From: a virus
Taxonomy: Duplodnaviria > Heunggongvirae > Uroviricota > Caudoviricetes
Strand: one strand, 5' to 3'
IMG/VR virus record: IMGVR_UViG_3300038443_000757
Location: 84,614 to 148,613 of that record
Length of the DNA stretch: 64,000 nt
The number at the start of each line of letters is the position of its first letter. Position 1 is the stretch's first letter. This document shows positions 1 to 64,000 of the stretch, one piece after another. Position numbers and translations under genes: made by a program. Under the pieces are notes generated by a model that saw only the letters and a list, made by a program, of their open reading frames with translations, made no database searches and was not told the DNA's origin.

Positions 1-27
1 ACTGAACAGTCTTTCAAACCAATTCAT
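1..27 (-). CDS. 5' end of a CDS running off the window (MNWFERLFS...), position suits a lysis gene
   Basis: ATG at 27 after GGTGG/GAAGG purine tract, directly downstream of holin-like gene; only 9 codons visible. Confidence 0.4.
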
Positions 28-54
28 TTTATCCACCTTCTTTCAAAGGTTATT

Positions 55-339
55 TTACTTAAGTCCAAAGTAAGCACTGATTATTCCAATTGCCAAAGTA
101 ATAACGAAGCCCCAAGCCCATTTATTATTTGCCTTAATTGCCTTAATATCTTCTTCATTTTTTTTAGCAATTGCCATTGCATCTTCTGCCTTGTCTTTTG
201 CGTCTTGAGCTTTGTCAATAGCTAATTCAACTTTATCTTCCATCTTTTCAGCACGATTCAGTTTTTCTTCTATTCTTGTTACCCTATCTCTTACTTCGTA
301 AATAGCTTCAAGCAATTCTTTATTTGTATAATCTGACAT
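55..339 (-). CDS. holin-like protein (BhlA/XhlA type: coiled coil plus C-terminal TM helix)
   Basis: heptad-rich N-terminus, terminal WAWGFVITLAIGIISAYFGLK TM segment, position after tail genes. Confidence 0.7.
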   Translation of the reverse strand: MSDYTNKELLEAIYEVRDRVTRIEEKLNRAEKMEDKVELAIDKAQDAKDKAEDAMAIAKKNEEDIKAIKANNKWAWGFVITLAIGIISAYFGLK

Positions 340-371
340 TAAGCAGACCGCCTTTCCTTTTCGATATAATG

Positions 372-402
372 AAAAAATAGGAGAGCCAATTTCTCGCCCT
401 CC
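372..402 (-). terminator. intrinsic terminator
   Basis: GGAGGGC/GCTCTCC stem followed by T-tract on minus strand. Confidence 0.7.
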
Positions 403-413
403 ATTCTATTGAT

Positions 414-442
414 ATTATACCATTATATACTATATTTGTCAA
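414..442 (-). promoter_or_regulatory. sigmaA-type promoter
   Basis: TTGACA-17-TATAAT with TG extension. Confidence 0.8.
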
Positions 443-443
443 T

Positions 444-941
444 CTAAGTATTGTTTAGAACTCGCACTGTGTTTCCATTGTTTATTAAAAATTCAAACAA
501 CTCATTGGGTGTTTTGTCTCCAAAGTTTTTATCTATAGGTATTGCACCAATTAATCCAATAACTAATTCAATAAGCTCTGAACATAAGAAGTGGTAGTTT
601 GAATCAAGATAATGACTTTTCTTGAACTTAAAAATCTTCTCTATCGCATATCCAATAAACTTCTTATAATCATATCCAAAATCACAAAACCTAATTGCAA
701 CTTCGCGAAGCTTCTCTTTTTGTTGTGAATTTAGATTCATACTTACAAAATCAAGATCAGTATATTTTAAAGAGCAAATCCTTGATTTTACAAATCTTTG
801 CGACTCCAATATTCTTGTGCCACAGTCTGAAACAACTATGGCACAATGAGAATATTCGCCGTCAAAATATTTAATTAAACTTGATATTGGAGAGTGTCCG
901 CGAATAAATAAAATATCTCCAGTTTGTAAATTACCATACAT
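444..941 (-). CDS. permuted papain-like (YiiX/YebB, NlpC/P60) amidase
   Basis: GDILF...YSHCAI (His first) and FLCSELI (Cys second) motif order. Confidence 0.75.
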   Translation of the reverse strand: MYGNLQTGDILFIRGHSPISSLIKYFDGEYSHCAIVVSDCGTRILESQRFVKSRICSLKYTDLDFVSMNLNSQQKEKLREVAIRFCDFGYDYKKFIGYAIEKIFKFKKSHYLDSNYHFLCSELIELVIGLIGAIPIDKNFGDKTPNELFEFLINNGNTVRVLNNT

Positions 942-1602
942 ACGATATCACTTCATTGTTATCTACAGCATTCTCAACTTGGGTTTTCAATCCCCAGTAT
1001 TTTGCAATTAAAGATTGTTTATGAGAAAATGAATCTTGACATAGCGCAACAAATTGCTCTCTCGTGTGAAGTAGTGGCCCTGAATCAATTGTCTTCCATG
1101 TAACAGAACTCATTGTAGGAACACTATTCATTAGTGTCAGCGTTCCTGTGAGATTTGTTTGATCCAAAGCATCAAAACCATATGTATGCTCTGACCCTAA
1201 AGCGGAAGATTTGAATCCAGCATATATTTCTTGACCACATAAGTAGTTTAGTTGGTCAATTTTCTTCGCTTTTAAAGTTGTTAAATCTGTATTTTCTACA
1301 TCTAATGAAAGAAATGCCTCATCAGGTGAAAGCGGATTAACTTGTGCCCTTAATTCGTCTATCTGTTCCGCCATCTCATTTTTTGGGGCGTTGTATCCCG
1401 GATTGACTACGAATCCGTCAACCTCTGTGTAGCAATGTGTTTGAACGGTTACTCCATCAGGAATGGAGTCAACCTCGAACACATCTACGCTTTGGGAAGG
1501 GAATATAAGACCCCCTACATCGATGCCATTTTCCGCAATATCGGCGACATTGCTAATAAATACGATTACACTGTCAGACTTACTAACGATAAGTTTTTTC
1601 AT
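931..1602 (-). CDS. tail fibre assembly/chaperone-like protein (DUF4376-like C-terminus)
   Basis: K..KI..LN..C..EIYAGFKSSALG...YGFDALDQTN and WKT.D motifs typical of fibre-associated proteins; downstream of fibre genes. Confidence 0.6.
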   Translation of the reverse strand: MKKLIVSKSDSVIVFISNVADIAENGIDVGGLIFPSQSVDVFEVDSIPDGVTVQTHCYTEVDGFVVNPGYNAPKNEMAEQIDELRAQVNPLSPDEAFLSLDVENTDLTTLKAKKIDQLNYLCGQEIYAGFKSSALGSEHTYGFDALDQTNLTGTLTLMNSVPTMSSVTWKTIDSGPLLHTREQFVALCQDSFSHKQSLIAKYWGLKTQVENAVDNNEVISYVW

Positions 1603-1615
1603 TGTTTATTTCCTC

Positions 1616-3373
1616 CTATACGTAAATGTAGTCTTTCATAAGAATCTCTGACGACGATAAGCCCAGCCCAAGTCTTGGATGACTAGCGGGGTCAAATGTT
1701 AGTTGACCACCTGTAACACCAGCACCACCCGTCAGGTAATAGTAAGCTTGCCCGGGCTTAATCCCTGTTAGGCCGGATATTAAACCTCTCATGTACACGC
1801 GTCCGTCAGTAGGATGATAATAGCCAATGACAGATGGCGTTGATGTATTGACATAATACTCTTGACACATCAAGTCAGTTCTAAAAGCCTTAGTTGTTAC
1901 AGCCCCAGTAGTGAATACATAGTTAATGATATATACAATATTTCCGATAACCACGCTTCTAGGTGTATATGATGTGGCTGTTTCTTGCCCCGCGATTGAT
2001 CTGAAGCCCATGTTAGCTATGAATCCTGTACCAGCCGCATTGAAACCTATCACAGCCCCCCAGAGAACCGTCCCGCCGCTGACTGGAACTACGAAGATTA
2101 CGAATTGATTTGTAGCTACATCGAACGTAATGTTATGTGCGTTCTGCGACAGAGAAGTAGTCAAATTTGCGCCAAATTGTGCATCACCTCTCGTATACGT
2201 TCCAGTATTGGGGTCTACCCTCCAAGCAGCAATATCGTAGTTGTAACTTGTGGATGCTGGCGTGAACCCTACAGCGATGTAGTGATAGCCATCACTTCCT
2301 ACGTAATGAAATGGCCTACTTACTAGGGTGTAGTTAGTATTGTAGTTACTTAAGAAAGTAGCTGTTTGCATATTGGTTACGGTTGATATTGTTGTACCAG
2401 AAATGCTGAGGCTGGTACTGATAATCTGATACTGTGTAGCTGAGTTACACAAGATAATCAACGCTTTTGTAGCACCTATCGCGATAGCATTCATCCTAAT
2501 AAATGTCCCCGAGGCTGAACCAAAGGAACCAGCAGATGGCGTAAATGTAGCTCCAGCAGAAGGTACATTACCCGCAGTTGTAATCACATTCGAGGTGATA
2601 TTAAGCGTTTGAGTCGAAAGTTGGTAAACAACTATAGCCTTGTCTGTTGTCAGTTGATCTATACTGATATCACCTGTGCATACTGTGGCCGTGACGGTTA
2701 GGTCTGTACCTACAGTTACCGTAGAACCCGATACAGAGAATGCGATAACATGAGGGTAGTTTGTGGAGTTATCAATATAAGCCAGCGCAAACTTACCTGC
2801 GGCCATAAGGCATAGGTCAAAGTTGTTACCTACATTGGTTCCTAACGCATAAACTGTGCCCACAGTAATGGTTGTTCCTGAGATAGTAAGGACAACGGCT
2901 CTAGCTTGTGTACCGTTTGCAAATACCAACAAGGCGTGCGTGGAATCCAACAAGCGCAAGTAATTGTTCTCAGGTCTAGTAACCGTTGGTAGGTAGAATG
3001 TTGAAGACCAGACAACCACCTCTGTACCCATACCAGAACTTGTAGTCGTAGGTGTCAGTATCGATGCCCTTATTACTGGTGTTCCTGAGTTTGCTAGGAT
3101 CATCAAAACATTGCCGTTAGGCAGAGCCAAGGTCATAACATCGGTACTACTGTTAACTAAGCCAGATGTGCCCGCAGACTTGGTTTGGAATCCGTCAATG
3201 CCGTATACGGTATCTGCGGCAAGATCGCCTATATACTCCGATCCGTACAAACCCACTACGTTACCGGGAGTACAAGAGTATACAGGGTGAGGCTGATATA
3301 CCCTTGAAACGTCTTGCGTATTTCCTCCCCCGCCGCCTTCCTCTGCCGCAATTAATGTAAAAATGTCACTCAT
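1616..3373 (-). CDS. putative receptor-binding/tail-tip protein, beta-rich
   Basis: 585 aa Thr/Ser/Gly-rich with repeated beta-strand units (TISGTTITVGT, SVSGSTVTVGT); follows tail fibre gene. Confidence 0.55.
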   Translation of the reverse strand: MSDIFTLIAAEEGGGGGNTQDVSRVYQPHPVYSCTPGNVVGLYGSEYIGDLAADTVYGIDGFQTKSAGTSGLVNSSTDVMTLALPNGNVLMILANSGTPVIRASILTPTTTSSGMGTEVVVWSSTFYLPTVTRPENNYLRLLDSTHALLVFANGTQARAVVLTISGTTITVGTVYALGTNVGNNFDLCLMAAGKFALAYIDNSTNYPHVIAFSVSGSTVTVGTDLTVTATVCTGDISIDQLTTDKAIVVYQLSTQTLNITSNVITTAGNVPSAGATFTPSAGSFGSASGTFIRMNAIAIGATKALIILCNSATQYQIISTSLSISGTTISTVTNMQTATFLSNYNTNYTLVSRPFHYVGSDGYHYIAVGFTPASTSYNYDIAAWRVDPNTGTYTRGDAQFGANLTTSLSQNAHNITFDVATNQFVIFVVPVSGGTVLWGAVIGFNAAGTGFIANMGFRSIAGQETATSYTPRSVVIGNIVYIINYVFTTGAVTTKAFRTDLMCQEYYVNTSTPSVIGYYHPTDGRVYMRGLISGLTGIKPGQAYYYLTGGAGVTGGQLTFDPASHPRLGLGLSSSEILMKDYIYV

Positions 3374-3385
3374 ATATTATCCTCC

Positions 3386-6300
3386 TTATGATACTGTTTT
3401 TGTGATGCTAGTTACTTTGCTTGTAGTCGCATCACGATTTACCGTATATGTGACTGTTGACCCGCCAGCTACTTGTGTAAAGCTCGAAATAAGTCCCGTC
3501 GTCGCGTCGCGGGTAATTGTAGATGTGACAATCGTAGTGCCGCCATCCTTCTCCGTAACTGAACTAATCTTGCCTGTTGTCGCGTCGCGGGTAATGTTGA
3601 TTGATCGCGTATCAGTTTCAAGAACCGCGCCAATTTGCTTGATTACGGATGTATTATCTGCCCCAAGTCCAGCAGTTTTAAGCAAATACTGAGTGTGCGG
3701 ATCGCCTGTAGAATTGTGATTGCCAGAGTGAAGGATTTGGCTGAAGTTCGTGCCGCCATTCTCACTGATCCTCCACTGATTCAATGTATAATCCCAATAG
3801 AGCAAACCTTTATTCACCGTGTTGTCTTGCGTTTGAATTCCAGCAAAGATTCCAGAGCCACCACTTGCACGATTCATTATAAAACGCGGGGAGTCCATCG
3901 TGAGGGTTGTTGATCCCGTCATCGTGCCGCCAGTTTTAAGCAGATATTGACTATGTGGATCACCAGTGGAGTTATGATTTCCTGCATGATGGACAATATT
4001 TCCGAGATATGTTAATCCATCATTAGCCGTTCCTGCCGCTACAGCCAGTGACCAACGGGCATTAGTGTTGTCATAGACACCCCATCTCCCAGTTGACGGC
4101 TGAGCACCAATGAACCATAATCCTGTTCCAGCACTATTCTCAATCCGCTGTCCGAGGATGGCAGTATCTGTATCCACAAGTGGTCGGAAGAAGAACGATG
4201 CGGCGCTCTTTGTGATTCGTAAATCACCAGTCATTGTGCCACCAGTCTTCAACAAGTACTGCGTATGAGGATCGCCCGTTGAGTTATGGTTTCCTGTGTG
4301 GTGGAGTTTGTAGCCTGAACCCGCTTGGTAGTAGTACAAGTCATTTGCTCCGCCAGCAAGTACTTGAAGATAGTTAGTAGTGGTCTTAACCGCACTTGCG
4401 TCCGTTGCGTAGAAGTAAATAGGACGGGAAGAACTGTTCGCACCGTCGTTGAAGGAATTCATAATGATTCGAGAGTCCATTGTCAGATCGCCCGTCATAC
4501 CCGTCCCAGTCTTGAGCATATATTGAGTGTGCGGATCGCCTGTACTATTATGATTTCCTGCATGATGAACGATGTTTCCTAAGTATTTCAAGCCACTGGT
4601 TGGGGAATTTGCATCTATCACCAATGCAAATCTATTGTTCACAGTATCGAATACACCCCACAAACCAGAAGAAGGTTGATGACCAACATTCCATATCGCA
4701 GTCCCAGCCGTATTCTCATATTGATTACCCTGAATAGATGCGTTTGTATCCACATCTGGTCTGGTAATGAACTTTGCACTGCCCTTCGTGATTCGTAGAT
4801 CACCAGTCATCGTGCCTCCAGATTTGAGCAATAATGTAGAAGTGGCTGTTTGCACGAATGCTGTAGTAGCAATTTGAGTTGTATTTGTTCCTCCAGTAGC
4901 AGTTGGCGCTGTAGGTGTTCCTGTAAAAGCAGGAGAAATCAACAAATTAACAACATCATCTATTGTTCCAGATGAGTTTCTCTTTACAATTTGATTAGCA
5001 CCAGTCCCTACATTTAATGCAATTGTTGGATTTTGAACAGTTCCACCAACAATAACATCAGAACTACCAGCAGTTACAGAAACTACAGTTCCTGCACCAT
5101 CATTACCTTTTAAAGCAACCAGATTCCAGAATTGAGTATTAGTTGGTAGATTGCCAAGAGTTTGAACAGTACAAATATATGATGATCCTTGATAACTAAC
5201 AACATCTCTAACATTATATGTTATAGAGCCGCTATAACTCCCTTGCCATGTAAAGCTTGTTCCAGTTGAACCTTGAATTCCTTGAATTCCTTGATCACCT
5301 TTATCTCCCTTGTCACCTTTTGAAACTATTAACTTCCAATATGTAGTATTGGTTGGATCAATATTGGTGCATGCCAAAATATTCATATAGCCTGAACCTT
5401 GATATTGAACTACGTTATTGGGAACGTATGCAGTAGCTGAGTTGTAATCACCTTTATTAACTAAGCCATCTGCTTTAGTTTGTGCATTGGTTGCCGCAGT
5501 ATTTGCCGCATCTCTTGCAGTGTTAGCCTGCGTAGCCGCAGTATTTGCCGCATCTCTAGCTGTATTTGCTTGAGTCGTAGCAGTGTTTGCATTTGAAGTA
5601 GCAGTATCAGCATTTGTTTTGGCAGTATTAGCCGCAGTTGCCGCAGTATTAGCTGAATCTCTTGCAGTGTTTGCCTGAGTTGTGGCTGTATTGGCATTAG
5701 TTGTAGCAGTTACAGCATTGTCAACAACAGTTTGAACACTAATTATTTTAGTCCAATATGTAGTATTAGTTAATGGTTGATTTGTATTTGCATCTTTAAT
5801 TGAAATATACATATTATAATTACTTGCATCTGTTACAAAATCACCAGTTATATATGTTGTTGCAGTAGAATATGTTCCTTGCCATGACATGTACCCAAGT
5901 CGTTTCCAATTCGTTGTATTTGTTGGAATAACATTTGTAGATGATACTATATTAATATAGGCAACGCCATTATAAAAAACAATATTCTTAGGTATGTAAG
6001 CGGTTGCAGAACTGTAAATACCTTTGTAAGAAAATGCATCTCCAGAAGACTTAGCATAATCACCCTGAGTTTTAGCATAGTCTCCCTGTGTTTGAGCGTA
6101 AGTTGCTTTAGTATTGGCATTTGTTGCCGCTGTATTAGCACTATCAGTAGCCGCATTTGCATCATTTATAGTTTCACCCAATAAGTCCAGAGCCTGAATT
6201 GCCTCATTCCCACTGTCAATAATATCCTGAAGAGATGTAATTACATCTGGATTATCAGTATGGGAGTAAATTCTTTCTGCTGGATACAAAATCATTCCCT

Positions 6301-6592
6301 TTCCTTTGTATGTAAAAGTTAAAGTTTTTCCATTTTCAGAAGGATTGAATGTCACTTGTCCTGTTTGATAATTCACAATAAATTGAGTAGATGTTGGTAC
6401 TCCATTATATATTTCAGTATATCCAGAAACTTGAACATGATTGAATTCATCTGGAATTTCCTTCAATGGTGATATATTATTAATAACTATCCTAGACTCT
6501 GTAATTGAAACATATGGATCGTCAATAGTATTCTTTCTCCATATGATGATTACAGGATCATTATATTGTGGATACTCTCTTGTGATAGGCAT
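3386..6592 (-). CDS. modular tail fibre protein
   Basis: Ala/Thr/Asn coiled repeats, short collagen-like GDKGDKGDQGIQG, W..Y...D.V.YQGS modules, 4x HNSTGDPH(T/S)QY repeat. Confidence 0.85.
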   Translation of the reverse strand: MPITREYPQYNDPVIIIWRKNTIDDPYVSITESRIVINNISPLKEIPDEFNHVQVSGYTEIYNGVPTSTQFIVNYQTGQVTFNPSENGKTLTFTYKGKGMILYPAERIYSHTDNPDVITSLQDIIDSGNEAIQALDLLGETINDANAATDSANTAATNANTKATYAQTQGDYAKTQGDYAKSSGDAFSYKGIYSSATAYIPKNIVFYNGVAYINIVSSTNVIPTNTTNWKRLGYMSWQGTYSTATTYITGDFVTDASNYNMYISIKDANTNQPLTNTTYWTKIISVQTVVDNAVTATTNANTATTQANTARDSANTAATAANTAKTNADTATSNANTATTQANTARDAANTAATQANTARDAANTAATNAQTKADGLVNKGDYNSATAYVPNNVVQYQGSGYMNILACTNIDPTNTTYWKLIVSKGDKGDKGDQGIQGIQGSTGTSFTWQGSYSGSITYNVRDVVSYQGSSYICTVQTLGNLPTNTQFWNLVALKGNDGAGTVVSVTAGSSDVIVGGTVQNPTIALNVGTGANQIVKRNSSGTIDDVVNLLISPAFTGTPTAPTATGGTNTTQIATTAFVQTATSTLLLKSGGTMTGDLRITKGSAKFITRPDVDTNASIQGNQYENTAGTAIWNVGHQPSSGLWGVFDTVNNRFALVIDANSPTSGLKYLGNIVHHAGNHNSTGDPHTQYMLKTGTGMTGDLTMDSRIIMNSFNDGANSSSRPIYFYATDASAVKTTTNYLQVLAGGANDLYYYQAGSGYKLHHTGNHNSTGDPHTQYLLKTGGTMTGDLRITKSAASFFFRPLVDTDTAILGQRIENSAGTGLWFIGAQPSTGRWGVYDNTNARWSLAVAAGTANDGLTYLGNIVHHAGNHNSTGDPHSQYLLKTGGTMTGSTTLTMDSPRFIMNRASGGSGIFAGIQTQDNTVNKGLLYWDYTLNQWRISENGGTNFSQILHSGNHNSTGDPHTQYLLKTAGLGADNTSVIKQIGAVLETDTRSINITRDATTGKISSVTEKDGGTTIVTSTITRDATTGLISSFTQVAGGSTVTYTVNRDATTSKVTSITKTVS

Positions 6593-6617
6593 TTTACTAC
6601 CTCCTTTTATAATAAGT

Positions 6618-6646
6618 ATTATAACATTTTATGCATTTTTTGTCAA
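6618..6646 (-). promoter_or_regulatory. sigmaA-type promoter
   Basis: TTGACA-17-TATAAT upstream of fibre gene. Confidence 0.75.
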
Positions 6647-6687
6647 ATTACTATTTTATCTTGCTTTAATTGACCTCTTATATTTTT

Positions 6688-7530
6688 TTAAGGTATTGAA
6701 TTTAAACAAGCATTTAGCCTATTAATTGCAAAGGCGGTTATTGTTTGTCCTGAACTAACAAAAGAAACCTGTCCTCCCGGCGGATTCATTTCGTTAATTG
6801 CGCCAGCAACTTGATTATATAAAAATGCTGATATAGTCGTCCCACTAGAAACTGTATTCATTGTAGTTGTGTTTAAAAGTTTATATAATCTGAATTGATT
6901 TACCCTATTGACAAGAGAATTCCAATCACTTGCCAAAACAACTATCGTGTTTCCTGACACTTTGTTCCCACCTGTCCATGAAAAATTATTTGGTCTTGGT
7001 GGAGAAACAATTACATCAGCGGAAGACGTACCTGAACCAGCAGTTACACCATTAAATGGTGTAACACCTAAACTATATGATCCAGCGGACATATTGGTGA
7101 AGCCAATACTTGTGCTGGAGGTACTGCCACTACTTATTGTTCCTCCATTTTTTCTCAACGTCCATGAATAGGATGTTACAGGAGATGATGCATTCCAACT
7201 GAACGATAATGTTGCTGGCTCAGTACCAGATGATGAGCCAACTACTGAAGTTACTGGACTAGGGGCTGGTGGAGCAGTTGTTGACGCTGTTATTGTGTTG
7301 GAACCAAGATCAGTCGCTCCATTATAAAAATGAACAGTCAATGAATAAGTTTGTGATGAATTCAGTCCAGTATAAGTATATGAAAATGAATGTGTTGTAT
7401 TTGTTCCATCTAAGCTTCTACTACCATTAAATGCTCCGTCAGCATAGAATTTTGCACTATCTGCAACTCCAGTGTATGAAGCATTTACCGTTATTGTTGA
7501 TTCTGTTGCGCTACTAAATGATAATGACAT
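6688..7530 (-). CDS. fibronectin-III-like tail/baseplate protein
   Basis: two Ser/Thr-rich FN3-like segments (YTGLNSSQTYSLTV; LSFSWNAS...YSLGVTP) in tail module. Confidence 0.55.
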   Translation of the reverse strand: MSLSFSSATESTITVNASYTGVADSAKFYADGAFNGSRSLDGTNTTHSFSYTYTGLNSSQTYSLTVHFYNGATDLGSNTITASTTAPPAPSPVTSVVGSSSGTEPATLSFSWNASSPVTSYSWTLRKNGGTISSGSTSSTSIGFTNMSAGSYSLGVTPFNGVTAGSGTSSADVIVSPPRPNNFSWTGGNKVSGNTIVVLASDWNSLVNRVNQFRLYKLLNTTTMNTVSSGTTISAFLYNQVAGAINEMNPPGGQVSFVSSGQTITAFAINRLNACLNSIP

Positions 7531-7596
7531 TTTTCATAACACCTCCTTATATTCAGTGGAATACTCTTTTAAGAATATTCCACTATCTATTTTTTA

Positions 7597-10500
7597 TTAT
7601 CCAAATACGGCATGAATTCCAGCTACAGTTGCACTGCTGAAATCAACTAATCCATAAAAATTCGTTCTGTAAACTGCTGTATTCGAATTTCCAATGTTAA
7701 CATTTCCATCCCAAATATAAGTGTTTTCTGCTGATATTTTTATTTCTGCACTATTTAAGCTTTGAATAATAGCACCACTATTAAATGTAATAGTTTTTCT
7801 TGTAAGACCTGTCCCAAGCGTTATATTGTCACCAACAAACAAATCAGAAGTAACATTAATGTTACCACCATTAATTTGAGCACCAGTGATAGTTGTACCA
7901 TTTATAGTACCAGCCGAAATAGCTGGACTTTCAATAGTTGTTGAGGTGATTTTTGTAGAAGTAATGTAAGATGGATTAGTCCAGCTAGATACTGGTGCTC
8001 CAGTTACATTAGTCCAAGCAATTGTTGCACTTGGCCCCATAACTACGTTTGTCCCCACCGTCAATGTCTCAATCATTGCTGTTGTAATCTTTGCTGTAGA
8101 AACATCAAGTTTAGAAACACTCAATTTATCAATCATTGTTCCGCTAATAAAATTCCCAGCAATAACTTCAACGCCGTTGATTTTGATTGATTTAGCATTC
8201 AACTGACCATCAAGAATAAGGTTTCCACTAGTTGAATCATAGTAGAATTTATCAGTCCATGTTCCGCCTCCAGCGCTCTTTTGAAAAGATAATCCTTTAG
8301 TTGCATTAAGTATAACTCTTGCTATTCCATCAGTTCTAGTAATTGTAATGCCATTTGTAGCATCTATTACTACCCCATTAGCCAGAGTCGTTGTCAGACC
8401 TCCGCCTGTGATTGTCAGTTTGGAACCATTTAATGTTACACCATTGGCATCAACAGTAAATGTTTTAACTCCACTTGAATCACTAGCATCAATAAGCAAA
8501 TTAACACCAGCAAGGAGCTTACCGAAAATTCTTTCACCAACAATGCCATCTTTAGTAATAGCGTGTTTCCATGTATTACCATTGTCATTGGTGATTGCCA
8601 TAACACCATTCTGAATAACAAGATAAGATAATGGGTCTGTAGAATTCTTAACAAGAATTCCTCTTTCGCTAATCTCAACAGAATTATTGACTCCTGCGAC
8701 GATTGACCTACCAATGGCATCCCATTGTCCATTAATAATTTGATTGATTGATGAAGCCGTTGACACGGCATTGTCCCACTGACGCTTGCTCAAATCTACT
8801 GTTGTAGTAGTTCCTGTTGAATTATAAACAGCTTTAATAAGCTTATCGTTATCTGACATGACATCTTGTGTATTTGCAATAGTAAGAGTAATATCGTCAT
8901 TCTCTTCGCTGATCTCAAACCCAATTATCTTAGCTGTGGCATTAATTCCAAGTTGATCATATTTAATTGTAATCGTATCTCCAAGATTAAGTTTATCCCA
9001 ATCTCTTTGGGCCTCAACTATCTTCAAAAAATTGACCAAACTAATTTCTATAATAATTTGTGGTTGTTTTAATTTTTCGAAATATTTAATTGCATCATCA
9101 TAAAGTTCTTGTTCATAGATATAATTCTGATCTACCCATTCTTTTTTAATAATGTAGTCTTTAAGTTCTTCTTGAAGAGTTGGATTAATAAAATTTGATG
9201 AATCAACACTTGCTCTCAAGTCCTCAATTTGTGTATCTACTGAGGTAATTTGTGCATTAACTCCATCGATCTCTGTTTGCTTATTCGTAATTTCAGTATT
9301 TTTCTGATTTAACTTGGCAACAAGAGAAGTCCCTGTTGTTATTTGAATCATATTAACAAGAGATGCATCTGAAAGAGGGTCAATAAAACTTGTTTCATTT
9401 TTTATTTTAACTTGGATTTTAGACACTACAGAGTATGTATAGTTAGCTTTAAAATTGACAACTATATCAGTTCCAGCAGGAGTATTTAGGCTTCCATTAT
9501 AACTTCCAGTAGACCACTTGGTTTTATCGTTAGAAAATACCTCTATACCATTAACTTTGATAGAACTAAGAAAATCAGTTGCAGGATAGTCTGCAAATTT
9601 CAGATTATCAATAACTAGTGTAGCGCTATTGATTTTAAGTGAATTTGATGTTCCAAATGTAATTGGCAATGAAAAACTATAAAACTGTTCTTCAATTGTC
9701 GTTGGCTGAGTTGTGTCATGACCAGCAGAATTTTCTATATCAATATTGTTTCTAATAACCGCTAACTGTTCTTGAAGTGTTGCCATATCGTTTTCTTTTT
9801 GTGTTAAAGTAGTTTGATATGCCGTTTCTTGATCAAGCAAATCTCCAAAAGCTCCTACTTTGCCAGCTAAAAATTCATTGTAATCAAGAATGGCATTGCA
9901 TAATGCATCACTCATGTAATAACTACTTTGAATTACATTTTTACTAGCATCTCTTTGAAATGGATACATGAATGTAGAGAAATCATCAATGTAATTTGTA
10001 CCAGTTGGATTAATTCTTTGAATAGATAATCCATCTGCACCTTCAACAAAAAGCCTTGTAGCCATCTCATCACTATTACTATCCCTACTTACAGATTGAA
10101 GATATTTTCCATGACTCATTGTAAGACCCATATTAATTCCATAGTCTTCTTGTTTAACAAAGCTAATCTCTCTATTTATTGTATCCCATTTAATTATAGC
10201 TTGAAACGTTTCTGCTATCTGCATAACTGCATCAAGAACAGTTGTAGATGTGAAATCAAAACTTCTAAATTTTGTATCAAAATCTGCATCAACATATCCA
10301 ACTGACCATTTTGTTTCATCAAGAATACCAGTGATTTGCCTTGACGTTCCAACAGAGTCAGTGACTGTTCCGCCCATTAGAACTGATGTCAAATTTAATC
10401 CATCTTCTTGAAATGTTCTAATAAGATTATCATTCATTTCATAAGGCAATAGATATGCTTTAACTTGTTTATACTCAGAGTCTTCTTCTCCACTTTCTAC

Positions 10501-10776
10501 AACACTCCTAATAGTATACCATTCTTCTTGTGTTCCAATTTTAACCTTTAGCAAATATCTATTTCTTACAAGCGAGACATTAGGATTGTCAATTAAGGTA
10601 TGATTGAAATCTAGACTATAAGGAACATTGAAAGTTAGCTCATTAATATTTCCCATCAATACTGACACATTTTTATTATAGGATTCATTTAATTTTGCAA
10701 TTGTAACTCTATCTGGTTTAGCAAGAAATATTTCTATTTCTCTTGGTTTTAAATTTAAATTGATATCTCCTATCAT
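7597..10776 (-). CDS. tail-associated (Tal/endopeptidase-type, SPbeta YomG-like) protein
   Basis: 1059 aa after Dit; LFVEGADGLSI..NPTG.NYI.DFS.F motif, coiled coil, C-terminal AITKDGIV.ERI.GK.L.G. Confidence 0.75.
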   Translation of the reverse strand: MIGDINLNLKPREIEIFLAKPDRVTIAKLNESYNKNVSVLMGNINELTFNVPYSLDFNHTLIDNPNVSLVRNRYLLKVKIGTQEEWYTIRSVVESGEEDSEYKQVKAYLLPYEMNDNLIRTFQEDGLNLTSVLMGGTVTDSVGTSRQITGILDETKWSVGYVDADFDTKFRSFDFTSTTVLDAVMQIAETFQAIIKWDTINREISFVKQEDYGINMGLTMSHGKYLQSVSRDSNSDEMATRLFVEGADGLSIQRINPTGTNYIDDFSTFMYPFQRDASKNVIQSSYYMSDALCNAILDYNEFLAGKVGAFGDLLDQETAYQTTLTQKENDMATLQEQLAVIRNNIDIENSAGHDTTQPTTIEEQFYSFSLPITFGTSNSLKINSATLVIDNLKFADYPATDFLSSIKVNGIEVFSNDKTKWSTGSYNGSLNTPAGTDIVVNFKANYTYSVVSKIQVKIKNETSFIDPLSDASLVNMIQITTGTSLVAKLNQKNTEITNKQTEIDGVNAQITSVDTQIEDLRASVDSSNFINPTLQEELKDYIIKKEWVDQNYIYEQELYDDAIKYFEKLKQPQIIIEISLVNFLKIVEAQRDWDKLNLGDTITIKYDQLGINATAKIIGFEISEENDDITLTIANTQDVMSDNDKLIKAVYNSTGTTTTVDLSKRQWDNAVSTASSINQIINGQWDAIGRSIVAGVNNSVEISERGILVKNSTDPLSYLVIQNGVMAITNDNGNTWKHAITKDGIVGERIFGKLLAGVNLLIDASDSSGVKTFTVDANGVTLNGSKLTITGGGLTTTLANGVVIDATNGITITRTDGIARVILNATKGLSFQKSAGGGTWTDKFYYDSTSGNLILDGQLNAKSIKINGVEVIAGNFISGTMIDKLSVSKLDVSTAKITTAMIETLTVGTNVVMGPSATIAWTNVTGAPVSSWTNPSYITSTKITSTTIESPAISAGTINGTTITGAQINGGNINVTSDLFVGDNITLGTGLTRKTITFNSGAIIQSLNSAEIKISAENTYIWDGNVNIGNSNTAVYRTNFYGLVDFSSATVAGIHAVFG

Positions 10777-10788
10777 ATTAATCCTCCT

Positions 10789-11571
10789 TTATCCCTGAAT
10801 TGTTTTAAAATAAAACCTAAAGTCAAGTTTGACATTTCCATATACAACAAGATTATTTGTTCCTCTAACAATATCAAGATAGTTATTGTTAAAATTATCA
10901 TATCTATATGTATTAGACAAACTACTTTCAATATGTTGTGCATCGTTATCAACATAAACAATCTCATTATTCAGTAGTCCTGTAAACTTAAATTCAATTC
11001 CACCATTAGTATTGTTGACAATTCTTACGTCTCCATTCCCAATTTTAGTAATCCAAATTTCAGGATTGCAAATTACATCTCCATTATTCACGATTTGAAT
11101 AGCACTTCCGCCAACAGGATTGGTTGAGAGGTCATATGAATCAGTATATATTGGAGAATAACTATATGGGCTGTCACATCTCATTGTTATTTTGATATAC
11201 CCTTCATTTGTACCAGTATGAATAAGCTCTGGACTGTCAACAGCTATACAATAAAAAATTCTATTTTCATTTTCTTCGAAATACATTGGCTGAAAATAAG
11301 TCTGTCCACAAAGCCATCTTGCAACGCTTCTTATTTTTTCTTCATCCCACGCTTCTGAAAAAGCAAGTTCTAAGTCAAATTCTAAAGGTTCATATTCCAG
11401 ACCTTGAAAATATGGTTTATTTCTGCCTTTTATAATGATTTCATTCACCTTTCTTTGAGATGCAAATGGTTCACTCATCATTCCAGAAGATGAACTAACT
11501 GAAACATTCATTATGCCATAATCATATGAATACTCACCAGCATAAGAAAACCATAAAGACTCTTTAATCAT
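10789..11571 (-). CDS. distal tail protein (Dit)
   Basis: 260 aa between TMP and Tal; YEPLEFDLELAF, MRCDSPYSYS, NNGDVICNPEIWI motifs. Confidence 0.8.
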   Translation of the reverse strand: MIKESLWFSYAGEYSYDYGIMNVSVSSSSGMMSEPFASQRKVNEIIIKGRNKPYFQGLEYEPLEFDLELAFSEAWDEEKIRSVARWLCGQTYFQPMYFEENENRIFYCIAVDSPELIHTGTNEGYIKITMRCDSPYSYSPIYTDSYDLSTNPVGGSAIQIVNNGDVICNPEIWITKIGNGDVRIVNNTNGGIEFKFTGLLNNEIVYVDNDAQHIESSLSNTYRYDNFNNNYLDIVRGTNNLVVYGNVKLDFRFYFKTIQG

Positions 11572-11601
11572 ATTTTAACACCTACCTTTATAAATAAATA
11601 C

Positions 11602-11632
11602 AGAAAAGGCAGTGTTGGAGTACACTGCCTTA
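11602..11632 (-). terminator. intrinsic terminator
   Basis: AAGGCAGTGT/ACACTGCCTT 10-bp stem plus TTTTCT. Confidence 0.8.
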
Positions 11633-11649
11633 AAGTTTATCTTCTTTAT

Positions 11650-11678
11650 ATTATAACATTTTATGTTATATTTGTCAA
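11650..11678 (-). promoter_or_regulatory. sigmaA-type promoter
   Basis: TTGACA-17-TATAAT starting right after the TMP stop codon. Confidence 0.8.
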
Positions 11679-11679
11679 G

Positions 11680-14600
11680 TTAGATTTTGCCTCCAAGTTT
11701 TTTAACTCCATTTACAATTTCTGATGTGACAGCTTTCCCAGCATTCTTATCTCCAACAACTTTTTCAATGTTTACGTCAATGTTATAAATAATATCTCCA
11801 TTACCACTAGTGACGACAGGTCTTTGCAATGATTTTGCGAAACTCTTCATATTAGGAATAAAGTTATTTACAATGTTATCTGCTGGAGAGAACAGTTCTC
11901 CTTCAAGAGCTTTAACAACTTGTTCGTTAGGTTTCGTATTCATAAGCTTATCTACTAGAGATGTTGTTCTGTTTACCGCCCCTCCAGAGCCAACAACTCC
12001 ACCTTCATGGAATAGTTTTGTCTTCTTGGAACTGTCAGTATACCAAGCGCCACTTCCAGCGTCGTAGTACCAACCATTAGCTTTTCCAATTGCCTGATTT
12101 GCCGCCGCAAGTTGACTTTGTTTAGCCTTGTCTGTTGTATTTTTCCATGCCTCTGCGTTCTTTTTCATTTGTTCTAAATCATTCATAGTTTTTACAGCAG
12201 TTGGATTGATAACCTCCATTTCCTTCTTCAAGTCAGCGAACTTATCAATCAAATTTGTTTGCAAATAACCAGCAATAGTCTCAGAATGATCTTTCATGAA
12301 TGATTCAAATCCAGAAAACATTAGTTGGACGTTTTCAAAATGTCCAGACATTATTTGCTCTCTTACTGTATTCCATTTACGATCATCATTAATAATATTA
12401 TCATAATACTTTGTTTGGGCTTCTTTTTCATCGTTAAGTTCCTGAATTGCAATATCATACTTTCTTTTTTCTGTTTTTCCCTTAATTGTAATCTCATATT
12501 CAGCATTATCTTTAAGATTTTGAATTCTCTCTTTTTCTGCGTCCAGTTGATCATCCAATGATTGCTGTTGAAGTTCAATAGAGTGGTCATATTGCATATT
12601 TTGAATGTCAAGATCAGCATCTGCGAGTTGCTTTTTAAGTTCTGCTAGTTTCTTTTGTCCTGCCGCTGTTTTGTCAAGTTCTGCAACGTTAATAGCATTT
12701 TGCAAGTCTTGTCTGTTTGTTTGAGCTTTCTCTAAGTCTTGGTTATATTTTCTAGCATCTTGATCAGCTTGCAAACTTGCTTTCTTTTGATTTACAAGTT
12801 TTTCGTAAGCATCTGATTGTTTGTCAAGAGATTCCATTTGAGCATCATGAAGCTTATTAATAGCGTCAATTTGAGCATCAATTCCATCAAGAACAATTTG
12901 CTTCTGTTGTTCGTAAGCATCTTTCAGCGCTTGAACAACATCGTCAGCTACTTGTTTAACCTGATCTTTTAATGCATCATTTACACTAGCAATGCTTCCA
13001 GCCAATTCCCACCATTGATTACTCAATCCTTTAAGCTGATCTTCTAAGTCTTTTCTATCCTTGTCTTTGAGTTTGGTGTTCTTTAGCTGTTTTCTAACTT
13101 CTTCAGCTTCGTCATGGACAGCCTTTTGCATCTTCTTATAGATGTCAATTTGACTAATCAAGGCTTCTCTATATTGTCTGGAGTCTTCAGGATATGTTGA
13201 CATCTTATTTTGGATAAGAGCAAGAGAACCTTGAAGTTCTGTTAGCCTTGTATTGTACTGTTCAATCGAACTGCTTGACAATTCAAGTCCTTTAGAATTG
13301 ATCTCACCTTGCGTATCAAGCCAACTTGAACCAAGACCATCGATTGTGTCACTAAGTTCTGCTATTTTTTGAGACAATGTGTTGTATTTGTCTTTTCCTT
13401 CGTCGGATAGTTTATTGAAGCTTCCCATAGCACTAAGCTGTTTTTGATACCCATCTCTTAAGCCTCTAAGTCTATCAGCTTCAGTATGCATCAAGTCTTG
13501 TCTATCGTGCAACAAACCAATTTCTTTAGTAAGTGCATTTCTATATTTTTGAGAGGTAGGAACATATCCTGCTAGAGCGGCCTCTGAAGACTGAATTTGT
13601 TTATCGATATTAGCGAGATTTCTATTATATTGTTCAGCAAGTTTATCAAATGCTTCAATATCTTTTTTTGTCTTATCTTTTTTATCCTTTTTAGGCTTAG
13701 TAGTATCAACTCCAACACTGCCAAGAGATTTTTGAAGAACTGTTGCACTCTGAGAAAGTTCGCCAATTTGATCAATGAATCCATCTAAATTAGCCGCTTC
13801 ACCTGTGACTTGTTGTACATAGTCTGCTCCAAGCGAAGAATAGGTTGACAACTGTTTGGCAGTTTGTTCAGAAACTTTGTTCTTAGCCGCTTCAGCATCT
13901 GCCACTGTTTGAATAGCGTGAATTTGAATACCATACATATTAAGCATCGCTACAAGGGTTTGGTTTGAATTAATTAAATCTTCTTTTCTTGCTCTCGCTA
14001 TTTTGTCAAATGCGTCAAGTTCTGCATCTCTTTTATCTTTAACGGCTTCTACGTTAATTTTAATTTGACCATGTTCGATTTTAAACATATCAACAAGTGA
14101 TGCATCTTTTGCAATCAAGTCTGCCGCCGCTTGAGCGCTTACAGTCTTATTGTTAGCGTAATCATGAAGAAGTCCGTTCAAATCACTAAGAGAATCTGCG
14201 CTATCTTTGTAACTTGATATAAGTTCATCTGTTATTGTTTTAAAGTCTTTAAAGTTATGAGAGGCTTCAGTTGCGGTTCCGCCAAGTCCAAGCAAAGAAT
14301 TTGCAAAAGAGTCTACATCTTCTACTCCAAGATCATGTGCAAGAGTTTTGATTCCAGCAAGCGCCGTCTGAATAACTGCACCATTTCTTGAAAAAGAATC
14401 GTCAGCCATTTCTTTTTTAAATGTTTGAATTTGTTCAATTAGACTTGATATTCTAGCCATACCAGCATTAGCTGTGGCTTCAGTTGAATAATCAATTTTG
14501 TCTACCATTCCTTTTACAGTTTTAAGCAACGCATCTCCAAGTTGTGTGTCAGAGCTTTTGTCAAGATCATCTACAAGTTGTTTGAATCTATCTTTTACGG

Positions 14601-17600
14601 AGTTGATTGAATCAGCAAGAGAAGATTGATCTACAATTACTTGAACCTTGTACTGAGCAATTCTTTCTGGATCAGACCTATTAGGGTCTGTTGGATTGAA
14701 TTTTCTTGGATCACCACTAAAATCGTATGGTTTTGCATTTGCAATCTGCTGACTTTTAGCGAGTTTCTTTCTTGCATCTGCAATATCCTGAAACATATCT
14801 CCAATTTCTTTTTTGGAAGTTTCAATTCTATAATTTCTTTCTGCTTCTACAAGAGCATCCATACTTTGACGCTCTTCATCAATTGCTTTTTTAGATTTTA
14901 AATGAGCTTCACCTTTTTCATTAATACTTTCTACAAGGTTTGGAAGCAGTTCTGCAAGATCACTAACTGTTTGGTTATACTTCTGTTGCTGTTCATCATC
15001 TGCAAAAGTTTTACCGCCATTAGTTTTATCTTCAAGTTCTCCATATGTTTTAATTAATTTTTCAACTGTTTCTCTATGAGTTGTCCAGCTTTCAACAATG
15101 GTTTCATTCCTCTTTTTCAGTTCTTCTGCTCTTTCTTTGGCTTTAGCCATTGCGTCTCCAATTTTTTGAAAAATTGTTACAACTGCTGTCAGTGCAAGCA
15201 TTGGTAAAAATGCAGTAAGTAATCCTCTTAGTCCAATTGCTAAACCTCTAACTGCCCAAGTTGCCGCATTAGCACTTTTACCAGCGCCAAGTATTGCATT
15301 AGCTGTCGTTCTAGTGCTTACAGTCAATTTTCTGAGATTTGTATCAGATAGTTTCATCCAACTTATGAATGACTTGCCAATATCCATATAAACTGTTCTT
15401 ACAGCTTTTGAAAATACCAAAACTGCTGTGGTCGCAATCCCCAACACTACAGGAAGTCCGCCAGTAAAATCTACGGCTTTTCCAATAACGCTAACAAGAC
15501 TAGTTAGATCCACTATTGCATCTTGAATTCCCTGATCCTGAAATGTATCTTGAAATATACCTGTCCAAGCATTTTTTAATTTTTGAAGTTTCGCTTCAGT
15601 TCCTTGTTGATATAGATCAAATTTTCTTTGGGCAGTTCCAGCTTTATTAAGAGATTCAGAATAAAGGTCAATAGTTTGTGGATAACCTTGCATCAAGTTA
15701 AGGAAACGTGATTGTTGGTATGTTCCCGCGACAGTTGTCGCAATATATGCCTGAGTTCTTGAATCAAGTGTGTTCCACTTTGCTCCAAGTTCATCCATTA
15801 CGTCTCCAAAATTTCTAAATGTATTATCAGCATTTACAAGGCTGATGCCTACAGTTGATAAAGCTTTTGCAACATCATTGATCTTGGTTCCATCAGTTTC
15901 GTCAAATCCGCCTTCTTTAAGGTTTTGTACACGTGCAAGTATCGTCTTGATAGAGTTACCAATCGTCTCAGCGCTCTCACGCGTCTTTGAAGACACGATA
16001 GCAATCCAGCTTGATACCTTCTCAAGACTGATTCCCAAGGCTCCTGCTGTACCGCCTACGCGTTGCATGGCCCTTCCAAGCTCGTCTGATCCAGTGGCAG
16101 TGGCATCTCCCATATATGAAAATACGTCTGCGGCATGTTCAGCAGTAACGCCCATTGAGTTTACAGTTGCAGTAAGAATTTCTGCTGATTCGTTAAAATC
16201 AAGATTAGAAATCTTAGCGTACTTAATTGCAGTTTGCATCTTGTCAACCATCTCAGCCTGAGTCAAGCCTTGACGAGCAAATTCTACAGCACCTTTTGCT
16301 ACTTCATCAGTAGCGATACCCATATCCATGGCCATGTCTCTAAGCTGTTTTGACAATCCACCAAGTTGAGTTTGCGATTCTCCATAAACGATAGACAACT
16401 GAGTAAGTGATTTGTTGAATTCGTTTACATATGCAACTCCATCAGTAAAGAAATGTAAGGTTTGATAGAATGCTGTCATACCAGCCATCCAGATAGGAAT
16501 AGATTCCATAGCTTTAGCAAACTTCTGTCTAAAATCTAGATTTCTGTTTGCAGTACTTTTAAGCGTTTCACCAAGGATTCTTAACTCTCCAGTAGCTTCG
16601 TCAATTGAACCTTTGTATCTTGAGAATGTATTTTTACCAGTTTCAACATCTGCTGTAAATTTAATTAATTGTTGTTGAGTTTTAGGATCAATAACATTGG
16701 AAGTAATAGCTAATGAATCAGCTTTTACTGATCTCTTACCAATTAATTGAGACCCTGACAACTGAGACATTACCTGATTTCTGATAGACTCTTGATTTCC
16801 ACTGAAATTAAACCCTGTAACTTTTTGAGAATTACCTTTTAGTCCAAGTCTATTCAATCTGTTTTGTTCGTCTTCAAGCTTTTTAAATTCAGCAATAGTT
16901 CTCTGTATTCCATCAATTCTTTCTTTGAATTGTCTTTGTTCGTCATCACTCAATCTACCATTTGTTTTTTGAATATTCTCAAGTTCATTTTGAACTTGTT
17001 GATACATTGTTTTTGCTTGATTAAGTTTATTTTGATCAAAAAATCCAACCTTTTTAAGATCAACATTATCTATTCCTTTTTTAGTTGTATCAATAAAATC
17101 CTGCAAAGACTTTTTAGCTTGTTCAATATTATCAGTGACAGTTTTACCATCAGTTTTGAAAATGCTCCATTTTTGACGTTGCATTTCCTTTTGTCCAGTA
17201 TCTGGATTCTCTACCATAACACGATTAATAAAAGTCTGCCATTTCATGCGTTCTTTGATCATTTCACCAGCGGCATTTTTATATGTAATAGTTGCGGATT
17301 TAATTCTATTATTTTGATCTACTTCTGTTTGCACAATAGCTTTATTGCCTGAACCAAGAGATTTATTAATTTCGTCTACTCTTTTTTGCAGTGACTTTAA
17401 GCCTTCATCACCATACGCTGATTGAGCAGACTTCTTCCCCATAGTTTTAATTTTCTCTTGTTGCTGATCAAGTTTCTTAGAAAACTTATCCATAATAACT
17501 TGTGCATCTTTAAGTCCGCTAGTGTCTACTTCAAGATGAAGTTTGATAATTTTCTTTTGTATTTGTTCAATTGCACTATTAATAGCCGCAACAGATTCTG

Positions 17601-17649
17601 GAACATTCAAATCCGCTGTAAGTAAGATTTTCATATCCGACATAAACAT
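11680..17649 (-). CDS. tape measure protein (TP901-type core)
   Basis: 1989 aa helical; ELGRAMQRVGGTA, ESAETIGNSIKTILAR core; long coiled coils. Confidence 0.95.
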   Translation of the reverse strand: MFMSDMKILLTADLNVPESVAAINSAIEQIQKKIIKLHLEVDTSGLKDAQVIMDKFSKKLDQQQEKIKTMGKKSAQSAYGDEGLKSLQKRVDEINKSLGSGNKAIVQTEVDQNNRIKSATITYKNAAGEMIKERMKWQTFINRVMVENPDTGQKEMQRQKWSIFKTDGKTVTDNIEQAKKSLQDFIDTTKKGIDNVDLKKVGFFDQNKLNQAKTMYQQVQNELENIQKTNGRLSDDEQRQFKERIDGIQRTIAEFKKLEDEQNRLNRLGLKGNSQKVTGFNFSGNQESIRNQVMSQLSGSQLIGKRSVKADSLAITSNVIDPKTQQQLIKFTADVETGKNTFSRYKGSIDEATGELRILGETLKSTANRNLDFRQKFAKAMESIPIWMAGMTAFYQTLHFFTDGVAYVNEFNKSLTQLSIVYGESQTQLGGLSKQLRDMAMDMGIATDEVAKGAVEFARQGLTQAEMVDKMQTAIKYAKISNLDFNESAEILTATVNSMGVTAEHAADVFSYMGDATATGSDELGRAMQRVGGTAGALGISLEKVSSWIAIVSSKTRESAETIGNSIKTILARVQNLKEGGFDETDGTKINDVAKALSTVGISLVNADNTFRNFGDVMDELGAKWNTLDSRTQAYIATTVAGTYQQSRFLNLMQGYPQTIDLYSESLNKAGTAQRKFDLYQQGTEAKLQKLKNAWTGIFQDTFQDQGIQDAIVDLTSLVSVIGKAVDFTGGLPVVLGIATTAVLVFSKAVRTVYMDIGKSFISWMKLSDTNLRKLTVSTRTTANAILGAGKSANAATWAVRGLAIGLRGLLTAFLPMLALTAVVTIFQKIGDAMAKAKERAEELKKRNETIVESWTTHRETVEKLIKTYGELEDKTNGGKTFADDEQQQKYNQTVSDLAELLPNLVESINEKGEAHLKSKKAIDEERQSMDALVEAERNYRIETSKKEIGDMFQDIADARKKLAKSQQIANAKPYDFSGDPRKFNPTDPNRSDPERIAQYKVQVIVDQSSLADSINSVKDRFKQLVDDLDKSSDTQLGDALLKTVKGMVDKIDYSTEATANAGMARISSLIEQIQTFKKEMADDSFSRNGAVIQTALAGIKTLAHDLGVEDVDSFANSLLGLGGTATEASHNFKDFKTITDELISSYKDSADSLSDLNGLLHDYANNKTVSAQAAADLIAKDASLVDMFKIEHGQIKINVEAVKDKRDAELDAFDKIARARKEDLINSNQTLVAMLNMYGIQIHAIQTVADAEAAKNKVSEQTAKQLSTYSSLGADYVQQVTGEAANLDGFIDQIGELSQSATVLQKSLGSVGVDTTKPKKDKKDKTKKDIEAFDKLAEQYNRNLANIDKQIQSSEAALAGYVPTSQKYRNALTKEIGLLHDRQDLMHTEADRLRGLRDGYQKQLSAMGSFNKLSDEGKDKYNTLSQKIAELSDTIDGLGSSWLDTQGEINSKGLELSSSSIEQYNTRLTELQGSLALIQNKMSTYPEDSRQYREALISQIDIYKKMQKAVHDEAEEVRKQLKNTKLKDKDRKDLEDQLKGLSNQWWELAGSIASVNDALKDQVKQVADDVVQALKDAYEQQKQIVLDGIDAQIDAINKLHDAQMESLDKQSDAYEKLVNQKKASLQADQDARKYNQDLEKAQTNRQDLQNAINVAELDKTAAGQKKLAELKKQLADADLDIQNMQYDHSIELQQQSLDDQLDAEKERIQNLKDNAEYEITIKGKTEKRKYDIAIQELNDEKEAQTKYYDNIINDDRKWNTVREQIMSGHFENVQLMFSGFESFMKDHSETIAGYLQTNLIDKFADLKKEMEVINPTAVKTMNDLEQMKKNAEAWKNTTDKAKQSQLAAANQAIGKANGWYYDAGSGAWYTDSSKKTKLFHEGGVVGSGGAVNRTTSLVDKLMNTKPNEQVVKALEGELFSPADNIVNNFIPNMKSFAKSLQRPVVTSGNGDIIYNIDVNIEKVVGDKNAGKAVTSEIVNGVKKLGGKI

Positions 17650-17697
17650 ACCTCCTTAATTCCTTAAATATAAAGAAAGAGGGTTTTCACCCTCTTA

Positions 17698-18114
17698 TTA
17701 GTCTAGTTCTACTATATCGCAGAAACGATCATAGTCTGCCGCTTCCTGCCCTTTGAATGTTTTGTTTGTATTTAAAATAATATCCTGAATCGCTTTAAGC
17801 ATATTTTCTTTGTCACCTGTTGGTTCAATAATAAATTCTTCAAGCATTAACTCAGTGTATTCTTTTTGGAATCCTTCTATATCCTTAAGTTTGAAAACAG
17901 TTGAACCATCTTCTTTAGCCTCTGTTTGCGGTTCACCATTTTCATCTTTGTATGAAAATTGTTTGATAAGCTCTTGTCTTTCTTCTTCAATTTGATTAAG
18001 GTGTGCGCTTACCAGTTTTAAAAATCTACTTCTCATACGAGAATGCTTCGCATTAACCTCTTCGTTGGTCAAAAAAATAACAAAATTTTCAATTTCATAA
18101 TTATACATTTTCAT
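17698..18114 (-). CDS. tail-region protein (DUF1617-like)
   Basis: 138 aa, HSRMRSRFLKLV and KDENGEP motifs, just upstream of TMP. Confidence 0.5.
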   Translation of the reverse strand: MKMYNYEIENFVIFLTNEEVNAKHSRMRSRFLKLVSAHLNQIEEERQELIKQFSYKDENGEPQTEAKEDGSTVFKLKDIEGFQKEYTELMLEEFIIEPTGDKENMLKAIQDIILNTNKTFKGQEAADYDRFCDIVELD

Positions 18115-18154
18115 ATAAAAATCCCCTTTTTTTCATTTTTATTTTATAAGATAC

Positions 18155-18661
18155 TTATTTAACTTTTAATCCTCTTGATTGCAATTTTAATTTCAAGTCT
18201 CTTTTGAAAGTTCTAAAAATAAAACTTTCTGCATTAGTAAAATACGGTCTAGGTTTTGTCCAATAACCGTCTCCAAATATCTTTCCGCTTCTACCATCAT
18301 TAATAACTCTTGGAAGATAATAAGAATATTCTTGTGGAAAGTATCCCTTGACTGTACTATGATGCTGGCCCATATAATTATTTCCCTTATATGGTGCGAC
18401 TGGCTTCATCATCATTGGGTCATGATAAATTTCAGCATTAGTAAAGCCTCCAACTTGATAAACATCACTTTTGACACTCTTTCTTAATTCGCCAGTTCTT
18501 TTATATGTAGATGGCGTTCCAGCGTCGTAAACATCAGACTCAATATAATCCTTAACAGTTTGTTCAGCATCTTTTGCTATGCTCTTCATTGCCGATAAAA
18601 TATACTGATTCAACACTGTCTCCAAATCTTTGTCATTTTTAATTGTCTTCTTAAAAGCCAT
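18155..18661 (-). CDS. HK97 gp10-like tail completion protein
   Basis: YKRTGELRKS and KPRPYF motifs; start moved to MAFKK (GGGGAG RBS) rather than track start 18736. Confidence 0.6.
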   Translation of the reverse strand: MAFKKTIKNDKDLETVLNQYILSAMKSIAKDAEQTVKDYIESDVYDAGTPSTYKRTGELRKSVKSDVYQVGGFTNAEIYHDPMMMKPVAPYKGNNYMGQHHSTVKGYFPQEYSYYLPRVINDGRSGKIFGDGYWTKPRPYFTNAESFIFRTFKRDLKLKLQSRGLKVK

Positions 18662-18683
18662 TACTACCAACTCCCCTTGGAGT

Positions 18684-19163
18684 TTATTCGATTCCCAAAG
18701 CTTCCTGCCTGTCTTGAATCTCTTTTTGAATTTCATCTAATCTTTGTGCCAATTCGTCAGCCATAGCATCTCTTTCTTTTAGTGTTTCGGTCATTTTATT
18801 GAAAACGCTTTCAATTTGTTCCTGCGGAAAACAAGATACGATTCCTCCGAGCAAATCTTGATCAATAAGCATACGCAAAAAAGCCACTTGCTCATTTACA
18901 TTCTCTGGAACATCAATGTTCGTAAAATGCTTAATAAGCAACATAACACCATAAGGTATAAAGATTGACTTCAAATCAATTCCTTGTTTCTCTGCATCCT
19001 GCATTTTAACGAGCATTTCTGCAATCAGGTCCATAATCTTAGATTCTTTAAAAAACTTATCAACTTTAAATGTGTAGTTTTTAACTTCAGCAGTTAATTG
19101 TTCACTAAGATTCTTGTCTTCCTTTTTTACATTAGCATACGACAGATTTTTCTTTCTTGCCAT
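18684..19163 (-). CDS. putative tail assembly chaperone
   Basis: 159 aa acidic/helical, immediately downstream of major tail gene. Confidence 0.5.
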   Translation of the reverse strand: MARKKNLSYANVKKEDKNLSEQLTAEVKNYTFKVDKFFKESKIMDLIAEMLVKMQDAEKQGIDLKSIFIPYGVMLLIKHFTNIDVPENVNEQVAFLRMLIDQDLLGGIVSCFPQEQIESVFNKMTETLKERDAMADELAQRLDEIQKEIQDRQEALGIE

Positions 19164-19221
19164 AACTATTCATCCCCTTTTATACATATATTAATTTTAT
19201 ACTGCATTTATACCCTTAAAA

Positions 19222-19257
19222 CAAAAATAGAGATAGAGCAATTTACTCTATCCCTAT
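19222..19257 (-). terminator. intrinsic terminator
   Basis: ATAGGGATAGAG/CTCTATCTCTAT stem plus TTTTG. Confidence 0.75.
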
Positions 19258-19284
19258 TCTATACCATATTCTATTTTTTGTCAA
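19256..19284 (-). promoter_or_regulatory. sigmaA-type promoter
   Basis: TTGACA-17-TAGAAT. Confidence 0.6.
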
Positions 19285-19291
19285 GTATAAA

Positions 19292-20038
19292 TTAATACTT
19301 GATAAGAGAAATCATTTCTGGCGAATCGTCTGTACGGAATACCGTAAGATTCATGTCAAACACAGTAGGATCACCGTCAGCTTGGAACGTCAGTGTGAAG
19401 TTAGGCTGAACTTTTGCCTTGTTAATAACGAATTGGAACGGCTCGTCAACACCAGTCTCAGAGTTACGAATCAGCGTGTCACCAACAACCTTAACGTAAC
19501 TTGGGAACTTGTCAGCGGAAATCGTGATTTTCTGAGCAGTAGCATCAGTCGTGAACTGGTAATAAACAACAACTGTAGCTCCTACAGGAATATTGGTATT
19601 CGTAAACTCAATTACGCTACCAGTTTTGCTTACTGGAGTAATTTCAGTAATTTCATCGTCCTTGTATGTATACACAGTTCCTGTAAGGAATGTTTCAGAA
19701 GTTGTTACCTTTGTTTGACCAGCAGTAGTAGAAACAATAGCAACCAGTTTTTCACGCTTGTAAGCTGTTTGAGCGCCAGTAACCATTTCGTTGCCTGTCA
19801 TCAGAGCGATAGATTTAGGACTCATAAGAGCATCTTGCATCGTTACATTAGCTTCACGGTTGAAGTCCCATTCCAGAAGTTTAGGATTACCCTTACCGCC
19901 ACGTGCCGCAGAGTTTTCAGCCGTATTTTCAATTGTAGATACCTTTAGAGTATCAAGGAAAAGAATAGGTTTGCCAGTGGAAAGATCATATACTGTAACA
20001 TCTGCAACTTCTTTTACACCATATTTATTCAGTGCCAT
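19292..20038 (-). CDS. major tail (tube) protein
   Basis: YGVKEVADV..YD, LKVST.EN.AE, ARGGKGNPKL..WD, F.LT.QA.GDP.VFD; strong codon bias. Confidence 0.85.
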   Translation of the reverse strand: MALNKYGVKEVADVTVYDLSTGKPILFLDTLKVSTIENTAENSAARGGKGNPKLLEWDFNREANVTMQDALMSPKSIALMTGNEMVTGAQTAYKREKLVAIVSTTAGQTKVTTSETFLTGTVYTYKDDEITEITPVSKTGSVIEFTNTNIPVGATVVVYYQFTTDATAQKITISADKFPSYVKVVGDTLIRNSETGVDEPFQFVINKAKVQPNFTLTFQADGDPTVFDMNLTVFRTDDSPEMISLIKY

Positions 20039-20089
20039 TTAAAAATCCCCCTTAAAAATTTAATTATATCAATAGGAAAACCTATTAAT

Positions 20090-20854
20090 TTATTCTTCCA
20101 TCTTAGATGACCAATGCTTAAGATTATCAATCTTTGCTCCTTGAATCATAGCTAAGATATTTGTCTCATAACCAGAAATCATTTCAAGTCTTTTGTATTC
20201 ATCATAAACCTGATAAATCGTTGCATCCCAAATCGTATGCTTGTTGTATGTATTGCTTTTTGTACTAACAGCACTGAGTATGTCAGCAAAGTCTATATCT
20301 TCTGAATTCTTAGCCTTTGCTTTTGCAACTTCCTTCTTAGACTTTTTCATTTTTTCTGCTATTTGTCTTGCTTTATCACTCATTTTAGATAAAGCTTCTT
20401 CCTCTTCAGATTTTGATTTTGAACTAGTAACAACACAATTTTGATGTTTTACAATTTCAACTATTGAATCAAAATTACCTGAATTGACTTTTCTAGCTTT
20501 ATCCAAATCTTGAGTGCCAAAAATTAAACTACCATCGAAGAACGATACGTCTTCCTTGTTTTCTCTTAAAAAGAAACACAAGGAGCTAATTAAAGCATCT
20601 ACAAGTAATTCATTACCAGAGAATAGCATTATATCGAAAACTGTAAGTTCTCTTATTTCAGGCAAGTCTTCTTTAATCAAATCTTCCTTTGTAAGTAAGA
20701 GAACTCCAAGGTGCCTATTGTAATTAACATAACCTTCATCCTTAACTTCTCTAGTTGTTAAAGGATAAATATTTAAATAACCTGTACTAAGGAAATCACC
20801 ACAAAGTAGTCTAAGTCTTAAGTCAATGCTGTCTATATTCTGGATATCAAACAT
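20090..20854 (-). CDS. conserved SPbeta-like virion-morphogenesis protein
   Basis: 254 aa between tail terminator-like and major tail genes. Confidence 0.5.
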   Translation of the reverse strand: MFDIQNIDSIDLRLRLLCGDFLSTGYLNIYPLTTREVKDEGYVNYNRHLGVLLLTKEDLIKEDLPEIRELTVFDIMLFSGNELLVDALISSLCFFLRENKEDVSFFDGSLIFGTQDLDKARKVNSGNFDSIVEIVKHQNCVVTSSKSKSEEEEALSKMSDKARQIAEKMKKSKKEVAKAKAKNSEDIDFADILSAVSTKSNTYNKHTIWDATIYQVYDEYKRLEMISGYETNILAMIQGAKIDNLKHWSSKMEE

Positions 20855-21347
20855 TTTTCATCCCACCAAACACAGCCATACTTGCCTGCAATCTGATAGC
20901 ATCAAACCTCTCATCCACATTCATATGAATGAAATTTTCAAAATGAAGTTTGCCAAGGGTACCAATACTCTGCCCGCCAAAATGTTTGACGAGATGATGC
21001 ATGATCATATAAGGTCTTATGGAAGATTTTCCATCGTTGACAAGCCACAATCCTTTTGCAACTATAATATCAAAGAACAGAGATGTTTGAGCAATCTCTT
21101 GACTACCATCAAAAATTCCATCGGGATAGTAAACTCTAATCTCTGAGCAATCAGAAAGGGTAGAGTTTGGAAGGAATGGATATGGAAAAACTTTTGTCAT
21201 AATAAGATTGGTTGCAGGAATTGCAACGTCAGGCTGAGACAAAGGATTTTTTAAATCATAAGTCAAATATTTTACAATCTCTTTAACCTTAACAATTTCT
21301 TGCAGGATTAAAGGCAAGTTATCTGCTATTAATTCAATGTTTACCAT
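20847..21347 (-). CDS. tail terminator/neck protein-like
   Basis: 166 aa; LTYD..NPLSQPD, GIGTL...F motifs; position. Confidence 0.5.
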   Translation of the reverse strand: MVNIELIADNLPLILQEIVKVKEIVKYLTYDLKNPLSQPDVAIPATNLIMTKVFPYPFLPNSTLSDCSEIRVYYPDGIFDGSQEIAQTSLFFDIIVAKGLWLVNDGKSSIRPYMIMHHLVKHFGGQSIGTLGKLHFENFIHMNVDERFDAIRLQASMAVFGGMKNV

Positions 21348-22039
21348 GGCTGACTACCTCCACTTCCCCCTGTATTTGGTTTGATAACTTGTGAGTTATC
21401 AGCAACCTTGTTAACAAAATCATCTAAAGGACTTTTTGTTGTGAGTCTAAGAGAAAATCTAATTAGTCCAGAACCATTTATAACATCAGTCACATCGTCC
21501 ATACCTTTAATCTGATAGACTTGGCTTCCAATTATAAATCTTTGTGTTGCAACTATTGTCTTTGTGAATGAATTATATTGAACATAAGCTCTAAGTTCAC
21601 CCTCAAGAGTATTCATTTCAATTCTGTCAGCATCATCAATACCAAAACTAGTGCCTCCACTGGCAATAACTGCTTTATACTCTTTTATGGTTCCTGTAGA
21701 GTCTTTCCATTTCAGCGATTCATTACAACGCTGTGCAACAGCTTTTGGATAAACTTCATGATTTTTAACTGAGAAAACCAACCAGTTAACACCATTGAAG
21801 ATTATAAAGTCTCCAACATTTGATAGAGTTAGTGGCCTATAAAGCAAGCTCAACTCTTTCGAATCATCGCTGATATTTATTCTTGCTTCTTTATTAACAC
21901 CATTTAGTGTTACAGTTCCATAAGAAGGACTGTCTGCAAATGTGCTGTTAACTAGTGAGATGCTAGATTTTGTAACACTGTCCTCGATATTCTGTCCACC
22001 AGCCTGAACTCTCTTTTTGTAGTCATCAAAATATGTCAT
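21341..22039 (-). CDS. head-closure/head-tail joining protein
   Basis: F.DSPSY, CN..LKW.D..G motifs; start MTYFDDY with GGTGA RBS. Confidence 0.6.
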   Translation of the reverse strand: MTYFDDYKKRVQAGGQNIEDSVTKSSISLVNSTFADSPSYGTVTLNGVNKEARINISDDSKELSLLYRPLTLSNVGDFIIFNGVNWLVFSVKNHEVYPKAVAQRCNESLKWKDSTGTIKEYKAVIASGGTSFGIDDADRIEMNTLEGELRAYVQYNSFTKTIVATQRFIIGSQVYQIKGMDDVTDVINGSGLIRFSLRLTTKSPLDDFVNKVADNSQVIKPNTGGSGGSQPW

Positions 22040-22040
22040 A

Positions 22041-22370
22041 TTATTCACCACTTTCAACAGTGGGCTTTAACTTTTTTGCAATGTCGATACACTTAAATAC
22101 TTCTTTCTTAATAAAATCTTTGTCAGAGTCAAACATGATAGAATCATTAGAAATTGATTCTAATGTTGCTATTAGAATAAGAATGTCAGGATTGTCATTT
22201 AAAGATTCGATTACCCAAATCAAACCATCAAATTCATAAATTAGCGACTGAATATATCTAAATAGTCCATCATTTTTTTCTTCATAGAGCGGCAATATTT
22301 TGTAAAGTCTATCTACCAAGGACGATGAATAATTTATAAATATCTTACTGTTCTCAGTAATCTTCTTCAT
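22041..22370 (-). CDS. hypothetical virion-module protein
   Basis: 109 aa, coupled to neighbours. Confidence 0.55.
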   Translation of the reverse strand: MKKITENSKIFINYSSSLVDRLYKILPLYEEKNDGLFRYIQSLIYEFDGLIWVIESLNDNPDILILIATLESISNDSIMFDSDKDFIKKEVFKCIDIAKKLKPTVESGE

Positions 22371-22795
22371 ACAAAGCCGTCCAGATTGAACTTGTAGTAT
22401 GAATACTTAGTCATTAATCTTTCTGATTCAGCCTGCATTGTTTTATACAGTGTAATCAGCTTATCTATTTGATTTGCTTGTGAATAAATCTTATAATCAG
22501 GGTCTGACATAGCGATTCTATACAATTCGCTTGTAACAACCTTTGGCCTTAAGTATTCTACTACCATAAGAGCGCCTAAAATATCTTTTTCTTTATCTGA
22601 CAATGTTTTATTAAAAATTTTAGTAGTATCATTTCTATCGCTTAAATCGTTTTTGCAATTATCAAATTTGGTAATTGCAGTCTTCATATATACAAGCAAG
22701 GTAGTTTCCAAATCTACCTGTGACAGATTCAAAAATGAATAATCTGTAATCTTGCTCAAGAAGTAACTATAAACATCACTGTAAGGGGTACTCAT
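22367..22795 (-). CDS. head-tail adaptor protein
   Basis: MSTPYSDVYSYFLSKITDY, DFKIYSQAN-like motif; two genes after capsid. Confidence 0.65.
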   Translation of the reverse strand: MSTPYSDVYSYFLSKITDYSFLNLSQVDLETTLLVYMKTAITKFDNCKNDLSDRNDTTKIFNKTLSDKEKDILGALMVVEYLRPKVVTSELYRIAMSDPDYKIYSQANQIDKLITLYKTMQAESERLMTKYSYYKFNLDGFV

Positions 22796-22809
22796 AATGT
22801 TACCTCCTT

Positions 22810-23346
22810 TTAACTGAAATCAGCTTGTAATTCCTGTTCAAGCAATTTAATAGTACGATTGCTATCAAGCGTTCCGTCCAAGATCATATCTTTAACTTTA
22901 TCTTTAAGAATTTCTTTTGCTCCATTTGGAAGAGTTTGAATAGTGCTAGAGATATTTGCCGCTCCACTTTGTAGGAATGCTTCAACATCTTCAATTTTCA
23001 AGAAGTCGTTATAAACCTTTCTAAGTCCAAGATAATCAACAACATCTTCATCTTCAATAATAATCCAAGGCTGGGTCAAGAAACGTGGCTGAGATGCTTT
23101 CATAGTAAGAAGCTCTCCAACAGTAAGCCATTCTGACACTCCATAGTCATCCCAATCAACGTGATAACCATTTCTATTGATGTAAGTCAATGTGCCAGTT
23201 CTTACACTACGACATTCAACTTCCATATCTCTCTCAATAGTTTTCTTTTTTGGTGGAGCAGACTTTACTACCTTTACTTCTTCTTCATTTTCTCCAGAAG
23301 CTACAGCCTCTACAACTTCTTCTTCTTTCTTCTTTCCGTATGCCAT
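22810..23346 (-). CDS. conserved protein following major capsid gene
   Basis: 178 aa, acidic N-terminus, W.DYG..E.LTVGEL..M. Confidence 0.6.
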   Translation of the reverse strand: MAYGKKKEEEVVEAVASGENEEEVKVVKSAPPKKKTIERDMEVECRSVRTGTLTYINRNGYHVDWDDYGVSEWLTVGELLTMKASQPRFLTQPWIIIEDEDVVDYLGLRKVYNDFLKIEDVEAFLQSGAANISSTIQTLPNGAKEILKDKVKDMILDGTLDSNRTIKLLEQELQADFS

Positions 23347-23381
23347 TTTACATATCCCCTTTTTCTCATTTAAATTTAAAT

Positions 23382-23410
23382 AAAGGGATAGCCGAAACTA
23401 TCCCTTTTCT
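23382..23410 (-). terminator. intrinsic terminator after capsid gene
   Basis: AAAGGGATAG/CTATCCCTTT stem with TTCG-containing loop. Confidence 0.8.
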
Positions 23411-23420
23411 GTTATTAAAA

Positions 23421-24428
23421 TTAAGACAGCGTGTAAACACCATAAGCATTGTTGAATTGTACAGCCAAACCATACATCGTTTGGAACGTGTATTCCATGC
23501 TTTGATCCATGTTCTTGCTACCGTCAGAGTTTTCTTGGATGATAGATTGACCTTCACGAACAACTTTAACAGGCTTGCTGTTAGAAGGAAGTACGAAGAG
23601 TTTAGTATCATCAAGAGCAAACGTGAACGTGTTAGGCAGATGAACTTGTTGCAGTTCAAGCAAAGGAATACCATTATAGACATTCAGAAGTCCGCTTTGG
23701 TTGATTTGGTCTTTCATGTTCTCACTCACCAAGAAGGATTGCGAAGAGTAAGCACCGTTGATTTTCTTCAGAGCGTTACGAGTACCAGCAACTACCAGTG
23801 GAGCGTAGTTGTTTGCTACAGATACGTGCTGAACCAGATCATCAAGGTTAACGTCCGTGAAAGAACCAGTTTTCTTGAATTCAGCAGGCAGATATGTAGT
23901 AGCACCAATAAAAGCGTTCATAATGTCAGTGTACATTTGCAGACGCATAGCTTCGTCGATTTTACGAACCAGACCAGCCCAGTCTACGCGACCAGCAAGG
24001 AAACGCAGGAAATCAGTGTAAACCTTAGCACCATACCACGAAGTAGTAACGCTGAAGCTATCACCAATATTCAGTTTTTGTCTACGAAGATCATAGTGAC
24101 CGCCAGCAATTTTGCTGATTGTCAGAACAGAACGATCTTCTACGTAGAATTCATTCTTGTCGCCAAGATTAAGATCACGATATTCAACGAATTGTTCGAA
24201 GAATGGGCTTTGCGTAACGCCACTTGTAATCAGATTGTCAAGAGCAACTTCCATGATTTCAAAAATTTCATTTTTAAACTTACGGAACGTGCGGAAATCA
24301 GGCTTGTCAGTACCCATCAGTTCAACAAACTCTTTACGGATAGATTCCGAAGCTTGATGAGCAGAGAAATTAAGTACATTGCCTTTTACAGTATCAATAG
24401 CCAATTTAATAAGAGCAGCTTTTTCCAT
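23421..24428 (-). CDS. major capsid protein
   Basis: 335 aa, FVEYRDLNLGDKNEF, strongest high-expression codon bias, position after decoration gene. Confidence 0.9.
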   Translation of the reverse strand: MEKAALIKLAIDTVKGNVLNFSAHQASESIRKEFVELMGTDKPDFRTFRKFKNEIFEIMEVALDNLITSGVTQSPFFEQFVEYRDLNLGDKNEFYVEDRSVLTISKIAGGHYDLRRQKLNIGDSFSVTTSWYGAKVYTDFLRFLAGRVDWAGLVRKIDEAMRLQMYTDIMNAFIGATTYLPAEFKKTGSFTDVNLDDLVQHVSVANNYAPLVVAGTRNALKKINGAYSSQSFLVSENMKDQINQSGLLNVYNGIPLLELQQVHLPNTFTFALDDTKLFVLPSNSKPVKVVREGQSIIQENSDGSKNMDQSMEYTFQTMYGLAVQFNNAYGVYTLS

Positions 24429-24461
24429 TTTTTTCTTACCTCCTATGTATAAAATTTAATA

Positions 24462-24998
24462 TTAAGCTTCGTTTTTAACTACTTGAATAACAACGTACTT
24501 ATTGATACGAGCGATAGAACCAGCTTGACCAATCAGAGTTGTCGTTCCAAGAACTTCAACGTCGATGATTTTACCAACAAATTTCTCAGTAGTAGTGGAT
24601 GTAGCTTCTTTCAGCTTCAGTCCAGCTTGAGCAACTACAAAGTTACCTTTTACAGCGTCAGTGCCCAACAGAGTCAGACCATCATAAGTAACAGAGAAAA
24701 TGTCACCTCTTGCGATATCATAAACGCGAGCGGCTGTACCAGCAGGAATATAGAAATTCTCAAGAGCACCAGCCTTAGTCGTTGTTTGATCATAAATGAT
24801 CTCAGGCGAAGCTACGAGATACAGAGAACCATCACCAGCGGAAGGAACAGTTACGTTGAACAAGTCACGTTGACCAGTTACGTTTGTACCAATTTTAACT
24901 ACATTACCATTGTCCATGTCAGCAGAGTGAACAACGTCATAAAGGTGTCCTACATAAGCGCTACGAACTTTGTCAAGTCTTACAATTGCATGTGCCAT
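24462..24998 (-). CDS. capsid decoration/cement protein
   Basis: 178 aa between scaffold and MCP, high-expression codons. Confidence 0.65.
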   Translation of the reverse strand: MAHAIVRLDKVRSAYVGHLYDVVHSADMDNGNVVKIGTNVTGQRDLFNVTVPSAGDGSLYLVASPEIIYDQTTTKAGALENFYIPAGTAARVYDIARGDIFSVTYDGLTLLGTDAVKGNFVVAQAGLKLKEATSTTTEKFVGKIIDVEVLGTTTLIGQAGSIARINKYVVIQVVKNEA

Positions 24999-25052
24999 TT
25001 ATTAAAACCTCCTATAAAAATATATAATTTATTATTTTATTTATGAAAAAGC

Positions 25053-26393
25053 TTATTTATTGTGCTTTTCCAAAATATGCGAATAATCAGCGAAATCTTT
25101 TTCTTCCTTCTTGCCGAAGACAACCTTAACTGCTGGCTTCTTGCTAAATGTAGCAGTCTTCTTACCAACAATAGAGAACAATTCTTTTTCAATATCTTCA
25201 ATAGACAGCGAAGAAGATTTTTCTTTCACAGCACCAATTTCTTCTTCAGTCAATTGCTCAGAGAATCTTTCAAACAACTCTGTTTCTTCTGCCTCTCTTT
25301 GAGCGGCAAGAGTGCTAGATTTAAACTCTCTCAATTCAGTAACTTCCTGAGTAAGCGCTTCCAAATTAGCATTAGCCGAATTCAAAACATCAAAATTATC
25401 AGAAAGTGTATTGAATTTTTCAAGAAGCTCATCATACTTACTAACCATTTCGTTATACTCTACTTCAGTATAAGTTTTTGGCTCTTCATCTTCATGTCCA
25501 CTACATTCTGCTTGACCGCATTTTTCGCAAACATTAGAATGATTTGTTTGTGCAATTTCTTCTGCAATTTGAGAAATCTTAGCTTCAAGCTCTTCTTCTG
25601 TAGAATAATCTTCAAGCTTAAATTCTTTTTCTTGAAGAACCTCTTCTGTCAGAGAGAATTTAGCCAAAAGCTCGACCAGTTTTTCGTTCATGACTTCACC
25701 CTCCTTATTTTTATTTATATCATCACCATTAGGAGATTGATACTTAGAGAATACAACTTTAAATTCTTCCAGTTTTTCTTGTACTTCTTTTTGAAATGCT
25801 TCCATGTCAAATGCTGTAAAGTTTTTAACCTCTACACTTGCACTATTCATAGCTGGCATAACACCTTCTCCAAGAATACAAGCACCAAAGAATTTAAAAT
25901 CTTCAAAGTGGAAAAGTCCTGATTCATCCCATTTGCCTTTGTAATCATCATGAAGTTCCATACTTTGACTCTTGATTCCATCACGATTCATGATTTCAAT
26001 TGGTGTATTCCACTTTCTCCAAAGGATACCTTCGACAGTGAGATATGTTCTTTCGATACCATCATCACCAACTCTAGTTTCAAATTTGGCATTATTATCT
26101 TGTGGAATAGTACCAAAAGCCTGACCAAGATATTCGTACTCGACATTATCTTTTTCAATCGTAATTCTCATTCTATGATCTGAAAAATCAGGTTCGTCAC
26201 GATTTACTTCTATGTACCCCAAAATAGGTGTATCAGCAAGAGATGGAATTGCTTTTTCTACTACTTCTTTGCTAAAATAACTTCCATTATAATTTTGTTC
26301 AAGATGCATGAGCCAAATTTTAACTCTCATAAACCTTGAATCATAATCATCTAATTTTTGAAAGATTACAGGGATTTTAGTATTAACCTTCAT
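25053..26393 (-). CDS. prohead protease/scaffold fusion (SPbeta YonD-like)
   Basis: N.N.S.FSKE, GILW.K, SQSMEL, F.GACILG...PAM..A N-domain; acidic coiled-coil C-terminus. Confidence 0.8.
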   Translation of the reverse strand: MKVNTKIPVIFQKLDDYDSRFMRVKIWLMHLEQNYNGSYFSKEVVEKAIPSLADTPILGYIEVNRDEPDFSDHRMRITIEKDNVEYEYLGQAFGTIPQDNNAKFETRVGDDGIERTYLTVEGILWRKWNTPIEIMNRDGIKSQSMELHDDYKGKWDESGLFHFEDFKFFGACILGEGVMPAMNSASVEVKNFTAFDMEAFQKEVQEKLEEFKVVFSKYQSPNGDDINKNKEGEVMNEKLVELLAKFSLTEEVLQEKEFKLEDYSTEEELEAKISQIAEEIAQTNHSNVCEKCGQAECSGHEDEEPKTYTEVEYNEMVSKYDELLEKFNTLSDNFDVLNSANANLEALTQEVTELREFKSSTLAAQREAEETELFERFSEQLTEEEIGAVKEKSSSLSIEDIEKELFSIVGKKTATFSKKPAVKVVFGKKEEKDFADYSHILEKHNK

Positions 26394-26528
26394 CTTATCG
26401 TTCTCACTCCTTTCTTAAATTAATTAAGGTTATAATTAATTTTTAATTGTTTAAAAATAGAAAACAAAAAGAAAGGAAGTGGATGAATGTCAATAAAATA
26501 AAGACTACCACCCTTATCCTTTCTCATT

Positions 26529-26557
26529 ATTATACCATTATATATTACATATGTCAA
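26529..26557 (-). promoter_or_regulatory. sigmaA-type promoter
   Basis: TTGACA-17-TATAAT with TG extension between portal and protease. Confidence 0.8.
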
Positions 26558-26571
26558 TTAATGTAATAACC

Positions 26572-28056
26572 TTAATTATTATTGCCTTTATTACCATCCC
26601 TAGCTTTTAAGCCTTCATCGGAAACTTTATCGCCTTTACTTGGAGCACCAGCGCCATTTCCATCTGTTCCATCAGTCGTATGACTTGACTGAAGCGGGAT
26701 AAGCTTCTCATTAAGTCCTAATATATCGTTCTCAAGAACTATCATATTAATCATTGAACTAGGAGAAAAACCCAAAGAAGCGGCGATAGCCATCTTAACT
26801 GGCATACCAAACTGTCCAGCTTGTAATATATCAGTAAAGAAATCATGTTGATTAAAGATTGAGATATCAAGAATTCTAACCTTAAACATTGGAGTGCCAA
26901 TAAGGTATTTAATCCTTCTGTTAATCCATCTTTCTACCTGTCTGATAACACCAAATGCCATGGCCTCATCTGTCTGAATTGATTTAGATAATCCAATGCT
27001 TGTAGTCTTATCAGCGTTGAACAGAAGTTGACTTACACCAGTCGTATTCCAGAAGTCTCGTTCTGCTTTGGCTACGTTGTCAAAATCAGCCTGATCCTTT
27101 TCAAAGCTTACACTATCAGTTTCAAATGGTCCAGTAATGATTCCTACTTGATCAGGTAACACTTGAGCGGCTTTATTATGGAATGCCATAGCTGTTTCAA
27201 GATCAATAGCGAAGTCATTGTTGTTTTCACTGTCAAGTCTAACAGGAATCTTTTGAATTAGAATCTTATAGTTAGAAATTTCTTCTCTATCTTTTCTTAA
27301 AGCCTTGTAATCCTCAATGTCAAAGATTGACTCAAACGTACTAAAGAATGGTGGCATGATATAATCCAAATCCTCATTAATCTTAATGCAAATTGTCCTT
27401 TCAGGATCAAGCTCTTGCCACTTCATTTTAGATGGGTCTTTTCTAAATCTATTATACATCTTTTTAAACTCTGACGGATACATGTCCAATTGCTCAGGAT
27501 TAGTTGTAAAGTAGCTAAAATCAAATGCAAAATTGAAACAGCCATCTTCTTGACTTGAGATTTGACAAAACTCTGGATCAAGTTTTTGAATAAAATAGGA
27601 ATTGTCAGACATATGTTCATATCCATAGAATACATCATCACGATAAGCAATATTGAGAACCTTCAGGAATTCATGTCTAATATTCATTTTTTCAATAAAA
27701 TCCAGAACACCTTTATATTGATTTTTAAACTTATTAACATTAATCTTTTCGAAGTCAACATTGTAAGGTTCTACAATATAATACAATGGCATAAGTCTTG
27801 AGAAATAATTTACAAGTCTTTTGTAATGTGGACTCTTATTATAAAGAATCATGCTCAAGTCTCTAATCTGCTTTTCGTATCTTGATGGATTCTCTACGTA
27901 TGTAGCAATATCATCTCTTGAATATTTTCTTAGAACTTTTGTATAGCTTTTTGTCGTTGTCAAATCTCTAATAATAAGCTTGTTTAGAGTTGCATAATCA
28001 ATGGCTACACTAGCTCTTTTAAACTCTTTATTAATTTCTTCACTCACTATATTCAC
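26572..28056 (-). CDS. portal protein
   Basis: 494 aa immediately after TerL; DVFYGY, IPLQSSHT C-terminal motif. Confidence 0.85.
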   Translation of the reverse strand: MNIVSEEINKEFKRASVAIDYATLNKLIIRDLTTTKSYTKVLRKYSRDDIATYVENPSRYEKQIRDLSMILYNKSPHYKRLVNYFSRLMPLYYIVEPYNVDFEKINVNKFKNQYKGVLDFIEKMNIRHEFLKVLNIAYRDDVFYGYEHMSDNSYFIQKLDPEFCQISSQEDGCFNFAFDFSYFTTNPEQLDMYPSEFKKMYNRFRKDPSKMKWQELDPERTICIKINEDLDYIMPPFFSTFESIFDIEDYKALRKDREEISNYKILIQKIPVRLDSENNNDFAIDLETAMAFHNKAAQVLPDQVGIITGPFETDSVSFEKDQADFDNVAKAERDFWNTTGVSQLLFNADKTTSIGLSKSIQTDEAMAFGVIRQVERWINRRIKYLIGTPMFKVRILDISIFNQHDFFTDILQAGQFGMPVKMAIAASLGFSPSSMINMIVLENDILGLNEKLIPLQSSHTTDGTDGNGAGAPSKGDKVSDEGLKARDGNKGNNN

Positions 28057-28063
28057 CCCTCAA

Positions 28064-29803
28064 TTATCTTCCCAGCCTTGACTTAGGAGATTTGGCAAGG
28101 AAAAAGCTTGCCGCATTTATAGTTTCTCTTTTACGAATAGTATTCTTCATCTCTAAATTGTAAATATAGTAAAGTCCATATTCAAATGCAGAGAATTTAT
28201 CCTTATTGATTGAACGTGATATTTGTTTAACCTGTGTTTGATTACCAGTTTGTTTGTGCTCAAGGTTCATAATCTCTTCACACATCAAGTCAGCCATTGC
28301 AAAAGGCATAAGCATTTTAGCCACTTTTTCAGGGTCTGTATTAGCTTTAATTTCAGCCCTAGCCTGAGTTTCGCCATGAAGAATTTTGACTTTATGAGTA
28401 GAAATCATATTGACAAAAACGTTATGTATATTTGAAGCCCTATCTTCTTTAGTATTTGAACTTAATGCATAAAGAAGTGGAACACTATTTTCTGTTTTGT
28501 ATTTGCTATATCTGTCATCATTGACAACAGAATAAGCTGGGTTTTCATCGCATTCCGTAACAAGTACGTCAACCAAACCTTTACCAGCACCATTCGCATC
28601 CACTACAACCATAGATGCTTTAAAGTCATTTACTTTTTTCTTTATAAATATCCCTTGCTCAGTAAAGTGTGTTCCTTCAAAACTGTACATATTAACCATG
28701 TGTTTTTGGTAAGTTCCATCTCCACGTGGAATGATCTTAATAACTGCTAATGCACAATTTGCATTCTGAGAACCTTCAGCACGTGCAACGTCATAGCTGA
28801 GAATGTATTCAATACCCTTTTCTCCGCTATGTTTCTCTTCTGCTTTAGTAAGCACTCTGCAAGCCAATAGATCATCCAATTGAACAAGTGAATTATCGCT
28901 TGTACCAGTCCACACACTTTCATATTCCCTCGCAAATGCAAGAGGATTGAATGTAGGTTGCTCTTTTAGTTCATTAATAAATCCAATATCCAATTGTCCA
29001 TGCATACATGCTAGTTCATAACTTGCACCTAAGCAGAATGATTGTTTACCTTGAGTCATCTCTAGCAAGACTTCTCTCATCTTTTCAAAAGCAAAAGATT
29101 GACGAGTTCCACTAGTTGTGATATACCATTGGAACTTATGTATTTCATTGGGGTCAACCCTATTGTCGTTCTCATCCTTATATTCACTTAATCTATCGTT
29201 AGCCATAAGAGGAATAACAACAGAGTGCAAAGTGTCCTTTTTCATTTTAGGGTCAACAATCTCTTCTATTGCTCCGCCATTTCTACGCCCTCCACGTTCA
29301 GCATCAGCAACTTGAACAACATCAAGTCTTGAGCCGTTGTGGAATGTAAGTTTGGTAAAGTCTTTCTGAAACTCTATCTTTGCAATTTCATCTTTAAGAA
29401 TAGGATAAAAGTTCCAGATGTTTTCAATATTCTCTTTAGAAATCTTAGCCGCTTGTTCTTTATTTGGAGCACAAATAAATAAATGAGTGCCGGGATACAT
29501 AATGCATTTCAAATAAAGAGCGAGAATTTGAGTAAATGATTTTGCAGTACCACGTGTAAATGTAAAGAAAACCTTCTTATACCTAAACAAGACTCTAAGC
29601 ATTACTCTTTGATAGAAATAAAGATTGATTTTACAATCATCTGGTTTAATAAAGTCAATAAATCTATCAGGATAAGCGCGCCAATAAGAACATGCTTTTC
29701 TCCAGTCTGGTTTAGTTTCGGCAAATGATCTAACATTTGCAATCTTTTTTGTAATGTCAATTGTTGGGGTCATTTCTGTCTTAAAATTCTTATAAGATGC
29801 CAT
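28064..29803 (-). CDS. terL: terminase large subunit
   Basis: Walker A-like FTRGTAKS, RGGRRNGGAIEE, ITTSG motif, nuclease YDVAR and KDKFSA. Confidence 0.92.
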   Translation of the reverse strand: MASYKNFKTEMTPTIDITKKIANVRSFAETKPDWRKACSYWRAYPDRFIDFIKPDDCKINLYFYQRVMLRVLFRYKKVFFTFTRGTAKSFTQILALYLKCIMYPGTHLFICAPNKEQAAKISKENIENIWNFYPILKDEIAKIEFQKDFTKLTFHNGSRLDVVQVADAERGGRRNGGAIEEIVDPKMKKDTLHSVVIPLMANDRLSEYKDENDNRVDPNEIHKFQWYITTSGTRQSFAFEKMREVLLEMTQGKQSFCLGASYELACMHGQLDIGFINELKEQPTFNPLAFAREYESVWTGTSDNSLVQLDDLLACRVLTKAEEKHSGEKGIEYILSYDVARAEGSQNANCALAVIKIIPRGDGTYQKHMVNMYSFEGTHFTEQGIFIKKKVNDFKASMVVVDANGAGKGLVDVLVTECDENPAYSVVNDDRYSKYKTENSVPLLYALSSNTKEDRASNIHNVFVNMISTHKVKILHGETQARAEIKANTDPEKVAKMLMPFAMADLMCEEIMNLEHKQTGNQTQVKQISRSINKDKFSAFEYGLYYIYNLEMKNTIRKRETINAASFFLAKSPKSRLGR

Positions 29804-30690
29804 TAAATATCACCTTCGTCAACTTGTGGAGTATCATCTGGAGGCACAATCATTTGCTCCATTTGAAGCAATTTTCTTGTATAATTCCCCAAATACATAA
29901 TCGTTCTATCTACTATATCTTGATTAAATTCAATTGGATAAGGTTCGATAAAACCTTCACTCTCAATCTCTGCGAAGATTGTTGAAAAGTTTCTGATACC
30001 AGCAGATTCACTTCCAGACTTTTTGTCAATTGGTCTAAAACCAGAATTCTTCTTAACTTCTGTAAGTTGTCTATTAAGCTTTTCAAAGTCTGTTGTATTA
30101 TTATTTTCCAGTGCTCTATCAACAAGTACAGTCAATTTACAATACAATGATAAATCCTTTTTGTGTTGTGGAGTTTGAATATCATTTTTATCCATCATCT
30201 CAGTCCACAAATTTTCAAGCTCGTAATATTCTTTATTAGAATATCCCAATCCCCATTTGCGCTTAACGTCAAGACTTGGAGTCCCATATAATTCGCTTTC
30301 TTCCATGTCTTCATAGTTAACAAATGGTTTTTCACTTCCTCCAACACTGTCGCTATACCCTCTGCCCTTGTATTGTGGAAGCGAATTGATGCTACGCAAA
30401 TACCAGCCAAAAGGCTCCTTGCCTGAAGTTACTGCCTTATTCCATTCAGAAACATTAAATGGTCTATCAATTTGCCTTAGTATCCTTTGCACTGCTTCCA
30501 ATCCTTCTACCTCAATTTGTTCCTGAATGCATTCTTTACAAATTGGTGATTTTCCATCTGGAAACAAAGGACTCTCTGTTGCGTAAAATCTGATCAAAGA
30601 CAACTCTCTGTCACAACCTACACAAACTTTTTTATCTTTTACTACTCGCTTAACCTTTTTTGCTCTTCCGCCTCCGGCGTTTCCAGCCAT
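29803..30690 (-). CDS. Zn-finger protein, putative small terminase-like (SPbeta YonG-like)
   Basis: CVGC...CKEC, KWG.GY motif; directly upstream of TerL. Confidence 0.6.
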   Translation of the reverse strand: MAGNAGGGRAKKVKRVVKDKKVCVGCDRELSLIRFYATESPLFPDGKSPICKECIQEQIEVEGLEAVQRILRQIDRPFNVSEWNKAVTSGKEPFGWYLRSINSLPQYKGRGYSDSVGGSEKPFVNYEDMEESELYGTPSLDVKRKWGLGYSNKEYYELENLWTEMMDKNDIQTPQHKKDLSLYCKLTVLVDRALENNNTTDFEKLNRQLTEVKKNSGFRPIDKKSGSESAGIRNFSTIFAEIESEGFIEPYPIEFNQDIVDRTIMYLGNYTRKLLQMEQMIVPPDDTPQVDEGDI

Positions 30691-30729
30691 AATAATCTCT
30701 CCCTTGTTAAAAGAAACAAGGTAAGTAGA

Positions 30730-30942
30730 TTACCTTGTTTCTCCACTAAGATATTTCAATGCTTTGTTATTGACCTCTATTTGTTCAGCCAATATTACTC
30801 TCATTCCATTCTTCTCGGCGCTATCATATAATTGCATAAGCGCTTCAAAAATTTCATCATTTGTGCGATCTCCTGTAATAAAATCAAATACATTTAAACA
30901 CACAATTCTTGCATCTTGGAACTTATAATATTTATCTTCCAT
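30730..30942 (-). CDS. hypothetical protein
   Basis: 70-aa ORF with RBS. Confidence 0.55.
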   Translation of the reverse strand: MEDKYYKFQDARIVCLNVFDFITGDRTNDEIFEALMQLYDSAEKNGMRVILAEQIEVNNKALKYLSGETR

Positions 30943-30957
30943 TTATGCATTCCCCTT

Positions 30958-32226
30958 TTACACGATCTGTAAGGCCACTCTAAGAGGCAATATGTCTCCA
31001 CCATCTGTTACTACCACCATCAACTGCGAAGCGTCCGTAGCACTGCTCAGAGACACGCTATAGTCCTCTCTGCCTGCCAGTGAACCCACTCCTATTGTCA
31101 TGCGTCCTCTGTCTGACTCCTTCACATCATAGTTGTGTAAGTGTCCATAAATGAATACATCAAAGAAATCATTTTCCATCGAAATTTTTGATTTCATTCT
31201 ATTCTGTTTATTTCCACCATCTAGATGACCATGGGCCAACTTAAACTTAACTCCATTTAACGTCTTATTGATTTCTGTTGCATCATCAGCGATATCAATA
31301 TAAGTCAGTCTGCTTGCACCAGTTAATTCAATAAATGTCTTAATGTTAAAATTTACAACTGCATTTGCATTATCATCTTCATATGCAATATTCTTATCTC
31401 CCTGAAATCTGTCATGATTCCCGGCGATACCAACATATTCAACATTAACGTACTCAGAAAGACTGACAAGAAAATCAATTACAATCTTGGTTGCCTTATG
31501 AATTTGTTGTGCTAAGCCAAACTCTGTTGAAACCTTTTGTTTATAACGCATATTGACATGTTCAACAATATCTCCCAAACCTGTAACAGTTACTTCTGTA
31601 ATGCCGAAACAATTGCAATACTCAAGAACTTTTTTCTTATATTCATTCATTCTCTTAATTGCAATCTCATAGTTGTAAGCGTTCTCATAAATATCTTCAA
31701 TAAGTTTGCCTATATGCAAATCAGTAAGAACTACAATAGCCTTATTATTTGAAGTTTTAAGCCTTGGATTGAAAACATAATGAGGAATTGTAAAGTTAAT
31801 ATCATCAAGAAAAATTTCTCTAATCTCTTCTGTGATAACCTTAACAAGCGACAATTCTCTTTTGTGTTTATTAATCTCGTTTAGAATTACTTGGTTTTCC
31901 CTTTTTTCAGCATAGATGTCACCGACGAGTTTATTGATTGAAGCAAGTCTTCCTTCCGCAACCATACTCTTGTGCAAATCCACAGGTACGAGTAATCCAA
32001 CTTCTTTTTGATAATCTTTAATGAGACAGCGATACGCTTCATTTGTGTCAGAATCATAAAATCCTTCACTCTCCATTAGTTCTTTGTGTTTTGACCAATT
32101 ACATTTACGAGAAGGTACTGAGTCTTGAAGTTCTATTTTTATTTTAATGGCACAATCAAGATGCTCTTTTGAAACTTCAACAGTCATTCCGTCGCTATTT
32201 GTGTAGCTTCTTAGTTTATCAGTCAT
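30958..32226 (-). CDS. calcineurin-like metallophosphoesterase (SPbeta YonJ-like)
   Basis: DLH, GD, GNHD, HGH, GHLH motifs. Confidence 0.85.
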   Translation of the reverse strand: MTDKLRSYTNSDGMTVEVSKEHLDCAIKIKIELQDSVPSRKCNWSKHKELMESEGFYDSDTNEAYRCLIKDYQKEVGLLVPVDLHKSMVAEGRLASINKLVGDIYAEKRENQVILNEINKHKRELSLVKVITEEIREIFLDDINFTIPHYVFNPRLKTSNNKAIVVLTDLHIGKLIEDIYENAYNYEIAIKRMNEYKKKVLEYCNCFGITEVTVTGLGDIVEHVNMRYKQKVSTEFGLAQQIHKATKIVIDFLVSLSEYVNVEYVGIAGNHDRFQGDKNIAYEDDNANAVVNFNIKTFIELTGASRLTYIDIADDATEINKTLNGVKFKLAHGHLDGGNKQNRMKSKISMENDFFDVFIYGHLHNYDVKESDRGRMTIGVGSLAGREDYSVSLSSATDASQLMVVVTDGGDILPLRVALQIV

Positions 32227-32239
32227 TCAGACCACACCC

Positions 32240-32458
32240 TTATTCTTCATCGCTTTCAATATCAGCTTCGTCAAGACTAGGAATCATTTGTTCCTCTTTA
32301 ATAGTAATAGAAACCATCTTGCCTACAAAGTCTTCTTCCAGAAGTGTTTTCAGATCAAAGAATTCACTAGGATCATCTTCACGTTTCCCAAATTCTTCAA
32401 TAACCAATGTCTTGTGCAAATATCCTTTGAACGATGCAGAATTAACTCTTTTAGCCAT
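32240..32458 (-). CDS. yonK: YonK-family small protein
   Basis: KRVNSASFKG...F.GK.VSITIKEE resembles SPbeta YonK; same synteny with YonJ-like gene. Confidence 0.7.
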   Translation of the reverse strand: MAKRVNSASFKGYLHKTLVIEEFGKREDDPSEFFDLKTLLEEDFVGKMVSITIKEEQMIPSLDEADIESDEE

Positions 32459-32530
32459 GTCGAATCATCCTTTTTCTCTTTTATTGTATTTTCTAACCTT
32501 TTCAGGTTAACATGCAAATCTAATAAATAT

Positions 32531-32559
32531 ATTATACCATTTTATATGTCATTTGTCAA
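32531..32559 (-). promoter_or_regulatory. sigmaA-type promoter
   Basis: TTGACA-17-TATAAT with TG extension. Confidence 0.8.
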
Positions 32560-32656
32560 TAAATAGGAATTACTAGTGATTTATTGTATATTTTAATTAT
32601 GATAATAAAAAAGTGATGATATCATTAGATACCATCACTTTAATGATGTTTATTAT

Positions 32657-32733
32657 TGGTACGGAATGGTGGGACTTGCACCACACTATCAACTGCGCCA
32701 GCCGCTGGGTTTACTACTTAACTCTACATTCCG
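32657..32733 (-). tRNA. degenerate tRNA-like gene (possible GGC/Ala loop)
   Basis: CGGAATG/CATTCCG acceptor, terminal ACCA, bulged T-stem, poorly paired anticodon stem. Confidence 0.45.
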
Positions 32734-32734
32734 A

Positions 32735-32812
32735 TGGTACAAGTGGCACGATTTGAACGTGCGATCTCTTGCTTCCAAGGCAAGCGAGAACTCCAAGCTT
32801 CTCCACACCTGT
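32735..32812 (-). tRNA. tRNA-Pro(TGG)
   Basis: full cloverleaf; CTTGC-CTTGGAA-GCAAG; TTCAAAT T-loop; CCA. Confidence 0.93.
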
Positions 32813-32816
32813 ATAT

Positions 32817-32893
32817 TGGCATCCCCGATGTGATTCGAACACATGCATATAGGTGTAGAAGACCTATGCCTTAATCCACTTGGCTACGGAGAT
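32817..32893 (-). tRNA. tRNA-Arg(TCT)
   Basis: full cloverleaf; TAGGT-CTTCTAC-ACCTA; TTCGAAT; CCA. Confidence 0.92.
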
Positions 32894-32902
32894 ATATATG
32901 AA

Positions 32903-33007
32903 AAGCGTAAGCAACACTTTGCCGGGAGGCTTTACCGTAGCTATTCGGTGTGTTGCGGGATTATGCACTGTAGTCAGCAGGACACCACTAACCCATGGTC
33001 AACGCTT
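32903..33007 (-). ncRNA. candidate structured RNA between tRNAs
   Basis: AAGCGT/ACGCTT closing stem; GCAACAC/GTGTTGC stem enclosing ACCG/CGGT and GCC/GGC hairpins. Confidence 0.5.
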
Positions 33008-33019
33008 AACAAACTTTTT

Positions 33020-33099
33020 TGGTAGAAGGTGAGGGAATCCAACCCATCCTATGACATCGCATATAAGGCGACCGCGCTCAAGCAGAGTGCTAACCTTCC
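33020..33099 (-). tRNA. tRNA-like gene with TAT (Ile) anticodon
   Basis: GGAAGGT/ACCTTCT acceptor, GTCGC-CTTATAT-GCGAT, CCA; D-loop lacks GG, T-stem bulged. Confidence 0.55.
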
Positions 33100-33108
33100 A
33101 TATTAGAA

Positions 33109-33351
33109 TTAAATATCTGTACCTTTACGATGACTCTTATAAAGATCACGATCAGCCGTAACTTGTTCTTGCGATTTCAGCCCTTCGTAAACTTCAACGA
33201 CTTTCCATCCATTATTCCAAGTACCATTAATCTTACGTTCAATATAAGAATCTTTGACAGCGTAATCTTGTGGAATAAAAATAGTGTCTACATATACTCC
33301 ATTGTCAGATTTCTTTTCAAGTTTTACTTGCTGAAACATATTTGTTTTCAT
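33109..33351 (-). CDS. hypothetical protein
   Basis: 80-aa ORF with GGAG RBS. Confidence 0.6.
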   Translation of the reverse strand: MKTNMFQQVKLEKKSDNGVYVDTIFIPQDYAVKDSYIERKINGTWNNGWKVVEVYEGLKSQEQVTADRDLYKSHRKGTDI

Positions 33352-33366
33352 ATTGTTGATCTCCTT

Positions 33367-33651
33367 TTATTGTTTAATTATGGAAAACTTTTTACCATTA
33401 TAATTACTCTCATCATGCTTCAAATCTCCACGAATTAATATTCCAACGTTCTGAGAAAATTCAAGATTAAACAAATTTCTTGTACGTTCAATTTGTGTTA
33501 TCGTGTAATTATCATCATCATCAAACCAAATTGTATCATTGACAAACATTTGTTCATTGAATTCTCTAGGAAGTTGAATGAAAAATACATAACCTTTTCC
33601 TGTAATGTAAAATGTATCTGTAATTCTAAATTCAATCATATTAACGCTCAT
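33367..33651 (-). CDS. hypothetical protein
   Basis: start MSVNMIEF overlaps upstream TGA (ATGA coupling). Confidence 0.55.
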   Translation of the reverse strand: MSVNMIEFRITDTFYITGKGYVFFIQLPREFNEQMFVNDTIWFDDDDNYTITQIERTRNLFNLEFSQNVGILIRGDLKHDESNYNGKKFSIIKQ

Positions 33652-33791
33652 AACGCTGTTTCTGGACGATTTGAACAAAAGCTACAATCTTCATCTGTAC
33701 ATTTCTCATCAATCCACTCTCCACATTTAGAGCAATATTTAGCATCATATTCTTCATTGTATTTTGTAAACTTTCTAGGGCAATCACACAT
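33648..33791 (-). CDS. 47-aa Cys-rich (Zn-binding) protein, absent from ORF track
   Basis: GGAGG RBS; MCDCPRKFTKYNEEYDAKYCSKCGEWIDEKCTDEDCSFCSNRPETAL. Confidence 0.7.
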   Translation of the reverse strand: MCDCPRKFTKYNEEYDAKYCSKCGEWIDEKCTDEDCSFCSNRPETAL

Positions 33792-33825
33792 TGTGCATTC
33801 CTCCAGTTATTGTTGTATTTATATT

Positions 33826-33899
33826 TGCCCTTCATTGGATTTGCACCAACTCTTCCTCAATCAAGTAGAGGCGTTCTAACTTTGCTAAACTATCGGGGC
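33826..33899 (-). pseudogene. decayed tRNA (Gln- or Ser-like loop)
   Basis: recognisable D, anticodon and T arms (TTGG-TGCAAAT-CCAA); mismatched acceptor, no CCA. Confidence 0.45.
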
Positions 33900-33900
33900 A

Positions 33901-33975
33901 TGGCACTGGCGACACGGCTCGAACGTGTGATCTTCTCATTAACAGTGAGTTGCTGTACCACTCAGCTACACCAGT
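33901..33975 (-). tRNA. tRNA-Asn(GTT)
   Basis: full cloverleaf; CTGTTAA loop; G73; CCA. Confidence 0.93.
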
Positions 33976-33981
33976 AAATTT

Positions 33982-34074
33982 TGGAGGAAGCGACATGACT
34001 TGAACATGCACAGCGGGTACTAGCCGCCTTAAATAGTTTTCAAGACTATCTCCTTACCATTCGGACACGCTTCC
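33982..34074 (-). tRNA. tRNA-Ser(TGA)
   Basis: GGAAGCG/CGCTTCC, ATAGT-CTTGAAA-ACTAT, long variable arm, CCA (discriminator T). Confidence 0.88.
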
Positions 34075-34081
34075 ATATATT

Positions 34082-34171
34082 TGGCGGAAGGCAGAGGGGT
34101 CAAACCTCTGTGACCAGTTAAGGTCAGCCTTGGTTTAGCAAACCAGCACATTGTCGCTCTGTCAGCCTTCC
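34082..34171 (-). tRNA. tRNA-Ser(GCT)
   Basis: GGAAGGC/GCCTTCC, TTGCTAA loop, long variable arm, G73, CCA. Confidence 0.85.
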
Positions 34172-34179
34172 ATTTATTA

Positions 34180-34857
34180 TTATATTCTAACCATAGACCA
34201 AGTCTTCCCTTGCTTGATGGAATATATTGTATTCTGATTGACATTATAAATTAATGCTAAATCTTTTATTTCATATCCATCACTTAGCTTTGCCTTTATA
34301 TCTCTAACTTTTTCTTCATTCAATTTTATGTAATTGACTGAATTCAAAATAAAATTTGGAAGAACATGTGTCCATGTTTTTAAATCTCTAATCTGCTTAA
34401 TTGTAGCTTTACTTACTCCATAAATATCAGCAATATCTTTATTGCCAATTGTTGTATATGCCATTAAATGTTTTATCTCATATACATCTTTTTCAGTCAG
34501 TACGGAATGTGGATGCCTATCTCCAAAAACACCATTACCAGCAGTAAACTTATCGGACTCATTCTCAGAGTACGTACCAACTTTTAAATGATTTGGATTA
34601 ATGCATCTGCTATTGTGACATAAGTGTCTGACTACAAATCCAACCTTAGATTTTTCTCCATTGAAAACATCGTTAATCCAAACGTGCATATCAATATGTT
34701 TCCCAAATCTTTTCATTCTGTAATATCCAGTCTTTTGACTGGAATGACTTACACAAATAAAACATTCTCCATTCTCCCCACCTAAAACATATTTAATAGG
34801 TTTTACGGCAGTTGTACCTTGTGAAACATAACCATCATCTAAAATAAACTCTTCCAT
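34180..34857 (-). CDS. HNH homing endonuclease with C-terminal HTH repeats
   Basis: VVRHLCHNSRCINPNHL..GT..EN; inserted within tRNA cluster. Confidence 0.85.
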   Translation of the reverse strand: MEEFILDDGYVSQGTTAVKPIKYVLGGENGECFICVSHSSQKTGYYRMKRFGKHIDMHVWINDVFNGEKSKVGFVVRHLCHNSRCINPNHLKVGTYSENESDKFTAGNGVFGDRHPHSVLTEKDVYEIKHLMAYTTIGNKDIADIYGVSKATIKQIRDLKTWTHVLPNFILNSVNYIKLNEEKVRDIKAKLSDGYEIKDLALIYNVNQNTIYSIKQGKTWSMVRI

Positions 34858-34866
34858 AAAAACACC

Positions 34867-35079
34867 TTAAAGCCAACTAAAGAATTCTCTTGGGAGACTG
34901 TTTTGAATTTTAACAATCATATCAAGCAATTCTCTTTTTGTTTTTACATGATCTGGTGGACAACTTTCAAAATCCTCTTGCAGTTGCAAAAGTGCTCGAA
35001 TATTAAAATCATAAAAATCAGGGAACTCAAATCTCTTTTTCCAATCTTCAAACTTTTTATCAACATTACTCATACGCAC
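34867..35079 (-). CDS. hypothetical protein
   Basis: 70-aa ORF. Confidence 0.5.
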   Translation of the reverse strand: MRMSNVDKKFEDWKKRFEFPDFYDFNIRALLQLQEDFESCPPDHVKTKRELLDMIVKIQNSLPREFFSWL

Positions 35080-35111
35080 TCACACTCTCTAATTTATTCT
35101 TATATTTGTAT

Positions 35112-35185
35112 TGGAGCGGACGACGAATCACGATATCGTATCCTTCGGGTGGAAGCCGAAGATTTTTCCTTTAAACTACGTCCGC
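35112..35185 (-). tRNA. tRNA-Gly(TCC) with atypical T-loop
   Basis: GCGGACG/CGTCCGC, TTCGG-CTTCCAC-CCGAA, U73, CCA; T-loop ATCGTGA. Confidence 0.8.
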
Positions 35186-35186
35186 A

Positions 35187-35262
35187 TGGTAGTGACGGCT
35201 TGATTTGAACAAGCGACCCCCTGTGTATCAGACAGGCATTCTCACCACTGAACTACGTCACT
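35187..35262 (-). tRNA. tRNA-Ile(GAT)
   Basis: full cloverleaf; CCTGT-CTGATAC-ACAGG; CCA. Confidence 0.93.
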
Positions 35263-35265
35263 ATT

Positions 35266-35343
35266 TGGTTGCTACGTGCTGGTAACGCTCCAGCTTAATC
35301 AGGCTTATGAAGCCAAACGAGATACTTACCTCTACCACCAGCT
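35266..35343 (-). pseudogene. degenerate tRNA-Met(CAT)-like
   Basis: TTCATAA loop, GCTGG/CCAGC T-stem, terminal CCA; acceptor stem largely unpaired. Confidence 0.45.
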
Positions 35344-35351
35344 ATATTTTG

Positions 35352-35442
35352 TGGTCATGGCTAGAATTGCACTAGCAATGGACTTGATCATCGTCCACCC
35401 TCATTACGCGAGGGCGCGTCTTCTATTTCCGCCACATGAACC
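35352..35442 (-). tRNA. tRNA-Tyr(GTA)-like, non-canonical
   Basis: CCCTC-GCGTAAT-GAGGG (C at 33), long variable arm, bulged acceptor, no encoded CCA. Confidence 0.6.
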
Positions 35443-35451
35443 ATATAAAAA

Positions 35452-35730
35452 TCATTTAAACTTTGAATTACACATCGTAGGAAGCAAAACATGATTACGA
35501 ATTTCCTGATTCGCTTCAGATGAAAACATAATGTCAAATCTATACCCTCTTACAAGTTGATTTGATCTTCTAAATATTCTTACATCATATAAATCAGATT
35601 CAATCCTTACACAATTATACTCATTTCTACTTTTGGTAATTCCACCTGAATTTTGCAACATTTCAGTAAAGAAATTTACATACATATTGTACTCAAATTC
35701 ATTTGTAGCAAATGCACCAATCTTAGTCAT
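35452..35730 (-). CDS. hypothetical protein
   Basis: 92-aa ORF with RBS. Confidence 0.55.
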   Translation of the reverse strand: MTKIGAFATNEFEYNMYVNFFTEMLQNSGGITKSRNEYNCVRIESDLYDVRIFRRSNQLVRGYRFDIMFSSEANQEIRNHVLLPTMCNSKFK

Positions 35731-35742
35731 AACTTCACCTTC

Positions 35743-35940
35743 TTATTTTCTAATGCTAACTCTTCTTAGTTCTCCGAATATCTTATTATAGATTCTGCCA
35801 TACCATCTTGGCCTGAACATCAGCAAGTAAGGAATAAGCATCACATATGAAAGAATCCAGAGTGGAATATAAATCATAGCAATAAGTAGCATTTCATACC
35901 ATTTGAAATCAAAACTTATGAACAACATAATTCCACTCAC
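35743..35940 (-). CDS. small membrane protein
   Basis: hydrophobic 65 aa; shares MF(R/K)PRW motif with 39575..39778. Confidence 0.5.
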   Translation of the reverse strand: MSGIMLFISFDFKWYEMLLIAMIYIPLWILSYVMLIPYLLMFRPRWYGRIYNKIFGELRRVSIRK

Positions 35941-35951
35941 CTAATTTCATT

Positions 35952-37703
35952 TTATTTAGCATCTAACGTTCCTCTTGTAATCCAATCCCCATAAGTTGCA
36001 CAAAATGCATCAATCGTTATAGAATCACTTGTTGTAAGAACTGTTGACTTAGAAGCATAGAAACTCACCTTAATTTGAGTACCAGTAAAAGTCTCTGGAA
36101 CAATGAATCTGTAAGTGTAGATTGAATTTAAAGGATCAGAAATATCAAGTGGATTCAATGTTGCAAGAACTATATTATTCACATCAGTAACTTCAACTGT
36201 ACGATCAGGCAATCCAGAAGTTCTATAGTTTGCCGCCAAGTAGATTGGCGCTCCCTTTAACGAAGAACTCACTGTAAATGTGTAAGTCACCTTATTACCA
36301 AGAATAGAACCATTAACTGTTTCAGCAGGTGCAATATTCTCATACAACTGTTCAAGCTTTCCAAATCGTCTAATTCCATTTACTTTACCACCGAATACAA
36401 GACCTTCTTGCAAACCGCCAGCTAAAATAGTAATTGAAGCATTGACAGTATTGTAAATAGTAAGATTTTCTGGAATAGTCTTAACAGTTATGTCACCACT
36501 ATTTTGTGCTGTAATCTTTCCACTGTACATTGCAAGATCAATAATATCATCACTCAAATGATCAAATGAACCTTCAGTTTCGATAGTTGTTGCTAATGCT
36601 ACAGAAGGAGTTGCACAATAGATAAGACTATCAGTATAGCCATTTCCATCTCCATAACTATTTCCCTTGAACGAAAACTTACGTTCTGCACTTGTAGGAG
36701 AATTAACATTCTCAAGACAAATAACATATTTAGGAGCAATTGGCGCTGATCCACCATCACTAATAGCACCTTTGATAAAGTGATTATTGTTAATTTGGAT
36801 ATTTCCTTGCTGATCTCCACAAACTTGAATGCAACCTTTGTAAGATTCTCCCAAACTCAATGTACTTCCACCAGAAGTTTGAAGACCACCACAACGACTA
36901 AATGTGTTCTCATTAATAGAAAGATCATGATTCTGTTGTTTCAATTGAACTCCAACGCCTGAAACTCTATCAAACCAATTTCCTTTAATCATATTGTTAT
37001 CACAACCATACAAGGAAATAGCTGAGTCTCTGTCGATCCATTCAAACCTATTATTTAAAATTCTATTTGCTCTTGCTTGGACAAGATCAAAGCCTTTGTT
37101 TCCAACAAAGATATTATCATTCCATTCGCAATCTACTAAACGTCCTTGAAAAACTGTTTTATTAACTGTATCTCCACTGTTGTTATAAACTGTAAATGCA
37201 CACTTTCTAAAATGAAAGTTTTGACACATTTCAGTTGAACCAGATGGAGCATTGAGAACCACCATATTCTTAAACGAACAATCCTCAATGTCAAAGCTTC
37301 TACAATCACCTGAAATAACAAGACGAGTAAAACCTGTGAAAGAAAGATTTCTCAACGAAACATGATAACCTTGACTTGGTTTGTCAAACAGTTCACTTGT
37401 ATAATCACCAACTAAAACTGATCCACCTTTAGAGAATACATCACCGTAACTTGCACCACTCCAGTAGTGCTTTACTGTTGATCCTCCAATAAATGTAATA
37501 TTATCATAGTTAGTAAGTTTACCACGAATAAGCCATTCGCCTTCAGGAATATAAATGATTTTACATGACGTTGAATTTTGCGCTATATTTATTACTCTTT
37601 GAATGATACTTGTGTTATCAAAATCAATTTGTTGCCATCTTGGGATAGCTCCAAAATCTGCAATATTTAATGCATTATTAATCATATTAATCACTATAAA
37701 CAT
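35952..37703 (-). CDS. right-handed beta-helix (pectate lyase 3-like) protein
   Basis: N..DFGA..., D.T..IQ..IN, IYIPEGEW N-motif; Asn-ladder repeats. Confidence 0.8.
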   Translation of the reverse strand: MFIVINMINNALNIADFGAIPRWQQIDFDNTSIIQRVINIAQNSTSCKIIYIPEGEWLIRGKLTNYDNITFIGGSTVKHYWSGASYGDVFSKGGSVLVGDYTSELFDKPSQGYHVSLRNLSFTGFTRLVISGDCRSFDIEDCSFKNMVVLNAPSGSTEMCQNFHFRKCAFTVYNNSGDTVNKTVFQGRLVDCEWNDNIFVGNKGFDLVQARANRILNNRFEWIDRDSAISLYGCDNNMIKGNWFDRVSGVGVQLKQQNHDLSINENTFSRCGGLQTSGGSTLSLGESYKGCIQVCGDQQGNIQINNNHFIKGAISDGGSAPIAPKYVICLENVNSPTSAERKFSFKGNSYGDGNGYTDSLIYCATPSVALATTIETEGSFDHLSDDIIDLAMYSGKITAQNSGDITVKTIPENLTIYNTVNASITILAGGLQEGLVFGGKVNGIRRFGKLEQLYENIAPAETVNGSILGNKVTYTFTVSSSLKGAPIYLAANYRTSGLPDRTVEVTDVNNIVLATLNPLDISDPLNSIYTYRFIVPETFTGTQIKVSFYASKSTVLTTSDSITIDAFCATYGDWITRGTLDAK

Positions 37704-37739
37704 CTCTCCTGTATAAAGGCGTTAGTTGAGCATAAAAAT

Positions 37740-37985
37740 TTATTTTGACTGCTTTTCGATTGAAACCCATGTTCCACTTGTATTGCCAATCAGTGCATGA
37801 GCATTTTCTAAGGACTTCTTAAACGATCTTGCATCTTCTTCTTGAATGAAAGCTTGATAGCAAATTCTAGTCTCTCCATGAAATTCTCCAATTCTTTTGC
37901 TCCAAGATACAACCCAAACATCAGTTACTTCTACTTCTTTTGTTTCATTTGTCGGAATAGAAATAGTTTTTCTTTTAAAGAACAT
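37740..37985 (-). CDS. hypothetical protein
   Basis: 81-aa ORF with RBS. Confidence 0.55.
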   Translation of the reverse strand: MFFKRKTISIPTNETKEVEVTDVWVVSWSKRIGEFHGETRICYQAFIQEEDARSFKKSLENAHALIGNTSGTWVSIEKQSK

Positions 37986-38038
37986 TGAATCATTCTCCGT
38001 TCAATAGTTTTTTATTTGGCTAACAGGCTATATTATAA

Positions 38039-38112
38039 TGGTGCCCTCTACTGTAATCGAAACAGTGACTACGGGTTACAAAGCCGTTGTTTTACCACTA
38101 AACTAAAAGGGC
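38039..38112 (-). tRNA. tRNA-Thr(TGT)
   Basis: GCCCTTT/AGAGGGC, TTTGTAA loop, CCA; C31-C39 mismatch. Confidence 0.88.
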
Positions 38113-38115
38113 ATT

Positions 38116-38209
38116 TGGGGCGTATGACGAGGTACGATCTCGCAAAGGGTCAACAAACCCTTACAGGATTCACATTCCTGCGTGTACTTCCAATCCCACC
38201 ACACACGCC
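38116..38209 (-). tRNA. tRNA-His(GTG) with G-1:C73 and an unusual long variable arm
   Basis: G(-1)GCGTGTG/CATACGC-C-CCA; CAGGA-ATGTGAA-TCCTG; AAGGG/CCCTT extra arm; T-loop ATCGTAC. Confidence 0.75.
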
Positions 38210-38244
38210 ATAAAAACAACTTTTTATAGTTTAATAAAGTTAAT

Positions 38245-38680
38245 AAAAATCATTTCCTGCCATGACAGCCCTTTATAAACTGGAAAGGACAAGTCATAAC
38301 AACCTATGAAATTAAACAAGGGATTTTATCGAATGGGCGTGATACCCAATGTATCACTAAGCCCTGATATTTAAGACTTCAACGTTGACTCATGTGAATT
38401 CTGAGTCGTAAACTTTAAGGTTTGATCTCTGAGCTTTGAGCTTTATATCACATTTTTAATTATCCCCAATGGATTAATACTCTGCACGAGTTATCAAATA
38501 GTTCCTTTAACAGAACAACCTAAAAGTTGTAAATTTAACGTAATTTACGAAACGTATGAAGTTCTCCAGTTTTCGTCATGTCAGGAAATATCAATTATTT
38601 ATTTGCACCTTGCGGGACGCGCCAAGTCATCTTATTCTTATTGCAATAGGGAAGATGACTAGAAACCTAGAGACCTATTT
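38245..38680 (-). ncRNA. candidate large structured ncRNA (~440 nt)
   Basis: 14/15-bp long-range stem 38252-38266/38575-38589, nested 8-bp stem, at least 6 hairpins, heptamer-periodic tract 38396-38444. Confidence 0.7.
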
Positions 38681-38684
38681 GACA

Positions 38685-39311
38685 TTAACCGCTAATTTCA
38701 ATGTCTGTGCGCGTATTACTCTCACTCAGAAGAAAGTCAGCTTCTTTGTCAAATTCTTCAATCTGCTCAGTAAGTTTATCAATTGTCTTTTTCAGATCAA
38801 TTGGATCAATAAACTTAACTTCATTGTCAAGATTGAATCCTTTCGTAATTTCTTCTACGGAAGCTTCTTTGCCCTTAGTTTCTTTGCCAAGAGCATTCTC
38901 AATACGCTTCTCAAGAGCTTGTTTTGCCTTCTCTTGTTCACGTGCGAGAACTTGAAGTGTCGTAGTGTACTGAGTACGCATCATGTTCAAAGCTTGACGA
39001 TCATGAACAATTGAATTTTTACGTTCAATTACCTCTGCCACACTCATAACTTTTCCACTAGGGAAAGTTACCTGAGTGATTGCATTAGATGCAATGATTG
39101 CAGATTTAATCTCAGCACGACGAGCGATCAAGTCTCTGATAGATGCAAGAGATGCTTCAGCATTCTTTGCAAAATTTTCAGGAGAAATATGACCACCAAT
39201 TGGTTTAGAACCAACTTGAATACTTACGAATGCCGCTTCGCTAATTGCACGATTAATTCTAGCCTCAAGTACTCCCAATTCCGACAATGCTCTGTGTACG
39301 CTCAATTTCAT
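38685..39311 (-). CDS. conserved coiled-coil protein of unknown function
   Basis: 208 aa; HRALSEL..L..RI, SVAEVIE.K, DF.LSESN motifs; high-expression codons; own promoter. Confidence 0.85.
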   Translation of the reverse strand: MKLSVHRALSELGVLEARINRAISEAAFVSIQVGSKPIGGHISPENFAKNAEASLASIRDLIARRAEIKSAIIASNAITQVTFPSGKVMSVAEVIERKNSIVHDRQALNMMRTQYTTTLQVLAREQEKAKQALEKRIENALGKETKGKEASVEEITKGFNLDNEVKFIDPIDLKKTIDKLTEQIEEFDKEADFLLSESNTRTDIEISG

Positions 39312-39405
39312 TAATAAATCTCTCCCTTTTCATCTTTGATATTTAAATTTGATTAGTAAATATAATTCATTTTTTATTACATCTGTTATTTTCGACTGTT
39401 TTCAT

Positions 39406-39434
39406 ATTATACCATTTTATCAGCCACTTGTCAA
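39406..39434 (-). promoter_or_regulatory. sigmaA-type promoter of coiled-coil/ncRNA/tRNA unit
   Basis: TTGACA-17-TATAAT with TG extension. Confidence 0.8.
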
Positions 39435-39461
39435 CAACTATTTTTCAAGATCGATTTTTAT

Positions 39462-39547
39462 TGGCGAGGGTGGGAGGATTCAAGCCCCTTAACAATGGTT
39501 TTGGAGACCATCTGCGCTCTCTGGCGACATTTAAGTTTCCTACCCCC
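39462..39547 (-). tRNA. tRNA-Trp(CCA)-like with enlarged D region
   Basis: ATGGT-CTCCAAA-ACCAT, G73-CCA, ~29 nt between acceptor and anticodon arms. Confidence 0.5.
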
Positions 39548-39574
39548 AAGCATGCGAGCGTTCCGCTCTAGGTA

Positions 39575-39778
39575 TTATCTTCTCTTCCTATCAATCTTAA
39601 AGAACAACATGTTTTGATTGAAATACTTCTTAATCAATCTAGCAGACCATCTTGGTTTAAACATTATCCAGTGTGGAAGAGTAATTATTTGACAAAAAAT
39701 CATGAAAACAAGTATCATTACTATAAACAAAAAGTTGCTCCAACCACTATCTCCATCAAAAAGTCCCATACTCATCAC
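39575..39778 (-). CDS. small membrane protein
   Basis: hydrophobic 67 aa. Confidence 0.5.
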   Translation of the reverse strand: MMSMGLFDGDSGWSNFLFIVMILVFMIFCQIITLPHWIMFKPRWSARLIKKYFNQNMLFFKIDRKRR

Positions 39779-39914
39779 TCCACTATATCTACAATCATAA
39801 GAAACTTTTCATTCATATAAAAGACGAATACCAAACTTTCTTCATACTCACATATGAATTCTGATCTAAAGTTTACTTTTAGATTCATATCAATCATCTC
39901 TCTCGGTTACATTT

Positions 39915-39943
39915 ATTATACCATTTATTCTTTTACTTGTCAA
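39915..39943 (-). promoter_or_regulatory. sigmaA-type promoter
   Basis: TTGACA-17-TATAAT. Confidence 0.75.
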
Positions 39944-40121
39944 TGCCATTCTCTAAATCTTTTTCTTCATTATCTTCGTAATTGTGACTCCATTCAAAAA
40001 TACCGTTATCTTTGCAACCACAATTCTTAAATCTCAAGTAATCTTCTTCTGTTGCATTATAGTTAATTGTCAATGTATTTGTACATCTACTGCTATTACA
40101 CTTCCAAACATACCACTTCAT
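39933..40121 (-). CDS. small Cys-containing protein
   Basis: C....C / C.C pairs, 62 aa. Confidence 0.5.
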   Translation of the reverse strand: MKWYVWKCNSSRCTNTLTINYNATEEDYLRFKNCGCKDNGIFEWSHNYEDNEEKDLENGIDK

Positions 40122-40155
40122 TTATTCTTCCACCCTTCGGCTCAACGTAATACAA

Positions 40156-40184
40156 ATTATACCATATAGATTAATGTATGTCAA
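40156..40184 (-). promoter_or_regulatory. sigmaA-type promoter
   Basis: TTGACA-17-TATAAT. Confidence 0.75.
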
Positions 40185-40204
40185 CAACTTTTTTAAAATA
40201 AATA

Positions 40205-40235
40205 AAAAGGACAGCTAAAAATAGCTGTCCTTTTT
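40205..40235. terminator. bidirectional intrinsic terminator
   Basis: AAAAAGGACAGCTA/TAGCTGTCCTTTTT. Confidence 0.85.
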
Positions 40236-40237
40236 AT

Positions 40238-41404
40238 TTATTTAAGCCCCAAATTAATGCTTGCTGTAATTGCATCTTTAGCCGCACTAAGAGGATGAAT
40301 TCCATCTCCTGTAAATCCAGCTTTCCACAATCCAGTGCTATCAGACGCTGTTTCGATAACCGCCGCAACATCAAGGACATTTACAGGATACAATCCTGCA
40401 CGAAGATTCTGATTAAATGTTGCACGTTTAGTATTGTAGCTATTACCAGAATAAACAGTTTGATTTCCAACTGTTGCCCAGTTATCCGTACTAGTTGTTC
40501 TTGGTGTACTTGTGCTTTGATATACAACCAGTCCAATAGATTTCAAGTTCCTCCACAAGTCTTTAATGTATCCTTCTTGTGTAGCAAATGAAGCTGGAAG
40601 GTTCCAATCATTCGCTCCGAATGTCACAATGGCATGAGTAAAATATTGTAACAATCTCATGCGATATGCATTACCAGAGTTTTGTTGCATCGTTGTAACA
40701 TCAGAGCCGGGACGAGATAGAATAGAATAACCATATTTATTCTGAACTTCTAATACAGGCCATCCATCACCATTAGCATCTCCAACCATAGAATCTCCAA
40801 TAAGTGCGAATGCAACAGCATCGTCTTTAGCTGGAACTCCAATGATAACCGAAGGGCCATATCCAGATTCAGTTGAAGCACCAAGAGCACCAGTAGTGTT
40901 AACCTGATCTCCAGTAGACTTTCCTTCTCCACTAGAGCCAATAAGACCAAGACCTTGAGGATATGTTTGTCCATCCGTAGGGACAGAAACCCAAATTCGT
41001 GTAAAGAATGTAGCGCCTACAGGAATATCGCGGTAAATTGGATCAGTCAGAGCAAAGCCACCAATATCAAGAGTTTTGTTTCTAACTCCACCGAAGAATA
41101 GGCGAGTCATTAATCCGTTATATTCCAATGCTACTGCAATGGTGATTGGATTTCCATTACTTGATTCAGTTGTAACCGTAGGATAGAAGTTTGCAAAACC
41201 AAACTGCAAGCTGTGACACTCTGTTTTCATAACGTGAGAATAACGATACGTAACACCCGCAGTTGTGCCAGCAAGCGTAGTACCTACATGATGTGCCGCG
41301 CATCGTGTAGCAACTTGAATTGGTCTTTTCTTTGCAATTCCTCCCACAAACTTATTAATTTCAGACTTCCTTATGTCATTGGGGAAAATATTATTTTTGT
41401 CCAT
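40238..41404 (-). CDS. SGNH/GDSL hydrolase-domain protein
   Basis: LIGDSM (block I), FGAND (block III), GDGIHP (block V). Confidence 0.85.
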   Translation of the reverse strand: MDKNNIFPNDIRKSEINKFVGGIAKKRPIQVATRCAAHHVGTTLAGTTAGVTYRYSHVMKTECHSLQFGFANFYPTVTTESSNGNPITIAVALEYNGLMTRLFFGGVRNKTLDIGGFALTDPIYRDIPVGATFFTRIWVSVPTDGQTYPQGLGLIGSSGEGKSTGDQVNTTGALGASTESGYGPSVIIGVPAKDDAVAFALIGDSMVGDANGDGWPVLEVQNKYGYSILSRPGSDVTTMQQNSGNAYRMRLLQYFTHAIVTFGANDWNLPASFATQEGYIKDLWRNLKSIGLVVYQSTSTPRTTSTDNWATVGNQTVYSGNSYNTKRATFNQNLRAGLYPVNVLDVAAVIETASDSTGLWKAGFTGDGIHPLSAAKDAITASINLGLK

Positions 41405-41443
41405 TAGTATTTCACTTCCTTCTCAATAAAAAATTAGAACAGA

Positions 41444-41707
41444 TTAAAACTTACCAAACCATTTGAAATCAATACCAGCCTCAACAATAACAAGAGAATA
41501 AATCTTAGAATCGTTTGCATCAATTTGAAGTCCTTGTTCTGGATCAAGAGGAATTGGGCCGCTACCATTGATTTTAATTGTGCATGCTTGAGTATTCAAA
41601 AAAGAAAATTCATAATATTGTCTGTTAACATTCCATCCAGACGGAAGTGGAAGAATCTCCTGATTTGCTGTGCTAGTACTTTTACCACCATTATAACCTT
41701 GTGCCAT
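41444..41707 (-). CDS. small beta-strand protein upstream of SGNH gene
   Basis: 87 aa with RBS. Confidence 0.65.
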   Translation of the reverse strand: MAQGYNGGKSTSTANQEILPLPSGWNVNRQYYEFSFLNTQACTIKINGSGPIPLDPEQGLQIDANDSKIYSLVIVEAGIDFKWFGKF

Positions 41708-41748
41708 TTTAACATCTCTCCTTACTTAATATGTATTATCAAAATAAT

Positions 41749-41778
41749 AAAAAAGACAAACCCTTTGTGAGTTTGTCT
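41749..41778 (-). terminator. intrinsic terminator
   Basis: AGACAAACT/GGTTTGTCT stem plus T6. Confidence 0.75.
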
Positions 41779-41794
41779 ATTGTCTTTATTCTAT

Positions 41795-41823
41795 ATTATA
41801 TCATTTATTACATCATTTGTCAA
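41795..41823 (-). promoter_or_regulatory. sigmaA-type promoter
   Basis: TTGACA-17-TATAAT with TG extension. Confidence 0.8.
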
Positions 41824-41828
41824 AAATA

Positions 41829-42095
41829 CTAAATGCGATTTGCTTTACGAGAATTCTTCGCCATCTGACGACGATTCTTGCGACGATTATATTCTTTATC
41901 AGAGAGAGTATAATCAACTGGATTGTTCAAACGATTAAATCCACCTTGACGAAACAGTGCAAATTGACGTGCAATTCCAGCTTGACTTACTGCGTCAAAA
42001 GCTTTTTTCTGATCTTCTGTAGGTTGTGCAATCACTTCAGGATTTACGATGTTAAAGAATTTTTCATGTTTTCCAAGTTCAATTTGTCTATTCAT
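41829..42095 (-). CDS. basic hypothetical protein
   Basis: 88 aa, Arg/Lys-rich C-terminus, GGAG RBS. Confidence 0.65.
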   Translation of the reverse strand: MNRQIELGKHEKFFNIVNPEVIAQPTEDQKKAFDAVSQAGIARQFALFRQGGFNRLNNPVDYTLSDKEYNRRKNRRQMAKNSRKANRI

Positions 42096-42126
42096 ATTTA
42101 TTATCTCCTTTTATTCGAATTTTAAA

Positions 42127-43386
42127 TTATAGTAGTTCAGCCAAAGAAGCTGTTTCACTGCGCTCTGTCTTGTCAAGAATTACTTGACCATATAATGGAT
42201 TGCCCTTAAGTTTAGTAAGCGTCAAGATGCCACTGTTATGTCTGAATACATCTTTATCAGTCTGTTTTAAGTCTCCATTGAACCAAATTTGAGAGCCTTC
42301 ACCTACACGACTAATAAGAAGTTTTACATGTTCTGAAGTATTGTTTTGAACTTCTGTAACGTAGATGATCGAATTTTTAATATCTCGTCCACGAATACGT
42401 GTCAGGTCTTGAAGTTCAACAACTCCAGAATCAACCATAAGTCTAAGCTGATCAACGCCACCAACAGCGTCTGCTAGAGGCATAGCAAACTCAATCATTT
42501 TATCAAAATTATCACCTTTACGGAATCCAGACTCTGGAGCATCCTTTAATGGTACTTGATTTCGTACAAAGACAATCTTATCAATTACTCTACTTTCAAG
42601 CATTGCAATAGCATGTGAAATCATACAGAAATCTTTTCCTGATCCAAAAACTCCGAAACAAGCTTTGACAGTTATACTCCTGTCTTGCAACATATTAAAT
42701 AGAAGTTGTTGTTTTAAATTTCTAGGCTTTGTTTTCCCCATGTGTCTACTTGAGACTTCCTTGAATTTTACAGGGACATACATTTCACCATTCCACTTAT
42801 ACTTTGCCTTATCAATATATTCTCCACCTGTATTCTTAAACATGATATATTCATTTTCATATAGTTCATACATATTTTCATTGAGATTAGAATAGAAATC
42901 ATTAAGCTCTTCTTCGTCTGCTTCGATTTCCATAACACCTGAATACATTGTTTCATAAGTTTCTTTGCCATCATCACTAAGACCAAATGTAATGTATGGA
43001 ATGTTATATCCTTTACATTTCTCAATTACGAGTTGATCATTGCTAATGACTCCATAATCATTCTCTACTGCGGCTTGAATGATAAGATTATCAACATAAC
43101 TTCCATCTTGAGTAGCATTAAGTGTCCATTTGTAATCCTTGAGATCACGTGTAATCTTTGCCTCATTTTCTGGATCAGCTAGATATCTTACTGCTTCACG
43201 TGCCTGATATGCCAATGTATTAATTTCAGACTCATTAGAAACTCTACTTTTCTTAGACTTAAATACATCCAATTCTCTATAGACATGGGAAAGTGCTACA
43301 ATATCATAATCTTTAATTTCTTCTAAGTTATTTAGAAATACATTTGTATCCACAATATACTTAATGGTTTTTACTTCCTCTTCCAT
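42127..43386 (-). CDS. phoH: PIN-domain PhoH-like ATPase
   Basis: YIVDTNVFL PIN motif; G.FGSGKD Walker A; IRGRDI, VTEVQN, LISRVGEGS, NGD..Q. Confidence 0.9.
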   Translation of the reverse strand: MEEEVKTIKYIVDTNVFLNNLEEIKDYDIVALSHVYRELDVFKSKKSRVSNESEINTLAYQAREAVRYLADPENEAKITRDLKDYKWTLNATQDGSYVDNLIIQAAVENDYGVISNDQLVIEKCKGYNIPYITFGLSDDGKETYETMYSGVMEIEADEEELNDFYSNLNENMYELYENEYIMFKNTGGEYIDKAKYKWNGEMYVPVKFKEVSSRHMGKTKPRNLKQQLLFNMLQDRSITVKACFGVFGSGKDFCMISHAIAMLESRVIDKIVFVRNQVPLKDAPESGFRKGDNFDKMIEFAMPLADAVGGVDQLRLMVDSGVVELQDLTRIRGRDIKNSIIYVTEVQNNTSEHVKLLISRVGEGSQIWFNGDLKQTDKDVFRHNSGILTLTKLKGNPLYGQVILDKTERSETASLAELL

Positions 43387-43487
43387 AAATCCACCTACCC
43401 ATAATTAATGACTATATAAAAAATGGAGCGGCAATCTCTCACCGCTCCGATAACTACCATGTTTATCTCTATATTATATTTTAAAAA

Positions 43488-43772
43488 TTAGCCATTAACG
43501 AGTTCTTTGATTTTAGGCGATACACTGGAAACAACGGTTTTCTTTGCAGGAACATCAATTGCTTCACCAGTTTGTGGATTGCGGCCTACGTAAGCTTCGC
43601 GTTCGCGAACTTCCCATGCTCCGAAACCAGATACAGATACGTCATCACCATTTTGAAGTGCTGTTGCAATTGCTTCAAATACTGCGTCATAGGATGCTTC
43701 TGCGTCTTTCTTAGTTCCACCTTTAATTTCTGCGATCATTGCTACCAATTCTTTTTTGTTCAATTTTGCCAT
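43488..43772 (-). CDS. hup: HU-like histone-like DNA-binding protein
   Basis: LNKKELV..IA, GFG.WEV.ER....GRNPQTGE.I. Confidence 0.93.
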   Translation of the reverse strand: MAKLNKKELVAMIAEIKGGTKKDAEASYDAVFEAIATALQNGDDVSVSGFGAWEVREREAYVGRNPQTGEAIDVPAKKTVVSSVSPKIKELVNG

Positions 43773-43854
43773 TGTAATCTTCTCCTTTTGTCCCTTTGGG
43801 ATATAATATAATTTTTATATTTGAACACCAGTTACTTTATCTTTCACTTGTGTT

Positions 43855-44208
43855 TCAATTAATGAAATCTACCTTTGAACCATCAATCTCTTCAAAACTT
43901 TCATCAAAAAACCTAAACTCATCTCCACTATCAACAACCAATATGTTTGACATCTGTGCATCATTTGACCAATTGTTAATAACACCTTTATCACTTTTCT
44001 TGGGCTTATTTAAGACAATATACTGGCTTACTGATTCATCAATCTTCATCTTATTGCTTTGATAAGAGAAGAAATTATTGGTATCAACTATACACCATTC
44101 AGAACCAACTGATTTCTCAATAACCTGTTCAAGCTTGTCAAACTTACTTACTTTTTTCTTTGCCATTCGTTTCACCACGCATTTCATCCTGCTCGGAAAC
44201 GTTTTCAT
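43855..44208 (-). CDS. hypothetical protein
   Basis: ORF; true start probably MAKKK. Confidence 0.55.
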   Translation of the reverse strand: MKTFPSRMKCVVKRMAKKKVSKFDKLEQVIEKSVGSEWCIVDTNNFFSYQSNKMKIDESVSQYIVLNKPKKSDKGVINNWSNDAQMSNILVVDSGDEFRFFDESFEEIDGSKVDFIN

Positions 44209-44422
44209 CTTTATGATTACAAAGATAGTTAGAAATAATCTCCAAGCAAACTTGTGTCTTTTTCAGTTTCCAAGTCTTCTGAAAGTATGGATTCCATTCT
44301 TCTAGAATCTTGTCAACAACAACCCTTTTTTCTTCAAGTGAAATCTTATTATCTAATTCAATTTTGCTACCATCTGGAAGTATAAGTTTCATATGAATTT
44401 TCCTTTCACTTGCTATATTCAT
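44144..44422 (-). CDS. hypothetical protein
   Basis: MKL.LPDG.KIELD motif. Confidence 0.6.
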   Translation of the reverse strand: MNIASERKIHMKLILPDGSKIELDNKISLEEKRVVVDKILEEWNPYFQKTWKLKKTQVCLEIISNYLCNHKDENVSEQDEMRGETNGKEKSK

Positions 44423-44441
44423 TTGTTAATGAAAGCGCTTT

Positions 44442-44599
44442 CTCAACCTTATGAATATATTATACCATTTATTCTTGCACTTGTCAAGCTTTTATTTTAT
44501 CGGTTGAGAGATCATCCTATCTCATTCATTTTACTGAATGGTTTCTTGTATCCCTCAACCTTATGAATATATTATACCATTTATTCTTGCACTTGTCAA
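44442..44599 (-). repeat. 46-bp direct repeat, each copy a sigmaA promoter
   Basis: identical copies at 44442-44487 and 44554-44599 containing TTGACA-17-TATAAT. Confidence 0.9.
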
Positions 44600-44779
44600 C
44601 AACTATTTTCAAAGTGTTAAAAATGCTTCCATAAAATGAGGAATGCGAACAACATCCAGCCTACAATAATTAATATCGCTCCTCCGAAAAACCCGATTGC
44701 AATTCCTAACACAATTCCCTTTAATGTCAAAAGTGATATGATTAACAATAAAATTAATATAAATATTAATGCATACATT

Positions 44780-45052
44780 TTATTTACCCCCAGATTCGCA
44801 TTGACCAATTGGAGAAATAGCGATATTGTCATTAGAAAAGTCATCTTGAACTATAATAAATTTGCACCCTTCGGATTCAATCGTCCAAGTTTCAAAATCT
44901 CCACGATAAATAGAGTGTCCTAAAATTTCTGACGATTCAGGAAGTTTATTGTTGATATTATCAACTTGAACTGGACCTGTATCTTCTGCAATTCCACAGC
45001 CAGAAGCAATTATAGTAAAACCCAATGTCACTACAGCAAACATCTTTTTCAT
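44780..45052 (-). CDS. lipoprotein
   Basis: MKK plus hydrophobic core plus lipobox ASGC. Confidence 0.7.
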   Translation of the reverse strand: MKKMFAVVTLGFTIIASGCGIAEDTGPVQVDNINNKLPESSEILGHSIYRGDFETWTIESEGCKFIIVQDDFSNDNIAISPIGQCESGGK

Positions 45053-47262
45053 TACGCAATATCTCCTTTTAACAATTCTCCTAAGAATGTGTTACGTCTC
45101 AAGTTCTCAACTTTTTTCATTGCTTCGTTAATTACTTTTGGCTGACACAATGTAACCAAATCTTCTTTTGCTCTCGTAAGAGCAGTGTAAAGAAGATTTG
45201 CATTTAATTGATAAGTGTGAGATTTATCAGCTATAGCTACAACTGCCTCTGCCGCACTTCCTTGAGATTTGTGCATTGTCAAACATCCAGAATGCAATAA
45301 CTTTTCAAAATCAGAAGAAGAATATTCTACAATAAAGTCATCAAAATCAATTGTGATTTTTTTATTTTCTTCATCAACATTTGTAATAACTCCTGTGTCA
45401 CCATTCATAATGTCTACTGAAGCACCACAAACATCTTTGACTCTGTAAGAGTTTTTAACATTTATTACGAAATCACCTTTTCTGAATGCCATCTCTTCAC
45501 CATATTCATTTCTTGTAATCTCAGGCTCGTCACCCATTCTTGGATTAACAATCTCTTGAAGATTTCTGTTGATTGCATGTGTCCCCAAGTCTCTCTTTTT
45601 AGTTGGAGACAAAACCATGATGTCTTCTGGAGAATATTTTCCTAGAAGTTCATTATAGTAGTGCTTGTAACCCTTCTCCATTTTTTCTTGTGGACAACAT
45701 ACGAATATGCAATTGTCTCCAAATTTTTTTACACCTGTGTCATTGTTCTTGAGGAATTTTTCACCCTTACGAATCTTTGTAACAACATCAAGAATTCCAC
45801 CTTCAGATTGACGGAAAACAATGTCAAGCTTCGTAACGGGAAATGATCCGCTATTAATACAATCATACAAGAAATTCCCGCGATCTACTGAAGGAATTTG
45901 AAAATCATCCCCGATGAACAAAATTCGAACATTTGGATTAACAAGCTTCTCTAGTAGAATTTTAATAATTTCAACTCCACCCATTGAGGTTTCGTCAACA
46001 ATAATTACACTTTGAGGAATGACTACTTCACCAAATTCTTCTCTGTTCAAGCCAATTCCAGCCGCTTTATGAATTGTTGAAGCTCTACGTTTTGTATATT
46101 TAGACAATACTTTTGAAGCTTTGCCCGTCGGAGCTAAAAGTAAGTAATCAAGATGTAATTCTTGTTCAAGAAGATTAATCAATAACTTCTGCAACATTGA
46201 CTTGCCACAACCAGCATAACCAACAAGGAATGTTACTCTACTTTTCTTGAAGTTATAGAAGAATGATTTTTGTTGATCAGTTAATTTTATCTTATATTGA
46301 TCTTCTTGTTTGGCAATAAACTCTTCAACATTAAAGTCATAAAGTTCACTATTATTGTTATGCATACTTAGAAGTGTTTCTGCAACATTCTTCTCTATTT
46401 CATAAGTTTTCTTCAATGCAAACTTTCCATCAATGTTTACAATATCTTCTGAATTCAATAGCTCATCTCTGATCAAAGTCTTTTTAACTTTCAACAATGT
46501 ATAAGATTCTCGCAATAACTCTTCAGCAGTTACATAAGTATCTCCATTATTTTCACATTGTTCAATAGCATATGCAATTCCTGCATGAATCCTGAACGGA
46601 CTATTCATATCAAACCCAATTCCTTCAGCAATCTTATCTGCTGTCGTAAATCCAATTCCAGAAATCTTAGTGAGTTTATATGGATTTGTTTTAATATCCT
46701 GAATCAAAATCTCTGTCGAAGTATAATGTCTCATAAGTTTACTGATCATATTAAAATTCAAATCAGGAAATTCTTCCACAACAGTTTGCCATTCAAGATT
46801 TTGAATGACACGTTCTCTAATTCTATTGTAAGTAAACTCTCCAAATCCATACACTTTTGAATAGTCGAACGTATTCTCTTGGAACATCTTGACTACATCT
46901 TGTCCTTCATAAACCTTATAAATAGCATCAACCTGTCCTTGCGTCATCAAGGATGAAAGAAAGCTCTTCTGTCCTTCAATGGAACTTACTGAATGACTAT
47001 ACTTCCTCTTAATCTGATACGAAGTTCCATATGCATCATTTACTTCAACAAGTTGAAATTTATAAGTTGCTCCAATATTAAGCCTTTCAACAACACCCTT
47101 GATGCCAACATTTGCATATGCGTTTAGTTTCACTAGTTGTTTATCTTCTTCGTTTTTTAGCAAACATCCGTACATCGCCCAATTGGATTCTTCTTTGTAC
47201 GCGACTTCCCTGACAATAATAAGTTCAATATCAAATGGTTCACTCATTCTCTCACCGTCCAA
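45052..47262 (-). CDS. RecD2-like SF1B helicase
   Basis: NPYKL..I.GIGF..AD, GYAGCGKS, DETSM, GD..Q.PSV..G, FRQ..G, HKSQGS, LLYTALTRAK. Confidence 0.92.
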   Translation of the reverse strand: MDGERMSEPFDIELIIVREVAYKEESNWAMYGCLLKNEEDKQLVKLNAYANVGIKGVVERLNIGATYKFQLVEVNDAYGTSYQIKRKYSHSVSSIEGQKSFLSSLMTQGQVDAIYKVYEGQDVVKMFQENTFDYSKVYGFGEFTYNRIRERVIQNLEWQTVVEEFPDLNFNMISKLMRHYTSTEILIQDIKTNPYKLTKISGIGFTTADKIAEGIGFDMNSPFRIHAGIAYAIEQCENNGDTYVTAEELLRESYTLLKVKKTLIRDELLNSEDIVNIDGKFALKKTYEIEKNVAETLLSMHNNNSELYDFNVEEFIAKQEDQYKIKLTDQQKSFFYNFKKSRVTFLVGYAGCGKSMLQKLLINLLEQELHLDYLLLAPTGKASKVLSKYTKRRASTIHKAAGIGLNREEFGEVVIPQSVIIVDETSMGGVEIIKILLEKLVNPNVRILFIGDDFQIPSVDRGNFLYDCINSGSFPVTKLDIVFRQSEGGILDVVTKIRKGEKFLKNNDTGVKKFGDNCIFVCCPQEKMEKGYKHYYNELLGKYSPEDIMVLSPTKKRDLGTHAINRNLQEIVNPRMGDEPEITRNEYGEEMAFRKGDFVINVKNSYRVKDVCGASVDIMNGDTGVITNVDEENKKITIDFDDFIVEYSSSDFEKLLHSGCLTMHKSQGSAAEAVVAIADKSHTYQLNANLLYTALTRAKEDLVTLCQPKVINEAMKKVENLRRNTFLGELLKGDIA

Positions 47263-47280
47263 TTTAAATTATCTACGAAT

Positions 47281-47309
47281 AGTATACCATTTATTCTTCC
47301 ACTTGTCAA
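47281..47309 (-). promoter_or_regulatory. sigmaA-type promoter of helicase
   Basis: TTGACA-17-TATACT with TG extension. Confidence 0.75.
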
Positions 47310-47338
47310 TAGCTTTGACCGATTTCTCAACAAAAATA

Positions 47339-47507
47339 AACTCGAAATCCAATAGGTTACAAAAATGGACCAACTATAATAGATAACTTAATTATTTATT
47401 TTACTTTATTATATATAATATCAAATAATATAGTATAAGTATATATATAATAATAATTAATATATATTATATTTAGTCCATTTTTGTAACCTATTGGTTT
47501 TCGAGTT
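47339..47507. repeat. 32-bp inverted repeat flanking a 105-bp AT-rich core (origin-like)
   Basis: arms 47339-47370 and 47476-47507, 31/32 complementary. Confidence 0.85.
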
Positions 47508-47722
47508 GGAATTAATTCAGAAAAAACCCCATTTGACAGACCGAGGCTACCACGCCCCGGCACTATCAAACGTGTCGAGTTGCTTTTTGTCCACTTTAGG
47601 AGAGGACTTTTTGATCTTACCATATATGATTGTCCAAGTAAAGATTGAATTTTCCCTTCTATTATATAAGGAAAATCCAATTCATGTCCGACAAAAAGTA
47701 CACGCTTGATTTAAATTATTTG

Positions 47723-47751
47723 TCATAAGTTGTTGTGTCCATCTATATGAT
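47723..47751 (+). promoter_or_regulatory. sigmaE-like promoter of tubR/tubZ operon
   Basis: TCATAAG-14-TATATGAT. Confidence 0.45.
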
Positions 47752-47834
47752 TGGAGTATAAGCCGATCAACAAGAACCACCAAACATCATTGTAGATAAT
47801 TGTCGATCATCAACAATCGGGAAGGAGGTTCGAA

Positions 47835-47957
47835 ATGGCTGGAATTTCTTTAGCTTCTATAATAATAAATCTTGCTGGATGCGCTGTTGTCTCCGTTATG
47901 GCGAAACATAAAGCAGAAAAGGTTGTACTCATCAAGAGAGGCAGGGAGGTAAGGTAA
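47835..47957 (+). CDS. 40-aa hydrophobic/basic peptide, absent from ORF track
   Basis: GGAAGGAGGT RBS; MAGISLASIIINLAGCAVVSVMAKHKAEKVVLIKRGREVR. Confidence 0.65.
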   Translation: MAGISLASIIINLAGCAVVSVMAKHKAEKVVLIKRGREVR

Positions 47958-48260
47958 GTGGAAGGTGCCGCTATGTATGAAAAATATTTTCAGCAAATAA
48001 CAAACAACCTTGACGTTGATGATCTAATGATTCTTGACTCGTTAAAGGAAGATGACGCAAATGTCAAATTTAAAGCCATGAAGAACACTGTTTTATTTGA
48101 AAGGAGTGGTATGTCAGAGGCCAAATATAGAAAGACAATTGCTCGCTTATCTTCAATAAGTTTTATTGAAGCAAATACAACCAATAAAGAACATGCTCTA
48201 TTCATAACAGAATACGGAATGATTGCACTTCAAATCATGATCAAGAAAGCTGAAGGGTAG
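47958..48260 (+). CDS. winged-helix DNA-binding protein, TubR-like adaptor
   Basis: S.AKYRKTIARL...SFI....LFITEYG wHTH; directly upstream of tubulin gene; likely ATG at 47973. Confidence 0.65.
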   Translation: MEGAAMYEKYFQQITNNLDVDDLMILDSLKEDDANVKFKAMKNTVLFERSGMSEAKYRKTIARLSSISFIEANTTNKEHALFITEYGMIALQIMIKKAEG

Positions 48261-48269
48261 GTTTACAAC

Positions 48270-49400
48270 ATGAACATTGCCGTTATTGGATTAGGTGGCG
48301 CTGGAGGAAATATTGCAGATGAAGCGGCAAAACTTGGATTCACAACTGGAGCAATTAACTTTTCTCAAAAGGATTTAGACGCACTTGACAATGTAGAATA
48401 TAAACTGAAAATCATGGGTTCTGAAGGCGTTGGTCATAATAGAGAGGTTGCATTGTCTCTTATGCAAAAACACTTTGACTCAATACACGAATTCCTTAAT
48501 GTTAATTTTTCTACACCATCAATTGAATGCATCGTTTTCGCGGCTTCGACTAGTGGAGGTTCAGGCGCTGGAATAATTTCAGTAGTAATAGATGTTGCAA
48601 CTGAAATGTTCCCTGACAAAGTTGTCTGTGCGGCAGTAGTAATTCCTGATGAATTCGAAGCAACAAAATCTCAAATCAACTGTTCAGAAACCTTTGAAGA
48701 CTTGTCCAAACTTGAGGTAGCAGTATTTCCAATTGATAATAACAAAGTAAGAAATTCTGGTGTTGGTAAAAATAAAGTCTTCGAAATAACAAATAAGACG
48801 TTCGTTGAACTTCTTTCCAAAATTGTTTCTTATACTGATAAGCACTCCAAAAATGGTAACTTTGACAAACGAGATTTGCTAACAATTCTAAAAACAAGGG
48901 GAGTAGCGATTATGGCAGAATCTGATATTGCTTCAATCAATAGCAAAATTTCATCGCAAGGAATTGCAGACTCCATTCATCAATCTTGGGATAAATCAAT
49001 ATTTGCTCCAGTAGAGTTTATTCAGGTGGTCAGAGCAGGAGTTATTTTCGATGCTCAAGAATATCTGATGGAACATTTAAACCATGAAACTATATTTAAA
49101 AAATTCAAGGAAGGAATGCCCATTGATCTATTCGAAGGCAACTATCATGAAAGCAACGGTAAAGTTCTTACTATTATATCTGGTCTTCCTTGGTGTAAGT
49201 CAAGACTTGCACAAGTCGATGAGCTTATTGAAAAAAGTAAGTCTAAAGTTGAGAGCGCACTTTCTGCTGAACAAGATACGTATCAATCCAAAGCGAAAGC
49301 AGGAGAGGTATCAGCGCTATTAAAAACTAGTTCCTCTGTTTCTCCACAAGAAAAACCAAAGCGTTCTGCAAGTGATATCTTTAGCAAATGGAAAAGGTAG
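48270..49400 (+). CDS. tubZ: tubulin/FtsZ-family GTPase (TubZ-like)
   Basis: VIGLGGAGGNIA, G.G.G.N, TSGGSGAG tubulin signature, DNN, NFDKRDL. Confidence 0.88.
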   Translation: MNIAVIGLGGAGGNIADEAAKLGFTTGAINFSQKDLDALDNVEYKLKIMGSEGVGHNREVALSLMQKHFDSIHEFLNVNFSTPSIECIVFAASTSGGSGAGIISVVIDVATEMFPDKVVCAAVVIPDEFEATKSQINCSETFEDLSKLEVAVFPIDNNKVRNSGVGKNKVFEITNKTFVELLSKIVSYTDKHSKNGNFDKRDLLTILKTRGVAIMAESDIASINSKISSQGIADSIHQSWDKSIFAPVEFIQVVRAGVIFDAQEYLMEHLNHETIFKKFKEGMPIDLFEGNYHESNGKVLTIISGLPWCKSRLAQVDELIEKSKSKVESALSAEQDTYQSKAKAGEVSALLKTSSSVSPQEKPKRSASDIFSKWKR

Positions 49401-49459
49401 TTAGAGATGAAGATTATTTTTGCTACAAGACAAATACTTGGAAAGTAGGAGGACAAAAA

Positions 49460-49681
49460 ATGCGTGTTCTTATTAATGGAAAAGATTTGACAGAGAGGGT
49501 TGAAGAGCTTGAACAACGTGAACAACACTACTTTGAAATTATCGACCTTGCCAAAAAAGCAATTATTATTATCATTGGGGCTTTCATTATCTTGCATATC
49601 CCTGATTTACTTGACATCCCTACCTACGTTTTACATCATATTAGGCCGAATGTCGTTGACGGCTTTGCTCAGATTCGCTAA
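49460..49681 (+). CDS. small single-TM protein
   Basis: AGGAGG RBS before MRVLING; AIIIIIGAFIILHI TM. Confidence 0.65.
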   Translation: MRVLINGKDLTERVEELEQREQHYFEIIDLAKKAIIIIIGAFIILHIPDLLDIPTYVLHHIRPNVVDGFAQIR

Positions 49682-49742
49682 TCGCAAGACAAATCAAAAG
49701 ACTGTTGTTCAATAAAATAAAATTAAAATTGGAGGAATCAAA

Positions 49743-49922
49743 ATGAGCAAACAAGAACAATTGGAAGCTCTGGTAAATGCTGTAATGGAAGGAGTAAAAA
49801 ATGGGAAAATGCCATTGCTTACAGAAGAAGGTTTCACAAAGCTTGGAGAACTAATGAAGGAGAGCGGACGAGGATTTTTGGTCGATTTCAGATCATTGAA
49901 GTCCGATGAAAATGTTGGATAA
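49743..49922 (+). CDS. 59-aa hypothetical protein, absent from ORF track
   Basis: GGAGG RBS; MSKQEQLEALVNAVMEGVKNG... Confidence 0.6.
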   Translation: MSKQEQLEALVNAVMEGVKNGKMPLLTEEGFTKLGELMKESGRGFLVDFRSLKSDENVG

Positions 49923-49962
49923 TCTATGATTATCTATATTGATAACTGTAGATATACAAAAA

Positions 49963-49994
49963 TCAGGATAGGAAACGTTGGTCTCCTATCCTGA
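49963..49994. terminator. hairpin/terminator between convergent units
   Basis: TCAGGATAGGA/TCCTATCCTGA 11-bp stem. Confidence 0.7.
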
Positions 49995-50070
49995 CAAATT
50001 TAAAAGAATATATCTCCTGTTACACAATAGTCAATTACAGAAACAACTCCATAAGCAATTACCCACCATA

Positions 50071-50265
50071 TCATATAATATTTTCACCCTCCTGTTCTTC
50101 ATTTTCTTGTTCCCATGTATTGGCACTACGAAGTCTTTTATTGTGATTAATAATGTCACCTAAAAATATGTTAGATATTGCCATAATTGAGTATAGTATA
50201 CCGAAAAATCCGCTAATCATTAAAACAGTAATCAATAACGCTATGACAACACCACTAATAGTCAA
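50071..50265 (-). CDS. small membrane protein
   Basis: N-terminal TM, 64 aa. Confidence 0.5.
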   Translation of the reverse strand: MTISGVVIALLITVLMISGFFGILYSIMAISNIFLGDIINHNKRLRSANTWEQENEEQEGENII

Positions 50266-50361
50266 TTGTCACCCATCCTTATCGGAAAATGTTACACCTG
50301 TTTAAATACCCATGTAAATTAACTTATTTACACAACGTACTACAAGTACACCCCCATATTC

Positions 50362-50395
50362 TTCGCGGATTTGACACGTCCGAAAAATCTGCGAA
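50362..50395. promoter_or_regulatory. operator-like inverted repeat
   Basis: TTCGCGGATTT-N12-AAATCTGCGAA (10/11), overlapping a TTGACA, 30 bp upstream of 50426. Confidence 0.5.
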
Positions 50396-50425
50396 CTTAA
50401 TACTATTAAGCGGGAGGACACAAAC

Positions 50426-50932
50426 ATGAAGTTCAAGGTACATCAAAATGGTTTTTGCGAAGAAGTGACGGCTATTGAATTGTCAGTAATCAAAGGAGAA
50501 GTTGTTTCGGCAAGGTTCAACAACTCAGGAGTTAGTATTCGCAAGGATGATTTAAAAAATACGTGGAAATATTTGAAGGAAGAATTTTTTGGAGGAAAAA
50601 AGGGGTCTATAGGAGTAGTATTAAAAAGTGGAGGGGTTTTTTGGCCTATCTTTGTGGATATGATTTTCCCATGGTTCCTTGATATTGCTAAGGTATGGTG
50701 TTGTATCAAAATTTGTCAGGCGTTTCTTCAAGAGCGCAATGGTTCCGCTGGGTCAGATGGAAGAACAGGACTTCAAGCTTTGGTACATTACGGGAAATGG
50801 TTTCTTATCTTCGAATGTATACCGTTTTTAGTTGAATTAATTGATCAAATCGGTCACAAAATGGTTGATCAACTTTCGCATCAACAAATAACTATTCCGA
50901 CCTCTGGAAATGGGCCAAGGATTTCGTATTAA
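50426..50932 (+). CDS. membrane protein, possibly VirB2/TrbC pilin-like C-terminus
   Basis: two hydrophobic helices in C-half; first gene of M23/ATPase/relaxase cluster; pilin call is inference. Confidence 0.55.
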   Translation: MKFKVHQNGFCEEVTAIELSVIKGEVVSARFNNSGVSIRKDDLKNTWKYLKEEFFGGKKGSIGVVLKSGGVFWPIFVDMIFPWFLDIAKVWCCIKICQAFLQERNGSAGSDGRTGLQALVHYGKWFLIFECIPFLVELIDQIGHKMVDQLSHQQITIPTSGNGPRISY

Positions 50933-50935
50933 AAA

Positions 50936-50968
50936 ATGAGCTACTTACCAAAAGTAAGTAGCTAAAAA
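50936..50968. terminator. bidirectional terminator
   Basis: AGCTACTTA/TAAGTAGCT stem flanked by A-tracts. Confidence 0.7.
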
Positions 50969-50969
50969 A

Positions 50970-51692
50970 TTAAATTTTCTTATATTCTTTAATTACTTTA
51001 GAAACAGAAGCTTCACTTATGCAAAGTTCTTTGGCAATATTTGTTTGTTTCCAATTTTCATTATAAAGTTCAATAATTTTGTCCATAATTTCTTTTGTAA
51101 TTTTCATTCCTCTATCGCGCTTCTTGTAAGAGCCTAAATTTAAATGCTTCCATGTTTTTCCGCTAATTATAAGTTGTATGGTTGAAATTGATACTCCATA
51201 TTCTTCACTGATGTCATACAATTTATAATTTCCTGTGCTATATTTTTTAAAAATTTCTACAACAAGATCATCTGTTAAAACTGCATTGAAATGGTCACCT
51301 CCCTTCATGCTCGTTCGTAATCCAGTATCTAATGCATGTTGTTGCTGTTCTTTTTCTGTTGCCCATTCTAAATTATTGACAAAATTATTCTCCTTTATCC
51401 CGTCTTTATGATTAACTTGCGGCTTATTTTCTGGATTCTCAATAAAAGTCAAGGCGATAAGTCGATGAACCTGATAAAAAGTCTTCTTTTTATCTTGAGT
51501 CAATGTTATTCTGACATACCCATCTTTATCAAACATGGTTTTCATAATCTTACTTTTAATCGTTCTTCCGCCGCTTCTGCTGTTCACCCATCGATCCAAA
51601 CTCCGTACCCTACCGAGATTACTCACTTCATAATAATCTCCATACTCAACAATTCCTTTTAATGGTTTCCAAATTTCCTGCATATTATTCAC
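50970..51692 (-). CDS. NUMOD4-HNH homing endonuclease
   Basis: EIWK..KG...YEVSNLGRVRS; VHRLIA..F..N....QVNHKDG.K.NN...NLEW.T..E. Confidence 0.92.
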   Translation of the reverse strand: MNNMQEIWKPLKGIVEYGDYYEVSNLGRVRSLDRWVNSRSGGRTIKSKIMKTMFDKDGYVRITLTQDKKKTFYQVHRLIALTFIENPENKPQVNHKDGIKENNFVNNLEWATEKEQQQHALDTGLRTSMKGGDHFNAVLTDDLVVEIFKKYSTGNYKLYDISEEYGVSISTIQLIISGKTWKHLNLGSYKKRDRGMKITKEIMDKIIELYNENWKQTNIAKELCISEASVSKVIKEYKKI

Positions 51693-51708
51693 TCCACTTT
51701 CATATAAT
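51680..51708 (+). promoter_or_regulatory. sigmaE-like promoter upstream of M23 gene
   Basis: GCATATT-14-CATATAAT; -35 overlaps HNH start region. Confidence 0.45.
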
Positions 51709-51722
51709 ATAATAATGAGGTA

Positions 51723-51751
51723 ATTTTATCATTTTTTCTTACATTTGTCAA
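51723..51751 (-). promoter_or_regulatory. sigmaA-type promoter of HNH gene
   Basis: TTGACA-17-TAAAAT with TG extension. Confidence 0.7.
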
Positions 51752-51777
51752 TACTTGGACAAAGAAGGTGAGTTAAA

Positions 51778-52560
51778 TTGATTGTTAAGATGAATGGTGT
51801 ATTTGACCGTATACTGTTTCCAGTGACAAGCGGATTCAGAGAAATTGACTCAGCACATCCTCATAACCATGTAGGCGTGGATATTGCGATGCCGACTGGA
51901 ACGGATGTTCTCTCTCCTGATAATGGAGTGATTGAACATATTGTTCATCAAGGGCACGAAGGTCTGGGCGAAGGAATTATAATGAAACTCCAAGACGGCA
52001 AAGAACTTACATTTGGACATCTATCACAAATCGATGTAAAAGAAGGAGACATAATTTCCATTGGTCAGAAAATTGCAGACAGTGGAAATACAGGACATTC
52101 AACAGGAAGCCATTTACACATCTCTCTGCAAGACACAAGTGGACATTACATTAATCCTTCACACTATGCTGATATGATGGCCCAACTAGATCAGCCGTCT
52201 AAGTGGGCACAATTCAAACACTTCTTTTCGTCTCCTGTTGATGGATGGATGAAGGAGATTGATTCAATAAAGGATTTCTTTAGACCATTCAGAGATTTCT
52301 TTGTATGGTGCGGAAGAATATCATCAGATGTAAAAGAACACGGATTTCTTCCATGGCTTGGAGATCAGATTTTATATACTTTCAAATTAGGATTTGAAGG
52401 AATATTATATTTTGACGAGTTACTATTTTTATTTCCAGCAATAGCCGCTATGGTAGCATATTTTGTAGTTGGCAAGAATAAGTATACAAGGTGGATAGTT
52501 CCGCTCTGGTTCTTTTATTTTGTAGCTGAAATAATGAAGGCCCAATTGAGCATCAAATAA
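51778..52560 (+). CDS. M23 (LytM) peptidase with C-terminal membrane anchor
   Basis: H.GVDI, TFGHLS, GNTGHSTGSHLH; hydrophobic C-terminus. Confidence 0.92.
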   Translation: MIVKMNGVFDRILFPVTSGFREIDSAHPHNHVGVDIAMPTGTDVLSPDNGVIEHIVHQGHEGLGEGIIMKLQDGKELTFGHLSQIDVKEGDIISIGQKIADSGNTGHSTGSHLHISLQDTSGHYINPSHYADMMAQLDQPSKWAQFKHFFSSPVDGWMKEIDSIKDFFRPFRDFFVWCGRISSDVKEHGFLPWLGDQILYTFKLGFEGILYFDELLFLFPAIAAMVAYFVVGKNKYTRWIVPLWFFYFVAEIMKAQLSIK

Positions 52561-52576
52561 AAGGAGAGTGTTACAA

Positions 52577-52729
52577 ATGGAATTCTTGTTGCTTGCAAAA
52601 ATCAATGCCGCTTTTCAAATTGCTGAGAAAATTGCATACGGAATAATTGGATTGGTTGCCGCTAAAATTGTAGTCAAATCAATTAAAGATTATAAAGACA
52701 GCGTAGAGGAAGATCGTTACTCTAAATGA
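52577..52729 (+). CDS. 50-aa single-TM protein, absent from ORF track
   Basis: AAGGAG RBS; MEFLLLAKINAAFQIAEKIAYGIIGLVAAKIVVKS... Confidence 0.7.
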   Translation: MEFLLLAKINAAFQIAEKIAYGIIGLVAAKIVVKSIKDYKDSVEEDRYSK

Positions 52730-52744
52730 AAGTAGGTGACATAA

Positions 52745-55537
52745 ATGAATTTTTCCCTTCCTTTTACAAGGAGCAAGGCTGAAACAATTAACTGGAATAA
52801 GTTTTTTAATATATATAGGGAACCAGTCATCACGTATTGCATTACTCCGAACAATTCCCCAATGAAAGACAAATTCTCTTCTTCTAAAAGGAAGGGAGGA
52901 CGCAGATTCGCTGAACATCCATTCTTGGATGATATGGAGGATTTCTATGAAGACTCTTTAACATCTGATACTCTTCTTAACACCATCACTGGGTTATTCT
53001 CCAAATTTTATTTACCTGAAAGAATACGGCTCACAAGAGATGGTGTAAAAGTAAAGCTTAATGATGTTGTGTCTTATAAGATCGTTTTTCAGAATGGTAC
53101 AATGAAATTTTACCTCACAGTTCCTGAGAAATGGGCAAAGAATTTCACCAATGCTATAAAGAAAGATTGGGGAAATGTTGATATCAACCAAATTTCCACG
53201 GACGTTGTAGACCTTAACCCCAAGCAGTGTAGAGCCTCTAGCATCGTGCTCAGACATCACCACTGCCTTTCTATCAAGCTCCAGAACCCAAGGGAGGGTG
53301 TTAGGGACACCCTGTACTCATCGCTGTCCTCGCTTGGTTCTACGCTGTCTAAAGACGACAAGCTGATAGTTGACTTAAATATTAAGCCTTTGGCTAATAG
53401 CTGGAAAGATGAAGCAATAAAAGAATATAGAAAGGCCAAGAGGGGAAAAGCTGTTCCACGAAAGGAAACTAGCTTTGGAACTATCGTTCAGGTTGTACTT
53501 GGATTTGCTGATTCCATATTGGGAGAAGTTGAAAACTTCTTTATGGATTTATTTAGTTCAAGTGACGATAAAAAGGATGATGGAAAGCAGGAGGATAGGA
53601 AATATTCCTATTCAGATGAAAAGCTTCATGCAAATGCCAATGGATTTCAAGTTCAGATAAAAGCCATTGCTGAATCTGACGATTCTAGAAAGACCAAACA
53701 TATATTGAAAGGAGTGCAGAACTGCTTCCAACAATTAGATGGAGATAATAAATTCGTTGTTAAACAAATAAGAACAAAACGCGGAATTAAGAATACTGTT
53801 ATCTCTGTAGTTAATAATAAGCCTCTTCCAATGTACGGGAAAGACATTTTCTGCGAAAAGGAGATGAATCAACTTTTCAAGATTCCAAGCAAACAGACAT
53901 TGAAAGAATTTAAGAAAATTATAGATCAGGACAATTTTACTAGAACTGAAATTTCTGAGGACTTCTTTAAAGAAGAAGTTGGAGCACTCCCATTTGCAAC
54001 AAGTCTTGATAAAGAGCCTAGAACACTAAATTTCCCTAATTACGAAAGAGAAGATTGGTCTGTCAAAGGAAGAAAGGTGGATAAAAAGACCCAGCTTGAT
54101 GACAGGTGTACTGAGACTTTAGTATTTGGTAAAAAAGGCTCAGGAAAAACGGAGATAAGTGTCAATCAAATACTTGAAACTTTTCTTGCTGGATTCAGCA
54201 CATCAATTGAAGAGTGGAAAAGAAAGTCCAAAAGTGTATTTGCTTTTGATGTTGCTGATGGAGAAATATTGACAAAGGTATGGAATCGCATACCTTCATG
54301 TCTTCGTCATAGAGTGATCATTCTCAATCATGCTGTTCCAGAACGACCAATACCAATCAACTTTTCTGAACTTGAAGAGTTTAACAGAGTGACATTAAAA
54401 GACCCTGATTACTCGTACAGACTTGCAGAAATAGAGGCTGATTTAATAACAGAAATTCTTAAAGTTGATCAAAGTATGTCAGTCGAACGATGGTTTAAGT
54501 ACGCACTTCAATCTGTGCATTATGCATCTCCTGATTGGGGAATTCCAGAAGCTATTAAAATGCTTGTTGATGACGATTTTCGTATCAATGAAGTAATGCC
54601 GTTAATATCTGACGATCCTGAAATGCTTCTTGAAATGGAAGCATATAATGAGATGAGCGCTAACAAAGAGAATGGCACTGTTGTTACTACTATTCAAAAT
54701 AGATTACAACAAGTTAAGGCAGAGCGTAAGCTGTGGGATTGCATTGCACAAAAACCACTGAGAGACGCAGAAGGAAAGGCCGCTATCAACTTCAGAAAGT
54801 GGGCAGATGGAGATATTGATGGAGCTTATTTGGTACTAGTATATATTCCAAAAGATGCAAGCCAAAAGTTTAGAAAATTCTTATTTGCCCATTATTTCAT
54901 TAAAATTTGGAGTGTAGCAATATCACGCGAAAAGGGATTTGCAGGACGCGAGTACAGACCTGAAACATTAGTCGTTATTGATGAAATACATCAAATAGTA
55001 GACGTACCAGTTGTTGCACGAATATTTATTGACTTGTTTAAAGAAGTAAGAAAATACTCTTTCAGGTTCTGGTTTACTTTGCACGGATGGTCTTCTCTTG
55101 CAAAAGCTGGAAGGGGATTAGAAGGAGATTTAAAACAATCTATACTTGATAATGGTGCTAATCTAATCATGCTTAAAGGTGGAGAGGATGCTTTTGATTC
55201 TCTTTCAAATTTTATGGGAGACATGACTATGCAAGATTATAATAATCTAATGAATATGCAATGGACTGGAATCTTCTCTATTTGGTGGGGAGGACAACAT
55301 GTATTCCAAGCAAAGATGTTGCCTGAATCTTCAAAAAGATTTAGGGGTTATGACAAGTGGGATTTGTACGATCTATCTAATTATATAAGTCCTTATTCCA
55401 GAAGTAGAGAAGAAGTTCGTAGAGATAACCTTAATCGTGTTGCAAACCTTCTTAAGAATTCCATTAAGAATGGTACTGAATCTGGAACTATGTCTGAAGG
55501 ACAAAGTTGGGAAGATATAGATGAAGAAAATATTTAA
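52745..55537 (+). CDS. VirD4/FtsK-HerA-like P-loop ATPase (coupling-protein-like)
   Basis: Walker A FGKKGSGKT; Walker B LVVIDEIHQ; RKY motif; 930 aa. Confidence 0.85.
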   Translation: MNFSLPFTRSKAETINWNKFFNIYREPVITYCITPNNSPMKDKFSSSKRKGGRRFAEHPFLDDMEDFYEDSLTSDTLLNTITGLFSKFYLPERIRLTRDGVKVKLNDVVSYKIVFQNGTMKFYLTVPEKWAKNFTNAIKKDWGNVDINQISTDVVDLNPKQCRASSIVLRHHHCLSIKLQNPREGVRDTLYSSLSSLGSTLSKDDKLIVDLNIKPLANSWKDEAIKEYRKAKRGKAVPRKETSFGTIVQVVLGFADSILGEVENFFMDLFSSSDDKKDDGKQEDRKYSYSDEKLHANANGFQVQIKAIAESDDSRKTKHILKGVQNCFQQLDGDNKFVVKQIRTKRGIKNTVISVVNNKPLPMYGKDIFCEKEMNQLFKIPSKQTLKEFKKIIDQDNFTRTEISEDFFKEEVGALPFATSLDKEPRTLNFPNYEREDWSVKGRKVDKKTQLDDRCTETLVFGKKGSGKTEISVNQILETFLAGFSTSIEEWKRKSKSVFAFDVADGEILTKVWNRIPSCLRHRVIILNHAVPERPIPINFSELEEFNRVTLKDPDYSYRLAEIEADLITEILKVDQSMSVERWFKYALQSVHYASPDWGIPEAIKMLVDDDFRINEVMPLISDDPEMLLEMEAYNEMSANKENGTVVTTIQNRLQQVKAERKLWDCIAQKPLRDAEGKAAINFRKWADGDIDGAYLVLVYIPKDASQKFRKFLFAHYFIKIWSVAISREKGFAGREYRPETLVVIDEIHQIVDVPVVARIFIDLFKEVRKYSFRFWFTLHGWSSLAKAGRGLEGDLKQSILDNGANLIMLKGGEDAFDSLSNFMGDMTMQDYNNLMNMQWTGIFSIWWGGQHVFQAKMLPESSKRFRGYDKWDLYDLSNYISPYSRSREEVRRDNLNRVANLLKNSIKNGTESGTMSEGQSWEDIDEENI

Positions 55538-55551
55538 GGACGTGAGACATA

Positions 55552-56097
55552 TTAAATATGCTTCCATCTCTGATTTGTTACAATAAAGGAGATGTTTTGT
55601 ATTGAAACATTAAACATAATACCTAATTCTTTATACTTGTATTCTCCGCTTTTATATAATTCTCTAATTTTTAAAACATCTTCTTCATTTAATTTTGATT
55701 TAGCATTATCCTTTCCTTTCATCTTAATTAAACCTGTTTCAATTGCATGGCCTATATTTTCTTTTCCTGTACTCCATTCTAAATTGTCAATATTATTATT
55801 GGACTTGTTTCCATCTTTATGATTAACTTCTGGACTATTTTTATCATTTACAATAAATGCAAGAGCAACAAGTCTATGAACATAATACATTCTTGATTTT
55901 CTATTTAACTTTAAATTTACAGAAAGATATCCGTTTTTCCCTTTCTTTGGTTTTAAGATTGAACCTTTTTTATTTTGTATTCTATTGTTGGCTCCAATAA
56001 ACACTCTATCTAAACTTCTTACATGACCAAAATTACTTATCTCATAATAGTCGCCATATTCGACAATACCTTTTAAACTTTTCCAAATTTCTGTCAT
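55552..56097 (-). CDS. NUMOD4-HNH homing endonuclease
   Basis: EIWK..KG...YEISN.G.VRS; VHRLVA..F, EVNHKDGNK.NN...NLEW.T..EN. Confidence 0.92.
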   Translation of the reverse strand: MTEIWKSLKGIVEYGDYYEISNFGHVRSLDRVFIGANNRIQNKKGSILKPKKGKNGYLSVNLKLNRKSRMYYVHRLVALAFIVNDKNSPEVNHKDGNKSNNNIDNLEWSTGKENIGHAIETGLIKMKGKDNAKSKLNEEDVLKIRELYKSGEYKYKELGIMFNVSIQNISFIVTNQRWKHI

Positions 56098-56121
56098 ATT
56101 TTTTATTCACCGCCATATCAT
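56094..56121 (+). promoter_or_regulatory. sigmaE-like promoter upstream of relaxase
   Basis: TCATATT-13-CATATCAT (spacer 1 bp short). Confidence 0.35.
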
Positions 56122-56138
56122 AATATATATCATACTAA

Positions 56139-56167
56139 ATTATATCATTTTTTATTACATTTGTCAA
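56139..56167 (-). promoter_or_regulatory. sigmaA-type promoter of HNH gene
   Basis: TTGACA-17-TATAAT with TG extension. Confidence 0.8.
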
Positions 56168-56179
56168 GGAGGGTGCGAT

Positions 56180-57073
56180 ATGCGCTCAGGATGGTATGAA
56201 AGAATCGAGTATCCACGTATCAATGAAGATTGGGTTAAACTTCATTGCAAAAATATCACAAGAAGGGAGCGTGAATTGCTTCGAATTATTAATTACAGAA
56301 AACTCGTTCGCCGTGACCATCTCGAAATACTCTCTCCTGATTACAGAACTATATCTATGCGAACAAATGTTCTTAATCGTTCAATTAAAAAATTATTTGA
56401 GAAAAGCTGTATAGACAAAGTACATGAGGAACCAGAATTTATGACAGGAAATTTACCTGCAATTGTTGCAGTTGACAGAGCAGGAGCTATAATTTTAGGA
56501 ACAAATTTCAAGCAAAGAATTAAACATATCAAACGAATCATTAACAACGAGACAAAAATTTTTAGAGAGATACCACCAAACTATCCACATTTGCATGGAA
56601 TCAATAAGCTAGAAGTTGATACAACGCTATGGGCATTAGAAAGGGGCTATAAATTCAAATGGTATCTTGAACAAAATAACAAGAAAACCTTTTCTTATAA
56701 TGGAGAAGATATTGGCCTGATACCTGATGTCTTCTTAATTCTCAACACAAATCCACGAATATTTTTATTTTTTCTAGAATACGATACTGGAACAGAGGAT
56801 AACAGGAGGGCTAAAACATTTCCTACATTACTTGAAAAAATGGAGAAATACCAAAAATACAAAGCTATTGGAGCATGGAAAGATGAATGGTGGGCAAAGA
56901 AAATAAATGCTGGATTCCCATTAGTATTATTTATAACAGATGACGACAGGCGAATTGACTTCATAAAAGAAAGGGGGAGTAAAATAGGTTTGCATGTTGA
57001 TGCTGTTTATTCTTCTAATTATATAAAAAAATTGGATAGTCTAACGACTATCCACAATACTCCTTCTCTGTAA
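56180..57073 (+). CDS. replication-relaxation (Replic_Relax) family protein
   Basis: N-terminal wHTH (RE.ELL..I), HLHGIN, .IPD.FL, FFLEYDTGTE, K...Y, FP.VLFIT. Confidence 0.85.
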   Translation: MRSGWYERIEYPRINEDWVKLHCKNITRRERELLRIINYRKLVRRDHLEILSPDYRTISMRTNVLNRSIKKLFEKSCIDKVHEEPEFMTGNLPAIVAVDRAGAIILGTNFKQRIKHIKRIINNETKIFREIPPNYPHLHGINKLEVDTTLWALERGYKFKWYLEQNNKKTFSYNGEDIGLIPDVFLILNTNPRIFLFFLEYDTGTEDNRRAKTFPTLLEKMEKYQKYKAIGAWKDEWWAKKINAGFPLVLFITDDDRRIDFIKERGSKIGLHVDAVYSSNYIKKLDSLTTIHNTPSL

Positions 57074-57128
57074 ACAGGGGAACTGTTTAGTGATGGGGTA
57101 AGAGCAAGGAGAAAAGGCATTTGGGTGC

Positions 57129-57184
57129 CTCAAGGTTAGCAGGATGTGGGAGACATTGCTGTTTAAGCTTTTGCTAACCTTGAG
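57129..57184. repeat. 13-bp perfect inverted repeat after relaxase
   Basis: CTCAAGGTTAGCA-N30-TGCTAACCTTGAG. Confidence 0.85.
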
Positions 57185-57246
57185 AGCAATTTCATTTTAT
57201 TCTATACATAACCGATATGCAATACGAAAAATATTCCATAAATGTA

Positions 57247-57275
57247 TTGACATGTCTTCCATTATGTCGTATAAT
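57247..57275 (+). promoter_or_regulatory. sigmaA-type promoter of recombinase operon
   Basis: TTGACA-17-TATAAT; ATGTCGT/ACGACAT inverted repeat spans the -10. Confidence 0.8.
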
Positions 57276-57306
57276 TAAGAAAAACACGACATGGGAGATG
57301 TTACCA

Positions 57307-57510
57307 ATGATTATTGATGGAGTAAAATGGGAGATAGAGATTTGCGATCATCCTTGGAATTTACCAAAAGAAGGAAGAGAAAATGTATTCTATATAGAGA
57401 GCGGATATATGGGATCAAGTTCAACAACGTATGTGTGGAGAGAACTTCAAGGTAAATTTATGTATATGCCAGTAATATTCAGAGGAGGAAAATGCCAATG
57501 CAACCACTAG
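57307..57510 (+). CDS. hypothetical protein
   Basis: MIIDGVKWEIE start after GGGAG; overlaps recombinase start. Confidence 0.55.
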   Translation: MIIDGVKWEIEICDHPWNLPKEGRENVFYIESGYMGSSSTTYVWRELQGKFMYMPVIFRGGKCQCNH

Positions 57511-58544
57511 TAAAAAACAATGTAGTAATGCTACACAATGACTCTGTATTGGCTCATATCAGCAAGTTCCTAGATAGATTGTCTGTTGACAGTGCAAGCA
57601 CAAGCGTAGAGTATAAGCGTGATATTCAGAAGTTCTTCAAACTTATGCTAGGAAAGGAGCTTAATGAGCTTGAGGTTAGAGACTTAGATATTAAGAAGAT
57701 TGACATTGAAGGATATCAAACGTTTCTTCTGGATTACGGATATAAGGCATCTTCCATCAATAGAATGATTGCTTCCGTCAAGAGTCTGTATAATTCTTTC
57801 GAAGAGAATGGTTTTAAATACAAAGACGATAACGGAGACAATATTTACATTAAATCCGCTCCACTAAATGTAGATAAGCTCAGAACAAATGATAGTGATA
57901 GCTATGGAATGATTGAACATGAAGAAATGAAAGATATGATTCGTCGTGCTAAGTATATGCCAAATGGTGTAGAAAAATCTTTATTTCTTGAGTTTGCAAG
58001 TGTAACTAGTTTTCGTCTTGAAGCTATAACAAACCTTGATTGGAATGACTTTAGAAAAGAGAGTGATACATGGGTAGTCAAAACATTGGATGACAAAGGC
58101 AAAGTTCATGAAAAATCTATACGTACTGACCTGTATGAAAGGATGCTTGAAACAAAGAAAGATGATAAAGTGTTTCATATGACTTCACGTACTATTGAAC
58201 GTGTTATTGAGACTCTTGTCAAAGATATGAACATTGATCCTGAACGAAATATTAAGTTCCATAGCATTAAGAAATATGGTATCATGGAAGTTTGGATGGC
58301 TACTGGCGGCGACATCATAAAGACAGCGGAACAAGGAAATCACAGTTCTTTCGAAACAACTAAGAAATATTACATGATGTTTAAAAAGAATTATGCATCC
58401 ATGCCAAGCTTATTAATTGGTCAGGAAGTTGATATTAATCCAATTAAGGAGATGAGTAAAGATGAATTAATCGCATTGATTGAAAGTTGTGATAGAGAGT
58501 TACAATTCTCTTTGTTAAATAAAATTAAGAAGACGGGCATATAA
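57492..58544 (+). CDS. tyrosine recombinase (XerC/D-integrase fold)
   Basis: SAM-like N-domain (SSINR.IAS.KSLY), catalytic R (TSFRL), K, FHSIKK, GNHS, KYY. Confidence 0.9.
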   Translation: MPMQPLVKNNVVMLHNDSVLAHISKFLDRLSVDSASTSVEYKRDIQKFFKLMLGKELNELEVRDLDIKKIDIEGYQTFLLDYGYKASSINRMIASVKSLYNSFEENGFKYKDDNGDNIYIKSAPLNVDKLRTNDSDSYGMIEHEEMKDMIRRAKYMPNGVEKSLFLEFASVTSFRLEAITNLDWNDFRKESDTWVVKTLDDKGKVHEKSIRTDLYERMLETKKDDKVFHMTSRTIERVIETLVKDMNIDPERNIKFHSIKKYGIMEVWMATGGDIIKTAEQGNHSSFETTKKYYMMFKKNYASMPSLLIGQEVDINPIKEMSKDELIALIESCDRELQFSLLNKIKKTGI

Positions 58545-58577
58545 TTCCGGTTTACTTAATATTTATTTACACAAGTG

Positions 58578-58606
58578 GAATAATTTGGTAAATTGCTTCA
58601 TATGAT
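58578..58606 (+). promoter_or_regulatory. sigmaE-like promoter of GT2 operon
   Basis: GAATAAT-14-CATATGAT; no TTGACA-17-TATAAT found upstream. Confidence 0.55.
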
Positions 58607-58638
58607 AATGTATAACGTTCAAAGGAGAGGTAAACAAA

Positions 58639-59880
58639 ATGAAAGAAACATTATTGGCTCTTCAAATCCTTCTTATATTTTTCTGGTCTTATTGGCTGAT
58701 TATTGGAATGTTTGGGTTTGGAAAGACAAGAAAACTAAAAGAAAAGAAACCACAAAAAAGATTTGCATTATTGATTCCTGCACATAATGAAGAGAATGTT
58801 ATTGAAAATTTGCTAGACAATCTCTTGGAATTAGATTATCCGAAAGATATGTATGATATTGTTCTTATTGCAGATAATTGTAACGATCAAACTGCTTCTA
58901 TTGGCAGGAAAAAAGATGGAGTAATTATACTTGAGCACACGTATCTTGAAAGTGAACCAAAAGGAAAGCCGTATGCAATCAAATATGCTCTTGATTACTT
59001 TGGAGATAATTTAACAAGCAAATACGATGCAATTGCTATATTTGATGCTGACAATCTTGTTACTCTTAATTATCTCAAAGAAATGAATAATCATTTAGTT
59101 AATGGAGAACGTTTGATCCAATGCTATCTTGACTCTAAAAATCCTAATGACAACTGGATTACAACAGCTTATGCTACAGCTTATTACTACATGAATCGTT
59201 CATGGCAACTTTCTAAATCTCGTATTGGACTTGGAAATGCTATTGGTGGAACTGGATTTTGTGTGGATACAAAGCTTATACAAGAAATTGGATGGACTGC
59301 TCGCTCTCTTACAGAAGACTTGGAATTCACTATGCAAGCACTTTTGGCTGGCGTTCCTGCAACATGGGCGCATCATGCAAAAGTATACGACGAAAAACCA
59401 ACTGGATTTAAATTTTCTATGATACAACGTCTGAGATGGGCAAGAGGACACTGGGACGTTTGTACTAGGTATAGTCCAAAGCTTCTATATAAGTTCATTC
59501 GCCATGGCGATTTCAAATCTTTTGATGGATTCTTGTATTTGATAAATCCCGGCAAGGTTGTAATAGGAACTGGTGTTTCCTTGATGCTTTATATCAGCAG
59601 ATTTACAGGTGATAATTGGGGCGGGTATTTAGTCCCATTCTGGATATGGTTGACATTGTTAGTATTTAATGTTTTATATGTAATGTACTGTATTTGGTCT
59701 GACTCTGAACAAAGAATGGATGTAATTCAAGCAGTGATTTGTATGGCTATATTTAATTACACCTACATCCCCCTGTTCGTATGGGGTTTCATAACACAGC
59801 GCAATAAGACGTGGAAAAGAACAGAGCACACTAGAAGCATTTCATTTGGGGATGAGGCAAAACAAACGTTGGGAGGGTAG
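58639..59880 (+). CDS. membrane GT2 processive glycosyltransferase
   Basis: IPAHNEE, ADNC.D, KP.A, FDADN, TEDLE, QRLRWARG; N- and C-terminal TM helices. Confidence 0.93.
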   Translation: MKETLLALQILLIFFWSYWLIIGMFGFGKTRKLKEKKPQKRFALLIPAHNEENVIENLLDNLLELDYPKDMYDIVLIADNCNDQTASIGRKKDGVIILEHTYLESEPKGKPYAIKYALDYFGDNLTSKYDAIAIFDADNLVTLNYLKEMNNHLVNGERLIQCYLDSKNPNDNWITTAYATAYYYMNRSWQLSKSRIGLGNAIGGTGFCVDTKLIQEIGWTARSLTEDLEFTMQALLAGVPATWAHHAKVYDEKPTGFKFSMIQRLRWARGHWDVCTRYSPKLLYKFIRHGDFKSFDGFLYLINPGKVVIGTGVSLMLYISRFTGDNWGGYLVPFWIWLTLLVFNVLYVMYCIWSDSEQRMDVIQAVICMAIFNYTYIPLFVWGFITQRNKTWKRTEHTRSISFGDEAKQTLGG

Positions 59881-59924
59881 AAGTTAAAAATCAATTAGAA
59901 AATTTGTGGGAGGTTTTCTATTAA

Positions 59925-60446
59925 ATGAAAACAGTTAAAAAAGTAGCGGCTGTATCTGCAATTATGGCAACGGTAGCGGCATTTTACGTAGCTCCAGCCT
60001 TTGCAGACTCTGACGTAGAGGCAAGTGGGATATCAGATGTTTTATACGCTTATTTTCATCCTAACGATCATGCCAGCATTCATCATGGGAACTTTACAGT
60101 AGAAGATGCAAAAGAATGGAATTTCCTTATAAGCGTTGCTTGGAATTCCCCATTTAGCAATCACCTGCCGGGGACACTGAGCGCTCCGCTTGGAATTGAT
60201 ACATCTGAATTCAAATACGACATTAACACAGATGAAGTCATTGGAACAAATGAAGGATACAATCAACCAATGGGATATGGAGATACATGTGAAAAACCTA
60301 CTTTCTATACTAAAAAAGTAGATATTCCAACTCCATTATCATGTCCAGCACCTGACGATGACGATCATGACAATGGTCACGGAAATGATGATGATCATGA
60401 CGATGATAGCAACCCCGGACATGGCGGCGGCGGACATGGCGCATAA
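59925..60446 (+). CDS. secreted protein with His/Asp/Gly-rich tail
   Basis: signal peptide ending AFA; DDDDHDNGHGNDDDHDDDSNPGHGGGGHGA tail. Confidence 0.75.
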   Translation: MKTVKKVAAVSAIMATVAAFYVAPAFADSDVEASGISDVLYAYFHPNDHASIHHGNFTVEDAKEWNFLISVAWNSPFSNHLPGTLSAPLGIDTSEFKYDINTDEVIGTNEGYNQPMGYGDTCEKPTFYTKKVDIPTPLSCPAPDDDDHDNGHGNDDDHDDDSNPGHGGGGHGA

Positions 60447-60461
60447 ATAATTTGTAGGAAT

Positions 60462-60496
60462 AAAAAAGCCACTCAATAAAATGAGTGGCTTTTTTA
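60462..60496. terminator. bidirectional terminator
   Basis: AAAAAAGCCACTCA/TGAGTGGCTTTTTT. Confidence 0.85.
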
Positions 60497-60499
60497 AAA

Positions 60500-60605
60500 T
60501 TAATATGTGTCTAGTATATCAGTAGAAATTGTATAGTTTGACCCTATTGCCCAAGTTGAAGGATAGCCCATATTTAATCTCAAATTCCTTACCGAATAAA
60601 CTCAT
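60500..60605 (-). pseudogene. internally deleted remnant of a paralogue of the beta-helix gene
   Basis: RBS plus MSLFGKEFEIK (cf. MSLFSKDFEIK at 62530) joined out of frame to GYPSTWAIGSNYTISTDILDTY*. Confidence 0.6.
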
Positions 60606-60622
60606 TTTATATCACTTCCTTG

Positions 60623-62530
60623 TTAGATATTTTTAGAAGCATTAACTTCAAATGCGAACGTAACGTTCGCAGATGGCAGAACGTCAGCATTTATCCTAAA
60701 TGTAGTAGCAGTTATAGTGTCAATCCAATACTTATTAATTCCATTTAGTGGCCCCATTGGAGTTAATCTAATTCCTGAACTACTTGGGATTATAGATAAT
60801 CCATGAGAAATAGTCATATATGGATTTGGACTTGTTCCAGATGCTGGATTTGTAAAGTCTTGAGAGCTTCTTCTTTCAGTCACATAACCTTTGTTTGCGC
60901 GTGCTACAGAAGTGTTTGCGAGTGCAGGCGCATTAGCCGTATCAGCATTTCTAGTTAATTTTGTTCCTGTAATGTCCATTAGATTGTTTTCTGCAATGAA
61001 GTTATATCCTGCTTCATTTGTTTCAATGATTCCATTCAAACCTGAGCAATAATTATTTTTTACATCTACTCCATTTGTGCATTGTAAACTAATTGCAGTT
61101 CCTTGGTCAATCCTGATTCTACCATTTGTTACACTTCCGTATCTCGAAGTATATCCACCTACAATTCCAACTATAACTCCATTTCCTGTGCTACCAGTTG
61201 CCAAGTCAACGATTGGTTCATTTACAGTAAAGAAGTCTACTTGTTGTAATGTAATTCCATTTCCTGTGCTTACACGTGGATTGAACACTTTTGGCCTTTT
61301 CATATAAACATCTTTGCAGAATTGAATAACAAATCCTGTTCCTTGTGGTTTGTACATTTTAACATTGTCAATGTCAATACCATTTACATAATTTATAATT
61401 GCTCCACTTCCAGCCGCCTGCGTACAGTCAAGTTGAATATTAGACAAAGTAATATCTTGAATTCTCTTAAGACCTGATCTGTCATCAATCCATATTGCAA
61501 TACCTGCATTATTAACATCACTGTATCCAATCTTTCCTCTGATATTATTAATTGTAATATTCTGAATAATTTTATCAGTAGAAGGAAGATCAGTTCTTGG
61601 AGTAGTGCTAATAAATTGCCATGTAACTGTTCCATCTGTTGCAGTTCCTGAAGTGTGAGTAGGTGCTACAGTTCCAGTAGTTCCTGCGACTGTGCAGACA
61701 TAAACATTGCCTCCACTTGGGCCATTAACAACAATTACACTATTGCCAACTGCATATGTAGTACTAGCCGTCCAGACTGGCTGTGCAAGCATTATTTTAA
61801 TGGCAGATGCTTTACGAGAATTAAGAATACAATTAGATACTGTTACATTCTTAATTGTATCATCAAAACTATTTTCAACTGTAAAAGCAATAGCATCATC
61901 TACTGAGTTTACAATGCAGTTAGCAACAACAATATCAGAACCGCCGCAAAAATGTATTCCATCAGTGAAAAGATCAACACTATCAAACTGATTGCTAAGA
62001 GCATCCATGTCAAGTCCGTCAAGAACAACTCTTGTACATTTTCTAAAAATAGTCATCCAATCAGCATGTGCGCCTCTGATTCTTGTACCAATTATTTGAA
62101 GTCCATCTACACCCCAAAAACCAATATGTTTTCCTGTTTTTGTATTATCAAAACAAGTAATGCTTCCACCAACAACTTTAATATTTTTATTCCCATTTAC
62201 TGTATCTTTGTTTTGTATAGTAGAACCAGAAGTTCCTTGTGTGTTAAAATTACGAACTAATTTTGCATTTTCATGAAGTACAAGAGTGGCATTATCGCCA
62301 AGTTTAAGCGGATTGTTTAATATGTATGTACCTTCTGGAACATATGCTCTTTTATTAGAAATAGATGCAACATCAATAGCTTTTTGAATTGATGGCTGAT
62401 AGTCGAATCCATTTGCCGTGGCTACTCTTAGATTGCTGTATTCGCTTGCACTTATATCTGTGGCTCTTTGTGAAAGATTATTCACTTCGTCGCTGTGTTT
62501 AATTTCAAAGTCTTTACTAAATAAGCTCAT
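60623..62530 (-). CDS. right-handed beta-helix (pectate lyase/GH28-like) protein
   Basis: IQKAID, YVPEGTY, TDGIH, .N.I....DDAIA; inserted W.AST.Y..G...VTW module. Confidence 0.85.
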   Translation of the reverse strand: MSLFSKDFEIKHSDEVNNLSQRATDISASEYSNLRVATANGFDYQPSIQKAIDVASISNKRAYVPEGTYILNNPLKLGDNATLVLHENAKLVRNFNTQGTSGSTIQNKDTVNGNKNIKVVGGSITCFDNTKTGKHIGFWGVDGLQIIGTRIRGAHADWMTIFRKCTRVVLDGLDMDALSNQFDSVDLFTDGIHFCGGSDIVVANCIVNSVDDAIAFTVENSFDDTIKNVTVSNCILNSRKASAIKIMLAQPVWTASTTYAVGNSVIVVNGPSGGNVYVCTVAGTTGTVAPTHTSGTATDGTVTWQFISTTPRTDLPSTDKIIQNITINNIRGKIGYSDVNNAGIAIWIDDRSGLKRIQDITLSNIQLDCTQAAGSGAIINYVNGIDIDNVKMYKPQGTGFVIQFCKDVYMKRPKVFNPRVSTGNGITLQQVDFFTVNEPIVDLATGSTGNGVIVGIVGGYTSRYGSVTNGRIRIDQGTAISLQCTNGVDVKNNYCSGLNGIIETNEAGYNFIAENNLMDITGTKLTRNADTANAPALANTSVARANKGYVTERRSSQDFTNPASGTSPNPYMTISHGLSIIPSSSGIRLTPMGPLNGINKYWIDTITATTFRINADVLPSANVTFAFEVNASKNI

Positions 62531-62604
62531 TGTTATTCCTCCTTATATTTATTTTATCTCTCATATGTATATCAAAGGTGCTTAAAATAAAATATTCATT
62601 ATTA

Positions 62605-62633
62605 ATTATAGCATGATATACAAAAAATGTCAA
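62605..62633 (-). promoter_or_regulatory. sigmaA-type promoter
   Basis: TTGACA-17-TATAAT with TG extension. Confidence 0.8.
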
Positions 62634-62667
62634 TTTAACTCAATGTACAAATCAAGTTTAAATTTTG

Positions 62668-62696
62668 TTCTATTTGTGTATCTGACATCATATAAT
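62668..62696 (+). promoter_or_regulatory. sigmaE-like promoter
   Basis: TTCTATT-14-CATATAAT upstream of 62732. Confidence 0.4.
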
Positions 62697-62731
62697 GTTC
62701 CTATAAGACTAATTAAGGAGATGATTTTAAA

Positions 62732-62995
62732 ATGTTGCTTAAGATTAATGGTATTCCTGACTCTGTTATTGAAACTGCTAAAGGAGCAGTAAAAGATGTA
62801 GGGGAAAGACTTAATGATTTTGGTTCCGACTATATAAACATGTTTACAGAACCAAGTTTTCACAGCGTAGGGGAGACGATTCATTCAGGCTATATGGTTC
62901 ATACTCATATACTAGCTGACACGTGCGATGTTGCTGTAACAACTGGTAAGGTGGTAATTGGTGTTGGAGTTGATTTGATACAGTGTTTGTTTTAA
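62732..62995 (+). CDS. hypothetical protein
   Basis: 87 aa, AAGGAG RBS, own terminator at ~63000-63026. Confidence 0.65.
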   Translation: MLLKINGIPDSVIETAKGAVKDVGERLNDFGSDYINMFTEPSFHSVGETIHSGYMVHTHILADTCDVAVTTGKVVIGVGVDLIQCLF

Positions 62996-63024
62996 AAAAA
63001 GAAACCCACTCAATTGAGTGGGTT

Positions 63025-63765
63025 TTATATTTTTACATAATATATATTAGCTTCTCCATTTTTTCCCTTCTCGAACTTCTGATGATATATTTTTAAAAAA
63101 CCATGATCTTCTAACTTTTCTATATACTTAGCCAAGGTTGTTTTACTTATGTCCAACTCTTTTGCAAGATTACTAAATGAAACTTGATATTTTTCAAACT
63201 TATCATTCTTATACTTTAAATATGCACAGATATACATAGCATTAACACCTAAGTCTTCGCACCCCATCATAAACTTAAACGAATCAAAATCAATCAGATG
63301 TGTATTGGAGACCTCAAAGAATGTCCCATCAATAATACACTCTTTCTCTGACTCATCTGTTCTATGAAAACATTTAAGAGGGTACTTGACTTTAAAGTTT
63401 CTATCTGATATAATTGGAATAGTCGCCTTACTTTTTACCTCACTTATAGTATCGAACCGAAGCAAATGATTTTCATCGACATACCAATTTACAGGGTAAT
63501 TTGTTGTAGTTAATGTATATCCAATTAAGTCAAGTACTCCATCCTTCTTTATAATATAGTCAACTTTCTTCTGAACTGGAGAGTATCCAAGAAACTGTTT
63601 GATGTCTGCCTGAGTGTTCTTCTGGTCAGCCTGATACTTGCAATAACGATACAGATACGTTACATAATAATAATAACAATAAGCAAACGCTCTGTGATTT
63701 ACGTTTTCAATGTTAGTGTTTAAATCTTCAAAAATTTCGTTAGGCATGTACACGTGCTCGGTCAT
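63025..63765 (-). CDS. DNA-binding protein with C-terminal HTH (possible replication initiator or regulator)
   Basis: FAYCYYYYVTYLYRYCKY motif; VSFSNLAKELDISKTTLAKYIEKLE..GFL wHTH. Confidence 0.6.
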   Translation of the reverse strand: MTEHVYMPNEIFEDLNTNIENVNHRAFAYCYYYYVTYLYRYCKYQADQKNTQADIKQFLGYSPVQKKVDYIIKKDGVLDLIGYTLTTTNYPVNWYVDENHLLRFDTISEVKSKATIPIISDRNFKVKYPLKCFHRTDESEKECIIDGTFFEVSNTHLIDFDSFKFMMGCEDLGVNAMYICAYLKYKNDKFEKYQVSFSNLAKELDISKTTLAKYIEKLEDHGFLKIYHQKFEKGKNGEANIYYVKI

Positions 63766-63814
63766 ATAGTAAGCCTCTTTTCTAAAGGTTATGTTTTTGG
63801 TATGCTATGAATGT

Positions 63815-63843
63815 ATTATAAAATAAAAACAGCATAAAGTCAA
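63815..63843 (-). promoter_or_regulatory. sigmaA-type promoter
   Basis: TTGACT-17-TATAAT. Confidence 0.7.
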
Positions 63844-63856
63844 GGAGGAATTTTAA

Positions 63857-64000
63857 ATGGTAAGAACATTTACAACAACTAATGGAAGTATTTATAAGAT
63901 AATTAATGAAGGAAAAACAAAAAGGTGGAAGGCGGCAACAAACGAGTACTTCCCTGAATCAGATAAAACTGTTTACTTAGACTATCAAGACGCAAGACTT
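63857..64000 (+). CDS. 5' part of a CDS running off the window
   Basis: AAGGAGG RBS, MVRTFTTTNGSIYKI... Confidence 0.6.
   Translation, partial: MVRTFTTTNGSIYKIINEGKTKRWKAATNEYFPESDKTVYLDYQDARL

What the first reader, a model, noticed from the sequence alone, without database searches (positions are those of the whole stretch)
38245..39434. Conserved coiled-coil protein co-transcribed with a ~440-nt ornate RNA
Seen: a consensus promoter (39406-39434) drives a 208-aa helical protein with high-expression codons, followed by ~470 nt with no credible minus-strand CDS. This region folds extensively: ATTTCCTGACATGAC pairs with GTCATGGCAGGAAAT ~310 nt away (14/15), nested AAACTGGA/TCCAGTTT, a 9-bp hairpin AGTCATCTT/AAGATGACT (38625-38660), a CC-GCAA-GG GNRA hairpin, GTGATAC/GTATCAC inside GGGC/GCCC, and GACTCA/TGAGTC. 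It ends ~40 nt before tRNA-His, so tRNA processing could release it. Known: large ornate RNAs (ROOL, GOLLD) lie near tRNAs in Firmicute phages. Unverified recollection: similar ~200-aa proteins are often labelled 'septicolysin', probably by misannotation. Inference: a dedicated protein-RNA (RNP) system of unknown function.
Basis: partly seen in the sequence, partly recalled or inferred. Interest (0 to 1): 0.85.

Follow-up and report, generated by a model that had tools for sequence, protein, structure and literature searches.

The report
Phage protein with cognate pseudoknotted RNA
A 340-nt pseudoknotted RNA follows the gene of an abundant 208-aa helical protein in this Bacillus phage. The same uncatalogued pair recurs in very different tailed phages, including phage T5, so it looks like a widespread two-part phage module whose function is unknown.

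Summary
Window 38251-38590 (minus strand) encodes a ~340-nt RNA. It is closed by a 16-bp stem (P1) and holds two pseudoknots and a tract of 7-nt repeats. It starts 95 nt after the stop codon of a 208-aa helical protein (38685-39311), which has a perfect sigma-70 promoter and capsid-like codon usage.

An iterated DNA profile found the RNA directly downstream of the protein gene in 94 of 97 loci from unrelated phages (Bacillus, Clostridium, Lactococcus, Vibrio, Pseudomonas, Klebsiella, T5). It hit nowhere else in 461 kb. In the reverse test, every bona fide RNA found by motif scan had the protein gene upstream (28 of 28).

P1 is 96% paired across 42 different strand sequences, against 32-55% when the register is slid. 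P3 has no broken pair in 54 sequences. G·U pairs outnumber A·C by 68 to 7, so selection acts on the transcribed strand.

No Rfam 15 family, Pfam model or NCBIfam model matches, and I found no paper on it. The PHROG label 'tail fiber' has no support. The protein is predicted to dimerise.

My best reading is a co-transcribed protein-RNA particle. The same module was already noted in this scan on another genome (e1-5346852).

The parts
39406..39434 (-). Consensus sigma-70 promoter with extended -10 (TTGACA, 17 nt, TG-n-TATAAT)
   Evidence: 12 of 12 matches, TG present. The region as a whole has no excess of promoter-like sites over shuffles, so this rests on the perfect match and its position.
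39322..39328 (-). Shine-Dalgarno AAGGGAG, 10 nt upstream of the ATG
   Evidence: read from the sequence
38685..39311 (-). Gene of the 208-aa helical protein (phrog_1491; no Pfam or NCBIfam family)
   Evidence: AF2 model pLDDT 91. 3300 clusters at 50% identity, all about 205-217 aa. Homodimer supported. Codon bias.
38608..38660 (-). Lineage-specific leader with a 9-bp hairpin (38625-38660) and a GCAA-loop hairpin (38608-38615). Not part of the conserved RNA.
   Evidence: In relatives the stop-to-P1 gap is usually 4-60 nt.
38251..38590 (-). The conserved structured RNA, whole extent (340 nt)
38575..38590 (-). P1 5' strand. It ends at the C of the conserved junction CGAAAAC (38569-38575).
38563..38572 (-). 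P2 5' strand (AAACUGGAGA)
38529..38555 (-). H-type pseudoknot. S1 is ACGU (38552-38555) with ACGU (38538-38541). S2 is GUAAAUU (38542-38548) with AAUUUAC (38529-38535).
   Evidence: S2 covaries from T5 to Bacillus phages. This was scored only semi-quantitatively.
38462..38529 (-). Variable region with local hairpins. Length and sequence are not conserved between clades.
38396..38444 (-). Tract of seven tandem heptamers (family consensus AAAGUUC). The phase roughly resumes after a 9-nt unit.
   Evidence: Lag 7 or 14 is the best repeat period in 51 of 60 distinct family members.
38387..38407 (-). Hairpin GACUCA/UGAGUC, overlapping the end of the heptamer tract
   Evidence: The pairing is kept with changes in close relatives (by eye).
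38334..38365 (-). GGGC/GCCC stem enclosing the hairpin GUGAUAC/GUAUCAC
   Evidence: four pairs, nearly invariant in the 9 close relatives
38323..38333 (-). Most conserved unpaired stretch, UUCGAUAAAAU
   Evidence: Exact or near-exact in most family members.
38318..38322 (-). P3 5' strand (CCCUU)
38286..38305 (-). P3a hairpin inside the P3 loop (AGG...CCU)
   Evidence: columns 349-352 with 365-368. Compensatory changes in relatives. Only 3 bp in the window copy.
38277..38286 (-). P2 3' strand (UUUCCAGUUU). It lies inside the P3 loop, so P2 and P3 cross and form a pseudoknot.
38266..38273 (-). P3 3' strand (AAGGG, 38269-38273), overlapping the conserved GGCUG (38266-38270)
38251..38266 (-). P1 3' strand
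38116..38208 (-). tRNA-His called by ARAGORN (93 nt, long extra arm), 42 nt after P1. Cleavage at its 5' end by RNase P would trim the transcript close to the RNA's 3' end.
   Evidence: Not matched by the Rfam tRNA model. Relatives carry a tRNA-His of 72-93 nt at the same place.

Best explanation
The locus is a two-gene module: an abundant, dimeric, all-helical 208-aa protein and a ~340-nt highly structured RNA.

Shown:
- The RNA is a conserved family. It has a terminal stem P1 and a P2/P3 pseudoknot built around invariant junction nucleotides (CGAAAAC, UUCGAUAAAAU, GGCUG). It also has a second H-type pseudoknot and a central tract with 7-nt periodicity.
- Selection acts on the strand that is transcribed together with the protein gene.
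- The RNA and the protein gene are found together in both directions across very distant phages.

Inferred:
- Both parts are transcribed as one unit from the strong promoter at 39406-39434. In many relatives P1 begins only 4-20 nt after the stop codon, which leaves no room for a separate promoter.
- The 3' end is set by RNase P cleavage of the next tRNA, or in phages without an adjacent tRNA by an intrinsic terminator.
- The protein binds the RNA to form a stable particle. The pseudoknotted core would be the specific docking site. The phased heptamers would give one register per protomer or dimer.

Guess (low confidence): the particle acts on host or phage RNA metabolism or translation early in infection of large phages that carry their own tRNAs.
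For: - RNA structure, tool counts: RNAalifold on 9 relatives gave 40 pairs, 22 of them with compensatory changes.
- P1: 95.8% paired in register against 32-55% when slid by 1-3 nt. This is over 46 profile-anchored sequences with 42 distinct strand sequences.
- P1 control: pairing the 5' strand of one sequence with the 3' strand of another gives 7.7 of 14 paired, against 13.2 of 14 within a sequence.
- P3: 54 sequences with no broken pair at the two variable columns, and 27 and 34 double changes there.
- P2: found in one fixed register with many different sequences in about 38 of 60.
- Strand: 68 G·U cells against 7 A·C cells.
- Linkage, forward: the profile hits lie only downstream of the gene, on the same strand, in 94 of 97 loci. 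There were no other hits in 461 kb. Two of the three misses show P1 by eye.
- Linkage, reverse: 28 motif hits with an intact P1 and P3 all have the gene upstream. The 12 hits without the gene lack P1 and P3.
- Co-transcription: stop-to-P1 gaps are 4-60 nt. A tRNA lies within 120 nt in 21 of 60 loci, and terminators follow in others (sequences).
- Periodicity: lag 7 or 14 is the best repeat period in 51 of 60.
- Protein: confident fold. Homodimer ipSAE 0.53 against a best control of 0.00; partner pLDDT at least 82; runs agree in at least 90% of contacts. That mark was reached by 20 of 30 solved homo-pairs and 1 of 23 single chains, and these counts hold only roughly here because four copies and my own alignment were used.
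- Expression: codon bias typical of highly expressed genes.
Against: - There are no expression data.
- No test of protein-RNA binding was possible. Adjacency alone does not prove binding.
- In one relative (L009) a 169-aa ORF sits between the gene and the RNA, so direct contiguity is not required.
- The predicted oligomer is a dimer, not a ring or filament. That gives no direct support for one protomer per heptamer.
- P2 was not found in the standard register in about a third of the sequences.
- The first pseudoknot scored only slightly above shuffles in an automatic search (12.05 against 10.97).
- The heptamer sequence changes in GC-rich members. Only the period is kept.
Confidence: 0.6

Rival explanations
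1. The RNA works on its own, for example as an RNA-only assembly like ROOL or GOLLD. The protein gene is merely a neighbour in the same highly expressed transcription unit.
For: Large ornate RNAs next to tRNA genes in phages are known to assemble without protein (10.1101/2024.12.08.627333, listed). The RNA core is elaborate enough to fold by itself. In L009 the two parts are separated by an inserted ORF.
Against: The pairing is essentially obligate in both directions, across phages whose proteins share only about 30% identity. That is far tighter than operon hitch-hiking would give. Other neighbouring genes are not conserved.
Confidence: 0.15
2. The structure is a cis-acting 3' untranslated element of the protein's own mRNA. 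It would act as a stabiliser or an autoregulatory binding site, not as a free RNA.
For: P1 starts 4-20 nt after the stop codon in many loci, and no internal promoter is seen. The protein appears to be made in large amounts.
Against: 340 nt with two pseudoknots, invariant junctions and a repeat tract is far more than known 3' stabilisers need. The element keeps its form when it is detached from the gene by an inserted ORF (L009). It is often abutted by a tRNA, whose processing would cut it free on the 3' side.
Confidence: 0.15
3. A type III toxin-antitoxin-like pair, in which the repeat-bearing RNA neutralises the protein.
For: It is a protein gene next to an RNA with tandem repeats. Phages are known to carry pseudo-ToxI repeats (established knowledge).
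Against: The repeat unit is 7 nt, not about 36 nt. The RNA follows the gene rather than preceding it. The protein is a helical bundle with no match to endoribonuclease folds. The repeats sit inside one large closed fold, not in a processed array.
Confidence: 0.03
4. The region is not an RNA gene. It would be a hidden or recoded protein-coding gene, or a DNA-level element such as an origin with iterons.
For: Close relatives carry suppressor tRNAs with CUA and UUA anticodons. The tandem repeats resemble iterons.
Against: No frame is open even with TAG or TAA read through. Long-range compensatory pairing with strand-specific G·U pairs (68 against 7) is an RNA signature. A 7-bp period does not fit the DNA helical repeat.
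Confidence: 0.02

Closest known systems
ROOL (RF03087) and GOLLD (RF01998) large ornate RNAs
   Same: Large, intricately folded non-coding RNAs of unknown function, found in phages and prophages. They often lie beside tRNA genes and are abundantly transcribed.
   Different: There is no sequence or structure match at Rfam thresholds, or at E up to 10 for the window. This RNA is shorter (about 340 nt against about 580-800 nt). It has a 7-nt repeat tract and an obligate protein-gene partner, while ROOL and GOLLD assemble without protein.
smpB-ssrA (SmpB protein with tmRNA)
   Same: A small protein gene directly followed by a ~350-nt RNA whose ends pair. The RNA holds several pseudoknots and is processed like a tRNA precursor.
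   Different: There is no tRNA-like domain, no 3' CCA and no tag reading frame. ARAGORN calls no tmRNA. The protein is a helical bundle, not an SmpB barrel.
Rsr (Ro60) with Y RNA / YrlA
   Same: A protein gene followed by its cognate RNA, which is closed by a terminal stem. It occurs in some phages near tRNAs.
   Different: The protein has no Ro60/TROVE or vWA features. The RNA is larger and has no Rfam Y RNA match.
OLE RNA with OapA/B/C
   Same: A large ornate RNA that works as a particle with dedicated proteins of otherwise unknown families.
   Different: OLE is a ~600-nt bacterial RNA bound by membrane proteins in anaerobic Firmicutes. There is no match here, and no transmembrane partner.
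HutP and TRAP binding sites (NAG triplets at fixed spacing)
   Same: Phased short purine motifs that give one register per subunit of an oligomeric RNA-binding protein. HutP sites have a 7-nt period (established knowledge, not tested here).
   Different: Those are short leader elements bound by beta-rich ring proteins. Here the tract sits inside a large closed fold, and the partner is a helical dimer.
PDB 3kdq and 'septicolysin'-named AFDB cluster (protein fold)
   Same: The best structural neighbour of the protein model. VIA Z 11.3 over 151 residues, which stands above the next rows at 7.7. Foldseek probability 1.0 at E 0.0035.
   Different: The rmsd is 7.3 A and identity 14-16%. There is no sequence-level match. 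3kdq is itself of unknown function, so no function transfers.

Membership tests
Any Rfam 15 family (including ROOL, GOLLD, OLE, tmRNA, RNase P, 6S, Y RNA) | Covariance-model score at or above the family's gathering threshold | tested here: not met
   Window at gathering threshold: only tRNAs. Region 37900-39700 at E up to 10: only chance-level rows, none above 21 bits. In 14 further loci carrying the RNA, none has a hit on the element.
tmRNA | tRNA-like domain with 3' CCA, plus a tag reading frame | tested here: not met
   ARAGORN finds no tmRNA in the window. No CCA follows P1.
Tail fiber protein (the PHROG label of phrog_1491) | Fibre or beta-helix architecture, a position in the tail module, or a receptor-binding domain | tested here: not met
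   The model is a helical bundle with a small beta cap. The gene lies among tRNA genes and early-region genes in every phage inspected, not in tail modules. The match to the PHROG profile itself is strong (3e-60), so the family is right and only its label is doubtful.
Septicolysin-like family | Sequence match to the Pfam family, or a close fold match | tested here: inconclusive
   No Pfam hit at E up to 1. Fold: 3kdq at Z 11.3, rmsd 7.3 A. One AFDB cluster named Septicolysin at E 0.085.
Type III toxin-antitoxin | An array of ~36-nt antitoxin repeats upstream of an endoribonuclease toxin | tested here: not met
   The repeat period is 7 nt. The RNA is downstream of the gene. The protein fold is helical.
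Ribonucleoprotein (protein physically bound to this RNA) | Direct, specific binding | not testable with these tools
   Only genomic linkage and predicted dimerisation are available.

The most novel reading that the evidence does not exclude
This is a previously unrecognised, ancient phage ribonucleoprotein, shared by T5-like, Bastille-like, Tsamsa-like, Felix-like and jumbo phages. Dimers of the helical protein would load in phase onto the 7-nt repeats of a pseudoknot-locked RNA scaffold. The particle would carry out a host-takeover or counter-defence task tied to RNA or tRNA metabolism.
Probability: 0.3. Interest if true: 0.9.

Novelty: categorically new. Interest (0 to 1): 0.82.

Why it matters
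The protein family has about 3300 clusters at 50% identity and is present in 727 deposited phage genomes. Those include the classic model T5 and many therapeutic Salmonella, E. coli, Klebsiella and Pseudomonas phages. Even so, it is annotated as 'hypothetical' or, wrongly, as 'tail fiber'. In at least one T5 record an antisense ORF is annotated in its place.

Its cognate RNA is absent from Rfam. It is one of the few large pseudoknotted RNAs with an obligate protein partner. Because T5 carries the module, knock-outs, Northern blots, pull-downs and cryo-EM can be done at once in E. coli.

A new phage RNP would add to the short list of large structured RNAs of unknown function (OLE, ROOL, GOLLD, raiA). 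It could also expose a new layer of phage-host conflict. At the least, the RNA model would correct annotation in hundreds of phage genomes, where small spurious ORFs are now called over it.

Tried and rejected
- Rfam at gathering and permissive thresholds: nothing.
- Pfam, NCBIfam and PDB sequence searches on the protein: nothing above noise.
- ESM Atlas: only 'hypothetical protein' clusters.
- Foldseek against PDB, BFVD and AFDB, and VIA wide: only uncharacterised relatives, 3kdq and generic helical bundles such as BAR domains, Xax/ClyA-type toxins and ESCRT-III. I did not read function into these.
- Recoded ORF (TAG or TAA as sense): no open frame.
- Single-sequence scan of IMG/VR with the window protein: no relatives. 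The alignment-based scan was needed.
- Near-identity DNA searches of the phage collection: no close relative of this phage.
- Phage K lncRNAs, reported next to tRNAs (PMC9241854): they do not match the RNA profile, and no homologue of the protein lies there.
- RNAalifold on a 46-sequence profile alignment recovered only part of the structure, because the alignment is not structure-aware. I replaced it with anchor-based pair counting.
- A full-length covariance model was not built, because about 340 positions exceeds the calibration limit of the tool.
- An automatic search for the first pseudoknot barely beat shuffles. That helix set rests on by-eye covariation.
- Literature searches for T5 transcripts, heptanucleotide repeats, phrog_1491 and T5p083 found nothing relevant.
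- RNase P-like and T-loop-mimic ideas: conserved UUCGA and UUCAA pentamers resemble T-loops, but GC-rich members lose them while keeping the 7-nt period. I dropped these ideas.

Full report
**What is in the window.** On the minus strand, a perfect extended sigma-70 promoter lies at 39434-39406 (12 of 12 matches, with the TG). A strong Shine-Dalgarno precedes a 208-aa ORF at 39311-38685. After the stop codon come about 475 nt with no credible ORF, even when TAG or TAA is read as sense. Then come a tRNA-His called by ARAGORN (38208-38116) and a tRNA-Thr. The window is part of a complete 169,219-bp virus record that holds one copy of the element. The gene's codon usage is strongly biased: CGT for 8 of 12 Arg codons against 17% across the window, and no ATA or TTA. 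The 335-aa ORF in the structural block shows the same bias. This fits high expression.

**The protein.** It matches phrog_1491 end to end (3e-60) but no Pfam or NCBIfam model. A profile search finds 3300 clusters at 50% identity, nearly all 205-217 aa. tblastn finds it in 727 deposited phage genomes. These include Salmonella, Escherichia (among them T5), Pseudomonas, Vibrio, Bacillus (among them phage G), Klebsiella, Erwinia, Lactococcus and Clostridium phage D-1873.

AlphaFold2 gives a confident model (pLDDT 91). It is a long helical bundle whose N-terminus, a beta hairpin (residues 80-90) and the C-terminus meet in a small sheet at one tip. The most conserved motifs sit there. Fold searches return only uncharacterised phage proteins, PDB 3kdq (unknown function; Z 11.3, rmsd 7.3 A) and generic helical bundles.

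A four-copy prediction supports a symmetric homodimer: ipSAE 0.53 against 0.00 for the best control, partner pLDDT at least 82, and runs agreeing in at least 90% of contacts. That mark was reached by 20 of 30 solved homo-pairs and 1 of 23 single chains, and these counts hold only roughly for this job. Nothing supports the 'tail fiber' label, because the gene never lies in a tail module. In the T5 record AY692264 an antisense ORF (T5p083) is annotated over it instead.

**The RNA is real.** The single sequence folds better than shuffles (z = -3.4), but the decisive evidence is comparative. Eight metagenomic relatives have proteins 50-62% identical, yet the downstream non-coding stretch is 70-80% identical. 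RNAalifold on these nine sequences predicts 40 pairs, 22 of them with compensatory double changes. They include a 15-bp terminal stem P1 and a 9-bp P2.

I then fetched 80 diverse IMG/VR loci with a protein alignment, and eight loci from named phages. An iterated nhmmer profile found the element in 94 of 97 loci. It was always directly downstream of the gene and on the same strand. It hit nothing else in 461 kb, including the rest of this window. Two of the three misses show P1 by eye.

**Pair counts.** I used two conserved anchors, CGAAAAC after the P1 5' strand and GGCUG before the P1 3' strand.
- **P1:** 95.8% of cells are paired over 46 profile-anchored distinct sequences, which have 42 different strand sequences. 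Sliding the register by 1-3 nt gives 32-55%. Pairing strands from different sequences gives 7.7 of 14, against 13.2 of 14 within a sequence.
- **P3:** a 5-bp helix (CC-NNN with NNN-GG of GGCUG) has no broken pair at its two variable columns in 54 sequences, with 27 and 34 double changes.
- **P2:** it is found in one fixed register in about 38 of 60 sequences, with many different sequences. Its 3' strand lies inside the P3 loop, so P2 and P3 form a pseudoknot.
- **Strand:** G·U cells outnumber A·C cells 68 to 7. Selection therefore acts on the strand transcribed with the protein gene, not on duplex DNA.
- **T5:** it has an 18-bp P1 and a 6-bp P3.

**Other features.** After P2 comes an H-type pseudoknot. 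In the window, S1 is ACGU with ACGU, and S2 is GUAAAUU with AAUUUAC. S2 changes sequence freely from T5 to Bacillus phages while staying complementary. An automatic search beat shuffles only slightly, so I rate this helix set as probable.

The centre holds a tract of tandem heptamers (family consensus AAAGUUC; window 38444-38396). Lag 7 or 14 is the best repeat period in 51 of 60 members. GC-rich members change the unit (for example CAGGACU or GCAAGGA) but keep the period.

The 3' domain, from UUCGAUAAAAU to GGCUG, has an almost constant length of 53-58 nt. The whole RNA is 235-394 nt. In the window it spans 38590-38251.

**Linkage in reverse.** I scanned IMG/VR for the 3' core motif alone, which gave 43 hits. 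In 28 of them the protein gene lies upstream. The 12 hits with enough upstream DNA but no gene also lack P1 and P3, so they are the chance matches expected for an 18-base pattern. I found no orphan RNA.

**Transcription and ends (inferred).** P1 begins 4-60 nt after the stop codon in most loci, which leaves no room for a separate promoter. No promoter or terminator is seen between the gene and the RNA in the window. In 21 of 60 loci a tRNA follows within 120 nt, and in 11 of them within 17 nt. In others, such as the Vibrio, Pseudomonas, Lactococcus and Bastille-like phages, an intrinsic terminator follows. So the 3' end is probably made by RNase P or by termination.

**Comparison with what is known.** Rfam 15 has no family for it, in the window or in 14 other loci.
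- In context, it resembles ROOL and GOLLD: large, ornate, phage-borne and near tRNAs.
- In gene order, it resembles smpB-ssrA and rsr-Y RNA: a protein gene followed by a closed, pseudoknotted RNA.
- In its phased purine motifs, it resembles HutP and TRAP sites.
- It meets the defining features of none of these.

Literature searches found no description. The same module was reported earlier in this scan from another genome (e1-5346852). That note agrees with my reading but is not independent evidence.

**Verdict.**
- The structured RNA and its obligate pairing with the protein gene are established by comparison.
- That the two form a particle is the most economical reading. I put it at about 0.6.
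- The biological role is unknown. My guess is an early, abundant RNP acting on RNA or translation in large phages that carry tRNAs.
- It lies outside every catalogued RNA and protein family, and it can be tested directly in T5.

Noticed in passing
window 38116-38208 (-); L006, L008, L010, L012, L013, L084 just after the RNA: The tRNA-His called by ARAGORN is 93 nt with a long extra arm. The Rfam tRNA model does not match it, even at E up to 10. Relatives carry a similarly long tRNA-His (85-90 nt) at the same position, so the oddity is conserved in the clade.
   Followed up: partly
L004, L006, L009, L010, L011 downstream of the RNA: Close metagenomic relatives carry suppressor-type tRNAs with CUA (amber) and UUA (ochre) anticodons next to the module. 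This hints at stop-codon recoding in those phages. None is present in this window.
   Followed up: no
L003 (Brevibacillus phage Jenst) 3625-3702; L001 (Clostridium phage D-1873) 4398-4505; L003 4160-4434: Other Rfam RNAs of unknown function crowd the same loci. A skipping-rope RNA fills the gap between the protein stop codon and P1 in Jenst. A drum RNA lies downstream in D-1873. A BsrG-like RNA also lies in Jenst.
   Followed up: no
L014 (phage T5, AY692264) locus 2974-3771, record 35159-35956: The T5 record annotates a 265-aa antisense ORF (T5p083) over the conserved 207-aa gene and leaves the gene itself unannotated. The ~350-nt RNA region is also unannotated.
   Followed up: partly
window 39466-39547 (-): A tRNA-like stretch just upstream of the promoter gets only a weak tRNA-Sec-model score (19 bits, E 1.4), and ARAGORN does not call it. 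The protein-RNA module is therefore embedded in a cluster of partly aberrant tRNA genes.
   Followed up: no
window 42127-43386 (-); L001, L004-L013 upstream of the module: A PhoH-like protein with an N-terminal PIN domain, and an HU gene, lie upstream of the module in the Bacillus, Clostridium and gut-phage clade. They are absent in T5, Vibrio and Pseudomonas phages, so they are not part of the conserved pair.
   Followed up: partly
L009 3711-4220: A 169-aa ORF with no Pfam hit is inserted between the protein gene and the RNA in one relative. It may be a mobile gene. It shows that the two parts tolerate separation.
   Followed up: no
L046 about 95-169 nt after the stop codon: ARAGORN calls a tRNA-like structure inside the variable region of one family member's RNA. 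This suggests that the variable domain can accept inserts.
   Followed up: no
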